From the NCBI GenBank assembly GCA_937625935.1, contig OW569363.1, positions 1-64,000 on the forward strand: a stretch of 64,000 nt of DNA, written 5' to 3'. The stretch comes from Tetramitus jugosus (lineage: Eukaryota; Protista; Heterolobosea). The position numbers and the translations under genes are program-made. Below, piece by piece: positions 1-64,000 of this stretch; position 1 is the stretch's first letter, and every line of letters starts with the position of its first letter. A model generated the notes under the pieces. That model was not told the DNA's origin. It saw only the letters and a program-made list of their open reading frames with translations, and did no database searches.

Positions 1-793
1 CCAAACCCAACCCAAACCCAACCCAAACCCAAACCCAAACCCAAACCCAAACCCAAACCCAAACCCAAACCCAAACCCAAACCCAAACCCAAACCCAACC
101 CAAACCCAAACCCAAACCCAAACCCAAACCCAAACCCAAACCCAAACCCAAACCCAAACCCAAACCCAAACCCAAACCCAAACCCAAACCCAAACCCAAA
201 CCCAAACCCAAACCCAAACCCAAACCCAAACCCAAACCCAAACCCAAACCCAAACCCAAACCCAAACCCAAACCCAAACCCAAACCCAAACCCAAACCCA
301 AACCCAAACCCAAACCCAAACCCAAACCCAAACCCAAACCCAAACCCAAACCCAAACCCAAACCCAAACCCAAACCCAAACCCAAACCCAAACCCAAACC
401 CAAACCCAAACCCAAACCCAAACCCAAACCCAAACCCAAACCCAAACCCAAACCCAAACCCAAACCCAAACCCAAACCCAAACCCAAACCCAAACCCAAA
501 CCCAAACCCAAACCCAAACCCAAACCCAAACCCAAACCCAAACCCAAACCCAAACCCAAACCCAAACCCAAACCCAAACCCAAACCCAAACCCAAACCCA
601 AACCCAAACCCAAACCCAAACCCAAACCCAAACCCAAACCCAAACCCAAACCCAAACCCAAACCCAAACCCAAACCCAAACCCAAACCCAAACCCAAACC
701 CAAACCCAAACCCAAACCCAAACCCAAACCCAAACCCAAACCCAAACCCAAACCCAAACCCAAACCCAAACCCAAACCCAAACCCAAACCCAA
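1..793. repeat. Telomeric repeat array (CCCAAA)n = (TTTGGG)n on the G-strand; chromosome left end
   Basis: About 132 near-perfect hexamer units from position 1, C-rich strand on +, the orientation expected at a left end. A few CCCAA variants occur only in the first ~100 nt. The array ends abruptly at ~793. Confidence 0.97.
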
Positions 794-1580
794 GTCAAAA
801 TCCATTTTCTCATCAAAGTCACAAAATCATCTCAAAATCAATATTTAATCAGAAAATCAATCCCAATCGTCCTATAATTCCTGAAATATAATGATCTCTG
901 AATTTTCCTCATCGACGCTGGCATTCGCAATCCTTTTTCGACTTGCGCCTTGTATCTCACTGATCAACATTTAGGAGATAAGTAAAGCTGTGTAAGAATT
1001 TTATTCATCATATGATGCCACAATCGATATATTCCTACCAGTTCTCTGTTCATACTGTTGGCTCTTTCTATGGTCAAATCTCTAAAAGTTCATTTGATAT
1101 TCTATTGGGACTGGATTGTTTCTGGTAGTTCATCACTCGTTGCTCTCAATGATATAATTTCGTTGTCGTAGTAGGCTTGACTCATCCATCCAATGATCTG
1201 TGCATTTGGAATTCAAGTACAAGTTCAAATTGGTCATGTAACCTCTATTAATGACTTTCAATCTAGTTGAAGTTCATGATCATGCGGATCAATTGGGATC
1301 TTTCACTCATCCTGAGAATTATCCCTAACATATGCATCTTTCATTCATAAAACATTCAAGTTCTGACTCGTCCTCTGGAGAACGTGAGGTTGGTCTTGCT
1401 TTCACTCGCATCACTCAAAGGTGTATGACAAAATCTGACCGAATGGGATGTAATCCTTTGAATAGATCATTGTTATTCGTCTCATAACAGATAACAGTTG
1501 GTATGTGGACAAGGAACTAGGTTGAGAACAATTTATGTTAGGAGATGCATGGAGGGATCTGGTTGACTCATCCGATATGA

Positions 1581-1768
1581 GGCTCGTAAACGGGCTAGAG
1601 AAAAGTTGATAAATAGGCGGCCCGTAAACGTGCTACATAGAATAGGTGGCCCGTTCACGGGCCTTGATAAAAGCATTTTTTAGGCCGCCCGTAAACTCTC
1701 TAGGTAAAAGTTGATCTTTATCACGGGCCATAGTAAAAAAGCAGTCATATGCGGCCCGTTTACGGGCC
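1581..1768. repeat. Cluster of ~6 degenerate GC-rich palindromes, consensus GGCCCGT-NN-ACGGGCC
   Basis: Copies at 1581-1596, 1619-1634, 1648-1663 (perfect), 1686-1701 (half), 1721-1729 (half) and 1753-1768 (perfect), with 30-40 bp spacing in an AT-rich background. Confidence 0.85.
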
Positions 1769-2944
1769 ACCAGATATGAGAAACCCAACTGAAACCCAAC
1801 GGAAATCACATGTTTCGTCTATAGTTCCACAACCACAAGTCAAACAACAACCATAATGTTAAGTTGAATATTTCAAGATATGAGGAATACAAAAACAGGT
1901 ATTGTAACGCATGAATACACTCCTTGACGTACTTTTGGTTAGTGTATACGTTAAAACCCAAACCCCAACCCACATCTGGATGTTTTTGAAGCAATCTAGT
2001 GAGTCAATATATGTTGAATGAGTAATTATTCCTACTTCTCTTCAGTTATGATGGGTTGGGTCTGGGTATTCAACTCTGCATTCAATACAAACACAAAGTT
2101 TAGTTGTCACTTTTTGAGAGCTAATCTCTCTCAAAATAACAATTTTTCCCAAAGACTCTCAGTCTATTTCAATCATAAATCTGAATTGTCACTCAGAAAA
2201 AGCTAGTTATCTGGATTTCTGACGGTTTGGATGTGGCCTTTCAACTATAAACACGATTCAAATTTGAAACTTCACTATTTCACTGTTTTAAAGTATTTTG
2301 AATCGAAAAGTCTCAATAATAGATAAAACATCTGATCATACTGTGATTATTTGATAAAAATTGTCGATTCTATTCAGAAAAACGCAAAATCAAGTTAGTC
2401 AAAATTTCAGAAAAATCAAGTCATAAGACATCAAGTCAAAAAATATATTTAGTAGGAAATCATGTTAAAAATGATCAAATAATGTCTCAATACTCTGGTC
2501 TAAGACAAAGAAATCATGTTTAACATGTACCTCTTATCCCCAGTATAGGATCAAAATCGTCTACAAGCTATTGCAGTTTTAACACTGTTGCCGATAAAAA
2601 TCTGTTAAATACAGCACAGATATATCGGCTCTACGAGCCGATAAAGCTCAAATCGAGTTGAAAACCTCGCCAATCTCTTCACCTCAACCAGATGAAGCTC
2701 CTAGAGCAATAAAAAATCTCAAAAAAAAAATTACCATATAAGGAAATCGTTTCCTTAGGTTGGGGAATCCAGGATGTATCCCCAAACCCAAGCGCAACTC
2801 AGAATTTTTGTATCGCATTGGTTGCAATGATATACCTTTGTTGAGAGGTTTATGTTCGTATGCTCTGTCAATCTGATGAGCTAGCATATCATATTCCACA
2901 AATGCAAAAGACGTATTTCGTGCAATTTTGATACATTGACAACA

Positions 2945-3800
2945 TTGATAATACTTCATTAAACTAGGAATTGATCCAACAGTTTTATTCTCATTCACAA
3001 CAAGGTTCTATTCCAACCGCTCCCCCAAATACTGCTGCATTGTTTGGATCAAGACGAAAAAGAGTTTTCTTTAACCAAGCATTTTTTGAATATCCAACGC
3101 CACTTGGGCATTTTGGAGTGCAGAAATTTCATGATTCTTCTTCATCACTGTGTCTTTCAAGTGACCTGAATTTGACATAAAAAAATAAATGTTGTTGGAG
3201 ACTTGACATAAAAATGTTTTATGGTTGTCCAAATGATATGGAAAAAAACATTTTTCCAGAAAAAAATGACATCAACTTTTGTTCGATATCCAAACAGAAT
3301 TTGAACAGTTGTATGTAAGACTCTTTTGTCCTTGATAATGTGAATGTTCAAACTCTGATCCTTGATCCAACTACAACCTTTTTCAATTTCAAATGATGTA
3401 CCTGAACAAAGGTCCAACTGTCTCCTCTCAAGCCTTGCGCTCTCCTCTGCGCTAGGAAGCAATCTAGTCTGCTTCCTTTCTCTGTTTCTGGTTGCACAAG
3501 TCCCGAAGCTTATTTAAATCGACACTCATAAGAGGCTCAACTTTGAACACTTGATTTAAAATTTTTGAAGTAAAACCTTGAGTGTCAATTTGATTGTATT
3601 TCGGTGTTCAGTAATTGTGTCAATGTTCTTTGTCGTTTGAATGTAGAATCCGTAGCAGAAGGTAGTACTAATGGTAGTGTATGAATAATTCATATCGACT
3701 CGCAACCAGTATAAGTACATTTGTAAGGTAAGTTTCTTTAAGGGAAAGACTGTTCCTTGGTATCTTGCAAAGTCAGGAAATTGGATTTCCAAAACATAGA
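2945..3800 (-). pseudogene. Degenerate tyrosine recombinase (Crypton/DIRS-like YR), copy A
   Basis: Joining frames gives ...FPLKKLTLQMYLYWLRVDMNYSYTTISTTFCYG (core-binding-like region)...VFKVEPLMSVDLNKLRDLCN/ETEKGSRLDCFLAQRRAQGLRGDSWTFVQVHHL (box I G-x-R)...LNIHIIKDK (catalytic Lys strand)...KTVGSIPSLMKYY (box II Tyr). Multiple frameshifts and stops. Confidence 0.65.
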
Positions 3801-4114
3801 CCTCATGAGGTTGATACGAATTTAGACACTCTGGTGTCCAAAAGAAAGGGGAATCCATGCCCAATTTTTACCGATTTCAAGCCAAACTGTCAAACCAAGC
3901 CTCCTCTCTCCTTTGCAACACCCAAGAAGCTTCTCCAAACACTTTCCAAACGACATTTGATCGAGACAGAAACTCCGCATGACCAACAGCCAACAAACAA
4001 CAACACAACAAACAAAGCAACAACAAAATAACAAAATAACATACATTGACCAGCAATGACAGCAACAACTCCATAACAACAACAAAACAACTATCTATTT
4101 TGGCCTGCAACAAA

Positions 4115-4285
4115 AAGTATACAATAAACACCAAAAAACACCAAGGTGCCACCTGTCATTTGAACTCGTTGGTTCAAGCACTGTACATGACTCCAGAGCT
4201 CAGAAAACTTGTTTATCAATGGAGGTATAATGTTCATGCAAGTCCAGAGAACACGGTATTCCACTACAGTTACAAAGATTGTCTG
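4115..4285 (+). pseudogene. Fragment of a ubiquitin-specific protease (USP47/USP40/USP7-like Cys box)
   Basis: HQGATCHLNSLVQALYMTPELRKLVYQW matches the NQGATCYxNSxxQxLxMTPEFR Cys box. After a frameshift it reads IPLQLQRL (4258-4281). Truncated. Confidence 0.8.
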
Positions 4286-4869
4286 ACACCAAGTCTGTAC
4301 TTTTGCCAAAAAATCGGTGGAGCTTTGAAGGTGCACCAGAAACAAGCATTATTTTGAGCACAAGTTTAAAATACAACTTGATCAATGGATCGAACCGGAA
4401 CGCCTATAAAAGAAAAAACCAACCGACAAACCCTCAAAGAAACCAAATAACTCCTACTATTATAAACTATATCGTATGTTGCAACGTATTGTCTTTCAAT
4501 GTATCCTGCTAATACTAATACCTCCATTTAAGATGTTAGATTATAATCAATAATCAAAGCCTATGCTGTTCAAAAATTGAAAGATCTTCCAGATCATTTG
4601 ATTTTGAAGAGACTGAAGCTTTTGACTTAAGTCAAGAGTTTCAGAGGTCTGTGTTTCAGTCTGAGTTTCTTGACTTCATACTGACGAGGATTTGCATTTT
4701 GTCGATGTCTCGCAGAACTCCATCAGAAGAGTATCCCGTTTGGTATTTATAACAAAGAGTAGGATGGTAAATGATAGAGAACAAGAAGATTTGTTAGCTA
4801 AAGTCGATATTCCGTTTCCGACATTGGAGGCAACTAATTAAACGCAAGCATCATTCTCAGTTGAAGTAA

Positions 4870-5410
4870 CAAAGGATCAAGCCTCCTATGCAAAGAAAGG
4901 TGTCAAGTTATTTCAATATGCTGAGAGACTCTATTTCACTTTCCTTTCAACCATGAGTGAAAGGTTGATGATTTCGAAACCATCCAGCCTTATCCTTACC
5001 CCCTTCAGAAGTTGACCTTTCTGATGTTCCTGTACTGGTGTAAAGTGACCAAGGAGTATTCATTTACTACCATATCCAGTACATTCTGTTATGGACTGTT
5101 GAGTTATCTCCATATCACAAAGAAGAGTCCAGATTTCAGAAATAATCAACGAGAAGACATTCAAGCAATGCTCAGGTCTCTCTTGAGAAAGTTTGGTCGT
5201 AATGCTTTCAAAGTAAAGTCGCTGTTGAGTCCTGATTGGATCTAGTTACGAAACAAGTGCAACTTGCTCACTGAAGAAGGATCCAGACTTAATGCATTGT
5301 TGGCTGTTTCACACAGTCAGAAATAACAGAATGCACGACGAATGAACCCTTCAAAATCTGATCAGATGTGTAGGTTGGAAAAGTATTGAATACTTGAAAC
5401 CATACGATCG
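4870..5410 (+). pseudogene. Degenerate tyrosine recombinase, copy B (paralogue of copy A, internally deleted)
   Basis: YPLQKLTFLMFLYWCKVTKEYSFTTISSTFCYG...AFKVKSLLSPDWI*LRNKCNLLTEEGSRLNALLAVSHSQ aligns with copy A. It is followed by RCVGWKSIEYLKPY (5364-5405), a G-W-x8-Y box II with the Cre-type W-to-Y spacing of 9. Decayed coding-like sequence extends to both sides (~4550-5990). Confidence 0.65.
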
Positions 5411-6006
5411 ATGGGTAATCAATCACTTTACTGCGGTTAATCACTTTCTAGAAGGTGAAGAAGGTGGATATGCAATGGCTGATGTGGTTTCTTTGGTTAC
5501 TGACAAGGTCTGCTTGTTGAGATGAGTTCTCTGAAGTATCTGTTGCAAATATACATACAACAGATATTCAAGAGATGAATCGCTTGTTTAAATCTAAGAA
5601 ATGGTTTCCTCTGGTCAGAAGATTCAGTCCTCCAAAGCAAATGAAATAACATATCAGGTTATCAAATCAACAGTTAGACAACCAAGGATGTTCAAGGTCT
5701 CTCATTAGGGGCTGCTTCGAAGAATACTGGTAATGCTTTTTCAAAGGTATGGACAAAGATGAAAAGAGACAATCGATTCCGAGTTGAAGCTAAGTTTAAA
5801 GAAGACCCTCAGTAGCAGGATTTGGTCACTCAAAGGCAAGTTGAGAAGAACAGCAAGCTGAAAAAGAATCTTCGTGAAAGAATCAGAAATATAGAGGAAG
5901 CGTATTCTACCACTCACTTAGTTGAGAGATACTACGAGGAAAATATGAAAACATTATCACTCCCAAAATCCGAAAAAGAAAAAAACAAGGTTGCTAGTGA
6001 CACAAC

Positions 6007-6290
6007 TATTTATCCTTTCCATGATGGATGTCGTCATCCTTGTCCCAATAGCTCTTCTTTGGATAGAGAACGCCTTTTTTGCAACCATAGATCTTCTCTA
6101 TGTAACAATCTTTTCCACATTTGACGGTACCATGTCTTCAACTTGTCTTGATATTGTAGTCATACTTATCATCCTTAATATGGTATTTGTAACCATACTT
6201 ATCCTTGTCGTGGTACTTATCATCCTCGTCATCATACTTGTCATCCTTGTCATCGGATATCTTTAGTCATATCCATGAATGCAAGGATGA
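6007..6290 (-). pseudogene. Decayed D/K/Y-rich repeat gene ending in a Cys module like those of the 46549-47133 protein
   Basis: Reads DDKDDKYDDEDDKYHDKDKYGYKY... then CGKDCYIEKIYGCK/KGVL. This has the same C-x3-C-[YF]-x4-Y-x-C-x2-G spacing as CNGVCFDKYLYKCSNGKV. Frameshifts and stops present. Confidence 0.4.
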
Positions 6291-6557
6291 CAACAAGATA
6301 ATAATTGTTTGCTCTGTATCTCTTCTTGGCGGATGAAGAGATGGAAATCTCTTGTTGTTATTTTTTTCTGTTGTTACTCTTCAATGAACGGCCTCCTTGA
6401 CACTTTAGTTTTCGTATTTTAAAGTGTCAAAATGCCATGTGACAGCATTCTTATTCAGAACAATCATGATTAATGGATGTGAATCGATTGAGAATTTATT
6501 ACACACCCATATTATATTTACAGTAATGGATCACCAAAAATTTAAAATACAACAACC

Positions 6558-8066
6558 CTATTTCATCAAGCAAATATCACCGTTCTCTGCAACTTCACAT
6601 GATGTACATCTCACTTGCTGTTCAATTCTATTGCTGGTTGAGATTGGTTGATTGGAACGACAATCGTTTCTGTACACTGTCACTCCCTTACAATTTCCCT
6701 TGTATGCCTCCACATAGGCATCGAAAACTTGTTGTACAGTGACGTTATTGGACATGTTAATGGTCTTTGAAATGGCTTGCTCAATATTCTTTTGCCAAAT
6801 TGATTGCATTCGGATATGATCAGAAATGGGAAGGGAGTTGGCTTGAGTAAACATTGGCTCGATAGCGTATCCTTCATTGCCTAGAACTGAAGTAATACCA
6901 CCGGTCGGTTGCACACAAGTCAACGAAATGTTTCTATAGTCTTTTCTGTACATGCAACATCCCTTCTCCTTGGCCAACTCTCTACTCGCTTCTCTGGCTT
7001 TATCCGTAATAAAGAACGAAACCTTGTCTGCGAGTTGAAACGCTTCTTCAGAATTATATGAAACGCTCATCTTTTTCAACAGATCAGCCCATCCACTGAT
7101 GCCTAATCCTATCCTTCTGCACTGTAATGACACCTCCTTCATCAACGGGTCAGGTATGTCCAACAGATCGACTACATTGTCAAGAAATCTGACTCCATTC
7201 TTAGTCAATTGTCCTAATCTCTCCCAGTTCATTGACATAGTTTCGGTGTTATACAAGGTGGGAGCATTCAAGTTGATTACTCCCAAGTTGCACGTTTCAT
7301 TGTCATGAAGAAATTGTTCCCCGCATGGAACAGATGCTTTTACAGTGCCCAAACATCGAGTTGCTAGCTTAGATGAATTTTGAACTCTGTCAATGAAGAC
7401 GACACCAGGATCACCACACCTCCATGCCAGACTCGAAATATACATGAGCCAATCCTTGGCCGATTTCATAGTATTCCCCCAGTAACATTCAGATGATGGC
7501 ATCAGCACTTGATTCATAAACTCGTCAGTGATGGCCACAGAAATGTTAAAGTTATACAGCACGGTTGAGTTGAGCTCGGAGTTGTCGGCCTTATACGAAA
7601 TGGTCTCCTGAAACTTTGGATGATCGAGCGAAATGATTGCCATGTTTCCTCTCTTTGGTCTGTTCAGTAATACGATGGAATCATTCAATTGTGATAGCTG
7701 CTGAAGTGTTTGAACAGGATCAGTCGTATTCAAGCTAAAACCGATTCCAATGGCATTCTCCCATAATACAGTGGACCTTGACTTAACTTGTTCCAAGTTT
7801 TCGTCATTTACCTCTCCAATGACACTACAGTTAGGCTGAAGCTTTCTGTCCGGACCAGATCCTGCCAGTGTGTTACCAGAAGGTATAAATTCTTTCGATA
7901 TCATCATCTGATAAAATTCTTGTTTCCATAGTGCCTGTAGAATGGTGTTGACTTCATTTTGTGATACACGATGACTCACTTTCTCACAAAGGTTCGTGAA
8001 ATCGTTGAATTGATACTTTAGCTGGTGATATTTTTGTTGTTCTTCTGCTGGTTGCTGTGTTGACAT
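6558..8066 (-). CDS. Minimal class II-like (NrdJ-type, adenosylcobalamin-dependent) ribonucleotide reductase, divergent active-site loop
   Basis: Intronless, 502 aa. Motifs: FIPSGNTL...PNC (redox Cys), NFNISV, AWxCGDPGVVFIDR, VPCGE...CNLGVINL, RRIGLG, RN...QPTGG, AISKTIN, KGVTVYR, and a C-terminal CTSC. Confidence 0.9.
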   Translation of the reverse strand: MSTQQPAEEQQKYHQLKYQFNDFTNLCEKVSHRVSQNEVNTILQALWKQEFYQMMISKEFIPSGNTLAGSGPDRKLQPNCSVIGEVNDENLEQVKSRSTVLWENAIGIGFSLNTTDPVQTLQQLSQLNDSIVLLNRPKRGNMAIISLDHPKFQETISYKADNSELNSTVLYNFNISVAITDEFMNQVLMPSSECYWGNTMKSAKDWLMYISSLAWRCGDPGVVFIDRVQNSSKLATRCLGTVKASVPCGEQFLHDNETCNLGVINLNAPTLYNTETMSMNWERLGQLTKNGVRFLDNVVDLLDIPDPLMKEVSLQCRRIGLGISGWADLLKKMSVSYNSEEAFQLADKVSFFITDKAREASRELAKEKGCCMYRKDYRNISLTCVQPTGGITSVLGNEGYAIEPMFTQANSLPISDHIRMQSIWQKNIEQAISKTINMSNNVTVQQVFDAYVEAYKGNCKGVTVYRNDCRSNQPISTSNRIEQQVRCTSCEVAENGDICLMK

Positions 8067-9366
8067 CAAATTTATTAGTTGGTTTTCAGGGTATCAGAGG
8101 TTGGTTGTTGCCTTGATTTTTGTTGAAAAGTGTTGAAAATGTCAACGCCAGGATAACATTCTTTTTGAAGGACCCTCCTTCCTTCAATACGATGACAAAA
8201 ATAGAAACAATCGAACAAAAAATAGTGACATTCCCACACTTTTCACTCCAACTCACATACACATCACTCATTGGATCCCTTTTTCGGAAATTCGACCAAC
8301 TCTATTCGACCAACGAATAGAGTTGTAGTAAGCGAGTGTAACCGAGAATTCACAGTAGTAGTCGACACTATTCTGAACCAACACGGAATAAGAGTTGATG
8401 AATTTGACTTACAAAACTCAACAATTATTTTGATAAAAGCCTTGTCTAGTCCACTTTCCGTCTCAAATAAGGTGCTCTCTGTGATCGATTCTGGATCGCA
8501 AGGTCTTGCTCCTCCTGCTGCCCTGGCAGTGTATTTTTGATTTAATTGACTTCATTGAAATCTTGGGAACTGCTTCCCATCCTGTTTTCATCAGACTGTC
8601 CAATAGACCGATGGTGTTCCGAACTCGTATCAAACCAAGAATAGACGATAGAAAGTACCAAGAGAATCCATTCTACAAATTGTACTCTTTAGAGTGTCTA
8701 TTGTCCCTTTGGTCGTGTCAAGATGTTGCTACAGAGAAGGATGACAGTGGGGGTCAAATTCTGTGTGTTCGACCAACCTCGGGCAAGGTGATATATGGTA
8801 AGGGTTGCCGTTAGTGAGAATGGTTACATCAATTAGTACTCCTTTTTCTCAGTTTCGTTCAATATCCTATTTACTACACTTTGAATACAATCAAAAGGTA
8901 TCCCAAGCTGCTCCAACAAGAGATTGCAATCCACCACAGTTTTACTACGAATTTGTTCTCATTGTTGTCTTTATTGAGAGGTTCTGAAACGAAGGTTCCA
9001 AAACTAAAGTTTTGGCCGCAACTTTATGTCTGGGATTATCATCAATGATGAATGACAGCACCGAGATACTTCAGAAAATCTCAGTTAGAGCGATGAAATT
9101 TGAGCTGCCTTCGTTTGATCCGGTGACCAAATTGGAATTTCTCCATGGACTTTTTGTCTCGAAGAGCCAAGGCAACAAAGCGAAAAACAGAATCGAAAAT
9201 TCTATATCCTTTGATTCAGTGAAGAGATACACCCAAATTAAGGAATTCACTCAGATTTTTTGAGATATTCTTGGTTCCACATGGCAAAAATATACACAAT
9301 CTGAATACAAGAGAGTGAAAAAAGTGAACACAATTGAGAAGAAACAACAAGAACATTCCACATTTT

Positions 9367-12300
9367 ATGAACAACAATAATATTTATAGCACTAGTGATA
9401 CTTTGGACAGTGAAGTAATCACGGTACTGGATGAACCTGCACTTGAGGTTTGTGAACCCAAGCCCATTACACCTACTCGTTGCTCTCTGGACTATCAAAC
9501 CTTCAAGGCCGAAGTAATCGAGGCAAGAGCAAGCTTGGATGTAGGTGTTCAACCGGCACACATTTCTCCAGAGGTGCAGCAAAATTTGGAGGAAGACTAC
9601 CACAAGATTTCTGCCTCAGACTTGCTCAAGAAACTGGAAACGGATCAAAACAAGGGACTCACAACCAAAGATGCAGAAGAAAGATTGAAGAAATATGGAC
9701 CCAACACAATCCAACCTCATAAAGGAATCTTTATGAAGATTGTCAGGTTCTTTGCTCATTTCTTTAGCGGATTTGCTTTACTCTTGTGGCCAGCGGCTAT
9801 CCTGTGTATCATCGCTTGGAAGCCATTGGGCAATCCGAACCCCGATCGAAACAATCTCGTATTGGCCGTCATTTTGATAGTTATCATCTTCATCCAAGGA
9901 TTTTTCGAAATCTGGCAAGAGAAAACTTCCGGCAAGATCATGTCAGGAATTTCCAGTATGCTACCATCGATTGTAAAAGTGATGAGAGATGGCCAACTCA
10001 TTCAAATTGCCATGGGTGACCTCGTACCTGGAGATATTGTTCATTTGGGTCTCGGTGATAAGGTCCCTGCTGATGTTCGACTCTTGGCAGTGTCAGGTCT
10101 CAAGTTGGACACATCCATGTTGACTGGAGAGAGTGAACCAGTGAATTGTGTGACTGAATGTACAGATGCCATGGTTCTTGAGTCCAAGAATTGTGCTTTC
10201 CTTGGAACAAGTGTCGTGGAAGGTAGTGGAGTCGCGCTGGTGATTCATACCGGACAGAAAACTGTCATGGGCAGTATTACAAAAGCAGCATCCAAGACAA
10301 AGCAAGCCACTTCATCATCTGCCTTGCACAAAGAAATCAGAAGATTCGTTATTGTGGTGTCAACCCTCGCTATTTCTACTGGAATAATGATTATCGTAGT
10401 TTGGGCGGCTTGGTTAAGAACTTCGTATCCAAAGTTTCTGACACTCAGTGCAGCTATTGTCACAGCCCTGGGAGCAATCGTGTCCTTCTGTCCGGAGGGA
10501 ATGCCGGTGTGTGTTACGATGACACTCACCTTGATTGCAAAGAGAATGGGAACCCAGAAAGTATTGGTAAAGTCGCTGATGACGGTGGAAACTTTAGGAT
10601 GCGTCAACGTGATTTGCTCCGATAAGACAGGAACATTGACCATGAACAAAATGGCAGTCATGCATCTCTATATTGGACAGAAGTTGATAATGTATGGAAA
10701 GGAGGTGGTGGAAATGTTTGCATCGAATCAGGCCATGAAAGAAATGTATACCATTATGTCGCTGTGTAACCGCGCATTCTTCGAAGATGATAGTATCAAG
10801 TCTGGTGTAAATATCAATGAAAGAGAGGTTATAGGTGATGCTTCTGATACGGCAATGTTAAGATTCGCAGAAGAACTGGATTCTGTAGCGGAATTAAGAG
10901 CTCGATTTCCAAAAATCTGTGAAATTCCATTTAACTCCAAGAACAAATACATGCTAACCATATGCTCTCAACCGGATGATACCAGACCACTATTAATGAT
11001 GAAAGGTGCAGCTGAAATTATCATGAATAGATGCTCAACTCTGTTGGATGCCAATGGCAATGAAGTACCTTTGACTGACAGAATTAAGGAAGACCTCGTG
11101 AGACAACAGGAATACTTTGGAGAGTGTGGGGAACGTGTACTTGGTATCGGTAGAAGATATCTCTCTGAAACAGATTATGAGTGTGAAATTCATGAGTTCA
11201 ATGCAGATATAGTCAACTTCCCCACAAATGACCTGTGCTTGGTAGGATTGGTTGCATTGCTGGATAAACCACGATTGGAGGCAGGTGAAGCAGTCGAGAA
11301 ACTGAGAAAAGCTGGTATTAGAGTGGCCATGGTCACCGGAGATCACCCAACAACTGCAACTAGTATTGCACGGATGGTAAACATTGTTCGAGGAGATTGT
11401 ATCAAGTTCAGTATGGAGTCTTGGAATCAATATGAGCCCTCAGAAAACCAGAAGCTGTACAAGAAGAAAACCAATGTCCCTAAAATTGTTGATCAGGGAC
11501 TTGTAGTTCCTGGATCTGAGATCCCTTCATTAACTGATGAAGCGTGGAACTACATTCTGACACATGAAGAATTGGTGTTCGCACGCACAACTCCAGACCA
11601 GAAACTGAGAATTGTTAAGGAGTTTCAAAAGAGAAAGAATGTTGTTGCTGTCACTGGTGATGGTGTAAACGATTCCCCTGCTCTAAAGCAAGCTGATGTT
11701 GGAGTATCAATGGGTTCTGGAAGTGATGTCGCTCGTGAAGCTGCTGATCTCATCCTATTGGACAACAACTTTGCTTCTGTTGTGGTAGGTGCAAAGTATG
11801 GACGTTTGGTGTTTGAGAATTTGAAGAAAGTGATCGCTTATCTACTTCCAGCCGGTACATTTTGTGAGATGTTGAGTATTCTCGCAGTGATCTTTTTCGG
11901 ACTGCCAGTTCCATTGTCTTCCATTCTCATGATTTCCATTTCTGTTTTCACTGATGTAGCCAATTGCATGACTTTGATATTTGAACAACCAGAGTCTGAT
12001 CTGATGAATTACAAACCTAGATCTATTACCGGCGAGAGAATTGTTAACTACAGATTGTTTTTACAGTCCTACATCTTTGTTGGAATTCTTCAGGCTGTCG
12101 GAGCTTTTGGCATGTGGTTCTGGTTTATGTACCAGTTCGGTGGTTTCAAACCAAAGGAGTTGATCTTTGTGTTTGACAAGTGGACTGCTGGTTACATGGG
12201 TAGAACTCAATCCGAACTCAACAAGCTTACAACTCAAGGACAGAGCGTATTTTTCATTGCTTTGGTATGCGAACAATTTGGAAATCTGTTACTCATCAGA

Positions 12301-12564
12301 ACAAGAAGAGTATCATTCTTCAAGCATCTACCATGGAGTTCCCAATCAAGAAATCCATGGTTGCCAGTCGGAATGTTCGTCTCTCTCTGCATGGCCATTA
12401 TGATCGTGAATATTCCATTGTTCCAGTACTTGTTTGGTACTGCTAGCATTCCCTACAAGTTTTATTTTGCCCCAATAGCAATCGGAATGGTCATCTTCTT
12501 CTTGGACGAGTTGAGAAAGTTAGGCACAAGGCGTTTCCCACGAGTATTCTTCTTCTCTTGGTGA
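9367..12564 (+). CDS. P-type ATPase, type IIC (Na+/K+- or H+/K+-ATPase alpha-like)
   Basis: TGES, PEG, ICSDKTGTLT phosphorylation site, EIPFNSKNK, KGAAE, MVTGDHP, TGDGVNDSPALK, about 10 TM helices. First ATG at 9367. Confidence 0.95.
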   Translation: MNNNNIYSTSDTLDSEVITVLDEPALEVCEPKPITPTRCSLDYQTFKAEVIEARASLDVGVQPAHISPEVQQNLEEDYHKISASDLLKKLETDQNKGLTTKDAEERLKKYGPNTIQPHKGIFMKIVRFFAHFFSGFALLLWPAAILCIIAWKPLGNPNPDRNNLVLAVILIVIIFIQGFFEIWQEKTSGKIMSGISSMLPSIVKVMRDGQLIQIAMGDLVPGDIVHLGLGDKVPADVRLLAVSGLKLDTSMLTGESEPVNCVTECTDAMVLESKNCAFLGTSVVEGSGVALVIHTGQKTVMGSITKAASKTKQATSSSALHKEIRRFVIVVSTLAISTGIMIIVVWAAWLRTSYPKFLTLSAAIVTALGAIVSFCPEGMPVCVTMTLTLIAKRMGTQKVLVKSLMTVETLGCVNVICSDKTGTLTMNKMAVMHLYIGQKLIMYGKEVVEMFASNQAMKEMYTIMSLCNRAFFEDDSIKSGVNINEREVIGDASDTAMLRFAEELDSVAELRARFPKICEIPFNSKNKYMLTICSQPDDTRPLLMMKGAAEIIMNRCSTLLDANGNEVPLTDRIKEDLVRQQEYFGECGERVLGIGRRYLSETDYECEIHEFNADIVNFPTNDLCLVGLVALLDKPRLEAGEAVEKLRKAGIRVAMVTGDHPTTATSIARMVNIVRGDCIKFSMESWNQYEPSENQKLYKKKTNVPKIVDQGLVVPGSEIPSLTDEAWNYILTHEELVFARTTPDQKLRIVKEFQKRKNVVAVTGDGVNDSPALKQADVGVSMGSGSDVAREAADLILLDNNFASVVVGAKYGRLVFENLKKVIAYLLPAGTFCEMLSILAVIFFGLPVPLSSILMISISVFTDVANCMTLIFEQPESDLMNYKPRSITGERIVNYRLFLQSYIFVGILQAVGAFGMWFWFMYQFGGFKPKELIFVFDKWTAGYMGRTQSELNKLTTQGQSVFFIALVCEQFGNLLLIRTRRVSFFKHLPWSSQSRNPWLPVGMFVSLCMAIMIVNIPLFQYLFGTASIPYKFYFAPIAIGMVIFFLDELRKLGTRRFPRVFFFSW

Positions 12565-12704
12565 TCAAATTTGTCAATAAACAATCATCCCCACCTGATC
12601 AAACCATACCTTGAGTTTTGAAAGAGAATTCAGTTTGGGACCATCGGAACAAAGTGAACTCTTCCCTGGTAACTAAATTTCTTACTTCTAAAACAAATCA
12701 CAAA

Positions 12705-13752
12705 ATGTCCAAGCGCAAACGAGATGATGACAATGAGGAACAAGGTACAATACCAAAGACTTTTTTAGTGACACTGGTCAAACTCCCTGTCCGATTCGAC
12801 AAAGGTACCAACAGCTCTACGCTACGGAATCAAGATTGTTTCTCAGGAGTGGATGTATGCTAGCATTGAAAAGGGTGAACGACTCGATGAACGCTTCTAT
12901 CTGTATGCTCCTGATGAACCAGATAGAGAAGCCTCATTGCCTATTGTACCAAGACCTTCTTTTTCATTGCAAGAAATCTCTCATGTGCCTATAAAGACGC
13001 TCCAACAGCAGAACATGATGCCCGGAGAATTGAGTCTGTTGTTGTTTGAGTACTTGGCCAATGACGCAAGACATTTGCTAAGATGCAGCCTCGTTTGCAA
13101 GTCTTGGAATGAAATATTGAGCAGAGACAATGGTCACTTTTGGTTTCATGGACTGAAGAGATTGGTAGGACAGAGCAAACCTAGATCTACAAGAGAGATT
13201 CTTGACTATTGGAACAAACGTCGAGTATTCCCCTCGTTTCCACTTGTTGAACAACCATTGATCTGGAACGAGACATTTGGAGTAGCGACCCTCCCGAATC
13301 ACATCCCATGCTTGGAAGAAGGCGATGATGGGTGCACAGATTATAAGGCATGGTTTGTGGATCTCAGCTGGGCTCAATCTCTCTATGATACTGAAACAAC
13401 ACCCAAAATGGTACCTATCATTTTGAAGTTTCCCAAAGGATACGCAGAGTCCTTACCCTCTGAAGAACTTCAACTTCCAGCTGATCCTCTTGAACCCTGC
13501 TTGGCTACCGAGCCTCATGCCTTCAAAATTGCATGTAAGGCCATGGGGTTGGGCAAATGGACATGGAATGTATGGCATAAAAGAATCACTTCGGGTGACC
13601 ACCACAGATTTGTTCGCTATGTGCAAAGTAACAGCAACGAGACTATGGCTGTTTACAAGATCACATACCCAAATCCTGAGCATATTTTCTGTTTGCACAA
13701 GAGTCTTAATGGCAATCTCATTGGATTTTTGACCCAAGCAGGCTCTATTTGA
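12705..13752 (+). CDS. BRCT-fragment + F-box protein (apparent frameshift near 12775)
   Basis: F-box MPGELSLLLFEYL...LLRCSLVCKSWNEIL. Upstream in the same frame, TKVPTALRYGIKIVSQEWMYASIEKGERLDERFY is a BRCT C-terminal signature. The ATG at 12705 (MSKRKR) is in another frame; the alternative start is 12853. Confidence 0.7.
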
Positions 13753-13975
13753 CATTTCTGCATTCTGAAGAAGAATATCTAATACAACCTTTGTAATATT
13801 CTAACAATTGTAACAACAAGAAACATGTTTTGTAATTCGACAGAAGGTTGGAAGAATGGATGTTTGCTGTCACACCAACCATGTCAATCCAACGCACGTC
13901 TTGTTCCTCTATTTGTGGAATGGAGATGAAATTGAAACCGAATGATCGTAACAAGAAAATTGTTTATGAAAAGAT

Positions 13976-15103
13976 TTAGAAGCACTTTCTGTGGACAATA
14001 CCTGGACCAGAGTCTTCGTATTCTTCCTTGGAGATCCACATTTGTTGGAAAGTGGACAAGGAAGCCAAGATGGAGCCACCAATCCAGACAGAGTACTTTC
14101 TCTCTGGTGGAGCAACAACCTTGATCTTCATGGAAGCAGGAGCCATATTGGTCAATTCCTTGGTCAATCTCTCAGCAATACCCTCGAACATGGTTGTACC
14201 ACCGGACAAGACAACGTTTCCGTACAAGTCCTTTCTGATATCAATATCAGTCTTACCAATGGAGTTGAAGGTGGTCTCATGGACACCAGCAGCTTCCATA
14301 CCGATAAAGTTTGGTTGGAACAAAACTTCAGGGCATCTGAATCTTTCGTTACCGACAGTGATGACATTACCGTCAGGCAATTCGTAGGACTTCTCAACGA
14401 CAGAGGACTCTGCAGCCTTCTTCATTTCTTCGTCAAAGTCAAGAGCAATGTAGCAAAGCTTTTCCTTGATATCTCTGACAATTTCTCTTTCGGCAGTAGT
14501 TCCGAATGAGTAACCTCTTTCCATCAAAATCTTCATCATGTAGTCAGTCAAGTCACGACCAGCCAAATCAATTCTCAAAATGGCATGAGGCAAAGCATAA
14601 CCTTCATAGATAGGGACAGTGTGAGAGACACCATCACCAGAATCCAAGACGATACCAGTGGTTCTTCCGGAAGCGTACAAGGACAAGACAGCTTGGATAG
14701 CAACGTACATTGCAGGGACGGAGAAGGTCTCAAACATGATTTGAGTCATCTTTTCTCTGTTGGCCTTTGGGTTCAATGGAGCTTCAGTCAACAAGACAGG
14801 GTGCTCTTCTGGAGCAACTCTCAACTCATTGTAGAAGGTGTGATGCCAGATCTTTTCCATGTCGTCCCAGTTGGTCACAATACCGTGTTCAATTGGGTAC
14901 TTCAAGGTCAAGATACCTCTCTTGGATTGAGCCTCATCACCGACATAGGCATCCTTGTTACCCATACCGACCATGATGGACTTTTGCTTTGGTCTACCAA
15001 TGATGGAAGGGAAGACAGCTCTTGGTGCATCATCACCAGCAAAGCCAGCCTTACACATACCAGATCCGTTATCAACAACTAGGGCTTGAACGTCGTCACA
15101 CAT
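13976..15103 (-). CDS. ACT: Actin (Naegleria/heterolobosean-like)
   Basis: 375 aa, intronless, unmistakable conventional actin ([33 protein letters not shown]...IVHRKCF). Confidence 0.99.
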
Positions 15104-15397
15104 GTTATATTATATTATTTAGTTACAAAGAGGGGTTGTACAGAGATTGTTGTTTTGTTGTTTTGGAGCAAAAAGTGAAAGCAAAGTTGATCACACACAA
15201 TTTAAATTAACAAAAAATTGAAGACATCACATCACACGTCATGACATGTGACGGATTTGACGTGTAGTGGATCTCCAGTCGGCGTCGGCTTTATTTTTTC
15301 ACTTCAACCAAGAATAACTCCTCCGAAAGTGATCGGAATATCTGGGGCAAAATCCTTCAAGGTGATGCTTCTCTCTCTCGAGAGAGAATCCAAAAAG

Positions 15398-16283
15398 ATG
15401 AATACCGCCGCGGCAGAGGATCATGAAGGCGCATATGATCCAAGTGTGTTAAATACGATCATTCAGAGATTACAGAATGACAAGATTGAATTTGATGCAG
15501 ATTTGTACACTGGTGTCAGAGAACCATGGAAGTTTGTCGACATTGAAACAATGATCCCAGATGCCAATGTTCATTTCTTCATGTTGCGCAGATTCCTCAA
15601 AGTTTGTTTGCAAGGTGTCAAGATTTATCTCGTATGTTGTTGGAATTTCGGTGCCTGTGTGCACATGTGTTGTCTATAGTTTGGTTTCAATCAGATTGGA
15701 AACTGTTTTTGCTCATTCGTTTGAATTGACAATGTCTGTCATTTTTGTTAGCCGATTCATTTGTTGCCAATCTTGTTGTTCAAGCGGGCAAAGCTAGCCA
15801 AAGAGCCAGGTTCTGTTTTGTGGACATTGTTCAAAGCACAGACCAAGAGTTCAGTGTTTATGGCATCTTTTACAGGCAGTTTTCTCTATATATTGTGCCT
15901 GTTGAATAATGTGGGATGTTCTGATCATCCATTCATTGTGTATTTTGCCGGGTTTTGCTGTGGATTGAGTTGTTTGTTTGAACCCAAAGAAAGACGAAAG
16001 GAATTAGCCATCTATTGTTTTACGAGAGCAGGTGAGGTAGTCAATGAATGTGGTCATGTACGGAAGTACTGGAAAAGAGAGCATATGGACTACTTTTTCG
16101 TTGCACTCTTTAGTGCGTCAATGGTATGTTGTTTGTGTGTGACTTTTTGGCTGCTTCACAGGTTGAGCTCACATGTTGTAACTTTTGTAATCACAGGGAG
16201 GTCTCATGTATTATTATCACCGAGAACCAAAACACATCAAGGCTTTTGTTAAAACCATCATGAGATTTTTGTTAGGGTACTGA
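15398..16283 (+). CDS. TMEM135-like (Tim17-superfamily) membrane protein, 3 exons
   Basis: Exons 15398-15631, 15752-16123 and 16197-16283 with GTATGT...AG introns. Spliced product reads KIYL|PIHLLPILLF, FEPKERRKELAIYCFTRA and SM|GGLMYYY. Confidence 0.8.
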
Positions 16284-16440
16284 ATGAAGGAGATGACTTT
16301 TGTATGGTCAATCAATAACATTCCTTCGCCTGTTTGCTCAATTAAAAACTGAAAGAACCAAAAATCATCACATCAACAACAACAACATTTCATTCAAACA
16401 AATCTAAGCATCGCCATTTTTTCATTCATCTCCAATTTTT

Positions 16441-18735
16441 ATGAACCAAGTACACCACCAAAAGAGAGAAAATCACGAGGTTTACGCACAGCACGTTCTC
16501 TCAGTTTTGACCTTGTTGCAGAATGAAGCAACAACATCTCCGGATCGCCACCAAGAATGCTTATTTCAAGTGAGGAGTCATTATCTATATGAAATTGTAA
16601 AGTTGATTGGTGAGGTGTGTTTGATTGCACGAGAGACATCCATTGATCTGCCTATTGAGGATTCCACTCGGGACAAGAAGAATGATGATGCGGCAACAGA
16701 ACAACAAAAGCGAAAAAATGACCTGCCGAATCAATCGGATCCAGAATTTGTGTTGAATCTCAATTTTGCCAATGTCATATCTCTTGAAAGCAACAAGTTC
16801 AACTCGCACTGGTTCTACGAGTACTTGTCTAAGATGTTTAATGATTGTATAGTGGGACAGCACGTTCATTGGGATAAGTTGGTTGAAACGTGTAAGAAAG
16901 TTCATTCAGTGTCTTGGCAGATTGCGAACAGGCGAGCCGTTACAGCTGAAATTAAACCAAAGTATGCTTCCAAGTGCGAATCGTATCGAGTGTTTCGTTG
17001 TGATGAGTTTCCAACTGAGGGAGCAGCCATTTGTCAAATAGATTTATTGGAGATGCCATTGTTTGGAATGAACTTTTCTACATTTTCTACTCGATTCATG
17101 AAGTCTGTGGAAGAAGAATGTGAAGGTGCATCTCTCAATATCAGCCACTATCCAAAGATTATTGTCATTGGACAGAGAAAATCTGGCAAATCGAGTGTTG
17201 TTCGGCGGTTGTTGAATATGAATATATTGGAGGTTGGCCAAAGCGAGAACATATCATTCCCTGTTGAAGTTGAGCTACGAAGAAACGATGCTCTCAAATT
17301 TGGATACAGGTATCGGATAAGGGTACATGAATGGATCTGGGATCAAACAATTTGGGATATTGAAGATTTCGCACATGGCACAGTCTCGTCCGAGAGAGAG
17401 CTGCAAGCGCGAATCAGCACAGATCTTAACTCGCTACGTCAAAAGATGAGTCAATCTCATCCACATACTGCTTATATTAAGAAACGAGTCATTTTACGTA
17501 TTGAATCATGCTTCATCCCAACGAATATTACGTTTGTTGACACACCTGGAATTCCTGATGGTAACACAGGACGCGAAGAACGAACAATTGCAGAGAGTAT
17601 TGTGCAGGAATATATTTTACGGAACCCATACGGTGTTTTTATCTGCGTATTCAATTCCTCCTTGCCAAAGAGCGGAAACTTGATAACACCGATCATACTC
17701 GATGAAGAGAAGAAAAGTAGAACTCTCAGAAAATATTTAGGAGTGCTAACTCATGCCGAAGATCGTCAAAGTGCTACCACATATAGATCATATTTAGATG
17801 ATCGAGTCATCACAAAATGGTTCGCTATATCGAACATTCAGAATGAATCAACACTATTTCAACTTGAGAAGGCAGAACACGCTCAATTGATCTATCTTCA
17901 ATCTCATGTTGCCACAGAGTTTCCAAGGTGCCATGATATCAACGAAAATCCTTCTCTCTTCTACTCAATGACCAATCTTCGGATCCAACTGGCACATGCA
18001 CTTTCGACACAAGTTTCGGCATTTACTCGAAATGTGATTCAACAGCTCGAAACAGAGATTAAACATCATGATCTAACTCACGGAGTCATAGAATCATGGA
18101 CACGCGAGCAAATAGCCGATGCATTTTTCTCATTCTTTGAGAAACAAATTTCAGGGATGACGTTTCATGAGCCACAAATGCTTATGGCCATTAATGAGGA
18201 GAACCCAACGAGAGACAATGTGCAACAGATATTGACAAAATTAATGTCCTCATATCGAAGTGTGATCGAATACACAGTTTCCACAGAGTTAGTGACACAG
18301 CTCTCGAGAGTGCAACAACATACTCATTCAGGTGACAGCTCAGGCAACAACATATTCATGGTAACAAAGTATTACAAAGCTTTTGGGGAGTACCTTTTGA
18401 AGGAGATTGTGGTTGGACAATTAATACCACGGATATCATATCTAGTATTGAATCAAACAGTGGCTCTCATGAACTCGCTTTTTGAGCTATTGACAGTCAA
18501 AGAAGTCGGAAAGAGTGATGTAACTTACCTTAAGCAGACATTAGTGCATGCGTGTCGGAATCATGTACACCGTATATCTATAAGAAAGTTAGCCGCACAG
18601 TTCCGGTTAGTTCTGAATCAATCTCCTGTTGTGGACGACTTTTGGCAACCAACCTTTGTCAAGATTCGATCCAAGAGACTGGCCCTTGAACACTTCCAAA
18701 AATTATCTTCACATTATTTGCATAACGCACAATGA
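16441..18735 (+). CDS. Divergent dynamin-superfamily GTPase-domain protein
   Basis: PKIIVIGQRKSGKSSVV (G1), ITFVDTPG (G3), LGVLTHAE (degenerate G4), then a helical C-terminal region. 764 aa, intronless. Confidence 0.75.
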   Translation: MNQVHHQKRENHEVYAQHVLSVLTLLQNEATTSPDRHQECLFQVRSHYLYEIVKLIGEVCLIARETSIDLPIEDSTRDKKNDDAATEQQKRKNDLPNQSDPEFVLNLNFANVISLESNKFNSHWFYEYLSKMFNDCIVGQHVHWDKLVETCKKVHSVSWQIANRRAVTAEIKPKYASKCESYRVFRCDEFPTEGAAICQIDLLEMPLFGMNFSTFSTRFMKSVEEECEGASLNISHYPKIIVIGQRKSGKSSVVRRLLNMNILEVGQSENISFPVEVELRRNDALKFGYRYRIRVHEWIWDQTIWDIEDFAHGTVSSERELQARISTDLNSLRQKMSQSHPHTAYIKKRVILRIESCFIPTNITFVDTPGIPDGNTGREERTIAESIVQEYILRNPYGVFICVFNSSLPKSGNLITPIILDEEKKSRTLRKYLGVLTHAEDRQSATTYRSYLDDRVITKWFAISNIQNESTLFQLEKAEHAQLIYLQSHVATEFPRCHDINENPSLFYSMTNLRIQLAHALSTQVSAFTRNVIQQLETEIKHHDLTHGVIESWTREQIADAFFSFFEKQISGMTFHEPQMLMAINEENPTRDNVQQILTKLMSSYRSVIEYTVSTELVTQLSRVQQHTHSGDSSGNNIFMVTKYYKAFGEYLLKEIVVGQLIPRISYLVLNQTVALMNSLFELLTVKEVGKSDVTYLKQTLVHACRNHVHRISIRKLAAQFRLVLNQSPVVDDFWQPTFVKIRSKRLALEHFQKLSSHYLHNAQ

Positions 18736-18781
18736 TTTCATAAATATTCAATGCTGTTGTGTTATTTAATTCGTAAACTAA

Positions 18782-20029
18782 TTAGTCCAAGTCCAAATCG
18801 TCCACTGTGCTCTCAACAGGAGCAGTGTAATGTGTTATTGGGTGGAGGTACTCGTACAAGTGCATCTTGTCAACCACCACATCAGTCTTCTTAAAATACT
18901 TTGGTACATATTCCTCGTGATTGGCCTTCATTTCCTTGATCAACTTTCTCTGGCACTCCTCGACTTCGGCCTTGTGTTTGATTGCAGAATCCCAATCCTT
19001 TTGCTTGATGGCATGAGTGACATGATGCCAGATTCTTCTACTCTCGAAGCAATCTTGCTTGGCCACTGGCTTCACAACCAATTGCAAATCCTCCATGGCC
19101 ATCACATCAAGAAACACTTGCTTATCATTGTTTCTCAAATCCGTAATATGACTGAGACCAATCATTGAACCTTCAATTTCGTACACTGGTCTCGATTTCA
19201 TCTTTTTCGTTCCATTCTTCTTCACCTTCTCATACGGTTCCGTAATGTGTCCCTTGAACACGTTGCCACTCTTGAACTTCAAATTGCTCTGTACACCAGT
19301 CTGTTCACACACAATCTTTGCTTCACCAGAGAACTCGAATCCTGATTTGCCCAACAAGATACCCTTTGCACAAGGAGAAGGCAACGACACGTGATACGTC
19401 TCTTTCACACCACTTGGCAAGAACAAGTGCACACGAACAGGCCCAGTGAACGTCACGTCCACCTTGTTGCCCCAAAAGATTGGCGCCGTTCGAATCGTTC
19501 CCTCATAGGAGAAATTATTGGTCTGATTCCAGACATAGAAGCAACAAACAGGCGGATGATGCGAAATTTGTTCATAGACGACAAAAGATTGTGAATTGTC
19601 ACTGTGATTCCAATGACCATGAAAATGTTCACCAATCACAGAGTTGAATGGCTTGTTTGGACCAGTGATGCTCGGTTGAGGCACACTTGTTCTTGGTGCC
19701 ACAATAAACTGAAGAACATGGATCATTCTCTTGAGTGCATCTGTTTCCTTGTGTGCCTTGGTAAACGACTCAAATGGTCTCGACAGTTCAGCTCCCCACT
19801 CTAGTGCAGATTTTCCCTTTTCACCTTGAATAGGACTGGCAATTTGACTCAAATCAGTGCCAATTCTCAAGCTCTTGATAAATTGGAAGAGTAGAGAGGC
19901 ATTGCTTGAACTATGGTCAGCATCTGCGCCAAACTTTGGCTTATAGTCCACAATTGTGGGATAAGTGGAGTCTTGTTGTTGTTCGTATACACTGGGATCA
20001 GTGTTGCCGTTTGTTTTGAAAAATTCCAT
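18782..20029 (-). CDS. Oxysterol-binding protein (short OSH/ORP type)
   Basis: KPFNSVIGE, the EQISHHPP signature and ESRRIW...A...K..VEE.QR. First plausible ATG at 20029. Confidence 0.95.
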   Translation of the reverse strand: MEFFKTNGNTDPSVYEQQQDSTYPTIVDYKPKFGADADHSSSNASLLFQFIKSLRIGTDLSQIASPIQGEKGKSALEWGAELSRPFESFTKAHKETDALKRMIHVLQFIVAPRTSVPQPSITGPNKPFNSVIGEHFHGHWNHSDNSQSFVVYEQISHHPPVCCFYVWNQTNNFSYEGTIRTAPIFWGNKVDVTFTGPVRVHLFLPSGVKETYHVSLPSPCAKGILLGKSGFEFSGEAKIVCEQTGVQSNLKFKSGNVFKGHITEPYEKVKKNGTKKMKSRPVYEIEGSMIGLSHITDLRNNDKQVFLDVMAMEDLQLVVKPVAKQDCFESRRIWHHVTHAIKQKDWDSAIKHKAEVEECQRKLIKEMKANHEEYVPKYFKKTDVVVDKMHLYEYLHPITHYTAPVESTVDDLDLD

Positions 20030-20332
20030 GCTGGTCTGCTTGTACACGAAGAAGAAAAGTGGTGAAAGCTTTTTGTTGTTGCTTGTGTTTTGTTTTGTTT
20101 TGTTTGTTGTTGCTGCTTTTTTTGTTTTTTGGTCTGTGGAAAATTCCACAACTAAAATAGAGCGTGACAGATGCGGCTAATTCACCCGGATTGCCGAGTG
20201 GCTGACTGGAAGAACAATTTTCTGAGGGTGAAATCATTGGAGCTTTGCCGGATAAAGTGGGATAAACGGAGAGAGAATCACTTTTTGGGTGACATTTGGG
20301 TTTCAACTATTTCAATTATTGGTGTGTTTTAT

Positions 20333-23300
20333 TCACTCTCCTTTCTTCTCCTTGTCCATCATTTGCTTCAGAAGACTGTCAGCGTCGAATCCGGCATTCT
20401 TTCTTCCACGTTTGGCAACAACACCAGACTTTGGTTTCGTTGGTTCCTTCTTGTAACCTGTTCCATCGACAAGTCCAGAGAGTGTCTTATCTACAATACC
20501 GTCACCTTCGGTGTCAACGGAGATCACTGACTTCTTAGGAGCCTTCTTTACAAGCGTTTTCTTCTCACTCTCTTCCTTGGCCTTGTTCTTTCTTCTTTCT
20601 CTCTCAGCCTTCTTCTCTTCCATTTCTCTCTTTCTGAGAATATCGGCGTGAGTTTCCTTCCATGTTTGAATGAATTGATGCATGTTGGCGACAAAGTCCT
20701 CTGGCTTATACTTCTTTGGATCTTCACCATAGGCATCTCTCAATTCGTTCAATCTGTTCATCATCTTCTGATAGTTGGATTGTTCTTCGGACAGACGATC
20801 ACTAGAGTCAGCAATGAACTCCTTCATGATCATTGAGAAGGAGTCTCTGTCGCTTGATTCTCTCTTGTCAGCAAAATCGACTTCCTGGAACACTTGATTC
20901 AAACCGGTTTGCAGTTCGTTCAATTCATTTTGAACGTTGGTAGTAGAGACACGAGTAGCGGCTTCGATACGATCCACTTGATTGACCCATTCCATCAATT
21001 CAGGGTACTGCTTCTCAACGAACAGGAGAATGTATCGAAGAAGATCAATACGTGCGCCAGTGGCCTTGGTGTCCTTGAGCTTATTCAGAGCACTCATTTC
21101 AAAACCATAGACAGCCTTACCAGTGTTCAAGTAGTTACCAATAGCGAGAATCTTCTCGAGCAATCCATGGAACAGATCAGCTTCTAGAATTTGTTTGGAA
21201 GCAACGAGCATATTTTCGATATCTGGAGCAACATTGGTGATTGCAGGGTCAAACTTGATCTTAAACATCCAGCAGTTCAATCTTTGATCAAATCTTGGAA
21301 TGTCGATAATGTGCTTGAAGAATTGTTCAGTTGGACCAAGCATATCAATGTCACCATTATATTCGCTCACAGCAACAACTTCATCAGATGATGGAGCAAT
21401 GTCCTTCAATGCCTTAATCTGTTCAAGAGTCAACACTTCTTCGTCCATGTCCAAAATAGCTCTTCTGATAACCTTGAAGTCCAATCTCATGGATCCGAGA
21501 ACAATGGCAGCATTTTGAGCCTTCTTTGGATCGATGAGTGTAATCTTCTCTGGCTTCTTAGGGCCAGTATTCTCAAGTGACTTTGTAGCCTTCTTGGCGA
21601 ACAACTTTTCAATTTCTTCAAAGTCAATCATAACATTCTCTTGATTCTTACAAATGTCCTTCTTCATCCAGATGGTCGAAGCCACCTTGTTGTTGTTAAT
21701 CTTGTTCCAGAAAATACCCTTCAGAGCAACACTTGGTTGGTAACTTGGCAGCTTTGGCAATGGATTGGCCATCATCATACCCATACCTGGTGGCATTGGT
21801 GGTCCGCCCATACCAGGTGGTGGAGGTGGTCCACCCATCATTGGTGGAGGTGGAGGACCACCCATCATAGGAGGAGGTGGAGGAGGACCACCACCGCCCA
21901 TCATCGGAGGAGGTGGAGGACCACCACCAATCATTGGAGGAGGTGGAGGACCACCACCTATCATTGGAGGTGGAGGACCACTGCCATCCATTGGGGTTGG
22001 TGGAGGAATACCACCACCGCCACCCATGGCCATTGGAGGAGGAATCATACCACCTCCCATACCCATGCCGCCGCCCATTCCCATTCCCATACCGCCGCCC
22101 ATGCCGCCACCACCACCGCCGCCGCCTGAGCCACCCTTGGACTCTGCTTGCTTGAGCTTGAATGCTAAGAACTTGACTTCAGCTTCTAGATTTCTGACGT
22201 GAGTTTGATACTCTTTTGGTGCATTGTGCAAGTCATCGACAGCAGATGATTTCTTGAACTTGCTCAACTGGGCCAACACTTGTTCGTTGGTCTCACCGTC
22301 TAGTTCGACATCTTGCATGTCCTGCTTGCTCAAAGATGTGTCTCCAATAAACTTGTCAATCATCTTCTTGTCAATCTTTCCATTCTTGACCATCTCAGCC
22401 ATCTTCAAGAAGTTCTTTTCCAAGTCACCAATCTTCTTTTGTTGCGTCATGACTCTGTCACTCAATTGCAATTCTCTGACTGAAATCTCAGCGACTGTTC
22501 CATCATCGTTCAGAGTGATAGCCTTCTTTACAATTGCTTCCAGAACCTTCATGTTCTCAACCTTCTCCTCTTCTGTACTCTTACCAGAAATGATCAAAAA
22601 GTATTGAAGAATGTTGATAAAGTGATCAAAAGCGTTCGTACCAGACAATTGAACACGAATCAACTTCAAAATCTCAGTTGGATTCTCCATGTTGTCCATA
22701 ATGTCCTCCTGTTCATCGTCTTCTACGACTTCAGCCTCATCCATCTCTTCCATCTCCTCTTCAAAGATACCTAATTGAGTCATGAGAATATCATCGGTAT
22801 CACTCGATCGAATCCTCTCCAACAGATCCAACATTTTCAAGTCTCTAAACTCTTTTCTCAATTGTCTCTTGGTAGCAGCGTCCAATGGAGAGTCGATCAG
22901 AGCATTGATGAACAAGAAACCGGCGACTTGATAATTAATGTAATCGTCATGGAAGTTTCTATAGGACAATGTCTTGGTCAGTGTTTCGAAACGAACCTTT
23001 TCATTCTTCATAATCTTGAAATTGTTCATGACGTCGAGTGTCAACCAGAAACCGTCTTCTGAGAATTTGGTCACAGTGGCCAACAGGAAGAAAATTTGAG
23101 TCTTGGTCTTGAGGTTCTGCGAGTCCAACAATCGAGACATCATCTCAATGGAACGATCAGCCTTCAAGAAGGCATGCATACCGAACGATGTGTTCATCAA
23201 TGTACGAATCGCTCTGATGCACTCTGCTTGCAACACATCAAACGGATCTTCCTTGATGACATCAGGTGGTGCAAACTTGTCCTTTGAGTCATCCTCGTCG

Positions 23301-24347
23301 TCCTCTTCTTCGGCCAACGAGTCGGCATCATTGTTGTTATTGTTGTCTGCTGCTGATTCTTCGCCAACAATGGCTGGAGCAGTGGCAAATGATGGTTCAG
23401 CACCATCATCTTCCTCCTCACTCTCATAACCATCACTCTCTTCATCAGTTGTCTTCTTCTTCTTCTGGTCAGAGGGTGTGGATTGTTGTATTGGTACAGG
23501 TGGTGGCAACGGTAGTGATGAATTGGTTTTTGATTCTTCGTTCATGAGCAACGTCTTGTTTCCTAGAGCGGCTTGCTCTCTCATTTGTTCACCTTGAGTA
23601 TCACTCGTGTTGACCAACACTTCGAAAATGAGTGGCAATCCACCCAACTCCAAATACTTTTTCACCCAGTCATCAGACTTGTTCTTCAATCGACGAATCA
23701 ATTCTTGAATGACAGATGTGGTAGGTGAGTCTCTCAAGACAGATATATAGTACTCTGGTGCTTGTTTAATCTCTGCAGAGTTCTCCTGTCGCCTCATTGT
23801 TTCTTCGTGCTTTAGTACGAGTTTCCACTTTTCGTCCAACGACTTGTTCATCATGTATTGTCTGCTCTTTTCATTTGTCACTTTTTGATAATTCTAATAC
23901 ATCATGTTCGTAGTGGTAGTGGTTCCACAGTGCAAAATCGAATCCACAAGTTTTCAAGTGTTAGCAAAATCATACACATGTGTATTTGCGCAACTCAACT
24001 ACATTGACAGAGCAAAAAAAAACAGAAAAAAAAAATTTGCACACAAACACACAGCAAGATGATGATGATGATGTACAGTAAAGACACCAACCAACACATA
24101 CCAATAATCTCTCAAATTTCATATTGACAATATCTTCAGCAGGCATCTTATTCTTCTTCAAATTGTTAACGGCACTGTTCGATGAGCCGAATGGTGAGTT
24201 TGCTTGATTGGAAGCACCTCCACCACCGCCACTGCCACTACCCGTCGAAGATGATGAAGAGCCTTGTTCACTCGATGTGGCTTGTGAGCTCTTCCACTCG
24301 GATTTGGCATCTTTTTTCTTGTTGAAAATTCCAGAAAAGGCCTTCAT
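20333..24347 (-). CDS. Diaphanous-related formin (GBD/FH3-FH1-FH2-DAD), 2 exons
   Basis: Exon 1 is 24347-24102 (GTATGT donor) and exon 2 is 23893-20333. Polyproline FH1; FH2 with LKGIFWNKI, AQNAAIVL and LAIGNYLN...KLKDTK; C-terminal DAD-like IVDKTLSGL. Confidence 0.95.
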
Positions 24348-24741
24348 GATTTTTTATAGTAAGATGATAAATGGACCTTTGTGTGTTTGGAATTTGATAT
24401 AGTTTTTTGTTGAGTTTGTTGAAGATTGAATGGATGGATGGTGGTAGTACAGAAAGAGTTTTTGTTTTTTTGTTGTTTGCGTCAGTGTTTTTGCAGTTTG
24501 TCAAGCAAAAAACCCCTTGGTAGGGACAATCACACAGGGATGACATTGACAGGCACTTGATGAGGTGTGATATTACCCCGACGTTGTAAGGGATTCAGTA
24601 TCTGATCGCCATCCAATGGAATCTCACAAGAAGGCTTTGTTTGATGTTTTCTCAGAGTGTCCCAAAGGTCATTGGGTACTGTCACTCTAGTCATCCATTT
24701 GTCATAACATGTCATGACTCTCATACCCTGAACTCTTCTCC

Positions 24742-27303
24742 ATGTCAAAAGTTTTTTTCGCTTCCCACACACGATGCATCATTTTTTCCAGCAAGCAAAA
24801 CCCGACAAACTTCCAAAAAACACAACTCACACACACAATTCCGGACATGCATAGTAGCAACAGCAGACGAAGCAGTGTCACTTCCACAAGCAGTGACAGT
24901 TCTTCCTCATCCACGACGTCAAATTCCTTTACTCACAACAACAATAACAACCCTTCTCGCCTCATGAAATCCAAAACAACCAAAAATGAAGAAGACGACA
25001 ACGACGTCAACATTGAAGAAGAAAATATTGACGACTTGGAGGAAGAATTGGACAGATTGTCAAACGACGACGGCGAAGAAGAAGAACATGATGCTCTCTT
25101 TGAAATGGACGACCTTCAATCATCAACAAAAACAACAACATCATCATCATCAACAATAACATCAATAAGATCATCACTGTCTTCATCACTCTTATCATCA
25201 TTGACAAATACGAGTCCAACGACCATTACAACCATGATGACACCAACACTGTCCCATTTAGCTTCACCATCGTCATCTACGTCTTCTACTCCGATTGCTA
25301 ATAGTCCGACGACGACAACCGCTTCTTCTTCTACGACAAGTTCAGCGGCTACTACACCTACGTCAAGTGCAACCACAACTCCCACTCATTTTTCATCATC
25401 TTTTGCTTATAACAACAATAACAACAACAACAATAATAGTCATCAACAACAACAACAATGTAGTGCAATCAACATTCCCTTAATCAACACATCAAAAACA
25501 AGCACTGGAGGTTCACTTCAACCACCAAAATCTCCACATCATCATCATCATCAACATCACCATCACTCTCGAACAACAAACAAGAGTCACCATCATCATC
25601 ATGTTCACACAAAATACGTGACTCCACAACAAGTAGCAAACATGGTTGTTTTGCAACCACCGATTCAAGACAAGGTACTACCATTATTGTTGATTGATTT
25701 GAGAAGTTATGATGAGTATTGTAGTAGTCATATCGAATGGAGTATCAATATGCAAATACCTGATAAACTTGTTTCGATGAGTGATGATGAATTGATTCAA
25801 TTGTATCACAGTACAATGAACTCAATGATGATGAATTCAGATGACTTGCTTCATGCTTCACCCAGAAGACGATCAAACTCTAGTGCCAATACGATATCTC
25901 CCATGAGTTCACCAAGACGATCCAGTAACATGAGTATCAACAATAGTATGAATAGTAGTAGTAATAGTATTAATAGTATGGGTGGTGGTGGTGGTAGTAG
26001 CAGCAGTGGCGGCGGTAGTAGTATTCAATCGACTCCTATTATGATTAGACCAATGAGAGCACGATCAGGTTCATTGTCCATCAGTCCCAATACTCACTAT
26101 TTGTCAAATGCAGCAGCAACTACTACTGTCAATGGTAGTTCTACCATGTTGGGAACGAGTCATAGCAGTTATTATGCATCTGCTGCTCATCCATCATCAT
26201 TATCATCTTCATTGTCATCTCTCTCTTCATCGCTGCCATCATCTCCTAGTTGTTCTCCTAGAATGACAAGTGCAGATCCAGCAGCTGAATCCATTCTTAA
26301 ATTATTAGAGGTTACATGTTTCCCTGAAAAGGTGTTTGAAAGCAAATTCCAATGGAGGCATTTGTCTCATGCAGTCTTGTTTGTTGATTGTGATGATCAC
26401 GATGGTCCAGAAACTGAGGAAGACAAGAGAAAGAAGCGAGTTTGTCGCTGGTTGTACAGGTTGTTGAAACGAGAGCATAAGATTAAGGCACTGTCCATTC
26501 TAAAGTCATCATTTCAAGAATTTCAGAGAAGTGTGCCATTTTTGATCACGAACAAGAGACACAAGGAATATGATTTTCCAACCATTATCAACTCGTTCAT
26601 GTACTTGGGAACTCATCGCATGCTGACCCAACCAGGCGGTATCGATGTGTTGATGAAGAGAAAGCTAGGTGTTCAGTTCGTTTTGAATTGTGCACATGAG
26701 TGTGGCAGCGTCATTCCAGAAACCTATTTGGAAGCAGGTAAGTTCACATACAAGAAGATTGATTTAGAGTCAGAGGTAGAGAAACCTCTATCAGAGTCTC
26801 TCTCATTTGAAAAGATTGTCGAGATTATTCAATTTATTGAAGGTGCACGAAAGCGTCACAGATCTCTCGAATGTAACAATACGAACAGTGCTCCTACAAC
26901 ACCAGTGAGTGACAGTGATAGCTCAACATCAAGTACGAGAGAACTCCCTAATCGGAGACTGTCCATTGGTTCCAGCGCCAGAGAATCAGCAAAGCTTTTC
27001 ATTCATTGTCATGAAGGACGATGCAGAGGTGTTGCTGTTTGCTGCATCTACTTTATGGTGCGATTGTCTTGGAATTTGAACACGTGCCTCCAATTCTTTA
27101 GAGTTCACAGGCCTCTGGTCAGTATTACTGAACAGTACATGAAGTGGTTGCAAAGGTTTGATCACATGATGTTCAACATTCCAAACAGACACGAAATTCC
27201 ACTGTCTGTCCTATTCACCGAGATTCAACAACGATGGGCAACTGAGATGCAAGAACAACCAATCACTCCAGATGAGTCCAACAACAAAGTCACCATCAAA
27301 TAA
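24742..27303 (+). CDS. Rhodanese-domain dual-specificity (MAPK-type) phosphatase with low-complexity tracts
   Basis: LLIDLRSYDEYCSSHIEWSINM (rhodanese), PTIINSFMYLG and FIHCHEGRCRG (HCxxGxxR). The start may be ATG 24847. Confidence 0.85.
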   Translation: MSKVFFASHTRCIIFSSKQNPTNFQKTQLTHTIPDMHSSNSRRSSVTSTSSDSSSSSTTSNSFTHNNNNNPSRLMKSKTTKNEEDDNDVNIEEENIDDLEEELDRLSNDDGEEEEHDALFEMDDLQSSTKTTTSSSSTITSIRSSLSSSLLSSLTNTSPTTITTMMTPTLSHLASPSSSTSSTPIANSPTTTTASSSTTSSAATTPTSSATTTPTHFSSSFAYNNNNNNNNNSHQQQQQCSAINIPLINTSKTSTGGSLQPPKSPHHHHHQHHHHSRTTNKSHHHHHVHTKYVTPQQVANMVVLQPPIQDKVLPLLLIDLRSYDEYCSSHIEWSINMQIPDKLVSMSDDELIQLYHSTMNSMMMNSDDLLHASPRRRSNSSANTISPMSSPRRSSNMSINNSMNSSSNSINSMGGGGGSSSSGGGSSIQSTPIMIRPMRARSGSLSISPNTHYLSNAAATTTVNGSSTMLGTSHSSYYASAAHPSSLSSSLSSLSSSLPSSPSCSPRMTSADPAAESILKLLEVTCFPEKVFESKFQWRHLSHAVLFVDCDDHDGPETEEDKRKKRVCRWLYRLLKREHKIKALSILKSSFQEFQRSVPFLITNKRHKEYDFPTIINSFMYLGTHRMLTQPGGIDVLMKRKLGVQFVLNCAHECGSVIPETYLEAGKFTYKKIDLESEVEKPLSESLSFEKIVEIIQFIEGARKRHRSLECNNTNSAPTTPVSDSDSSTSSTRELPNRRLSIGSSARESAKLFIHCHEGRCRGVAVCCIYFMVRLSWNLNTCLQFFRVHRPLVSITEQYMKWLQRFDHMMFNIPNRHEIPLSVLFTEIQQRWATEMQEQPITPDESNNKVTIK

Positions 27304-27477
27304 ATAAACCTCCACGTTCAAAATTCTTTACGTCTCCCCACACATACAATTCCACCCCACAGGTGAACTTTCACTCTTTTTCTTGACCACAACAAACTCC
27401 GCCTCATGTGAAAAAAATTCTTCTCTGCAGCAAACAACAACACGAATAACAACAACCATCAGCATTACCCATCAAGA

Positions 27478-28858
27478 ATGCCACTCTTTAAGGAAGAAGA
27501 AATCAAATCAGTCACCACTGACATTGACCTCCAAGTTCAATCATTTGCAGTCAAAAAACAACATGATGCCAAACGATACATACCCGATTCGATTCAAACA
27601 CTAGAAACCGTATTGTCCATCAATTTTCATCCGACGAAAAAATTGATTGCCATGGGATGTGTGGACGGTGAGACATCCATCTACGAATATTCATTAAACG
27701 GTAACAAACAAGTCGCAACGTTTCAACAACACTTGGATTCGTGCCGTGAAGTTTGCTTTAGTGATAATGGAAAATGTTGGTGTGTTGTTGTTGATGTCGT
27801 TTTTTTTATGGTCTTTGATTTTTTGCATTTCTGATTTTGTTATAATGACACCACTTGTACCTCTCCCCACATGAACTGTAAAAAAATGTTAAATATTCGT
27901 CAATCTAGATTTATTGTCCGTTTCATCAGATAAGACAATCAACTCGGTCAATGTAGAAAAGGAAAAGATGCAATTTGAGATTGCCAATGCGCATGAACAC
28001 CCTATTCAAACATTTATTTGCTGCACAGATAATGTAATTGCATCGGGTGACGATGAAGGCTATGTCAATGTTTGGGACATTAGAAAAGGTGGAAAACCAG
28101 TGGCAAAATTCGAAGAACACGCAGAGTATGTTTCGGACTTTGATTTCGAAGATGAGGGAATGACACTGTATTCGACGAGTGCAGACGGAACACTGTGCAT
28201 ACAGGATTTGAGAAAAATGAAGGTGAGAGATATTTCCAAGCCGTACGAGAAGGACTTTTTGTGCTGTTGCGAAATGTCGAGAGGTGAGAATATTGCTGTG
28301 GGAACGAGCAAGGGAGATATTCTTGTGTTTGATTATGGAAAGTGGGAGGGACATGCCAGTAAGATTGCCACCAATATGGAATCAGTGGATTCCATGTTGT
28401 TCATCACTGAGAAGATGATGGCATGTGGTTCGGTCGATGGAACGATCCGTCTCTTTAATTTGCAGCCTCACAAGATGGTTAGTACACTGTGTTCATCTGA
28501 AGATCCTATTTATAAGATGGCGCTGAGTCCTGATGGTCTCTATATTGCTTCATGTGGTGGTAACAATGTAGTTCGATTTTGGAACTCTGCTGGTCTCTAT
28601 GGTGTCAATCTGTCTGAGAAGATTGAACAACAGGAAGAGGATGAGCAAGAAGAGTCTGAAGGAACGAAACCAACGACTGTTGATGTCAAGCCAGCAAAAA
28701 CTGAAGCTCCTGCTGCATCCACGAGCACTGAGGAACAAGCAACAGAAGGCGAGAAGAAGAGAAAACGAAACAGTGAGAAGGTGGATGAACGAAAGAAGAA
28801 ACGAGTGTACAACTCTCAAAAGAAATCCTTCTTCCACGATATGGTGAACGAATATTAA
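27478..28858 (+). CDS. WDR55: WD40-repeat protein, WDR55/JIP5-like, 2 exons
   Basis: Intron 27776-27908. SINFHP, HLDSCREVCFS, ASGDDEGYVNVWDIR, EEHAEYVSDF, and the C-terminal basic tract plus SFFHDM typical of WDR55. Confidence 0.8.
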
Positions 28859-29028
28859 AAACACTTTTGTTGAATGACTCTTTCTCGATGTTCTGTGAGA
28901 TCGCCAAAATTTTCACCAGGCCGACCCAACAAAAATCGTAAAACTTTCTTGTTTGAAGAAAAAACGCTTCTTCAATCCCAGAAACACAACAACTTGAACA
29001 TCTTGTATCAAACGAACAACAAAAGAAT

Positions 29029-29408
29029 ATGGCCTATCAATCCATCAACGCGAGAAAGGAAGAATTCAGAAAGTATCTAGAGAAGAACGGAGTCGTTGAT
29101 TCAATCACAAAAGGTGTGGTAGCTCATTCAATGTCGCGCTGTTTGCGCAATCATTTTTTTTAAGCCCTGATGGATGGTGAAATTAACAAAATGCAATCTT
29201 CTTGTCAATAGTTCTTGTCGCACTATATGAAGAACCAGAACGACCACAAAATCCATTGGATTACATTAAGCAATCCTTGGGTGGACCAAGCACCAATGAC
29301 GCTGAAGCTTTAAAGATTGAGAATGAACAATTGAAGAAGAGGATAAAGGAATTGGAAAGTTCAAGCACTACCGTGAAAAAGGACGAAGGGGGTGATGCTG
29401 CACAATGA
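29029..29408 (+). CDS. MYCBP: c-Myc-binding protein (MYCBP/AMY-1) homologue, 2 exons
   Basis: MAYQSINARKEEFRKYLEKNGVVDSITK|VLVALYEEPERPQNPLDYIKQSLG; intron 29114-29211. Confidence 0.92.
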
Positions 29409-29542
29409 AGCTCTGACGTCAAATGAAATGTTGTTGGGCTGCCCTTGACAAATTAATAAAAAAATTGTACAAATTTCTGCGATCGGAGTTATAATGAACA
29501 ACACCATCTCTCACCCACAGAAAAAAGGAAACGACACGAAGT

Positions 29543-31349
29543 ATGACAGCAAGAAAGACAGCAGCATCAAGCTTTGCTTTGATGCTCATGTTGGTCGTGT
29601 TGATGATCACAACAGCTTTTGCTGCGATTAGACCTATCAACAGACAACAACAACAGCAGTTGCCAGGTTACTATTCATCACTCTCTCAGAGTGCTCTCCA
29701 ATACATGAGCAAGCAAGCTGTTCCATTGATTGTGTCTCAAGTCATGTCTACTCAGTTATCAGATATCAATCAAGAGGTTCACACTCCAATTGGAGCTGTT
29801 GATTTTGATCTCACTGGATTGCACATTGATTCATTCTGTACGTTGTTGTTGTTGTTGTTTACATTTTCTCTTTTTAGCTTTGTTAGCTCTTTGTTGATTT
29901 CTGTTTGTGTTGTTTGTGCAGAAATCTCATTCTTCTTCTTCTTTTGTTGTTGTTATTGTTGTTATTGTTGTTGTAGCTATTGGCGATTTGCAAGTCCCAA
30001 TCTCTCAAGGTGTCGGCGTACAAGTCAACGTGAACAATATCCAATTGTCTGTAAATGGTAATTGGAACTACAGAGAAAAATCTTTTCCTCATCTTTCTGA
30101 TCATGGCACATTGGACATGAATGCGGGTATGACCATGAATGTTTTGATTCACATCTCTGCTGATGTTTCAACTGGTAAATTGATGTTGAGCGTGGATCCA
30201 AATGCTGTTGTCTCATTGGACAATTTGCAACTCAAGTTACACGGAGGACAGAGTATGTTTACTATTCAAGATCGTATTGTTATTTGCTGTATGAAGATGT
30301 CTGACATACTTCTTTTGTTTTTTTATTTGTTTTTTGTCTGTCAATGGTACAAAGGTTGGTTGTACAATACTTTTATCAGTGCATTCCAAAACAAGATTGC
30401 TCAATCGATTCATGACACAATGATTAAGATGATTACTGGTGATTTGAATCAGAGATTGCAACAAGAGTCAGCTGAAATTGACTATGTCGTTCCTGTTGGA
30501 AAGGCAGAATATGGCTTGGTGGCTGATTTCTCAGTGTTGCAAGCAGTGTGCAACTCTACTCTCGGTTTGGTCTCCATTGGAACAAAGGGAGAGATTTTGG
30601 TGAATAAGACTGGCGCACTTCCATATCCAGGAGCTGCTGCATCATTTGTGCCATTGTCACAAGGTTCAGAGATGATTAACATTGTGGCAACAGATTTCTT
30701 GTTCAATACTGCTGGTTGGTCTGCTTACCAAGACGGTTTCATGCAAATTTTGGTCACCAATGCCATGATCCCAAGTACCGTACCAATCAAATTGAACACT
30801 GCCATGTTCAAGGCCACTATTCCTGGTTTGTATCAAAAGTATCCAGACACGGAGATGCAATTGTTGGTCAGTGACACAGGAAAAAACTTTGAGAATGCAC
30901 CAAAGGTCACTATTGCTGCCAGCAACGGACTGATGCTCAGTACTATTATTGATATGGAATGGAGCGTTGTGTTGAACACTTCACAAGTTGTTCCAGTCTT
31001 TGTCTTGAACACCACTGTTACTGTTGAAGGAAAGGCTACTGTTGCACCTGGTAACTTGCTGACTGCAGCTGTTCAACTAGATACTCTGATCGTAGGTGTT
31101 GAGTCTTCTCAGGTTGGAGCCATTGATGTCAACGCACTCACGACTTTTATTCGTGCCATGGTACAATACATTGCCCTGCCATTGGTGAACAAGGAGCTTC
31201 AAACAGGCTTCCAGATTCCTACCTTTGAGGGCATCGAATTACAAAATCCTCAGTTGACCTTCCAAGACAGATACTTTACCATTAGCAGTGACTTTACGTA
31301 CACTCCAGCAAAGAGTCTGCCAACAAAGAAACAGAGATATCACTTGTAA
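29543..31349 (+). CDS. Secreted BPI/LBP/CETP-family lipid-binding protein, 3 exons
   Basis: Signal peptide. Introns 29838-29976 and 30253-30354. Spliced HGGQSWLYNTF, DFLFNTAGWSAY, IPGLYQKYPD and PLVNKELQTGFQIP are typical of BPI1/BPI2 domains. Confidence 0.88.
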
Positions 31350-31500
31350 TTGTACACTCACGTAAAATAACTGCGACCATACAAGGTATTGAAGTTCATG
31401 AAAAAACGCGAGTTCTGTGCGATATTCCACACAACTTCTGGAGTCCTTATGTTATTTACTCCGAGAAAACACGTCAACAAACATCGAACAACAACAACAA

Positions 31501-32508
31501 ATGCACCACAGAAACAGTGGAAGCGGATTTTCATCTTCAGCCGACACTCATCTGCAACAACACTCTTTGCTCTCTCATAACGATAACAGCTCTAGTGCGA
31601 CTACTGTCATGAAAAAGCACCAATACACGTACAACAAAAAAAAGAGCTGCACCTTTTATTTTATCCTATTTTTTGTCTTCTTGGTCATTGCTCTCTTGGT
31701 TGTCTCTGCCGTCATTATTGTTATCCCTATTGTGAACAAGGTTCGGAGAAATAGTAATCATTCTGGCGCCAATATCTCGCCCAGTGATTCCTCCGATTTT
31801 GTCGATGTGAAACAGTTGGCATTGACGGATGGTATGTTGATGGAGATTCGTTACTCTGGATATCACAACTTTGTCGGTAGGCCCGTTGCGGGGTATTTGG
31901 AACCAAAGTGTCTGTTGACCAAAAAGGCCGCCACTCAGCTTGTTAAAGTTCAAGCCTACGTGGAGCAAGAATACAAAATGACGCTCAAAATTTACGATTG
32001 TTATCGCCCGCAGCAATCAGTCTCCGATTTTGTTCAATGGTCGATTTCTCCAGAGAGCGCCAAAAAGGACTACAGGAACATGAGGCGGGAGTTTTACCCG
32101 ACGTTTGATAATCCTCAGGAGTTGTTCGACAAGGGATACATTGCCTATCGATCGGGTCACACCAGAGGATCAACTATTGACTTGACTCTAGTGCCACTGC
32201 CTGTGCCACAACAACCAGAGTATGACAATGTGACGACACCGTTGGTTCCGTGCTATGAACCATATGCTGCTCGTTTCAAGGACAATGGTATTGACATGGG
32301 AACTGGATTCGACTGTTTTCATGCCATGTCTCACACGGATCCTACGAGCGATGGCTACATTCTGACAGCACAACAGAAGGAGAACAGAAGGAAATTGGTG
32401 AGTGCCATGGAACGGTTTGGTTTCGCGAATTATGACAAGGAATGGTGGCATTACACTCTGAAGCATGAGCCCTATCCAGACACTTACTTTACCTTTCCTG
32501 TTCAATAA
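31501..32508 (+). CDS. D-alanyl-D-alanine dipeptidase (VanX/DdpX, peptidase M15D) with N-terminal TM anchor
   Basis: EIRYSGYHNFVG, YDCYRPQ, SGHTRGSTIDLTL, DMGTGFD and EWWHY Zn-peptidase motifs. One strongly hydrophobic helix (FYFILFFVFLVIALLVVSAVIIVIPIV). Intronless. Confidence 0.93.
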   Translation: MHHRNSGSGFSSSADTHLQQHSLLSHNDNSSSATTVMKKHQYTYNKKKSCTFYFILFFVFLVIALLVVSAVIIVIPIVNKVRRNSNHSGANISPSDSSDFVDVKQLALTDGMLMEIRYSGYHNFVGRPVAGYLEPKCLLTKKAATQLVKVQAYVEQEYKMTLKIYDCYRPQQSVSDFVQWSISPESAKKDYRNMRREFYPTFDNPQELFDKGYIAYRSGHTRGSTIDLTLVPLPVPQQPEYDNVTTPLVPCYEPYAARFKDNGIDMGTGFDCFHAMSHTDPTSDGYILTAQQKENRRKLVSAMERFGFANYDKEWWHYTLKHEPYPDTYFTFPVQ

Positions 32509-32569
32509 CTCCGTAAAGTAATTTACTTTGATTTTTTTTTATTGTAACTTGCATTATAAATGATGATTC

Positions 32570-33042
32570 TTAGTTTGACTCTTCATTGTAAATCAATTTG
32601 TCACCGTTCACTTCAACCCACTCCTTCACAGATCCCACACGCTTATACTTGTTCTTATAAAAGTCAACCTTGCCCTGCAATTGAGTCTCAGTAATGCCTT
32701 GACCAGCCACATCCATATTGTTGGTCATGGAAGGTTCCAATGAAGACTTGATCAAACAAACAGTGAGATCCTTACCGGCAAACACGTGATATCTGCCACT
32801 CTTGTTATAAAAACCGGAATCAGTCACATCGAACACTATCAACAATTATATCATCGGTTAGTTTGGCTGCAAGATTGTCTCCCACACAGAAAAGCGAAAG
32901 TGAAAATGGAAGTGCATAGTAGTCGTATGAAAAAAAGTTGTTCCTTACCATTGCCTGCAATTGAAATGTACACTCTATCCTTTGTTTCACCATCGAATTG
33001 TGCCAAATCGGCAAGAGAGTATTGTGGTAATGCTGTTGACAT
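32570..33042 (-). CDS. Cytochrome b5-like heme/steroid-binding protein (MAPR/Dap1/neudesin family), 2 exons
   Basis: YSLADLAQFDG...VYISIAGN|VFDVT...FYNKSGRYHVFAGKDLT...YKNKYKRVG; intron 32948-32836. Confidence 0.9.
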
Positions 33043-33291
33043 TTTTATATTTGTCTGTTGTTTTGTCTGTTGTGATTTTGTTTGTTGTTGGAAGTTTTTT
33101 TAAGCCGGAATAAGTTTGGACTGAGTGAGTGCGGGATTTGATGGTTGGAGGAGGGAATAAGACTGTTGAATACAAAGAATAGACGATATATAACGATTAG
33201 ATTGGATCTTTCTGACGTAAGGAATGGCGCAATGCTTGACACAAAACTCACATGGTGTGTACATTTTATGAAAATCGACATTACAGTAGTT

Positions 33292-33834
33292 TTATGATGA
33301 GGAGCTAAATTCCTTGTACATTTGCAAAAATTCGTCAAACTCCATCGAGTCTGCATGCTTCTTACCAAACTTGTGCATGATACTGGAGACGTCAGATTCT
33401 GTGCAAGATTTGCCCATCTGTCTCAACATGCACTCCAACTCACGCATCTCAATAGTGTTCGAGTTATCTGCATCGAACACTGAGAAGACAAACTTTGCAT
33501 TGACAACATCTGGATCAGAACTGTTGATCAGGGGATCTGATTGCAGCTTTTGAATCTTTTTTTCAATTTTCTCTGCTGTGAACAGTCCAACAAACTCATA
33601 AAAGTCCACCTTCTTGTCCTTGTATCGCTTCAACAGCTCCTTCAACTCCTTTTCAGTAAAGATGTGTGAGTACAGATCATTTAACACTTTTTCGAGTTGT
33701 TCCTTGTCGACGTAGCCATCGTGATCGACATCGTCCAACGAAAATTCTTCTCTTAGCTTTTGGAATTCTTGTGGTGTGAGAAGTCCTTCATACAGAGCTT
33801 CCCATTGCTTTGAATCCTGTGGAATAGTTGACAT
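33292..33834 (-). CDS. Calmodulin-like EF-hand protein
   Basis: EF loops DVDHDGYVDKEQL and DADNSNTIEMREL, plus two degenerate loops. Confidence 0.88.
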   Translation of the reverse strand: MSTIPQDSKQWEALYEGLLTPQEFQKLREEFSLDDVDHDGYVDKEQLEKVLNDLYSHIFTEKELKELLKRYKDKKVDFYEFVGLFTAEKIEKKIQKLQSDPLINSSDPDVVNAKFVFSVFDADNSNTIEMRELECMLRQMGKSCTESDVSSIMHKFGKKHADSMEFDEFLQMYKEFSSSS

Positions 33835-34044
33835 GATTGTGATACAGAGCCCAGTACTAGTAAACAAACCTAATCAATGATTCTTGTTGTGCTTGTGCTT
33901 GTTTTGCTTGTTGAGGAGGCCAATGAGGCAGAACAAAGATTGGATAGATCAAAATAAAATGAAATATGGCGTTATTTTTGGATTTAAAAACTCCTTGAAC
34001 GGTGCAACCCGCAGATTTTTTGTAATCCAATACATTCTCTCTGT

Positions 34045-35358
34045 TCAGATGTCTTCAATCTTCAAATCTTGCCACCAGTACTGTACAGTCTTTCTCTTGC
34101 CGCTGACACCTTTGAGAGCGACTTCAGATTTCGTGTAACAGAATTTGGATCGTTCACGTTGTGCATTCTTCATATGCTTCTTGAAAATGTCAACACGATG
34201 ACCGAATGATGGATGAGTCGATATGTAGCTCACAAGATTGGTTTCATGCGGTGCCACTGCCTCCTTTAGCTTGTCGAAACTCTTGATTGCATACTCTGGG
34301 TTGTAGCATGCCCTGCTCATGAGATACAACCCAATTAAATCTGCCTCATACTCGTGCTTTCTTGAGAAGGGTAACAAAACGCCTACTCTCATGAGGAGTT
34401 CATCACCAGGTAAAGCTCCACCAACTACAGTTCTCACCAGAACCAATGCAAGAGCAGATGTAGCCTGTGTAGACATTTGCTCCGCATGATGTCGCAACAG
34501 TGCATGTGAGATCTCATGAGCCATCACAGAAGCAATCATTGACTCCTTCTCATTCACGGACATTATTCTACCCGATCCGTCATCATCAACTCCAAAATGA
34601 AAGAACCCACTCTCATCTTGATTCTTGACTTCAAACAACTTGTCCATCAGTCCCTTGAAGAACACTACTTTTCCACCTGGCAAACAAAACGCATTCTCCA
34701 CATCTTCGTCAACCACAATAAACTCCCATTGGAATCCCAAATCAGTTCCAGCCACACTCTGTATGCGCTTACCCACTCTCTGTACAATTTGTGAGTAGGG
34801 ATGATTCGCAGGTAGCACTCTGGAGCTTCGCTTGATCATTTCAAATTGTTGCTCACCCATGAGCTTTTCTTGCTTGAGCGGCACGAGTAACAACCTTCTT
34901 CGACCAATGACGGGAACTTTTTCAGAGTACGTTGCATAAATGATTGCAAAGATGACTGCACCTGCACTCACAATAAATATCACTCGCCAATTGGTGGGAG
35001 TACGCGATGACGGTTTCAGTGGTTGTCTTTCCCATTCATAACTACCATCATCAAATGAAGATGAACGACGACGATCCCGATGGGGAATAGAGGAGAAGAG
35101 CACAGGTAAGCGAGTATGATATGGAGCGAATTGCATTGGACCAGATTGACTCAACATGGCACAATGATCACCTTGTCGAAACCGATGACCACTATTTGAA
35201 GTTGTCGTAATCTCTGCTCTTGGTGTCGTTGTTCGCATGAGAGATCGAAACTTCAGACCAGGTTGGTGATGATTGGGGGAGAATAATGATGAAGATCGAA
35301 GAAGAAGGAGAGATTGACTTGGACGAATGGTCCTCATCTTGTGAACTGTTGCAAGCAT
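34045..35358 (-). CDS. OMA1: Mitochondrial metalloendopeptidase OMA1-like (peptidase M48)
   Basis: NAFCLPGGKVVFF, HEISH zinc motif, PFSRKHEYEADLIG, STHP, and an R/S-rich presequence-like N-terminus. Start uncertain. Confidence 0.88.
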   Translation of the reverse strand: MLATVHKMRTIRPSQSLLLLRSSSLFSPNHHQPGLKFRSLMRTTTPRAEITTTSNSGHRFRQGDHCAMLSQSGPMQFAPYHTRLPVLFSSIPHRDRRRSSSFDDGSYEWERQPLKPSSRTPTNWRVIFIVSAGAVIFAIIYATYSEKVPVIGRRRLLLVPLKQEKLMGEQQFEMIKRSSRVLPANHPYSQIVQRVGKRIQSVAGTDLGFQWEFIVVDEDVENAFCLPGGKVVFFKGLMDKLFEVKNQDESGFFHFGVDDDGSGRIMSVNEKESMIASVMAHEISHALLRHHAEQMSTQATSALALVLVRTVVGGALPGDELLMRVGVLLPFSRKHEYEADLIGLYLMSRACYNPEYAIKSFDKLKEAVAPHETNLVSYISTHPSFGHRVDIFKKHMKNAQRERSKFCYTKSEVALKGVSGKRKTVQYWWQDLKIEDI

Positions 35359-35769
35359 GATGCTTTTTTGTGATCTCAAATTGTTGTTTTCTTGTTTTGT
35401 TCTAGAGAGATCAGACAAAACTTTATTTTGGGGTCCAACGTTGTGTGCATTTCTCTTGTGTAAACTGCACTAATATTGGGGGATGCCACAGTCTCTCCTT
35501 GATATCCTCATAGTCATGGGTAAGATTGTAGACCAGCATGAGGATTTTGCTCTCCCTTCTCTGAAGGAACAATGGAGAAAGGCGGATCAACTCCATTTCC
35601 TTTGGTTGTGTTTGAGCTACAATTCTCCTCCAAGCTACTCAATTGATTCCCATGATTGTTCACTGTTGCTTACATAGCGTGCATCGATAGTACTGTAAAG
35701 TTTATCTATTCCCCATGAACTTCGCCATTGACTTCGAACCAAGGTGAATTTTCGAACAAGAGAATTGCT

Positions 35770-36888
35770 TTATTGCTCCTCTTCACACAATAAATCCATT
35801 GATTCATTATTGCGTGAGGTTTCACGACTTGCTTCGTCACTGTTGACACCTATTGTTGAATCACGCTTATCTATACTACTCCGAACAACATCATTCGAGA
35901 CTTGTTGCAGTTTCTGTTGTTGACTACTAATATGTTTCATACTCTCCAACTGCTCATGCCGCACAGCTCTCTGAAACTCCAAGTAGTATCTTTTCCGTTC
36001 CTTGGCCCAACGCTTCAAATCATTGAGCAACGTTTTCTTCTTTTGTACTTTTCTTCGATTTACATTAAACGATTCGAACATTTCAGTTCCACTCTTGTAC
36101 CGCAACGAAACGAGTTTCTTTAGGGCCTCTGAATGCTCGTTTTTCCTTGATACAATTTCCCCAGTCGCTATCGATGATGATTCATTCTCCTTCTCATTTA
36201 CAATATTATCATTCGAATTCACACTTGATTTTTCGACCAAAATTTTACTATCATTCTCATTGTTAGCACGACCATCTCCTAGGGACGATGCATGACTCGA
36301 TCCTTGTTCTTGTTGTTGCAACTGATCATAATAATGCGAAAGGAACCAACTTCGACCAAATCCGTACAAGGAGCGCGAAGCAGGATCAGTTGGTTCCGCA
36401 ACAATTTTTCTGCCTAGGATGGAAAAGGTGGGAGCATGAGATTCTTCTGGTTTCACTTCATCACGACCTCCTGGCTCATTAGGACTCGGATTACTACTAC
36501 TGCTATTATTATCATTATTGTTGTTGTTCGTGCTGCTGCTGTTCGAATGACTTGCCTTGACCAAACTTGTCGAATTTCTCCTGTCATTGTTCATTTCTGT
36601 AATTACGGCGGCTTGCCGTTGTTGCCACTTGAAAATATCGCGCTTTCGAATGGGCGAAGTCGATGTAGTCATGCTCTGTGACGCCGTTTCATCATCTGCA
36701 ATCATTAGTTCATCGTCCTCATAATCATCATCTGCCAGAAAGAAATCATTTCGTTGTTGAATATAGGATCCATCAATGCCCAACTCATTCTCAGCGGTTG
36801 CACGACCATCGTTTTCGGTTCGTTCTTGTAGTCGTTGTTTTTTCAGACTCGTTTCACTATCGTGAGTCGTTTGGTTCAGCGTTGACAT
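35770..36888 (-). CDS. Hypothetical protein, largely disordered
   Basis: 372-aa ATG-initiated ORF with poly-N/S tracts like neighbouring genes. No recognised domain. Confidence 0.65.
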   Translation of the reverse strand: MSTLNQTTHDSETSLKKQRLQERTENDGRATAENELGIDGSYIQQRNDFFLADDDYEDDELMIADDETASQSMTTSTSPIRKRDIFKWQQRQAAVITEMNNDRRNSTSLVKASHSNSSSTNNNNNDNNSSSSNPSPNEPGGRDEVKPEESHAPTFSILGRKIVAEPTDPASRSLYGFGRSWFLSHYYDQLQQQEQGSSHASSLGDGRANNENDSKILVEKSSVNSNDNIVNEKENESSSIATGEIVSRKNEHSEALKKLVSLRYKSGTEMFESFNVNRRKVQKKKTLLNDLKRWAKERKRYYLEFQRAVRHEQLESMKHISSQQQKLQQVSNDVVRSSIDKRDSTIGVNSDEASRETSRNNESMDLLCEEEQ

Positions 36889-37306
36889 GGTATGCTAGCA
36901 AGTCAATGAGTTTGGAGGAAGAGATTGATGCACAACAGAAAATGTACAATGGTTCGTTCCACAATCAGGTTCTGTTCTCAGGTTTTCGTTTGAGCTAAAA
37001 TTTTAACGGTTTTCTGCGGGGTTTTTCTCATTTTCACGACTTCTCCTTTAGTGAAGATTCCACTCGCACTACGGTCCTGCGGGGTCCCACACATGTTCAC
37101 ATAAAACACAGTTTCCCACCAATATTCATACTCTTCGAGTGTCAATCTCCACTTTTAGTCCACCACCACCTTGCGCTTCGTTGAAGTAAAATAACAACGG
37201 TCGATGTGAGTGAACAAACTTCCATCAGGAATCCCGTTCAAGGACATCATCTCAAAATTCACAAACAACTAACACAACAAACAAACAACATATAAATCAA
37301 ATCAAA

Positions 37307-38464
37307 ATGAGTACATCAACAAATAGCAACGCTAGAGGATTGTTCTGGTTGGGTGTTTGGTTCGCTCTGAATCTCGCCATCAACGTCTCCAACAAATACC
37401 TCTTGTCTCACACTGTTTTCCACTTGCCCATTCTGTTGACTGTCGCTCATTTAATTTTTAATGCGATTGGCGCCAAAATTGTCTTGTACTACCAAGACAG
37501 CAAAAATGTCAACAAGAAGAAGCTTTTGAACAATAACAACAACAACAACACCACGAGTAGTAGTACCAGCACTGCTGAAGTGAATAGCCATCATCAGTCA
37601 TTGATTATCGATGATCAACATCCTCAGGGAACAAGTCGAAAAAATAAGAGCTCTGTCATCACAGTCAATGAAGGCACAACCACCACTACCACCACCAATC
37701 CAAATAACAATATCAATAATAATAATAGTAACAACACTAATAATACTAATAATAATAACAACAATTGGATATTGGTAGCTTTTACCATCATTTATTGTCT
37801 AAATATTGCATTTGGTAACATTTGTAACAAGTTGGTGAATTTGAGCTTTGGTACCTTGTTTCGAAGCACGATTCCCATCTTTATCATGGTCCTATCGTAT
37901 TTTGTCATGGGTACGAAACCGTCGACTCGTGTCACACTCTCTGTCATTCCCATTGTTGTCGGTGTAGCCGTAACAACACAAGGAGAAGTCGAAGCAACTA
38001 TTCCTTCACTTGTGATTCTGTTTTTGGGTAACATGTTGTCTGCTTCAAAGTCTGTTTTGAGTAATAGAGCAATGAAGGAGGACAATAGTAATCCAGTGGT
38101 TTTGATTGATCGATTGTCGTTGCCCTCTGCTGTTTTATCACTGTTTTTTGCCTATTTGGCCGGTGAGATTGACACATTGATGGAAATATGGGATCAAATC
38201 ACCTTTTTTCCACTGTTTTTGATTGTGTTTACGGCTTCGGTTGCCTTTGGATTGAACTGGGCCAATTTTTTGGCTGTCAAGTACACGAGTGCACTCACCA
38301 TGTCTGTCAGTGCAAACACAAAGCAAGTGCTAGTCATTGTGATTGGTGTCCTACTGTTCAAGAACCCTGTCAACACATTTAACATGATTGGTTGTGTGAT
38401 TGCCATTGCGGGCATGTCATGGTACTCCTATGTAAGATATCAAGAGTCTCAGACTAGGAAATAA
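37307..38464 (+). CDS. Triose-phosphate/nucleotide-sugar transporter family (SLC35E-like)
   Basis: About 10 TM helices; NKYLL...PILLTVAH, TSALTMSVSANTKQV and G..IAIAGMSWYSY. Confidence 0.92.
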   Translation: MSTSTNSNARGLFWLGVWFALNLAINVSNKYLLSHTVFHLPILLTVAHLIFNAIGAKIVLYYQDSKNVNKKKLLNNNNNNNTTSSSTSTAEVNSHHQSLIIDDQHPQGTSRKNKSSVITVNEGTTTTTTTNPNNNINNNNSNNTNNTNNNNNNWILVAFTIIYCLNIAFGNICNKLVNLSFGTLFRSTIPIFIMVLSYFVMGTKPSTRVTLSVIPIVVGVAVTTQGEVEATIPSLVILFLGNMLSASKSVLSNRAMKEDNSNPVVLIDRLSLPSAVLSLFFAYLAGEIDTLMEIWDQITFFPLFLIVFTASVAFGLNWANFLAVKYTSALTMSVSANTKQVLVIVIGVLLFKNPVNTFNMIGCVIAIAGMSWYSYVRYQESQTRK

Positions 38465-38673
38465 AAACCACAATTAATAATAATAATAATAATAATAATA
38501 GCTCGAGCAAGCCTTGAACAAACTTGACAAAAAACGATCATCGTAGCAACACTCGCTTTTTATTATTACAGAAGCCAATACTCACTCAAAAACACATCAT
38601 GATTTGTGCATGTACACCTACTTTGTACTGCGCTCGCGTGTGTGTGTGTTTTGATGTGTGTGTAGCTGGATTA

Positions 38674-39321
38674 TTACGATGATTGAAAAAAGAGACTATC
38701 GAGATCCAAAATGGAATCCATATTCATAAATGATGACGATGATGACAATGTCGAAGATGGTGATTGAGATTGTTGATTGATTTGCACAGGAGTTGAAGTG
38801 ATGGATAATGATTGATTTTGATTTTGATTCTGGTGATGATGAATTATGGCAAGAGATGATGATGCGGTGGATGCTGGTGATTGATAATGTGGTTGTTGCG
38901 TTGGATGGTTGTTATTGTGCTGCAGCATTTCACCATGATGATGATGATGATTAAAAGTTCTCACCTGTTGCGCATGATAAAGCTGGCTCATTGAGTACAA
39001 TGACTGCTGCTGTTGTTGTTGTAATAGCTTTTCTCTTCTCAGTCCAATTGCCAATAATTCTTGCAATGATTCTTGCTTGTATAGTACATAGGATGGTTGT
39101 TGTTGAGGATTGGATGGCGAGGAGAAAGAGTAATGAGAAGCATGAGGAATATTCGGTTCTTCCTTGAAATTCCAAGGAATGTACATGTGATTCTGACCTG
39201 GAGGCATGGAAGGCATAGGAGTATTGTTCAGGAAGATTGGTAGTGGCGATACTTGAATCGTTTGATTATTGATATCAAGAGGAATGGTTGTTTGTTGGGA
39301 CTGTGCGGGAGCTGTGGACAT
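38674..39321 (-). CDS. Hypothetical Q/H/S-rich protein
   Basis: ATG-initiated 215-aa low-complexity ORF; 5' boundary uncertain. Confidence 0.55.
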   Translation of the reverse strand: MSTAPAQSQQTTIPLDINNQTIQVSPLPIFLNNTPMPSMPPGQNHMYIPWNFKEEPNIPHASHYSFSSPSNPQQQPSYVLYKQESLQELLAIGLRREKLLQQQQQQSLYSMSQLYHAQQVRTFNHHHHHGEMLQHNNNHPTQQPHYQSPASTASSSLAIIHHHQNQNQNQSLSITSTPVQINQQSQSPSSTLSSSSSFMNMDSILDLDSLFFQSS

Positions 39322-39448
39322 TGTTCGTTTTTGTGACACTGCACTACGACAATTTTGATTGCAAACTCCTTTATATCAAAAAAGAAATTGAATCGGAAAA
39401 AAAATAGACGGAGAATTGTTGAGCTCAACTCTCCTGCAAGAAATTGCG

Positions 39449-40189
39449 ATGAAGGTTGTTGATTATTTTGTTGCTGCAGGTCTCTATTGTTTATTAACCA
39501 CTAACAAAAAAGATTCATATGTTCCCACCAAGGGAGTGAAAAAAAGTGTCAAAGCTTTTTGGTCGATTGGAAAGGTTGGGGCGATTGGGACCATCGTGCT
39601 AGGGCTTTGTGTGGCAGTCCGGTTGTTTCCAAGATTTGTTCGTGGCCAAAGAGCAAAAGGTGAAACTCCTTGCACTCCTCCTCAGCAGCAAACATCTGAA
39701 GGGGAATGTTCTGTGACTGATAAACAGCTCAAATTGGAAGCAGAATATGAGACAACAAAGAAGAAGGAAGCTGCCGCTTTTGTGGTTGGAGAATCCATCG
39801 ATTGGCCTCTTCTTCCACCAGGAAAGAAAGGGCCAGATTCAACAACGAATACAACCTATAAGAGAGATATTTCTCATAATGAGAACAAAAAAAAGAACAC
39901 CAAAGAGCAATTGAAACAACAACAGGGAAAGAAAACGCAAAAGAAATTGACTCCGTATCAAGGGCCTGACAAAGTATTTGGTAAGTTTGAGTGCGACGAG
40001 TGCCATCGGTTTTGGGACAGTGCACACTCATGGGCCAACATGGCACAACAATGTGAGAATTGTGACAGGTGGGTTTACCCTCATGACCAATCGAAGTTGA
40101 AAAGATCTTCGTTTTACATTGATATCGCCAAACCTCATCAAAAAGAAAGGTGCATGAAATGCCGCTCCCTGGAACACTCTTGCGCATAA
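39449..40189 (+). CDS. Membrane-anchored ZCCHC24/ZAR1-type 3CxxC zinc-finger protein, copy 1
   Basis: [46 protein letters not shown]...KPHQKERCMKC matches the ZCCHC24 C-terminal 3CxxC domain. N-terminal hydrophobic segments. Confidence 0.85.
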   Translation: MKVVDYFVAAGLYCLLTTNKKDSYVPTKGVKKSVKAFWSIGKVGAIGTIVLGLCVAVRLFPRFVRGQRAKGETPCTPPQQQTSEGECSVTDKQLKLEAEYETTKKKEAAAFVVGESIDWPLLPPGKKGPDSTTNTTYKRDISHNENKKKNTKEQLKQQQGKKTQKKLTPYQGPDKVFGKFECDECHRFWDSAHSWANMAQQCENCDRWVYPHDQSKLKRSSFYIDIAKPHQKERCMKCRSLEHSCA

Positions 40190-40682
40190 AGTACAAGTTC
40201 GGACACTTGGTACTGACCAATTCATTGTTCGCTTGGCGTGCTAGGAACGTCGGATTTTATATTGTGTTTTATAAAACAGGTTGTTCCCGAACTTTTTTCA
40301 CAACAAGATTACGAACTGCGATTAACTTCGTGCCAAGGACTGAAATAGTAATTGGCAAGAATCATTAGGAAAAGAATGAACTCATGGTGTTTGCCCAGGA
40401 TATACAACGAACTGGAAAAGCACAGAAACACGCAGCAACGCAAGAATTATGATGAGTGGGTTGATCCTTATAATCTAACATGGGAGGAGCAGTATTGATA
40501 TACAAACCTCATCTAAGTGACAAAGGCATCGAATTGGGCTTCTCTTGTACGTACTAAATTTGTTTTGAAGGCTATCCTTGTATCTCGGATTAATGTAACT
40601 CAAGAGACTTGTGCTCCACAATGAGGGCGCAAGCTCCTTTTATGAACCAAAGGAAATTGTATCGGGAAAATCGAAGGGATAA

Positions 40683-41549
<867 letters not shown>

Positions 41550-41716
41550 TTTAAGCTCGTAATAGATCTGAAGACCCGGATCTGCTAGGTAAGTACTGAA
41601 TAAATTCATTGATAGTGTCTAACTTTATTTACAAATGTAATAATGATTTGTTGTTTCTTGGTCTTTAGTTGATTGTTCGATCAACATTTTTCTCGTTATC
41701 TAATTTTCTTATTCTT

Positions 41717-42958
41717 CTATTGTTGAGAGTGATGGGGTGTCAATGGAGTAGATGGTTGAGCCATTGGTGGAGAAACATTCATGTTTGGTGTGACATCAAT
41801 CGGTTGTTGTTGTTGTTGTTGAGCTTGCTGTTGCTGTTCAGTTGACCATTCAGTAGCGGTGGTAGTAGTAGTTGATGGCTCCACTTGTTGTTCATAGCGA
41901 GATTGATGCGGGTTGGGTCCACTCTTCAAATGAATGATACTCAACACGAGCAGAGCTTGCTGAACGATAAACACAAGGAAAACGAGCCAAACTGAAAATG
42001 TGGATCTCAGAGCTCTGTAGGACCATCTTTGGTGAGTCACTCGTCCCATCATCAACATGGACCAACCGACCAAATCATATGCCAAGATACCGGTGAATAT
42101 TCCCATGAGAACATTATCCTTTCGTTTGATACCTAGGAATGCCAGAGCTGTCGCAGCCATCTTGACCGGTGTTCCCAAAAAGTCAAATGAGAAGAACAAG
42201 AGAATGAATGACAATAGGAGGTAGACGAACAAAGTGATTTGGAATCCTCGTGTGAATGGACAGTATCCCAATTGTGAAGTAGTGTGGTGGCGAGTAGAGA
42301 TGAGGTGAGACAACCAGCGACAACATGAGGAAGGATGACTTCTTGGTGTGGTTGTCGGTTGAGGAGGATACAATGATGGATGATGAGTTCCTCCGAGAAG
42401 TGGTTGTTGTGAGTATTGTTGTTGTTGTTGTGGGTCCATGAATAGCACATGAGGATTGGGTTGTTGTTGTTGTTGGTTCAATTGTTGTTGCATGACAGAT
42501 TGATTGGTTGGATGATGGTGCATCACGTATGGAGTTGGAAAGATGTTTGGATGAGTTGTAGGGAACGAGTGTGGTTGTTGAATGGGTGGAGGTGGTGGCA
42601 CTTCTGGATGGAGGATGTGAGCCGACGATGGAGGTTGTCTATCCGCACTGGTTGACTCGTTGTTTGATGAGGGAGTTGGTTGTGGGAAGGGAGGAGGTGG
42701 TGGACCTTGGTAGTAGTGGGTGGGAGGTCGAGGGAACATTGGATCGGCGTTCGAGTGGTGCTGATGTGGAGGAGGTGGAGGTGGCACTTGATGCATAATG
42801 GGTTTCATACGATCGAAATACTCTGCTTGTGTTTGTAACGATTGTGTTGTTGGTTCAGTTTCCACGTTCTTTGTGGTTCCACATGAAACTCTGGTTAAAT
42901 CGGGGTCTTTTAGTTGACTCGCGCTGGAGTTTGATCTCTTGTTTTTTGTAACCTCCAT
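41717..42958 (-). CDS. Pro/Gln-rich protein with ~4 TM helices
   Basis: 413-aa ORF with PPPP/QQQ-rich termini and four hydrophobic segments at about aa 240-345. Confidence 0.75.
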   Translation of the reverse strand: MEVTKNKRSNSSASQLKDPDLTRVSCGTTKNVETEPTTQSLQTQAEYFDRMKPIMHQVPPPPPPHQHHSNADPMFPRPPTHYYQGPPPPPFPQPTPSSNNESTSADRQPPSSAHILHPEVPPPPPIQQPHSFPTTHPNIFPTPYVMHHHPTNQSVMQQQLNQQQQQPNPHVLFMDPQQQQQYSQQPLLGGTHHPSLYPPQPTTTPRSHPSSCCRWLSHLISTRHHTTSQLGYCPFTRGFQITLFVYLLLSFILLFFSFDFLGTPVKMAATALAFLGIKRKDNVLMGIFTGILAYDLVGWSMLMMGRVTHQRWSYRALRSTFSVWLVFLVFIVQQALLVLSIIHLKSGPNPHQSRYEQQVEPSTTTTTATEWSTEQQQQAQQQQQQPIDVTPNMNVSPPMAQPSTPLTPHHSQQ

Positions 42959-43716
42959 CTAAAATTAATCAAAAATCAATGCCGTTTTGATTTACTGAGC
43001 TGCCATTTCAGGTCGACTTTACAAAACCGTTCTTTTTTCCAGGAGTCCATTTATCCAATGGAGTTGAGTGAAATTGCCTCGCAAGGTAATTTAGGAGATG
43101 AAGTTCCAGTTGTTTACTGGAAGAACTAGTTGGCTTCCTCCCAGATGATCAGATAGGCCACCCACATGCATACTGGAGCCCATTGAATATATGAGCTGAA
43201 TCTGAAAAACTCACTGAGGTCAAGCGAAAGTTGAGTTCTGAAAATCAAAGATATCAGGGGTTTCAAAACAGACCTGGTTTCAAAAGGAGGTATGGTCCTG
43301 CATACCAAGTTAGAAACGAGCAAAGCAACAAGAATTTTAAACACATGGGGGCCTGTACTTGGCGAATGAATAATCTGGAATCAATATTCATTGGAGTGAG
43401 TGTGGTTGTTCCTTGTGACGTCGTAAGTGCAACGAATGCACAACAACATATCACAGCAACGGGAAATGATAGTGATACCGCAATGGCTATGACAGCGAAT
43501 CTGAACCCACCAGAACCCTCAGAAATGCGGTCAACAAGAACAGTACGGAAAGGGTTCTCGTATAGTCTCTATGATGTGAAATGAGCGAACTTCCGACGCT
43601 TGAACTTCTCACGACCCATACTTCCTTGAACACGAATGGGAACAATTTTTTCTTTATTTGTTGGCTGTTTGGATGCCACAATTTCAATTCAAACAATTCC
43701 AAGCGTATTGATTAAG

Positions 43717-43810
43717 CCTTCACTGTCCAGAGTCACAAAGTGGCTTGTGGGATCGCGCTCTATTCCGAGTTGCTGTCCCATTTTCTTTTTACCCCAAGTA
43801 ACAGAAGTTT
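43717..43810. repeat. Copy 1 of a ~90 bp direct repeat (copy 2 at ~45136-45225) bracketing the cofilin gene
   Basis: ccttcactgtccagagtcacaaagtggct(t/c)gtgggat...gctctattccgagttg...tcccattttctt...aacagaagtt is present at both sites. Confidence 0.85.
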
Positions 43811-44159
43811 GTTCTAGCTTTGACATGAAGCGAACCTATTCTTGATTGTGATGAAATTAAGGTCGTCATCGCCCTTGAATGCATGGTGTTGTAAGCACCG
43901 CAAACAAACAAACTTATGTATTGGCCATCTTTAGAATTTAAGAAATCAGCTGAGCGAAATTGATGACTTGACGAACGGAATATTGAACGTCACAGATGAT
44001 TGACGAACGGGATACTTGACCTACGAACTGCAGGTAATGACTTGAACAGCTGTGTATTAAAGGACATTATGTGCCAGAGCCTAGTACAAATCAACAACTC
44101 ACACAAAAACACAAGACAGCATTACCACTGAGTAACTAACTCTAATACTTCTACTCAAG

Positions 44160-44591
44160 ATGACTCAAACTGGAATCCCAACCCATGACAATGCTATTAC
44201 CACATTCAGAAACATCTTCCTCAAGGGTGAACATAAATATGTTACCTTCCTTATTAAAGATGGTTCTATTCAAGTGGAGCGAACTGGTGCTTCTCTAGAA
44301 GAGTTGGTTCAAGGTTTACCAAGCAATGAATGCAGATATGCCGTCTACAGAGCCAACTACACTGTCCCTTCTGAAATCCAAGGAATAGCGGACAGTCAAA
44401 GAAGCAAGAGTGTAATGATACTGTGGGCTCCATCAACTGCCACCATTAGAAACAAATTTGTCTACTCTGCTACACGAATTCCTTTTGGAAATCGTATCGG
44501 CTTCTCTGGATTGGGTATTCAAACTGGCGATGTTAACCAGCTCTCTGAAGAAGAGATCTTGGGAAAATGCAAGGCTTTCTTCAAGCATTAA
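44160..44591 (+). CDS. ADF/cofilin-family actin-depolymerising factor (divergent)
   Basis: 143 aa; LPSNECRYAVY, RSKSVMILWAPSTATIRNKFVYSAT. Confidence 0.88.
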   Translation: MTQTGIPTHDNAITTFRNIFLKGEHKYVTFLIKDGSIQVERTGASLEELVQGLPSNECRYAVYRANYTVPSEIQGIADSQRSKSVMILWAPSTATIRNKFVYSATRIPFGNRIGFSGLGIQTGDVNQLSEEEILGKCKAFFKH

Positions 44592-45039
44592 TCTCATTCT
44601 AGGGAAGTCTTCAGCCTTCCTCAATCATGTACATCACATATCGCCCAGCTCCATCGTATTGGATCACACTTAACAATTAAACTTCTCTTTTGTCACAAAG
44701 CCCTATGCCATTGTTCTGCTTCGAGTCCAAAGATCTTTGACACAAAACTGTATCTGATTAAGAAATGTGGAGTAAATCAAAGTCCCTGCTGGAGTTGGCG
44801 TATACAAATTAAAAATACTTTTGCATCATTGTCTTGTTTGGTTGAAATTCTGCGAGTGTTGAAAGTCATGAGTGAGAAGAGCAGCAACTGTTGTTTACAA
44901 TGAAACGGTCTCAATCACTCTACGACCTGTGTGAGGTGTCGACTAAGCTTCTCATGACCCTACTTTTTTCTTCGTTAGTTGTGCCTGTAGTTAAGAAGGA
45001 ATGGGTACTACAATCTCGAAAATCCTCAGGGAGTGAAAC

Positions 45040-46480
45040 CATAATTGTTAGGGAAAGGAGCCATGTATTGGCCGAGGATTTAAGCTGAACTCGTGAATCG
45101 AGAATTTTATTCGAATCACTACCAAGTTGAACAAACCTTCACTGTCCAGAGTCACAAAGTGGCTCGTGGGATTACGCTCTATTCCGAGTTGTGGTCCCAT
45201 TTTCTTGTACAAACAACAGAAGTTAACAATAGTTTGAGATCGTTCAAAGTATCTCGAGTTGATTTGCTGGTCTCATGACCTCCTTGAATTCCTCCTTCTC
45301 GTTCCTTGCTCTTTGTCTCTTTCAAACAACTCGCGCCATAAAGGGTCCTTTCAGATCTCATTCCGCAAAATGAGGAGTCTCCTCAACATCTAGACCTTTT
45401 CACCTTTCACCCTCACAACATTGGTCGAGTACTTTTAAACCATTTGCACTATAAGAAACAACCCGACACTACTGTTTAGTTGGATGTAATGACTCTGGCT
45501 GATCCAGAAAGTAATGGAATGAACGATCCATTGCAACCTGGAGAGAACCGTCACAAGGATTCAAAACTCACACCCGCTCAGCCAGCCTTGAGCAACGACA
45601 GAAGACTTGGTCTGACTGGAAGATGAAAGCTGAGGCATGAACAATTGCTGGATGTCCTCTCGATGTTGCTCTGAACACGGAATAGGAACGAAAAGTATTT
45701 GTTTGTGTGAAAAGATTTCCACTCTCGACCGATATGGTTCTCTTGAAACTTCCCATTTTTCTACAACGCGAAAAACGAGTTGTAAACAGTCATTTGTGGT
45801 AGCAATGAATTTTCTCTTTGGGTCTGATCTCACAAAGTGCAGACACTTAAAAGTATGAGTGAACCTAAATTGCATGAGTTTCTTAACTCCGGGATAGTAA
45901 GTTTGTATCTCTTCTTTGTTACTAAAAGTTCGCTTGTCAATTTGGTGATTATCAAGTAAGCTAAGGCATTTGGTTCTTGTTCCGAGGCTATTCTGACAGC
46001 GGTCTTAAAGTTTAAGAAATTGTGATCGTACTGGCGACTCATTGAGATCAAAATTACAATCGAAAATCAAGGAACAACCATACAAATCTGCACAAGCAAA
46101 AAACCAGGGAAAAGCGCATAAGTCGATCCAATTCGGATCATTGATGTCTACGTTCATACAATGGTGGAACCACCTCTTCCCATTTCGAATAGAGAAGTTA
46201 AGCACCATCTGGCTGAGTTAGTATTGAGATAGGAGACTACTCGAGAACCCTCAGTAATGTAGGCTTTTGCTTGACGGAACCTGCTGCTCTCCATAGTATT
46301 CTTAGAGCTGATTCTTCCCTTATTCTTGAAAATCCCACCAGAGAGAGCTGCTATTGACAATGCAGTTTCATTGTAGTTAATATTTCTTCTCGTGCTTGTT
46401 CCCTTTGCAATGATGTTCTTTAGTAAGGTTGCTAGGTTCGTGCCCCTTTTCATCTTTTAAACAACAGAACACCTTTTCTT
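45040..46480 (-). pseudogene. Probable decayed protein gene of unknown family
   Basis: Chain of overlapping 60-100 aa minus-strand ORFs (46154-46453, 46005-46208, 45830-46051, 45561-45875) in an unusually long gene-free interval. Confidence 0.35.
45136..45225. repeat. Copy 2 of the ~90 bp direct repeat
   Basis: See 43717-43810. Confidence 0.85.
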
Positions 46481-46548
46481 GCAATGATGTTGACATCTCA
46501 ACTGACGCATTATGCGAATATTATGATAAGTTTGATTTATTAAAGAAG

Positions 46549-47133
46549 TTACTTCAGTTGAACAACTTTTCCATTACTGCACTTGTAGAGATACTTGTCG
46601 AAACAAACACCATTGCAGCAAGCATCACGAATCCCACAGAGACAATTGTACGATGGATTGTATAGATCAGGATTGCAAACGTGGGTAGCAGTAGAATAGC
46701 AGACATCCCTATATGCACCGATAATGTTTTTGTGGCAACATGCATCAGAAGTGGAGCATTTAAAGATTCCGCATTGATTTGGATTGGTGTATGTAGCTTT
46801 TCGAGAAACCTTTACCACAATGACTCGTTTCTTAATGGTGCCTGTTTTCAAGTCACAAAAGAATTTGGCAGTATTGTAACACACGCCATTGCAACATCTG
46901 TCATACTTTCCACAAAGGCAGTTCTGTTCTGGTTTGTACTTGTCAGCAAAGCAGGAATGGGTGTAAGGGTTGTAACACTGCTGTCGATTTCCAATCACAT
47001 TGTATCTGCAGCACAAGTTGTTTGCTGGACACTGATATTTTCCGCAGTACAGGGTTTGGGCTGAGCCAGTGGTGTATCCAAAGAATGCAATTACAATGGC
47101 AATTAACACAAGGAAGTTGGTCTTCATTCTCAT
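46549..47133 (-). CDS. Secreted Cys-rich protein with two tandem modules (CBM52-like putative carbohydrate-binding)
   Basis: Signal peptide MRMKTNFLVLIAIVIAFFGYTTGSA. Two ~75-aa repeats CG...C....CC...CY...H.C..D...P..NCLCG..D.CCNGVC[YF]. Confidence 0.75.
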   Translation of the reverse strand: MRMKTNFLVLIAIVIAFFGYTTGSAQTLYCGKYQCPANNLCCRYNVIGNRQQCYNPYTHSCFADKYKPEQNCLCGKYDRCCNGVCYNTAKFFCDLKTGTIKKRVIVVKVSRKATYTNPNQCGIFKCSTSDACCHKNIIGAYRDVCYSTATHVCNPDLYNPSYNCLCGIRDACCNGVCFDKYLYKCSNGKVVQLK

Positions 47134-47367
47134 TTTTTGTTCTGTTCTTGTAGTTTTGTTGTGGTTTGATTGTTGCATTCCCAAGCTTGGGATTGTCACA
47201 TTTTATACAATAAGCAAAACTCCTTTGATTGTTGTTTTGTTGTATTGATAGTTATTTGTCCGGCTCCCTTTCGGAGTTAGCGTCCATAAATGGCTCAACT
47301 CCTTCCATCTACAGCCTCATCAACGTTCTGATCGCTTCACAAAAAAGGTGATACTGGATCACCGTCT

Positions 47368-49615
47368 TTATTTTTCGTCACTAAGCCGTGTTCCTAGATA
47401 TTCCAACTTGTTTTTGAAAGCAGCGTTATCGGGCTCAATCTGGAGAGCTCTCTTCATGTCTGCATAGGAGTTCGCCCAGTCTTCACACATCTCATAAGCA
47501 CTGGATCTCCTTGTATAGAGCTTGAGTTGAAGCGTTTTAGACAATTGCTCATTCACTGGAATATCATCAATCTCGGATTTTTCGCTCTGACTATCTTTCT
47601 CAGGTCTGGGATTGGTTATTCGATCGCTATACTCTCTTTGAACTTCATCCGGAAGAACTGAGAGAGCTGTATTGCAGTCATTGATACACGAAATAAAATT
47701 GTTGAGCTTCATATGACATTGTGCACGGTTTGAATAGTATACTGGATTGGATCTGTTATTTTCGATCGCAAGGGTGTAACAGTGGATAGCTGACCGCATG
47801 TTGTTCTGCTTATAGAAGAAGTTCCCTCTATTTTTTAACCATTCGGCTTCCACAGACGACTTAAGTTTCTCGGATATTTGAGCCATATCCGAAAGGATTG
47901 AATCATCACCAGGTGCCATTCTTGAAGCACTTTCATAATCGCCATAAGCTCTCTTGTAATCTCCAATTGAGCAGTAAGAACTTCCTCTCCTCGTATAGGC
48001 CTTCATCAACAAATTATATTTCTTCTTTCTGTTCATGTCTGACAACTCCTCCTGTAGAGTATTAAAGTAGTTCAAGACGAAGGAACTATCGGTAATACAC
48101 TCACTAAACTTCATCAAATGTAGATTGCACATAGCCCTATTGCTGTATGCAGCCACTACAAGTTTCTCTAACTCATCATTCTCGTACGATTTGCCAACTG
48201 ACCGCTCAGTTGATTGAATCAGGAGAGTGTAGTTTTCTGCCGCCCTATCATACTCTTCTTTGGATAAGAACTCGTCTGCTATCTGTTTGATTGAGAAAAG
48301 CTTTTCGTTCGTTGTACTCTGATCGCCTCCTAACTCCCTGTTCATTCTATTAAAGTCCTCAATGATACTGTCATCCTCATCGCCAGCTCCAAGATTAGTG
48401 ATGACATATTCGTAATCTCTCAGTGCAGTGCTCAATTCTCCACACCTCCATCTAGCGGTTCCCCTCCTGATAAGACACTTCTTGAGGAGTTGTAGGGTTT
48501 CGTTGTCAAGATCTCGAATAGTTTCTGGAAGGCTATAAGTCCCTAGAACTGAAGAACAGTCTCTTATACAACTGGAAAAATCGTTCAGCATTAAGTAACA
48601 CGCAGATCTGTTTGACAAAACTTTTCTCTCGAAAGCATTACTTGGTTGTGTATCCACTCTATTCTCAAAACAGGCCGAGTATGCATTGATTGCTGCAACA
48701 TAGTTGCTACTACCATAAAATCTATCGCCTCTTGCTTTTATCCAAATATTATTCTGCTCATTTTCACCATTCTTCTTATTATTTGCTTTCCAAACTTCGT
48801 ACTTCTTCAACATTTCCAGGTCCTTGTCTTCTCTGGCAGGAGTATTCATTGTTCTTGGAGTGAACTTGAGTTTCACTGTCCCACCTTCCGATCTCACAGG
48901 AGGTACATCTCTTTCACTTTCACCCCGAATAGAGAAGATGTCCTTCTCCTGAGCCATGATTGAGCTGATTGGTTTTTCATCGGCTCTCGGCTTCAAGTCA
49001 GCGTCACTTGGATGATCCAAGGATTGCTCCACACGTTCACTCCAGTCTGACAAATCCTTTGTAGATAATTCCTTCTCCTTCAACTTCAATTTCTCAATAT
49101 CTCTTCTCTTCTGTGAGTCAATCTCCCATTGCTTCTCCAACAATTCTTGTTCTTGTTTGTGTTTCTGTTTCAATTTTTCCTCTCTTGCCACTCGCAACCT
49201 TTCGGTGTATCGATCCAGGCTACTCTCTCTTCTCTCTATGATTTGTTTCTTGGAGAAGTCTTTGGGGTTGAGAGAAAGGGACTCCCATTCTTCATCTGTA
49301 ACTGCCTTTTTCAGTGTAAATGTCAATGTATGAACCTTCTCTGGGTCAATCTTCCAACTGCTCTCTTCGCAAGCAATCTCAAAACTCAAATCAGCATCGA
49401 AAAAGTGAGGAGAACTGTTCAACTTGATGTAACTATCGGTGACTGGAACAATCAATTAGTTAGAGGTTCCATTTCGAGCTCGAAACACAATTGATCATGA
49501 AGTAGGGTTACATACTCGTGACAGACATGTTAAACCGGTTCACACCTCTGATGTTGACCTGCACAATGACATGATCAGGTGTTTGTTCCCATTCATATGC
49601 GAGATTAATTGGCAT
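47368..49615 (-). CDS. DNAAF4: Dynein axonemal assembly factor 4 (DYX1C1): CS domain + coiled coil + TPRs, 2 exons
   Basis: MPINLAYEWEQTPDHV...|ITDSYIKLNSSPHFFDADL, PPVRSEGGTVKLKFTPRTMNTPARE, and multiple TPRs. Intron 49515-49443. Confidence 0.88.
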
Positions 49616-49753
49616 TTTGATAATGTTCGTTTATTCAAACAAAGAAATGAAACCAATCATGTAAATGATAGTGGGCGCGAAAAAGTGGGAGAAACACGGA
49701 TGAATACAAAGCGGCAACATGTTGCGAAGGTGGAGAGTTTGAATTTATGAAGG

Positions 49754-51998
49754 TCACTTTGTTTTCTTTAATATTTCTCTTCGTAGTAGTACACATAGAT
49801 AAAAGATGTAATAATGGAACAGCAACGTCAGCAGATAAATGTCCCATTGGAAATCCCAGCGACTACCGAGCAGCAATATTTGAGAGATGATGGAACGAAT
49901 GATTCCACCTCCGTCCATGCCACCAGATTCTTTGGACACATGAGCCGTAGTAGCCAAGGATGTCCATCTCCGAATGAAAACAACGAGTTGAAAGACGGTC
50001 ACAAGTCCCTGAAAGAAGATCAAATAGGAGAAGAGGCGCTCGGGGCGATAGAATAAGGTATGAACAATCTCATCTGGAAGATCGCCTGGTACTCCACAAT
50101 TCTGATGCGCTCCTTCAGCAACATAAACATGATCCTGATATCTTATCACTTGTCCCTTCTTGTATGATGCTCGATGCTTTGGTGACCAGTTCTTAATCTT
50201 TTCATCCGTTATAGAACTAGCTGATCTCTCCTTCCAACATCCAAAAGTGTGCTTGTGACAAACGAACCGGAAAAAGTTGGCAGAGAGCAATTGCAGTGCC
50301 AGTAGTACGAACATGTTGGCCAAAACGAAAAATATCTGAGAAATGGACTTCAATCGTTCATAGTAGATGTGACTCTGTTAAACAAAACAAACGACACAGA
50401 AAAATATCGAGGGTCAGTCTTCCATTTTCGCAATGTGGATCGAAAAACCAAGCAGCCAACACGAGATTAACAATCGCTAAGCGACCCTAATACTCGAAAC
50501 AGAGGAAAATAATACATACTCCGACAAATCCCAGAGGTAATATCGTTGTGTAATACGCTGCCTCAAACGTACAATAAATCAATAATTTGAGCTGATACAC
50601 TGGTTGAGCATTCAATTGCTCCAATCGTATCGCAGTCGTATTTGCACTCGGTCCACTATTACTACTGCTACTGCTACTACTACTACTACTATTCGTATTC
50701 AGACTGGTAGTACTACTATTCGCTGACAAGAGCATCTTGTTATTGTTCGATGAAGAAGGTGATGGATGACCCTTCCGTTGTTGAGTCATGGATCGCCCAC
50801 TGTTACTACTATTGTTACTGCTACTGCTACTGTTATTGCTGCTCATTTGATCCTCACTTGCTACTACAGCAACATTATGGTGACATGAACAATTATGATG
50901 AGAGTGATTACTACTGTGGTGATGATAATGATGATGACTATGAGGATGATAGCACTCGTACTGACTCGTATACCTTGTTCGAACTCCATAAAATACAAAT
51001 CCATAAAAGAACAATGGAATCAAAATATAGATGAATCGAAAGAGGCTGTATGAGACGAGAATGTGCATGGACAGCCACATGAGACTACCACTCAACAACA
51101 TTAGCAATAAACAGAGACAAATGCGTTGCCACGACTCAAATGTACTCTTGATCAATTGAACCAGTTTTTTCATGAGTGATATTGTAAATTGTGATGATGA
51201 TGATCCATTATTATTGTTGTTGTTGTTCGTGACTGAACTTCCATTTTCATGATTATGATTATTATTCTGGGCCAAAGCAGTTGTTCGATCAACATTGAGA
51301 CTTTTTGATTTTTTTCCAGTCGTTTGATTTGTCGATGATGATGATGATGGTGATGATTGTCTCTGATGATGATGATGAGTGGTGGTAGTGGTAGTAGTAG
51401 TAGCAGTTGAATCCACATGTGGTGTGCGCACAGAACAAGGCAATATTGATCTCATTGTCCAATTGCTCTTGTAAACATATTGTGTGTATCGCCAAACAAA
51501 TCGCAACACAATAATCGTCATACTGAACAACAAGACAAAAAAGTCATAATTATAAAAGTTCTATCATTATCATCATATCATCATTATCATATCATTATCA
51601 TAACATCATTATCATTCATAATGTGAAGAGTGCATAGAAAGGTTACGAGTCAATGGAGTGAACAACAATTAAAAAAAAACAAACAACAGAATCATGTGGT
51701 GACAATAGAGAGAGAGAGAGCTCTACTAGTTCGAACGACATACCATTCTATAAATATGATAATACTGAATAAACAATTGAACCATGAGATAAACGAATAT
51801 GACAATTTCGAATTGAATGGCATTGCTTAGAGAGTAATCTTGTGTGGAGTGATCAATTGTTGATGATGCGAGAGTGGATGTGAAGATGGGTGATCGTTGT
51901 TGTTGTTGTTGTGATGCAGTGTTGACTGCCAATGAGTTACTATTACTATGATTGGCAGATGACTGCAATGAAGATGATTTGATTTTTGATGAGGTCAT
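49754..51998 (-). CDS. TMEM39: TMEM39-family membrane protein, 3 exons
   Basis: FEIVIFVYLMVQLFIQYYHIYRM|NFYNYD, AYYTTILPLGFV, HKHTFGCW and WSP...Y..G.VIRY...VYVAEG...GVPGD...LFYRP. Introns 51743-51561 and 50519-50375. Confidence 0.85.
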
Positions 51999-52342
51999 AA
52001 TTTCATTTTTTTTTATCGCGTGGTTTTGGTGGAGTATGATTGAAGTAGTTTATGTTGTTGTTGTCTTTGTTGTTGTGATTGCAATCTTCAAAAAAGTTTT
52101 TTTGTGTGAATGCGATTATTTTGTTGGTATGGGCGATGATGATTCTTGTTTGATGATTTATCGATATGATGAAGAATCACAAAATGTGGGTGTGGTTTTT
52201 TGTGTGCGAGGAAGGAACTTGAACGCTTCTTCTGTTGGACGTGTGGGAGGGGTTGTTGGTTGTGTGTGGAAAACGACGAATGCATAAAAATAAGATTTGC
52301 GTTGTATTGTTGTTGTTGTGAAATGCACACACCACCAAGCAA

Positions 52343-54778
52343 TTATCTCTTGACGAATGTGGCTCTCTTTCTTGCCTTGACCAAACCAAACTTCTTTCTT
52401 TCTACATGTCTCATATCTACTGTCATCATAGAGTTGGCACTTAGTGCATAACCAAACTCTGGAATAAACTTGGCAAATGCCTTACTGATTGCCAATTTGA
52501 TGGCATCTCTTTGACCAGTTGTACCACCACCCTCGGCCTTGACATAAATGTCAAACTGTTGGAATGTTTGAGTTATCTTGAATGGAAGACCCAACTTTAG
52601 CAAGTCGCTTCTTCTCTTGAAGTAGTCCAAGTAGTTGCGACCGTTGATAGAGAAGACACCAGTACCAGGAGTCATGACGACATGAGCTCTGCTGTCCTTT
52701 CTCGTTCCACTGGCTCTCACCAAACCAGAGTAGATTTGTGGTTGATATATTCTTCTACCCTTTGCAGCTCCGGCATTCAACTGAGATGCACCATGAATTG
52801 GCTTCAATACTTCGTACAGGTAGTCCCATTCGGAAGCAAAGTCCTTCTCGTTGTTGGTCTTACCCAATTCGGCAACCAATTGAAGAGTACCTTCTTCGAC
52901 TTGTGCCTTTGCGATTTGATCAACTGCATACATGACAGCTTCAATCTTTGGTCTTGGACGAGCAAGGAAATCAGACATGCTCATATTTCCAGGCTGGGAA
53001 TTTCCGTTCAACAAGTCAGTGAGTGAAATCACAGATCTCTTTGTTCCAGAGTATTCCTTTGTTTCCAACATGTCGTTCACCTTGTTCTGTTGCACGAGCC
53101 CGGTGACAATCTTTCCGAGAATGGAATCAATCTTTGTTCGGCTATAGTTTGGAAGGAGCAATTGCAATTTGGCCAACAATCCCTCACGGTCAGTAACTTC
53201 ACTGATGGATTGGAAGAATTGACCAATGGATCTTGGTGCTCTTCCTTGCAAAACACCTGAGAATAGAGTCTTCAAGTGAGCAGGGTCAAATGGAGCGGCA
53301 AGTTCCTCTGCGGAAACGTCATTCAATTCTCTGATAGTCAAAGCGAGAGGATCCAGCAACAAGTAAGGTCTCTCTCTATATATTTGCTCTAACGACTTTG
53401 TCTTCAAGTCATTCCTCAGGTCCTCTTCAAATTGTCGATTGTATTGCTCATCATTCAAAAAGAATCTAGTCTCTTGATGTGTGTAAGCAACTGGATTATC
53501 AATGAGTTCATTTGCTTCAGGTGTTGTGCTCGATTCGTTGAAAATGTACTTGTCTTCGTTCAAAGTAGCCTTCTCCCACACGCTCTTCTTCTCTGGCTTC
53601 TTAGGAGTGGTAGAAAACGTATCACCCATGCTGTATAAATCATTAAAGTTGTTTGCAATGTGACGGATGTGACTGTCAGTTATGGTTTTGATTGCACGAC
53701 CAGGTAAAGATGTTGGTGATGCGGACAGTGCAGTCATATCGGCATTCTTTGATGACTTGGTCACCACTTCACCATACTTTGGTTCAATCAATGCCTCTGC
53801 TCTCTTTGCTTCAGCAGCTACATTCTCCTCCACAACAGGTGCCAGGTAGTGCTTGCCTTCCTGATCAGACAACATGTGCTTCTTCACTTCTTCATCGTAG
53901 AGTCTCTTACCCTCCTCCATTCTCTTCTTGTTCAATTGCTTGTGCAACATGTTGAACACTTGGGTGATTCTGATAGATTGGCTGGCATCTTCAATATTCT
54001 TCTGAACCCATGGCTCCACAAATATCTCATCGTGCTGTGTGCTGGCCGACAATGAGAAGCCAGAGCTATCGTCAGTAGTCTTTTGTTTGTTAATTCCTTC
54101 AATTTCCACCTTGGCCAAAGTGTCAAACACTTGATCTCTTGCCTTGCGCTCAATACCCAACTGCTTGTCAGACAAAACTTGAACAGCTTGTGTCATCATA
54201 TCCACATCTGCTCTTCCAGCAGAATCGTTACCATAGATACTGTTTGGGAATTGTTCCAATTGTTGTTGGAAATCAGACAACTCTGGTCTCTGACGTTCAC
54301 GGTTGTACATACGCCAGTACATGCCCTCATTCGATGAATCCTTGTCCTCTTTTTTCTCACCACCCTTTGCAGATGATGCCGCGACTTGTTGAGGCGTCAC
54401 TTTAGCCTTGAGCATTCGGATGAGACGATGAGTTCTCTTGTACTCGACATTCTTTGCAACTTTTGGCAACACAGCGTCAATGTCATAGTGTTTGCTTGGA
54501 TCGAATGATGATGCATCCGATGATGATGGTTCCACTTCACCAAGCGATCCTTCATTCTTCAAAATTTCTTTCAATTCACTCTCATCGAGATCAAAAGCAG
54601 TTGAAAAATCATCTGTTTCCTTCTTTGATTTTTTTTGTTGTTGAGAGAGGACTGATTGACTGAAATGCTTTTGTTGTTGTTGTTGTTGTTGAGCGGTTTG
54701 ATGAATGGTCGCCAAAGAATGCTTCACGTGGTGCAGTGAAGACCGCGAGACTGCATTTGCTTTGAACGTATGAAGCAT
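52343..54778 (-). CDS. MRPS9: Mitochondrial ribosomal protein uS9m with very long N-terminal extension
   Basis: C-terminal S9 domain GTRKDSRA...GTGVFSING...GGGTTGQRDAIKLAISKA...VERKKFGLVKARKRATFVKR; presequence-like N-terminus. Confidence 0.9.
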   Translation of the reverse strand: MLHTFKANAVSRSSLHHVKHSLATIHQTAQQQQQQQKHFSQSVLSQQQKKSKKETDDFSTAFDLDESELKEILKNEGSLGEVEPSSSDASSFDPSKHYDIDAVLPKVAKNVEYKRTHRLIRMLKAKVTPQQVAASSAKGGEKKEDKDSSNEGMYWRMYNRERQRPELSDFQQQLEQFPNSIYGNDSAGRADVDMMTQAVQVLSDKQLGIERKARDQVFDTLAKVEIEGINKQKTTDDSSGFSLSASTQHDEIFVEPWVQKNIEDASQSIRITQVFNMLHKQLNKKRMEEGKRLYDEEVKKHMLSDQEGKHYLAPVVEENVAAEAKRAEALIEPKYGEVVTKSSKNADMTALSASPTSLPGRAIKTITDSHIRHIANNFNDLYSMGDTFSTTPKKPEKKSVWEKATLNEDKYIFNESSTTPEANELIDNPVAYTHQETRFFLNDEQYNRQFEEDLRNDLKTKSLEQIYRERPYLLLDPLALTIRELNDVSAEELAAPFDPAHLKTLFSGVLQGRAPRSIGQFFQSISEVTDREGLLAKLQLLLPNYSRTKIDSILGKIVTGLVQQNKVNDMLETKEYSGTKRSVISLTDLLNGNSQPGNMSMSDFLARPRPKIEAVMYAVDQIAKAQVEEGTLQLVAELGKTNNEKDFASEWDYLYEVLKPIHGASQLNAGAAKGRRIYQPQIYSGLVRASGTRKDSRAHVVMTPGTGVFSINGRNYLDYFKRRSDLLKLGLPFKITQTFQQFDIYVKAEGGGTTGQRDAIKLAISKAFAKFIPEFGYALSANSMMTVDMRHVERKKFGLVKARKRATFVKR

Positions 54779-54967
54779 TTTTCTTAAATCAAACAAAAAA
54801 ATATAGAGTTTTCAGTCGTTGCGTTCTGCTGCAGCAAGAAATGTTTGCGTGGAAAAAATGTTCTTTCGTGTGTGGAGAAAATTGTGCCGCTGTCGGCGTG
54901 TGAACAGAGCGGGTTGACTGCAAACAATTGTAAAGTTCAAGAAGGAGAATTAGCTGAAAAACTTGCG

Positions 54968-55498
54968 ATGGCGACAACTGTGATAGATCTGATCGGTCAC
55001 TCGGTTCATGGTTCTCTTGTACAAGAATATCTGCAATCACTTGTTTCCATTACATCTTCTTCCTCTGATGCATCCTCCAGAGGAGTCATTTCCAAAACTC
55101 CTACAAGCACAAAATCATTTCCCGATGTAACTTTTTACAATTATGTTCCTCTGGGTTTGTCTATCGAGTGCACCAATGATGAACAGCACACAATTGAAGC
55201 TGTTCATTGCTACGCTGCCAAGAATAACGAAAAAGAATTTCTATATGGTTTCTGTGGGAGCTTGCCTGATCCTTTCACGATGCAGTTAAACAATGTTCAG
55301 ATTGTGAACATGCTGGGTGAACCTGATAAGAAGGGTGGTGGATCCATTCCCATTTGGATATCCTATGAAAGTAAGAGCAAGCTGAACCAGTCAATGACAT
55401 GTGGATCTGCTCAAATTTGTGTTCAGATCGACTTTTTATTCAAGGAGTGGGAAGCGGTGCCAAATCCAGTAGCACACTACACGTTTTGGAAAAAGTAG
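54968..55498 (+). CDS. Hypothetical protein
   Basis: 176-aa ATG-initiated, globular-looking ORF head-to-head with uS9m. Confidence 0.7.
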   Translation: MATTVIDLIGHSVHGSLVQEYLQSLVSITSSSSDASSRGVISKTPTSTKSFPDVTFYNYVPLGLSIECTNDEQHTIEAVHCYAAKNNEKEFLYGFCGSLPDPFTMQLNNVQIVNMLGEPDKKGGGSIPIWISYESKSKLNQSMTCGSAQICVQIDFLFKEWEAVPNPVAHYTFWKK

Positions 55499-55974
55499 AG
55501 TCACTCAAACTGTTGTTTCTGACATGGATAGAAGTATTAGAAGAGGATCTATAGCTCGTTCGATGTTCTTTGGTTGTAATGGACAAAGTTCTTCTTTGAT
55601 TGTTTAACAGCTCGATATCTGAGTTTTAGATTCATTGAAAGCCAAGTTATTGTGCAGTTTTCGAGCAGCAATTCCTCTCTGATATCTTCTATATCTCTTG
55701 ATCGCTGTATTTGGTTTCACAAGTTCAAACTAACATCGTAGTGTGACTTGATTTCCATTTGCATTTCAGATGGCTCCTTCATCTTCACTTGGAATCAGCT
55801 TCAAGTTCAGAAAACATGTCATGAAGTTGGAACTATGCCTATTAATGATCACACGACTGATTGGCTTAAACTCACCAGATAATAAATTCTTTGAGATTAC
55901 CTCAGGAAAGCTTTTGGGAGAGCAGCCGTACTCGTTTCATGTGCGAAATTATCCCAAAACTATTAGAGGGACGA

Positions 55975-57612
55975 TTAGTTTCTTATCCCACCACCAAACG
56001 TTGCTGTTGCTGACAAGAACTCACAATGCTTGATCACTTTTTCGACGAAAGCATTGTCTCGTCCACAATTAAACCAACTAAGTGAGCAAAGATCCTTCAA
56101 ATACAGAAATGCTTTCTCTGTTATCGATTCTTGAACACATCCGTCCAGTGTAAGTTTTTGGACACTAGTCAAATAAAGAAATGCATCGTCTGTGATACTT
56201 GTACAATAACTCATATCGAGTGTATGAATACCGACCAAATGAGAGAATGCATTATCTGTGATTTGCATACAGCCACTCATATATAGCGTATGAATGCCTT
56301 TCAAATGAGTGAATGCATTGTCTGTGATACTCAGGCAACCACTCATGCTGAGTGTATGAATGCCAGTCAAATGTGCGAATGCGTTGTCTGTGATTTGACG
56401 GCAACCACTCATAAAGAGTGTATGAATGCCAGACAAATGCGTAAATGCAGTGTCTGTGACTTGAGTGCAATAGTTCATAGTGAGATTGTGAATACCAGTC
56501 AAATGACGAAATGCAGTGTCTGTGATTTGATCGCAATTAACCATGGAGAGTGTATGAATGCCAGACAAATGACAAAATGCGTTGTCCGTGATTTGACTAC
56601 AATAGTTCATAATGAGAGTGTGGATGCCAGTCAAATGACGAAATGCGTTGTCTGTGATTTGTTCGCAAGCACTCATGGAAAGTGTATGAATGCCAGACAA
56701 ATGACGAAACGCATTATCTGAGATTTGTCTGCAACTGACTAAGTGTAGTGTATGAATACCAACCAAGGGAGAAAATGCTTCGTCTGTGATATTTTCGCAA
56801 TGACCCAGATAGAGTGTATGAATGCCAGTCAAATGAGTGAATGCACTGTCCGTAATTTGTTTGCAACCGATCATGTGGAGTGTATGAATACCAGTCAGAT
56901 GAGTAAATGCAGTGCCCGTGATTTTGTTACAACCATTCATAGAGAGTGTGTGAATACCAGTCAAATGACGAAATGCATCATCTGTGATATTCGTATAGCT
57001 CATACCAAGAGTATGAATGCCAGTCAAATGAGAAAGAGCAACGTTCTTGATTTGTCTGCAACCGTCCATATACAGTGTGTGAATGCCAACCAAATGTGCA
57101 AATGCATCGTCAGTGACCCAACTACAACCACCCATATAGAGTGTATGAATGCCAGTCAAATGAACAAAAGCATTGCCTGTGATGTGTTTGCAATCATTCA
57201 TACATAGTGTGTGAATGCCTTCCAAGTACTGGAAATGCTCGTCCACCACACTCAAATTTCCGTTAAAGTTAACATTAAACAATGTTCCTTTTCCCAATCG
57301 AAGCCAATGTTCAATTTCTTCTCTATCCAAGCTGGCCTTTAGTGTTCTCTTCTTGCTGGACATGAGAGATCGATTGAATTTGAATTGATTGATTCCTTTG
57401 CAAGTGTAACTCAATTTCAACCATACACGAGTGTTACAAAATTCAACAATGTTCGACCAGATATCACTGAAAAGAGAAGAACAAATTTCAACTAAAGTTG
57501 TGACAGTTCTTTTGCTTGTTTTCTTCATTGTGTCTGTTTGGACGTTTTTTGAGATCTGGAAAACCAACCGGATTTTCCGGAGAACGTCCACAGCTACAGT
57601 GCTTTGCTTCAT
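55975..57612 (-). CDS. Leucine-rich-repeat protein (~18 x 22-aa Cys-containing LRRs) with degenerate F-box-like N-terminus
   Basis: Repeat consensus ITDxAFxHLTGIHTLxMxxCxQ; 66-bp DNA periodicity at ~56110-57245; LFSDIWSNIVEFC...LSYTCK is F-box-like. Confidence 0.9.
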   Translation of the reverse strand: MKQSTVAVDVLRKIRLVFQISKNVQTDTMKKTSKRTVTTLVEICSSLFSDIWSNIVEFCNTRVWLKLSYTCKGINQFKFNRSLMSSKKRTLKASLDREEIEHWLRLGKGTLFNVNFNGNLSVVDEHFQYLEGIHTLCMNDCKHITGNAFVHLTGIHTLYMGGCSWVTDDAFAHLVGIHTLYMDGCRQIKNVALSHLTGIHTLGMSYTNITDDAFRHLTGIHTLSMNGCNKITGTAFTHLTGIHTLHMIGCKQITDSAFTHLTGIHTLYLGHCENITDEAFSPLVGIHTLHLVSCRQISDNAFRHLSGIHTLSMSACEQITDNAFRHLTGIHTLIMNYCSQITDNAFCHLSGIHTLSMVNCDQITDTAFRHLTGIHNLTMNYCTQVTDTAFTHLSGIHTLFMSGCRQITDNAFAHLTGIHTLSMSGCLSITDNAFTHLKGIHTLYMSGCMQITDNAFSHLVGIHTLDMSYCTSITDDAFLYLTSVQKLTLDGCVQESITEKAFLYLKDLCSLSWFNCGRDNAFVEKVIKHCEFLSATATFGGGIRN

Positions 57613-57696
57613 CCATAGACAAGCAACAGTCTAAAGCACATTCCAAACAACAACTTTGACCGAATCAGAACAAATGTATGTTTATCGTAGATTCTG

Positions 57697-58152
57697 TTAG
57701 AAAACTCTTTGAGTGCTATCTACTATAATGGTAACAGGGCCGTCATTACTCAACTTGACATCCATCATCTCACCAAAAGCACCCATTTGGACACGATCTT
57801 CACTGTAACCCGTTTGCACCTGTTTCACAAAATCGTCAAAGAACACTCTGGCACGATCTGGACTCATGGCCCGATGAAAATCGAGCTTTGTGCCCTTGAA
57901 GACAGAAAACAGAGTGAACTGGGACACGAGCAACACTTCATAGTTCATATCCTTGACAGATTTGTTCCATCTCTTGCCTTCATGATCCCAGAACCTCGTT
58001 GTCAACACTTTTTTCATTATATAGTCCGCATCATCCTTTGTATCCTTTTCTGTGATACCTACGAGTACCATAAGACCCTTGCCAATCTCTGAAACGACCT
58101 TTTCATCGACAGAAACACTTGCATTTGTCACTCTTTGAATCACTGCTCTCAT
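57697..58152 (-). CDS. DTD1: D-aminoacyl-tRNA deacylase
   Basis: MRAVIQRV, VSQFTL and NDGPVT signatures. Confidence 0.97.
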   Translation of the reverse strand: MRAVIQRVTNASVSVDEKVVSEIGKGLMVLVGITEKDTKDDADYIMKKVLTTRFWDHEGKRWNKSVKDMNYEVLLVSQFTLFSVFKGTKLDFHRAMSPDRARVFFDDFVKQVQTGYSEDRVQMGAFGEMMDVKLSNDGPVTIIVDSTQRVF

Positions 58153-58375
58153 TTTCTTTTTCTATCGTGGTTTTGTTTACTCCGATGAATAGCCGGAGAA
58201 TCGCAAGAATTGAATTCCACAAATGACGAAGTTTCAACAACGAAGAAACAAAAACAAAAAAACGGGAAAAAACAAAAAAACGAGATCATTGAAATCTGCT
58301 CTTCTTTTTTGATCCAATTTTTTTTCTCCTTGTTGCCCCACTCTCAATCTCTCACTTCCCATCATCATCATCATC

Positions 58376-59029
58376 ATGTACTTTAGTATCGTCCTAGAAA
58401 AACAAATTCAATTGGCGCCAAAATATTTTGGTCCGCAACTACAGCAAACTTTGCGCCAAAAATTATCTTCCGACGTGGAAGGTCAATGCACACACAGATA
58501 TGGTTACATTGTAGCTGTGACTGAAATTGAACATATTGGCAATGGAAAAATTAGTGAATCCAATGGTTATGCTACGTTTCCAGTCAGATACAAGGCTATT
58601 GTCTTTAGACCATTCAAAAATGAAGTGGTGGATGGTATTGTTACCACTGTGAACAAGGTGTGTGTGTGTGGTATTCATGTGTTTCATCTCATCTCTCAAT
58701 TTTTTTTTTGAAAATTTTTCAGCTTCGATTGACGCTTTAGCTCTCGCTTACACGATTATTTAAAATCAAAAATTCATTCACGGGACATACAGTTTGGATT
58801 CTATGTGACTGTCGGACCCATGACTCTGTTCATTTCTAGATTACAAATTCCAACAGAAATGGTGTTTGATGCCGATAGTACAACACCGTGCTATGTAGGT
58901 GACGAAGGAAACAAGATTCAAAAGGATTCTGAAGTGAGATTGCGCATATTGGGATTCGAGTTGAAAGAAGGTGGATTCTCTGGTGTTGGTACTGTCAAGT
59001 ATGACTATTTGGGACCTACTCAATCATAA
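58376..59029 (+). CDS. RPB7: RNA polymerase II subunit RPB7, 2 exons
   Basis: L.PKYFGPQL...VEGQCTHRYGYIV...YKAIVFRPFKNEVVDGIVTTVNK|FGFYVTVGPM...DYLG; intron 58658-58792. Confidence 0.96.
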
Positions 59030-59389
59030 TCATAATCAGTTGGATCATCTGCGCACATACACATTTATTATATTTGTTGTTGTTGTTGTTGATACATGAC
59101 AATGACCGATTACAGCAGCGATGATAATGATGCATATATTTATGTGATGATGATTACAATGTATACATACATATATATATTGATGATGATCAGATATGAA
59201 ATAACAAACTATTCAACTGTGCAGAGTAAGAACGCAACTCTGATATTTTGATCATTTATATATTTATTCATGATGGAGAAAGCACCCACCGACCTACTTT
59301 CTGACCTACAATGCATGCACGAAGAAACCACCCACACCTTTCAATAAAAACAAGAGAAATAGATGAATGATCACACAAGCTTTATTCTC

Positions 59390-60609
59390 TCAATTTTGAG
59401 CCTGTCTCATTTGCTTGAATTTTGACACCTTTTTCTTTGCTGCTGGCTGTTGCGCTTGCACTGCTTCGACAAATGGTGCTTGTGCTTGTTGTTGTTGAGT
59501 TGCGTTCTGTGCAGTGCTACTTCGCTCCACAACCTGTCTAATCACATTCGTTTGTGAACTCGTTGGTTGACTCTTTGCTTCCGCTGTTTGGTTCTTCTTC
59601 TTCACTGGTTCGCTCACTGTTGTTGTTGTTGGTTTTGTTGGTTTTGTCATTGATAGAAGTGCACTTTCATCACCATAATTCACAGCAGCAGCAGCAGCAG
59701 TATTATTAAAGTACTTTGCAAATTCTCGTTCCAACTCTTCATCAATTTCTTTACTACCACCACCACCACTGCTACTACTACTATCATTATCATTCTTTTG
59801 ATTCGCAATGACATGTTGTTGTTGTTGTTGCAACATTTCTTGTTCTCTTCTTTCCAACTTGTCCTTCAATGTCATTTTTTTCTCTCGTTCTTCCTGTGCG
59901 ATTCTCTCTTGCATCTCTCGTTCATCATCTTCTTCTTCTTCGACCTTTAATTTTGCAAACAATTGTTTGAGTTGATCATTGGAGATGGTTTCATTCTTCA
60001 ATATGGTTGTTGTTGTTGTTGTTGTGGATGATGATGATGATGATGATGATGATGGTTTTGATAACTTTAGTGCTGCTTCATCATCATCATCTTCAATGTA
60101 CTCTTCTCTTATATCAACAATGTCACTTCTCTTGTATTCTTCAATCGCTTCCAACAAGTCTCTCTTGAGTTGTTCAGTCTCATCATTTGCTTCTTCTTCG
60201 TCTTCTTCTTCTTTTGTTTTTTCATTCTTGATATTTTTGTTGTTGTTGTTATTCTCGGTTGTTTTTGTATTCTTGTCAAATCGTACTGATTTTGTTTCTG
60301 TGATGCTTTGTTTTGCATTTGGTTGTTGTTTTAGCTTTTGTTGTATTGGAAGTGTTTCTTGTTGTTTTTGTTGTATGGTAGTCGTTGTTGTTGTTGTTGA
60401 TGATGATGATGATGATGATGTCTCATGTGCTGCCTGTTGATAGACAAATGGCTCTGGTTCAAAAGCAATGCCATTGATTCGCGCAAAAAGCTTTTTCAGA
60501 GCTTGTCTCTCATTGTGCAACCTCTCTTGCACGATACGCTCCCTCCGCTCCAAAATTTCTAGCGCCTTTTTTCCCGTACATTTCACAAAATAATTTTCTC
60601 CGAGTAACA
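59390..60609 (-). CDS. URI1: URI1/Bud27 unconventional prefoldin RPB5 interactor (3' exon; 5' exons unresolved)
   Basis: VLLGENYFVKCTGKKALEILERR (prefoldin alpha), DIREE, and C-terminal KKVSKFKQMR URI box. Acceptor CAG at 60612-60610; the 5' part lies toward the gap. Confidence 0.8.
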
Positions 60610-61012
60610 CTGTCCAATACAGTTCAATGCTTGGTTTGTGGGGTATGTTCCACTTCCCCCCATTCTAAGCTGTGATATCATCAACAATTCGTTTTTGGTC
60701 ATGCAACGATGTAATGGCTAAAATATGTCCAAATAAAGCCTTCCAATACGAATCTTTGGTTATTATGATTTGAATTTGATGACTAGTCATTGTTTGAGTG
60801 CGATTGTTTATGATTGATAGAAGAACTGGTGTCAACAAAAAAGTGGAACTTCAACAACACGAATAACAAGCAACACACGAACAAATGAATGCACAAGTCA
60901 ATTTTGATCCAAGTATATTGGTATTCACAAGAGTGAATGACATTCATTACTTCAATCTGACAAGTCTCATTAAGAACTACTGCACTAGAAGTGACAAGAA
61001 GCCGAAGAATTT

Positions 61013-61212
61013 NNNNNNNNNNNNNNNNNNNNNNNNNNNNNNNNNNNNNNNNNNNNNNNNNNNNNNNNNNNNNNNNNNNNNNNNNNNNNNNNNNNNNNNN
61101 NNNNNNNNNNNNNNNNNNNNNNNNNNNNNNNNNNNNNNNNNNNNNNNNNNNNNNNNNNNNNNNNNNNNNNNNNNNNNNNNNNNNNNNNNNNNNNNNNNNN
61201 NNNNNNNNNNNN
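61013..61212. other. Assembly gap (200 N)
   Basis: Run of N. Confidence 1.
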
Positions 61213-61338
61213 TCGCTGTTGTTTATGTTTTTTGATCGTGGAAACTGCGCAGAAACTTCTGGCGGAGGGAGGTCTGTGTAAAAAGTTACGCTTGAGGGCT
61301 CATTCCTTTTTATTGTTGAAACCTAAGAGAGGAAAAAT

Positions 61339-62895
61339 TTACATGAGGTATTCCATGAGAGCAAGGACACCACAGACTAAAGCTGCTGCATAGATGGCGA
61401 GCTGATACAAATTGGTACTGGATGAGTTGTGATCGTGGCTAGAGTCTCTAGGTTGAGTGCTGGTGCTTGGATTGCCACCTGTGCTTGTGCTCGTAGTTGG
61501 TTTGGATTGAGAGCCGCTTGGTTGAGTGGATGGAGCTGGAGCGACACCATGACCAAATGGCTTAACTTCAACCTTGGACAAATCAAGGGTTGTCTTTGTC
61601 ATTCCACCGAGTTCATACTCATTGCTGTTAAAATTGTATTGCTTGTATGAGGAGGTGTCGAGACCTTGTTTAAGAGCATCGAACACAACAGGCTTTCTGA
61701 CGACATCATCTGGAACAACAGATCCAGTCTTTGTACTGTTAGCTGTGGCGACGAATTGAACGAGACCCATTTGTTGTTGATTCTCAGGCTTCATGCTTTC
61801 TTCATTGTACTCGAAGAAGAGACCACCGATGGAACCATTCTCCATGTTTTCAACGATTCCCTTGTATTGTTGATTGATCCAATCAGGAACTCTGGCAGTG
61901 TGAGAATCTTGATCATGCATACCGAATTCACCAACCAACACTGGAACACCGGTGTCCTGACTCTTCTTGGCCCATCCGTCAAACTTGTTGTTGACATCAG
62001 GTTCCCATAGAGTATTCAAGTACACATCACGATAACCAGCATTTGTAGAGAACAAATCGACATCCAATTCGTCCATCAACAAGTTGTAGCTTTGAGGCAA
62101 ATCGACTTCGAATGTAGTAACAGGAATAATTCTGTTCCACTTCTTCAACGTGTACTCACGAACTCGAACAATCATATCATTCACAGTCTTTCTCAACTCT
62201 GGCTTTGTGTACAATCCGAGTTCGTTACCAATAGCCCACATCAATAGAGCTGGATGGTTACCAACTTCATCGACACGTGCCTCAATAAATCTTTGCAAAT
62301 CTTCAGTTGAGAACAAGGTAAGGATAGCCTCTTCGGAGACAATAGGAACAATCACCTTAATGTTATACTTGTGAGCAGTATCCATGAAGGTCTTGTGATC
62401 GGCAGCATATTGCTTGAATGTTTCGAACTTTGGATAAACTCCAGGGAACTTGTCGAACAACACCTTTGTGAATGATTCCATGTGGTAGATACGGATGGTG
62501 TTTGCGCCCAATTCTTGCATCAGGGGGAAATCACGCTCCCAAACAGCTTGCCACCAAGGAGTATCAGGAGCAGGAGAGCCCTTGTTATCACTGACAACAC
62601 CATCAAAGTAATCTTCATAGTAGCAGGCATTGTAAAACACTCCCTCATAATTGACCTTTCTGGAACACATGCCAGCAGTATTAGGTCTGCCCAAAGGTTG
62701 AGGAGAGTAGTTTAGACCCTTGATAAAGAATTGTTCAGAACCAGTGAACAACTTGTTATCCTTGATGAATACATCACTCTCATCATACTTGGTCTTCATG
62801 GTAATCTCACCATAAGTAGAGGCATACAGAGTAAAGAGCATGACAAGGGATAGCAACAGAGCTAGCCCAGATTTTTGAAGCTTGGATATGTTCAT
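61339..62895 (-). CDS. GPI-anchored clan GH-A glycoside hydrolase/transglycosylase (GH72/GH2-like)
   Basis: Signal peptide; FFIKGLNYSP, RDFPLMQELGANTIRIY, IGNE (acid/base), VGEFG (nucleophile), GGLFFEY; S/T/P linker and hydrophobic C-terminal tail. Confidence 0.85.
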   Translation of the reverse strand: MNISKLQKSGLALLLSLVMLFTLYASTYGEITMKTKYDESDVFIKDNKLFTGSEQFFIKGLNYSPQPLGRPNTAGMCSRKVNYEGVFYNACYYEDYFDGVVSDNKGSPAPDTPWWQAVWERDFPLMQELGANTIRIYHMESFTKVLFDKFPGVYPKFETFKQYAADHKTFMDTAHKYNIKVIVPIVSEEAILTLFSTEDLQRFIEARVDEVGNHPALLMWAIGNELGLYTKPELRKTVNDMIVRVREYTLKKWNRIIPVTTFEVDLPQSYNLLMDELDVDLFSTNAGYRDVYLNTLWEPDVNNKFDGWAKKSQDTGVPVLVGEFGMHDQDSHTARVPDWINQQYKGIVENMENGSIGGLFFEYNEESMKPENQQQMGLVQFVATANSTKTGSVVPDDVVRKPVVFDALKQGLDTSSYKQYNFNSNEYELGGMTKTTLDLSKVEVKPFGHGVAPAPSTQPSGSQSKPTTSTSTGGNPSTSTQPRDSSHDHNSSSTNLYQLAIYAAALVCGVLALMEYLM

Positions 62896-63223
62896 GGGAT
62901 AGATAGTACGAAGTCAGATCTGAGGGATATAAAGATATACAAATTGTGATATAGATGATTGTTTGTTGTTGTGTGAGAGGTGTTGAGACCAGATTGCGGA
63001 ACGAGAATTTAAATTAAGGGTCTGAACCTCTTGCACAATGGCTATCTTCGACGGAGCCACAATCTAATAATTATCATTTGAGAGAGAAGTGCCTTGATGT
63101 CACATATTTTATGGTTGCCCAAAAATAGTTTATCCGATCCGTGAAAATCGGAACCTTCTATTATCTTTTGTGTCACCCACAAACACAATAGAACAAAACT
63201 ACAAGCCCATTTTTGATTTTGGT

Positions 63224-63859
63224 ATGTTGGGAGAATCTGCAATTAGTCATTGGCATAGTAACAAGTGCGATCTGGCATCCGATAACGTCGTTTGTCTGGT
63301 GATTGATATTGTACATGATTTTATGTCACCGGATGGAGTTTTTTTTGGCGTCTACGGAGCGGAAGATTCCGCGCCTGTCCATAATGTGAAGGATCAGATT
63401 GAACAACTGTTATTACAGTGTCAGGATAAGGGAATTTCGGCGATTGAGTGCAGTTCGGAATACACTTACAAGCAGTTTAGAACAAAGGGACTAGAGAATC
63501 TGTGTGTGAGTGATGAAGGAAGACAGAGTTGCCTGCCTTCTCATTTTTTCAAGCTTCGTGTGACCAAGAACACCAATGGCTTGTTTGATTTGGTCGACAA
63601 GGAGTTATTGAATGAGTTGGAGAAAGAGCTAACAGACAAGTATGTGCTTGTTGTGGGTGTAACGACTAGTTCATGCATACGTCAGAGTGTTCATGCGCTG
63701 ATTGAACGCAACTTCAAAGTGATTGTTGCAAGAGATGCAGTAGCCTGTCGCAAGAGTCAATCACTGAATGGAGAGAAAACATTGAATGGGTGGTCATTGG
63801 ATAGTGAGAAGCGTGTATTTGTGTTCAACTCTTGGAGAGATGTCTTGTCATTGTTGTAA
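63224..63859 (+). CDS. Isochorismatase-like cysteine hydrolase
   Basis: LVIDIVHDF (catalytic Asp), VTKN (Lys) and VGVTTSSCIRQS (Cys)...VIVARDAVA. Start uncertain. Confidence 0.88.
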   Translation: MLGESAISHWHSNKCDLASDNVVCLVIDIVHDFMSPDGVFFGVYGAEDSAPVHNVKDQIEQLLLQCQDKGISAIECSSEYTYKQFRTKGLENLCVSDEGRQSCLPSHFFKLRVTKNTNGLFDLVDKELLNELEKELTDKYVLVVGVTTSSCIRQSVHALIERNFKVIVARDAVACRKSQSLNGEKTLNGWSLDSEKRVFVFNSWRDVLSLL

Positions 63860-64000
63860 CACCTATTGACACTACCAGAGCTTTTATTACTCAATGAATA
63901 AACAAGTTTTACTCACAACAATCGTTTGCCGGAGACATGTCATGATCTCTTTTCATGAGGAGAAAGAGAACATCCATGTGCTTATTCGCCCTGAACAGCT

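Follow-up and report, generated by a model that had tools for sequence, protein, structure and literature searches.

The stretch of Tetramitus jugosus DNA analysed here (64,000 nucleotides, positions 1 to 64,000 of contig OW569363.1, referred to as the window) carries near its telomeric end a gene whose product resembles a ribonucleotide reductase (RNR) from which several conserved parts are missing. The locus raises the question of whether so reduced a protein is still a working enzyme and, if it is, which cofactor and which substrate it would use. An earlier note, made from the sequence alone, described the product as a stripped-down class II-like RNR in a eukaryote. The observation itself is confirmed as real, and the interpretation given to it is partly supported.

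Locus, transcription and selection

The open reading frame lies at window positions 6558–8066 (stop codon included) on the minus strand, which the earlier note had not specified, with the ATG at 8064–8066 and the TAG at 6558–6560. It encodes a protein of 502 amino acids, which translation of the coordinates together with Pfam and HMM searches identifies as NrdJ-derived and which is called short NrdJ below. The frame is intact and free of introns, as the earlier note had it, and colinear RNA contigs agree with the translation on this point. A (CCCAAA)n telomere repeat occupies positions 1–793, approximately 5.8 kb from the gene. Because no open reading frame of at least 120 amino acids was found between the repeat and the gene, the description of short NrdJ as the intact gene nearest the telomere holds at the level of open reading frames. 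A block at 6389–8222, consisting of the gene and approximately 150–170 bp on each side, is duplicated on contig C37 with 95.6% identity.

The gene is transcribed. Two soil metatranscriptome contigs correspond to positions 6482–8103 and 6483–8076 with no joints seen, and a contig from an oligo-dT library covers 6510–7922. The RNA contigs, which come from several soil metatranscriptome studies, span the reading frame and short untranslated regions only. From these the mRNA (minus strand) extends approximately over 6482–8103, with a 5' UTR of about 37 nt and a 3' UTR of about 75 nt, colinear with the genome. An AATAAA at 6495–6500 on the same strand, about 13 nt before the RNA contig ends, is a likely polyadenylation signal. 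Comparison of the window copy with the second, subtelomeric copy on C37 gave a dN/dS of 0.13 at a dS of 0.105, and purifying selection thus acts on both amoeba copies. Lack of expression together with a dN/dS near 1, which the earlier note would have taken as refuting its reading, was not what was found.

The subtelomeric position of the gene would suit contamination, misassembly or a pseudogene in decay, artefactual explanations that we consider highly improbable. Against them stand two paralogous copies with intact reading frames under the selection just described, transcription, a GC content, GC3 and codon use like those of the host, continuous coverage of the locus by the organism's own DNA run, and an orthologue in Naegleria lovaniensis that sits among housekeeping genes. 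A pseudogene or contaminant is ruled out by the dN/dS, the transcription, the N. lovaniensis orthologue and the host-like composition.

Relationship to known reductases and distribution of the family

The protein matches Pfam PF02867 with 184 bits, far beyond chance, and its AlphaFold2 model (pLDDT 91.3) shows the ten-stranded barrel of RNRs. The closest solved structure is the NrdJ of Thermotoga maritima (Z 42.6, rmsd 1.6 Å over 445 residues). In HMM comparisons NrdJ scored 306.5 bits and class I 120 bits, with NrdJ_Z as the best-scoring model type. The NrdJ score does not reach the cut-off of the NCBIfam equivalog TIGR02504 (399.95 bits), which counts against reading the protein as a class II reductase. 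Monomeric class II enzymes (RTPR) are ruled out as its kind, since the Pfam search gave no match to the RNR_Alpha (PF17975) or RNR-II insertion (PF21995) domains and TIGR02505 scored 36 bits with a cut-off of 340. An ATP-cone, which the earlier note had already reported missing, likewise had no Pfam match in the protein. A class I or class O alpha subunit is ruled out as well, as strand beta-J reads Y-R in place of the Tyr-Tyr dyad and the beta-hairpin is absent.

Two other compact groups bear comparison. Class O alpha, known from Synechococcus phage S-CBP4 and called the most minimal RNR, is like the short family small, viral and without an ATP-cone, and both are nearer in sequence to class II than they are to class I. 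Class O keeps loop 1, the beta-hairpin, the Tyr-Tyr dyad and a ferritin-like neighbour gene (PMC9531940), all four of which the short family lacks. No class O protein was found among the sequence or fold matches of the window protein. Class Id alpha subunits from Flavobacterium johnsoniae and Actinobacillus ureae (6DQW, 6DQX) are compact and without an ATP-cone, and superpose with Z values of 40–41; they share only 18–19% identity with short NrdJ and, as class I enzymes, depend on a beta subunit.

In the tree, short proteins are monophyletic against NrdJ and stand apart from the characterised RNR subclasses, with which the earlier note had considered that the gene might group. The reading of the gene as a reduced eukaryotic RNR homologue derived from class II, intact and intronless, is supported. 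It is not the single eukaryotic oddity that it had been taken for, since it belongs to a family most of whose members lie on contigs resembling giant-virus DNA. Seven rows form a clade that includes this amoeba, N. lovaniensis and one further eukaryote-like contig. The tree nests this eukaryote clade within virus-like rows, although with weak support (SH-aLRT 83), and the AU test did not reject the alternative (p 0.455). Judged from these sequences, the family is a clade common to giant-virus-like genomes and heterolobosean amoebae.

One viral member is flanked by a deoxynucleoside kinase and a thymidylate kinase, an arrangement seen in one lineage only. Eight virus-like contexts and three IMG/VR loci were examined for a conserved neighbour gene that might point to a partner or pathway, and none emerged; most neighbours there are ORFans. 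A scan of IMG/VR with short NrdJ as a single sequence gave no match, and a profile scan returned mostly phage NrdJ, with the motif VPCGE in three reading frames only. The literature searched contained nothing relevant on class II RNR or NrdJ in giant viruses.

The genome of this soil amoeba also encodes a class I RNR and a monomeric class II RNR, the latter on contigs C17 and C16, with an intein in the C17 copy. In eukaryotes, monomeric class II RNRs are thought to be laterally acquired (PMC3605638). These proteins have an adenosylcobalamin (AdoCbl)-type RNR barrel like that of short NrdJ but match the window protein weakly and belong to another subfamily, with RNR_Alpha and RNR-II insertion domains. 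Because class I and monomeric class II are already present, short NrdJ is a third RNR-type system. The role of O2-independent back-up, proposed for it in the earlier note, is already filled by the canonical monomeric class II genes, and with class I present too, the need for a third plain RNR is not obvious. A cob(I)alamin adenosyltransferase is encoded in the genome as well.

Conserved catalytic residues and missing structural elements

Residue conservation was counted over 86 aligned short proteins (406–546 amino acids) and 34 long NrdJ; all features below lie on the minus strand. Translation confirmed both redox cysteines, the thiyl-radical cysteine, the glutamate and the C-terminal CxxC listed in the earlier note. 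Cys80 (7827–7829), equivalent to T. maritima C134, is the first redox cysteine and, like Cys248 and Glu250 of the finger loop ASVPCGEQ (7314–7337), is present in 86 of 86 short proteins; the second redox cysteine, Cys259 (7290–7292, T. maritima C333), is present in 85. The C-terminal CTSC (6597–6608), presumed to shuttle the disulfide to thioredoxin or glutaredoxin, consists of C487 (77/86) and C490 (81/86). Strand beta-J (TVYRND, 6663–6680; T-V-Y-R-D in the family) is of class II type without the class I Tyr-Tyr dyad. Its T463, Y465 and R466 are as in NrdJ, and position 467 is Asn in the window protein, where 75 of the 86 have Asp.

The active-site change proved to be a property of the whole family. 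Val246 takes the place of the finger-loop Asn, as the earlier note had observed, and Val is found there in 86/86 short proteins, in a 99%-identical sequence (P0001), in the C37 copy and in the three IMG/VR reading frames. At the same site Asn is found in 34/34 long NrdJ, in 77 phage NrdJ loci and in the best 80 prokaryote genome loci. Private decay is thus not the explanation: homologues lack NPCGE and full loops alike, and VPCGE together with the loop deletion defines a conserved clade, a check proposed in the earlier note. In class I and II structures this Asn touches the ribose 3'-OH (PMC4728125).

Both phosphate loops are kept in altered form. The apical loop (7872–7883) is P-S-G-N (P-A-G-N in the family) and resembles the NTP-type P-A-G-R, not the NDP-type P-N-S-P; Gly at its third position has been described as a mark of NTP reducers (PMC8365446). 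The distal loop, with strand beta-H, is CVQPTGGIT (6891–6917), containing Cys384 and G390. The contrast drawn earlier between QPTGGIT and APTGTIS stands as far as the sequence goes; the PTGG loop is conserved in the short family (G390 in 81/86), making GG a family trait, and the Gln was noted in the query and in N. lovaniensis. Cys384 is family-specific, occurring in 85/86 short proteins where 34/34 NrdJ have Thr, and with Trp102 and Trp424 forms a near-invariant set that canonical NrdJ lack.

The losses fall on elements linked to regulation and cofactor docking. The segment between GIGF and KRGNM was reported as shortened and without the specificity loop, and it indeed has approximately 15 residues fewer than canonical NrdJ. 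At the deletion site of loop 1 (GIGFSLNTTDP, 7716–7748; alignment and model) the missing residues include the effector-phosphate Arg: the equivalent of Arg171 is deleted and that of Lys158 unconserved, and an acidic residue persists beside the Asp141 column. Loop 2 (7641–7670) is rewritten as L-x-(H/N)-R-P-x-R-G-N-M, one residue shorter, with Leu for the base-reading Gln in 76 of the 86 short proteins. The loss of the effector loop supports the proposal that the protein would be allosterically unregulated.

The largest deletion, overlooked in the earlier note, removes the whole beta-hairpin after IEPxF (approximately 55–60 residues, roughly 511–565 in T. maritima) and leaves the junction IEPMFTQANSLPISDH (6816–6863). 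The hairpin is absent from the alignment, and the model has no strands at residues 386–434. Published work places the binding of both known cofactors at this hairpin and holds that an effector bound to loop 1 helps the site to close around B12 (PMC11067019, PMC9531940). Loop 1 and the hairpin are absent here, and with the AdoCbl docking element of the literature gone, the B12 dependence put forward earlier cannot be assumed.

Set beside T. maritima dimeric class II NrdJ (1XJE, 3O0Q, 3O0O), short NrdJ has the same barrel, thiyl Cys, Glu and redox Cys pair and shares the FNISV, PTG and SKTIN motifs and the TVYRD strand. Approximately 170 residues of the T. maritima protein have no counterpart; loop 1, the beta-hairpin, a small hairpin that follows FNISV and part of the N-terminal region are lacking in short NrdJ. 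Asn320, P-N-S-P and Gln203 of T. maritima correspond to Val, P-A/S-G-N and Leu in the short family. An NTP-type NrdJ with P-A-G-R (P0108) shares the P-A-G, the N-C that precedes the first redox Cys and the GEQF that follows the finger loop. It differs in its NPCGE and in possessing an ATP-cone, loop 1, the hairpin and a tail with a zinc finger, and its apical loop ends in Arg, not Asn.

Possible chemistry and significance

Short NrdJ has thus kept two phosphate loops, the thiyl site and the redox tail, is transcribed, and is under selection in two copies. It is most likely an effector-independent radical nucleotide reductase. That it is a functional representative of a separate, reduced clade derived from class II (NrdJ-type) RNRs, acting by the following mechanism, is a reading to which we give a little less than an even chance. 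The nucleotide would be held by its phosphates, the apical-loop Gly suggesting a triphosphate. Cys248 would be turned into a thiyl radical that initiates the reaction at the ribose, C80 and C259 would supply two electrons and become a disulfide, and the CxxC tail with a thioredoxin-type protein would re-reduce it, giving a multiple-turnover nucleotide reductase. With loop 1 lost and Leu in place of the loop-2 Gln, the enzyme would need no dNTP effectors for specificity. The radical would most likely come from the 5'-deoxyadenosyl group of AdoCbl, a source favoured because the class II TVYRD strand lining the adenosyl pocket is kept and an adenosyltransferase is encoded; the cofactor site would be more open because the beta-hairpin is missing. 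With Val invariant in place of the 3'-OH-binding Asn, the ribose would be held unlike in every characterised class I or II RNR. Mutating this Asn abolishes catalysis, which counts against a reductase.

The invariance of Val across a family at 35–45% identity argues for a positive role and not a tolerated loss. It would fit a thiyl-radical enzyme of RNR fold that shares the reductive machinery but has another substrate or product, for instance a nucleotide that is modified or altered at the 3' position, or one dedicated nucleotide in place of all four, its specificity set by Val246 and a fixed loop 2. Loop 2 is strongly conserved yet unlike that of NrdJ, loop 1, used for switching among four substrates, is absent, and the host has two conventional RNR systems. 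The phosphate loops, Cys pair, Glu and CxxC tail are, on the other hand, exactly RNR-like, and one viral copy lies between the two kinase genes mentioned above. We know of no class I or II type RNR homologue that catalyses another reaction, and regard this alternative as unlikely.

Were the protein a true RNR, its thiyl radical might also come from an initiator that is not AdoCbl, such as a partner protein or some other cofactor docked on the open top of the barrel, which loss of the hairpin would leave free. Neither the element described as docking AdoCbl nor that described for the class I beta tail is present, and Cys384, Trp102 and Trp424 are the family's own. We nevertheless find such an initiator rather improbable: the protein has no Tyr-Tyr dyad, its beta-J being of class II type, it has no glycyl-radical domain, its tail after beta-J is only about 35 residues long and predicted to be disordered, and no conserved neighbour gene occurs in the eight virus-like contexts.

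Absence of the Asn, loop 1 and hairpin, and the occurrence of the family mostly on virus-like contigs, would also suit a catalytically dead homologue kept for some other purpose, for example to sense nucleotides or to regulate or sequester another RNR subunit. A precedent is known from beta-herpesviruses, whose R1 homologues are inactive. Such homologues are marked by loss of the catalytic Cys and Glu, whereas the remaining catalytic residues and redox tail are invariant or nearly so over 86 short sequences, which would be unexpected in a dead enzyme and makes this role improbable.

A broader proposal, to which we attach limited credence, is that the family represents a new functional class of the RNR fold, a single small polypeptide that combines the full thiol/thiyl set with the loss of the Asn and of any known initiator dock, uses a novel radical route or another nucleotide chemistry, and has spread between giant viruses and amoebae.

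Although conserved, expressed and under selection, the family is without loop 1, the hairpin and the Asn of the active site; its other catalytic features are kept. If active as a reductase, its members, at approximately 410–500 residues, would be the smallest self-contained RNRs, without an allosteric specificity site, and would redefine the requirements of cofactor binding and ribose handling. If short NrdJ is not an ordinary RNR, it would, as far as we know, be the first class I/II type homologue with another chemistry. The family also adds a nucleotide-metabolism gene to the set common to giant viruses and protist hosts, and an amoeba with three RNR-type systems makes a physiological division of labour among them testable.

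A short NrdJ-like gene and its family

The chromosome end is formed by about 130 CCCAAA repeats (window 1-793), equivalent to TTTGGG on the opposite strand. Close to the end, a few units read CCCAA. An ORF scan found no frame of at least 120 aa between the telomere repeat and position 6557. Counted from its ATG, the open frame in the interval 6558-8066 of the minus strand encodes 502 aa, and translation of these coordinates placed every motif quoted in the earlier note where it had been reported. The adjacent gene on the inner side, at 9334-12564 on the plus strand, is an intact, long ORF (1076 aa) whose sequence resembles that of a P-type cation ATPase. Pfam identified the RNR barrel domain (PF02867, 184 bits) in the 502-aa protein and no ATP-cone. 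The best NCBIfam models were NrdJ (class II RNR) types, with TIGR02504 reaching 306 bits, under its 400-bit cut-off, while class I models scored at most 120 bits.

All short protein-search matches (406-546 aa) carried VPCGE, whereas all long matches (at least 690 aa) carried NPCGE. Within IMG/VR, VPCGE was found in three short ORFs and NPCGE in 77 phage NrdJ. The best 80 loci from bacteria and archaea (185,579 species, one genome each) all had NPCGE, at identities of no more than 34%. Maximum-likelihood analysis united the 90 short sequences in one clade against 12 NrdJ (SH-aLRT 100). The earlier note had asked whether VPCGE defines a conserved clade; valine is present in 86/86 aligned short proteins, and as judged from these sequences VPCGE is not private decay. 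The short family clearly descends from NrdJ, yet lacks three of its defining features (the Asn, loop 1 and the hairpin) and scores under the curated HMM threshold. Its only named member is an uncharacterised Naegleria lovaniensis protein. Neither the short VPCGE family nor giant-virus RNRs of class II or NrdJ type were the subject of any publication in the literature searched.

Retained and missing parts of the protein

An AlphaFold2 model of the window protein, built on 86 relatives, had a mean pLDDT of 91.3, and the closest solved structures were T. maritima NrdJ entries (Foldseek TM 0.82). VIA-align superimposed 445 residues of approximately 617 (Z 42.6, rmsd 1.6 Å), leaving about 170 NrdJ residues without a counterpart. 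The losses were read from an alignment with long NrdJ of the same protein search and from a HMMER alignment to T. maritima NrdJ. Loop 1, which binds specificity effectors (PMC9531940), spans about 15 residues in NrdJ (R-L-R-P-x-G ... G-x-A-S) and is replaced by S-L-N-T-T. The beta-hairpin after I-E-P-x-F (about 55-60 residues; roughly 511-565 in T. maritima) is wholly missing, and the model has no strand at that site. A smaller hairpin following F-N-I-S-V is also missing, and a short tail takes the place of the IscU-like and zinc-finger C-terminal domains. In class I as in class II, the long hairpin is regarded as the binding site of the radical cofactor. Taking the "most minimal" class O enzyme as the yardstick, loop 1, the hairpin and a common dimer orientation are described as the minimum feature set of both classes (PMC9531940). 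Among the T. maritima effector contacts Asp141, Lys158 and Arg171 (PMC4728125 Table 4), Arg171 is deleted in the window protein and the Lys158 column is variable in the short family, while an acidic residue remains beside the Asp141 column.

Residues, in the numbering of the window protein, were counted across 34 long NrdJ and an alignment of 86 short proteins that includes the query. Common to both are Cys80, Pro247-Cys248 and Glu250 (each 86/86 in the short family), Cys259 (85/86), the P-T-G phosphate loop, T463, Y465 and R466 of strand beta-J (with D467 in most), and the C-terminal Cys487 and Cys490 (77/86 and 81/86). The retained parts are, on sequence grounds, those of a multiple-turnover reductase. 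The nucleotide would be held in the phosphate pocket and acted upon by the thiyl Cys and the general-base Glu; a Cys pair would form the disulfide, to be re-reduced by the CxxC tail. A non-catalytic role, with the losses described on one side and these conserved residues on the other, seems improbable.

Differences from long NrdJ are equally consistent. Position 246 in the finger loop is Val in 86/86 short proteins and Asn in 34/34 long ones; in structures of class I and class II enzymes, the finger-loop Asn and Glu hold the 3'-OH of the ribose (PMC4728125 Table 4). Position 384 is Cys in 85/86, against Thr in 34/34, and positions 102 and 424 are both Trp, against His and Phe. The strict invariance of Val246 argues that this residue has a specific function, whether in the packing of ribose or cofactor or in connection with a changed substrate. 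That the same machinery serves a different substrate or yields a different product is a real, if secondary, possibility. The apical phosphate loop is P-A/S-G-N rather than P-N-S-P. In NrdJ, P-N-S-P denotes diphosphate reducers and P-A-G-R triphosphate reducers, and these with two rare motifs account for practically the whole of a set of 1655 NrdJ sequences (PMC8365446). P-A-G-N is absent from those motifs, so the short family was probably not in that data set; the Gly of P-A-G-N points to the triphosphate type.

Loop 2 (H-R-P-x-R-G-N-M) is one residue shorter than the canonical form, and its position 133 is Leu in 76/86 instead of Gln. Loss of loop 1 and of this Gln argues against dNTP-controlled specificity. 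Strand beta-J keeps its class II motif and has no Tyr-Tyr dyad, which points to AdoCbl as the source of a 5'-deoxyadenosyl initiator. Because the hairpin and loop 1 are lost, canonical cofactor closure would be impossible, which makes the AdoCbl step the weakest; a nucleotide reductase with a different radical source is nonetheless rather unlikely given the beta-J motif. We tentatively favour an effector-independent, AdoCbl-using nucleotide reductase, at somewhat under even chances.

Giant-virus-like contigs and amoebae

Contigs bearing short-family members show giant-virus hallmarks or a giant-virus look. The hallmarks comprise VLTF3 (poxvirus late transcription factor), DUF5767, DUF5757, DUF5654 and a C962R-type primase, with a weak match to NCLDV capsid. 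Up to 366 kb long, these contigs are rich in ORFans, MYND and RING fingers and kinases. In the ESM Atlas, most labels of the nearest cluster are Nucleocytoviricota. On the 46-kb metagenome contig with P0027, from a giant-virus-like lineage, the short gene is flanked on the same strand by deoxynucleoside kinase and thymidylate kinase genes, and adjoined by a YTH-domain gene and a PIF1 helicase. Two IMG/VR loci, L048 and L063 (113 and 103 kb), hold divergent VPCGE members on high-GC viral contigs, of either giant viruses or large phages, consisting almost wholly of ORFans, with one weak tail-fibre-like and one ADP-ribosyltransferase-like match.

In the tree, the window protein, its paralogue, N. 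lovaniensis C9374_008039 (57% identity) and metagenome sequence P0003 fall together (support 100), joined by P0004-P0006 (support 99). A near-identical cluster-mate of P0004 sits on a contig with a split eukaryotic gene. This eukaryote clade is nested among virus-like sequences with weak support (83); its placement as sister to all of them was not rejected by the AU test (p 0.455). The N. lovaniensis orthologue (L101:10001-11428; PYSW02000031.1, about 443-445 kb) is chromosome-internal, 65 kb from the contig end, unlike the subtelomeric T. jugosus gene. Threonyl-tRNA synthetase and NDH2 genes lie on one side, with an AAA protein and uncharacterised genes also nearby. No named N. gruberi or N. 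fowleri proteins were among the protein-search matches, which suggests, but does not prove, a patchy distribution.

Duplication, transcription and other RNR genes

A second intact copy lies at C37:5322-6839 (L091), about 5 kb inside a contig end that resembles a degenerate, C-rich telomere. The duplication is limited to a 1.85-kb block (window 6389-8222, 95.6% identity) of the gene and approximately 150-170 bp per side. Selection and expression had been proposed as checks. Between the two intact copies dN/dS is 0.13 (dS 0.105, dN 0.0136), and the gene is transcribed, as its sequence is present in soil metatranscriptome runs of several studies. Assembled contigs cover 6482-8103 and 6483-8076 (about 99% identity), and one from an oligo-dT library spans 6510-7922; being derived from environmental relatives, they demonstrate transcription and not expression level. 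No joints were seen in the RNA contigs over the gene, and AATAAA lies about 13 nt ahead of the RNA 3' end. Two of three RNA runs had zero coverage outside the gene, whereas the organism's DNA run covers the whole stretch. GC, GC3 and codon use resemble those of host genes. Despite the gene's position near a telomere, an artefact is extremely improbable with these copies and transcripts.

For class I, the 26.35-Mb genome has genes for the large (C33) and small (C8) subunits; it also encodes a cob(I)alamin adenosyltransferase. A monomeric class II (RTPR-type) gene at C17:498190-501745 (L092:191-3748) is a single 1185-aa ORF with an intein (Pfam Intein_splicing, residues 464-800), and a further RTPR-type gene lies at C16:409029-410794. 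RTPR-like copies at C4:4751-6312 and C40:287925-288889 are probably pseudogenes, as they have in-frame stops; the former is about 5 kb from its contig end, and RNR-type genes are thus found repeatedly in subtelomeres. With monomeric class II genes present, the short gene is not the organism's sole oxygen-independent RNR; alongside these and class I, it would represent a third RNR-type system in T. jugosus.
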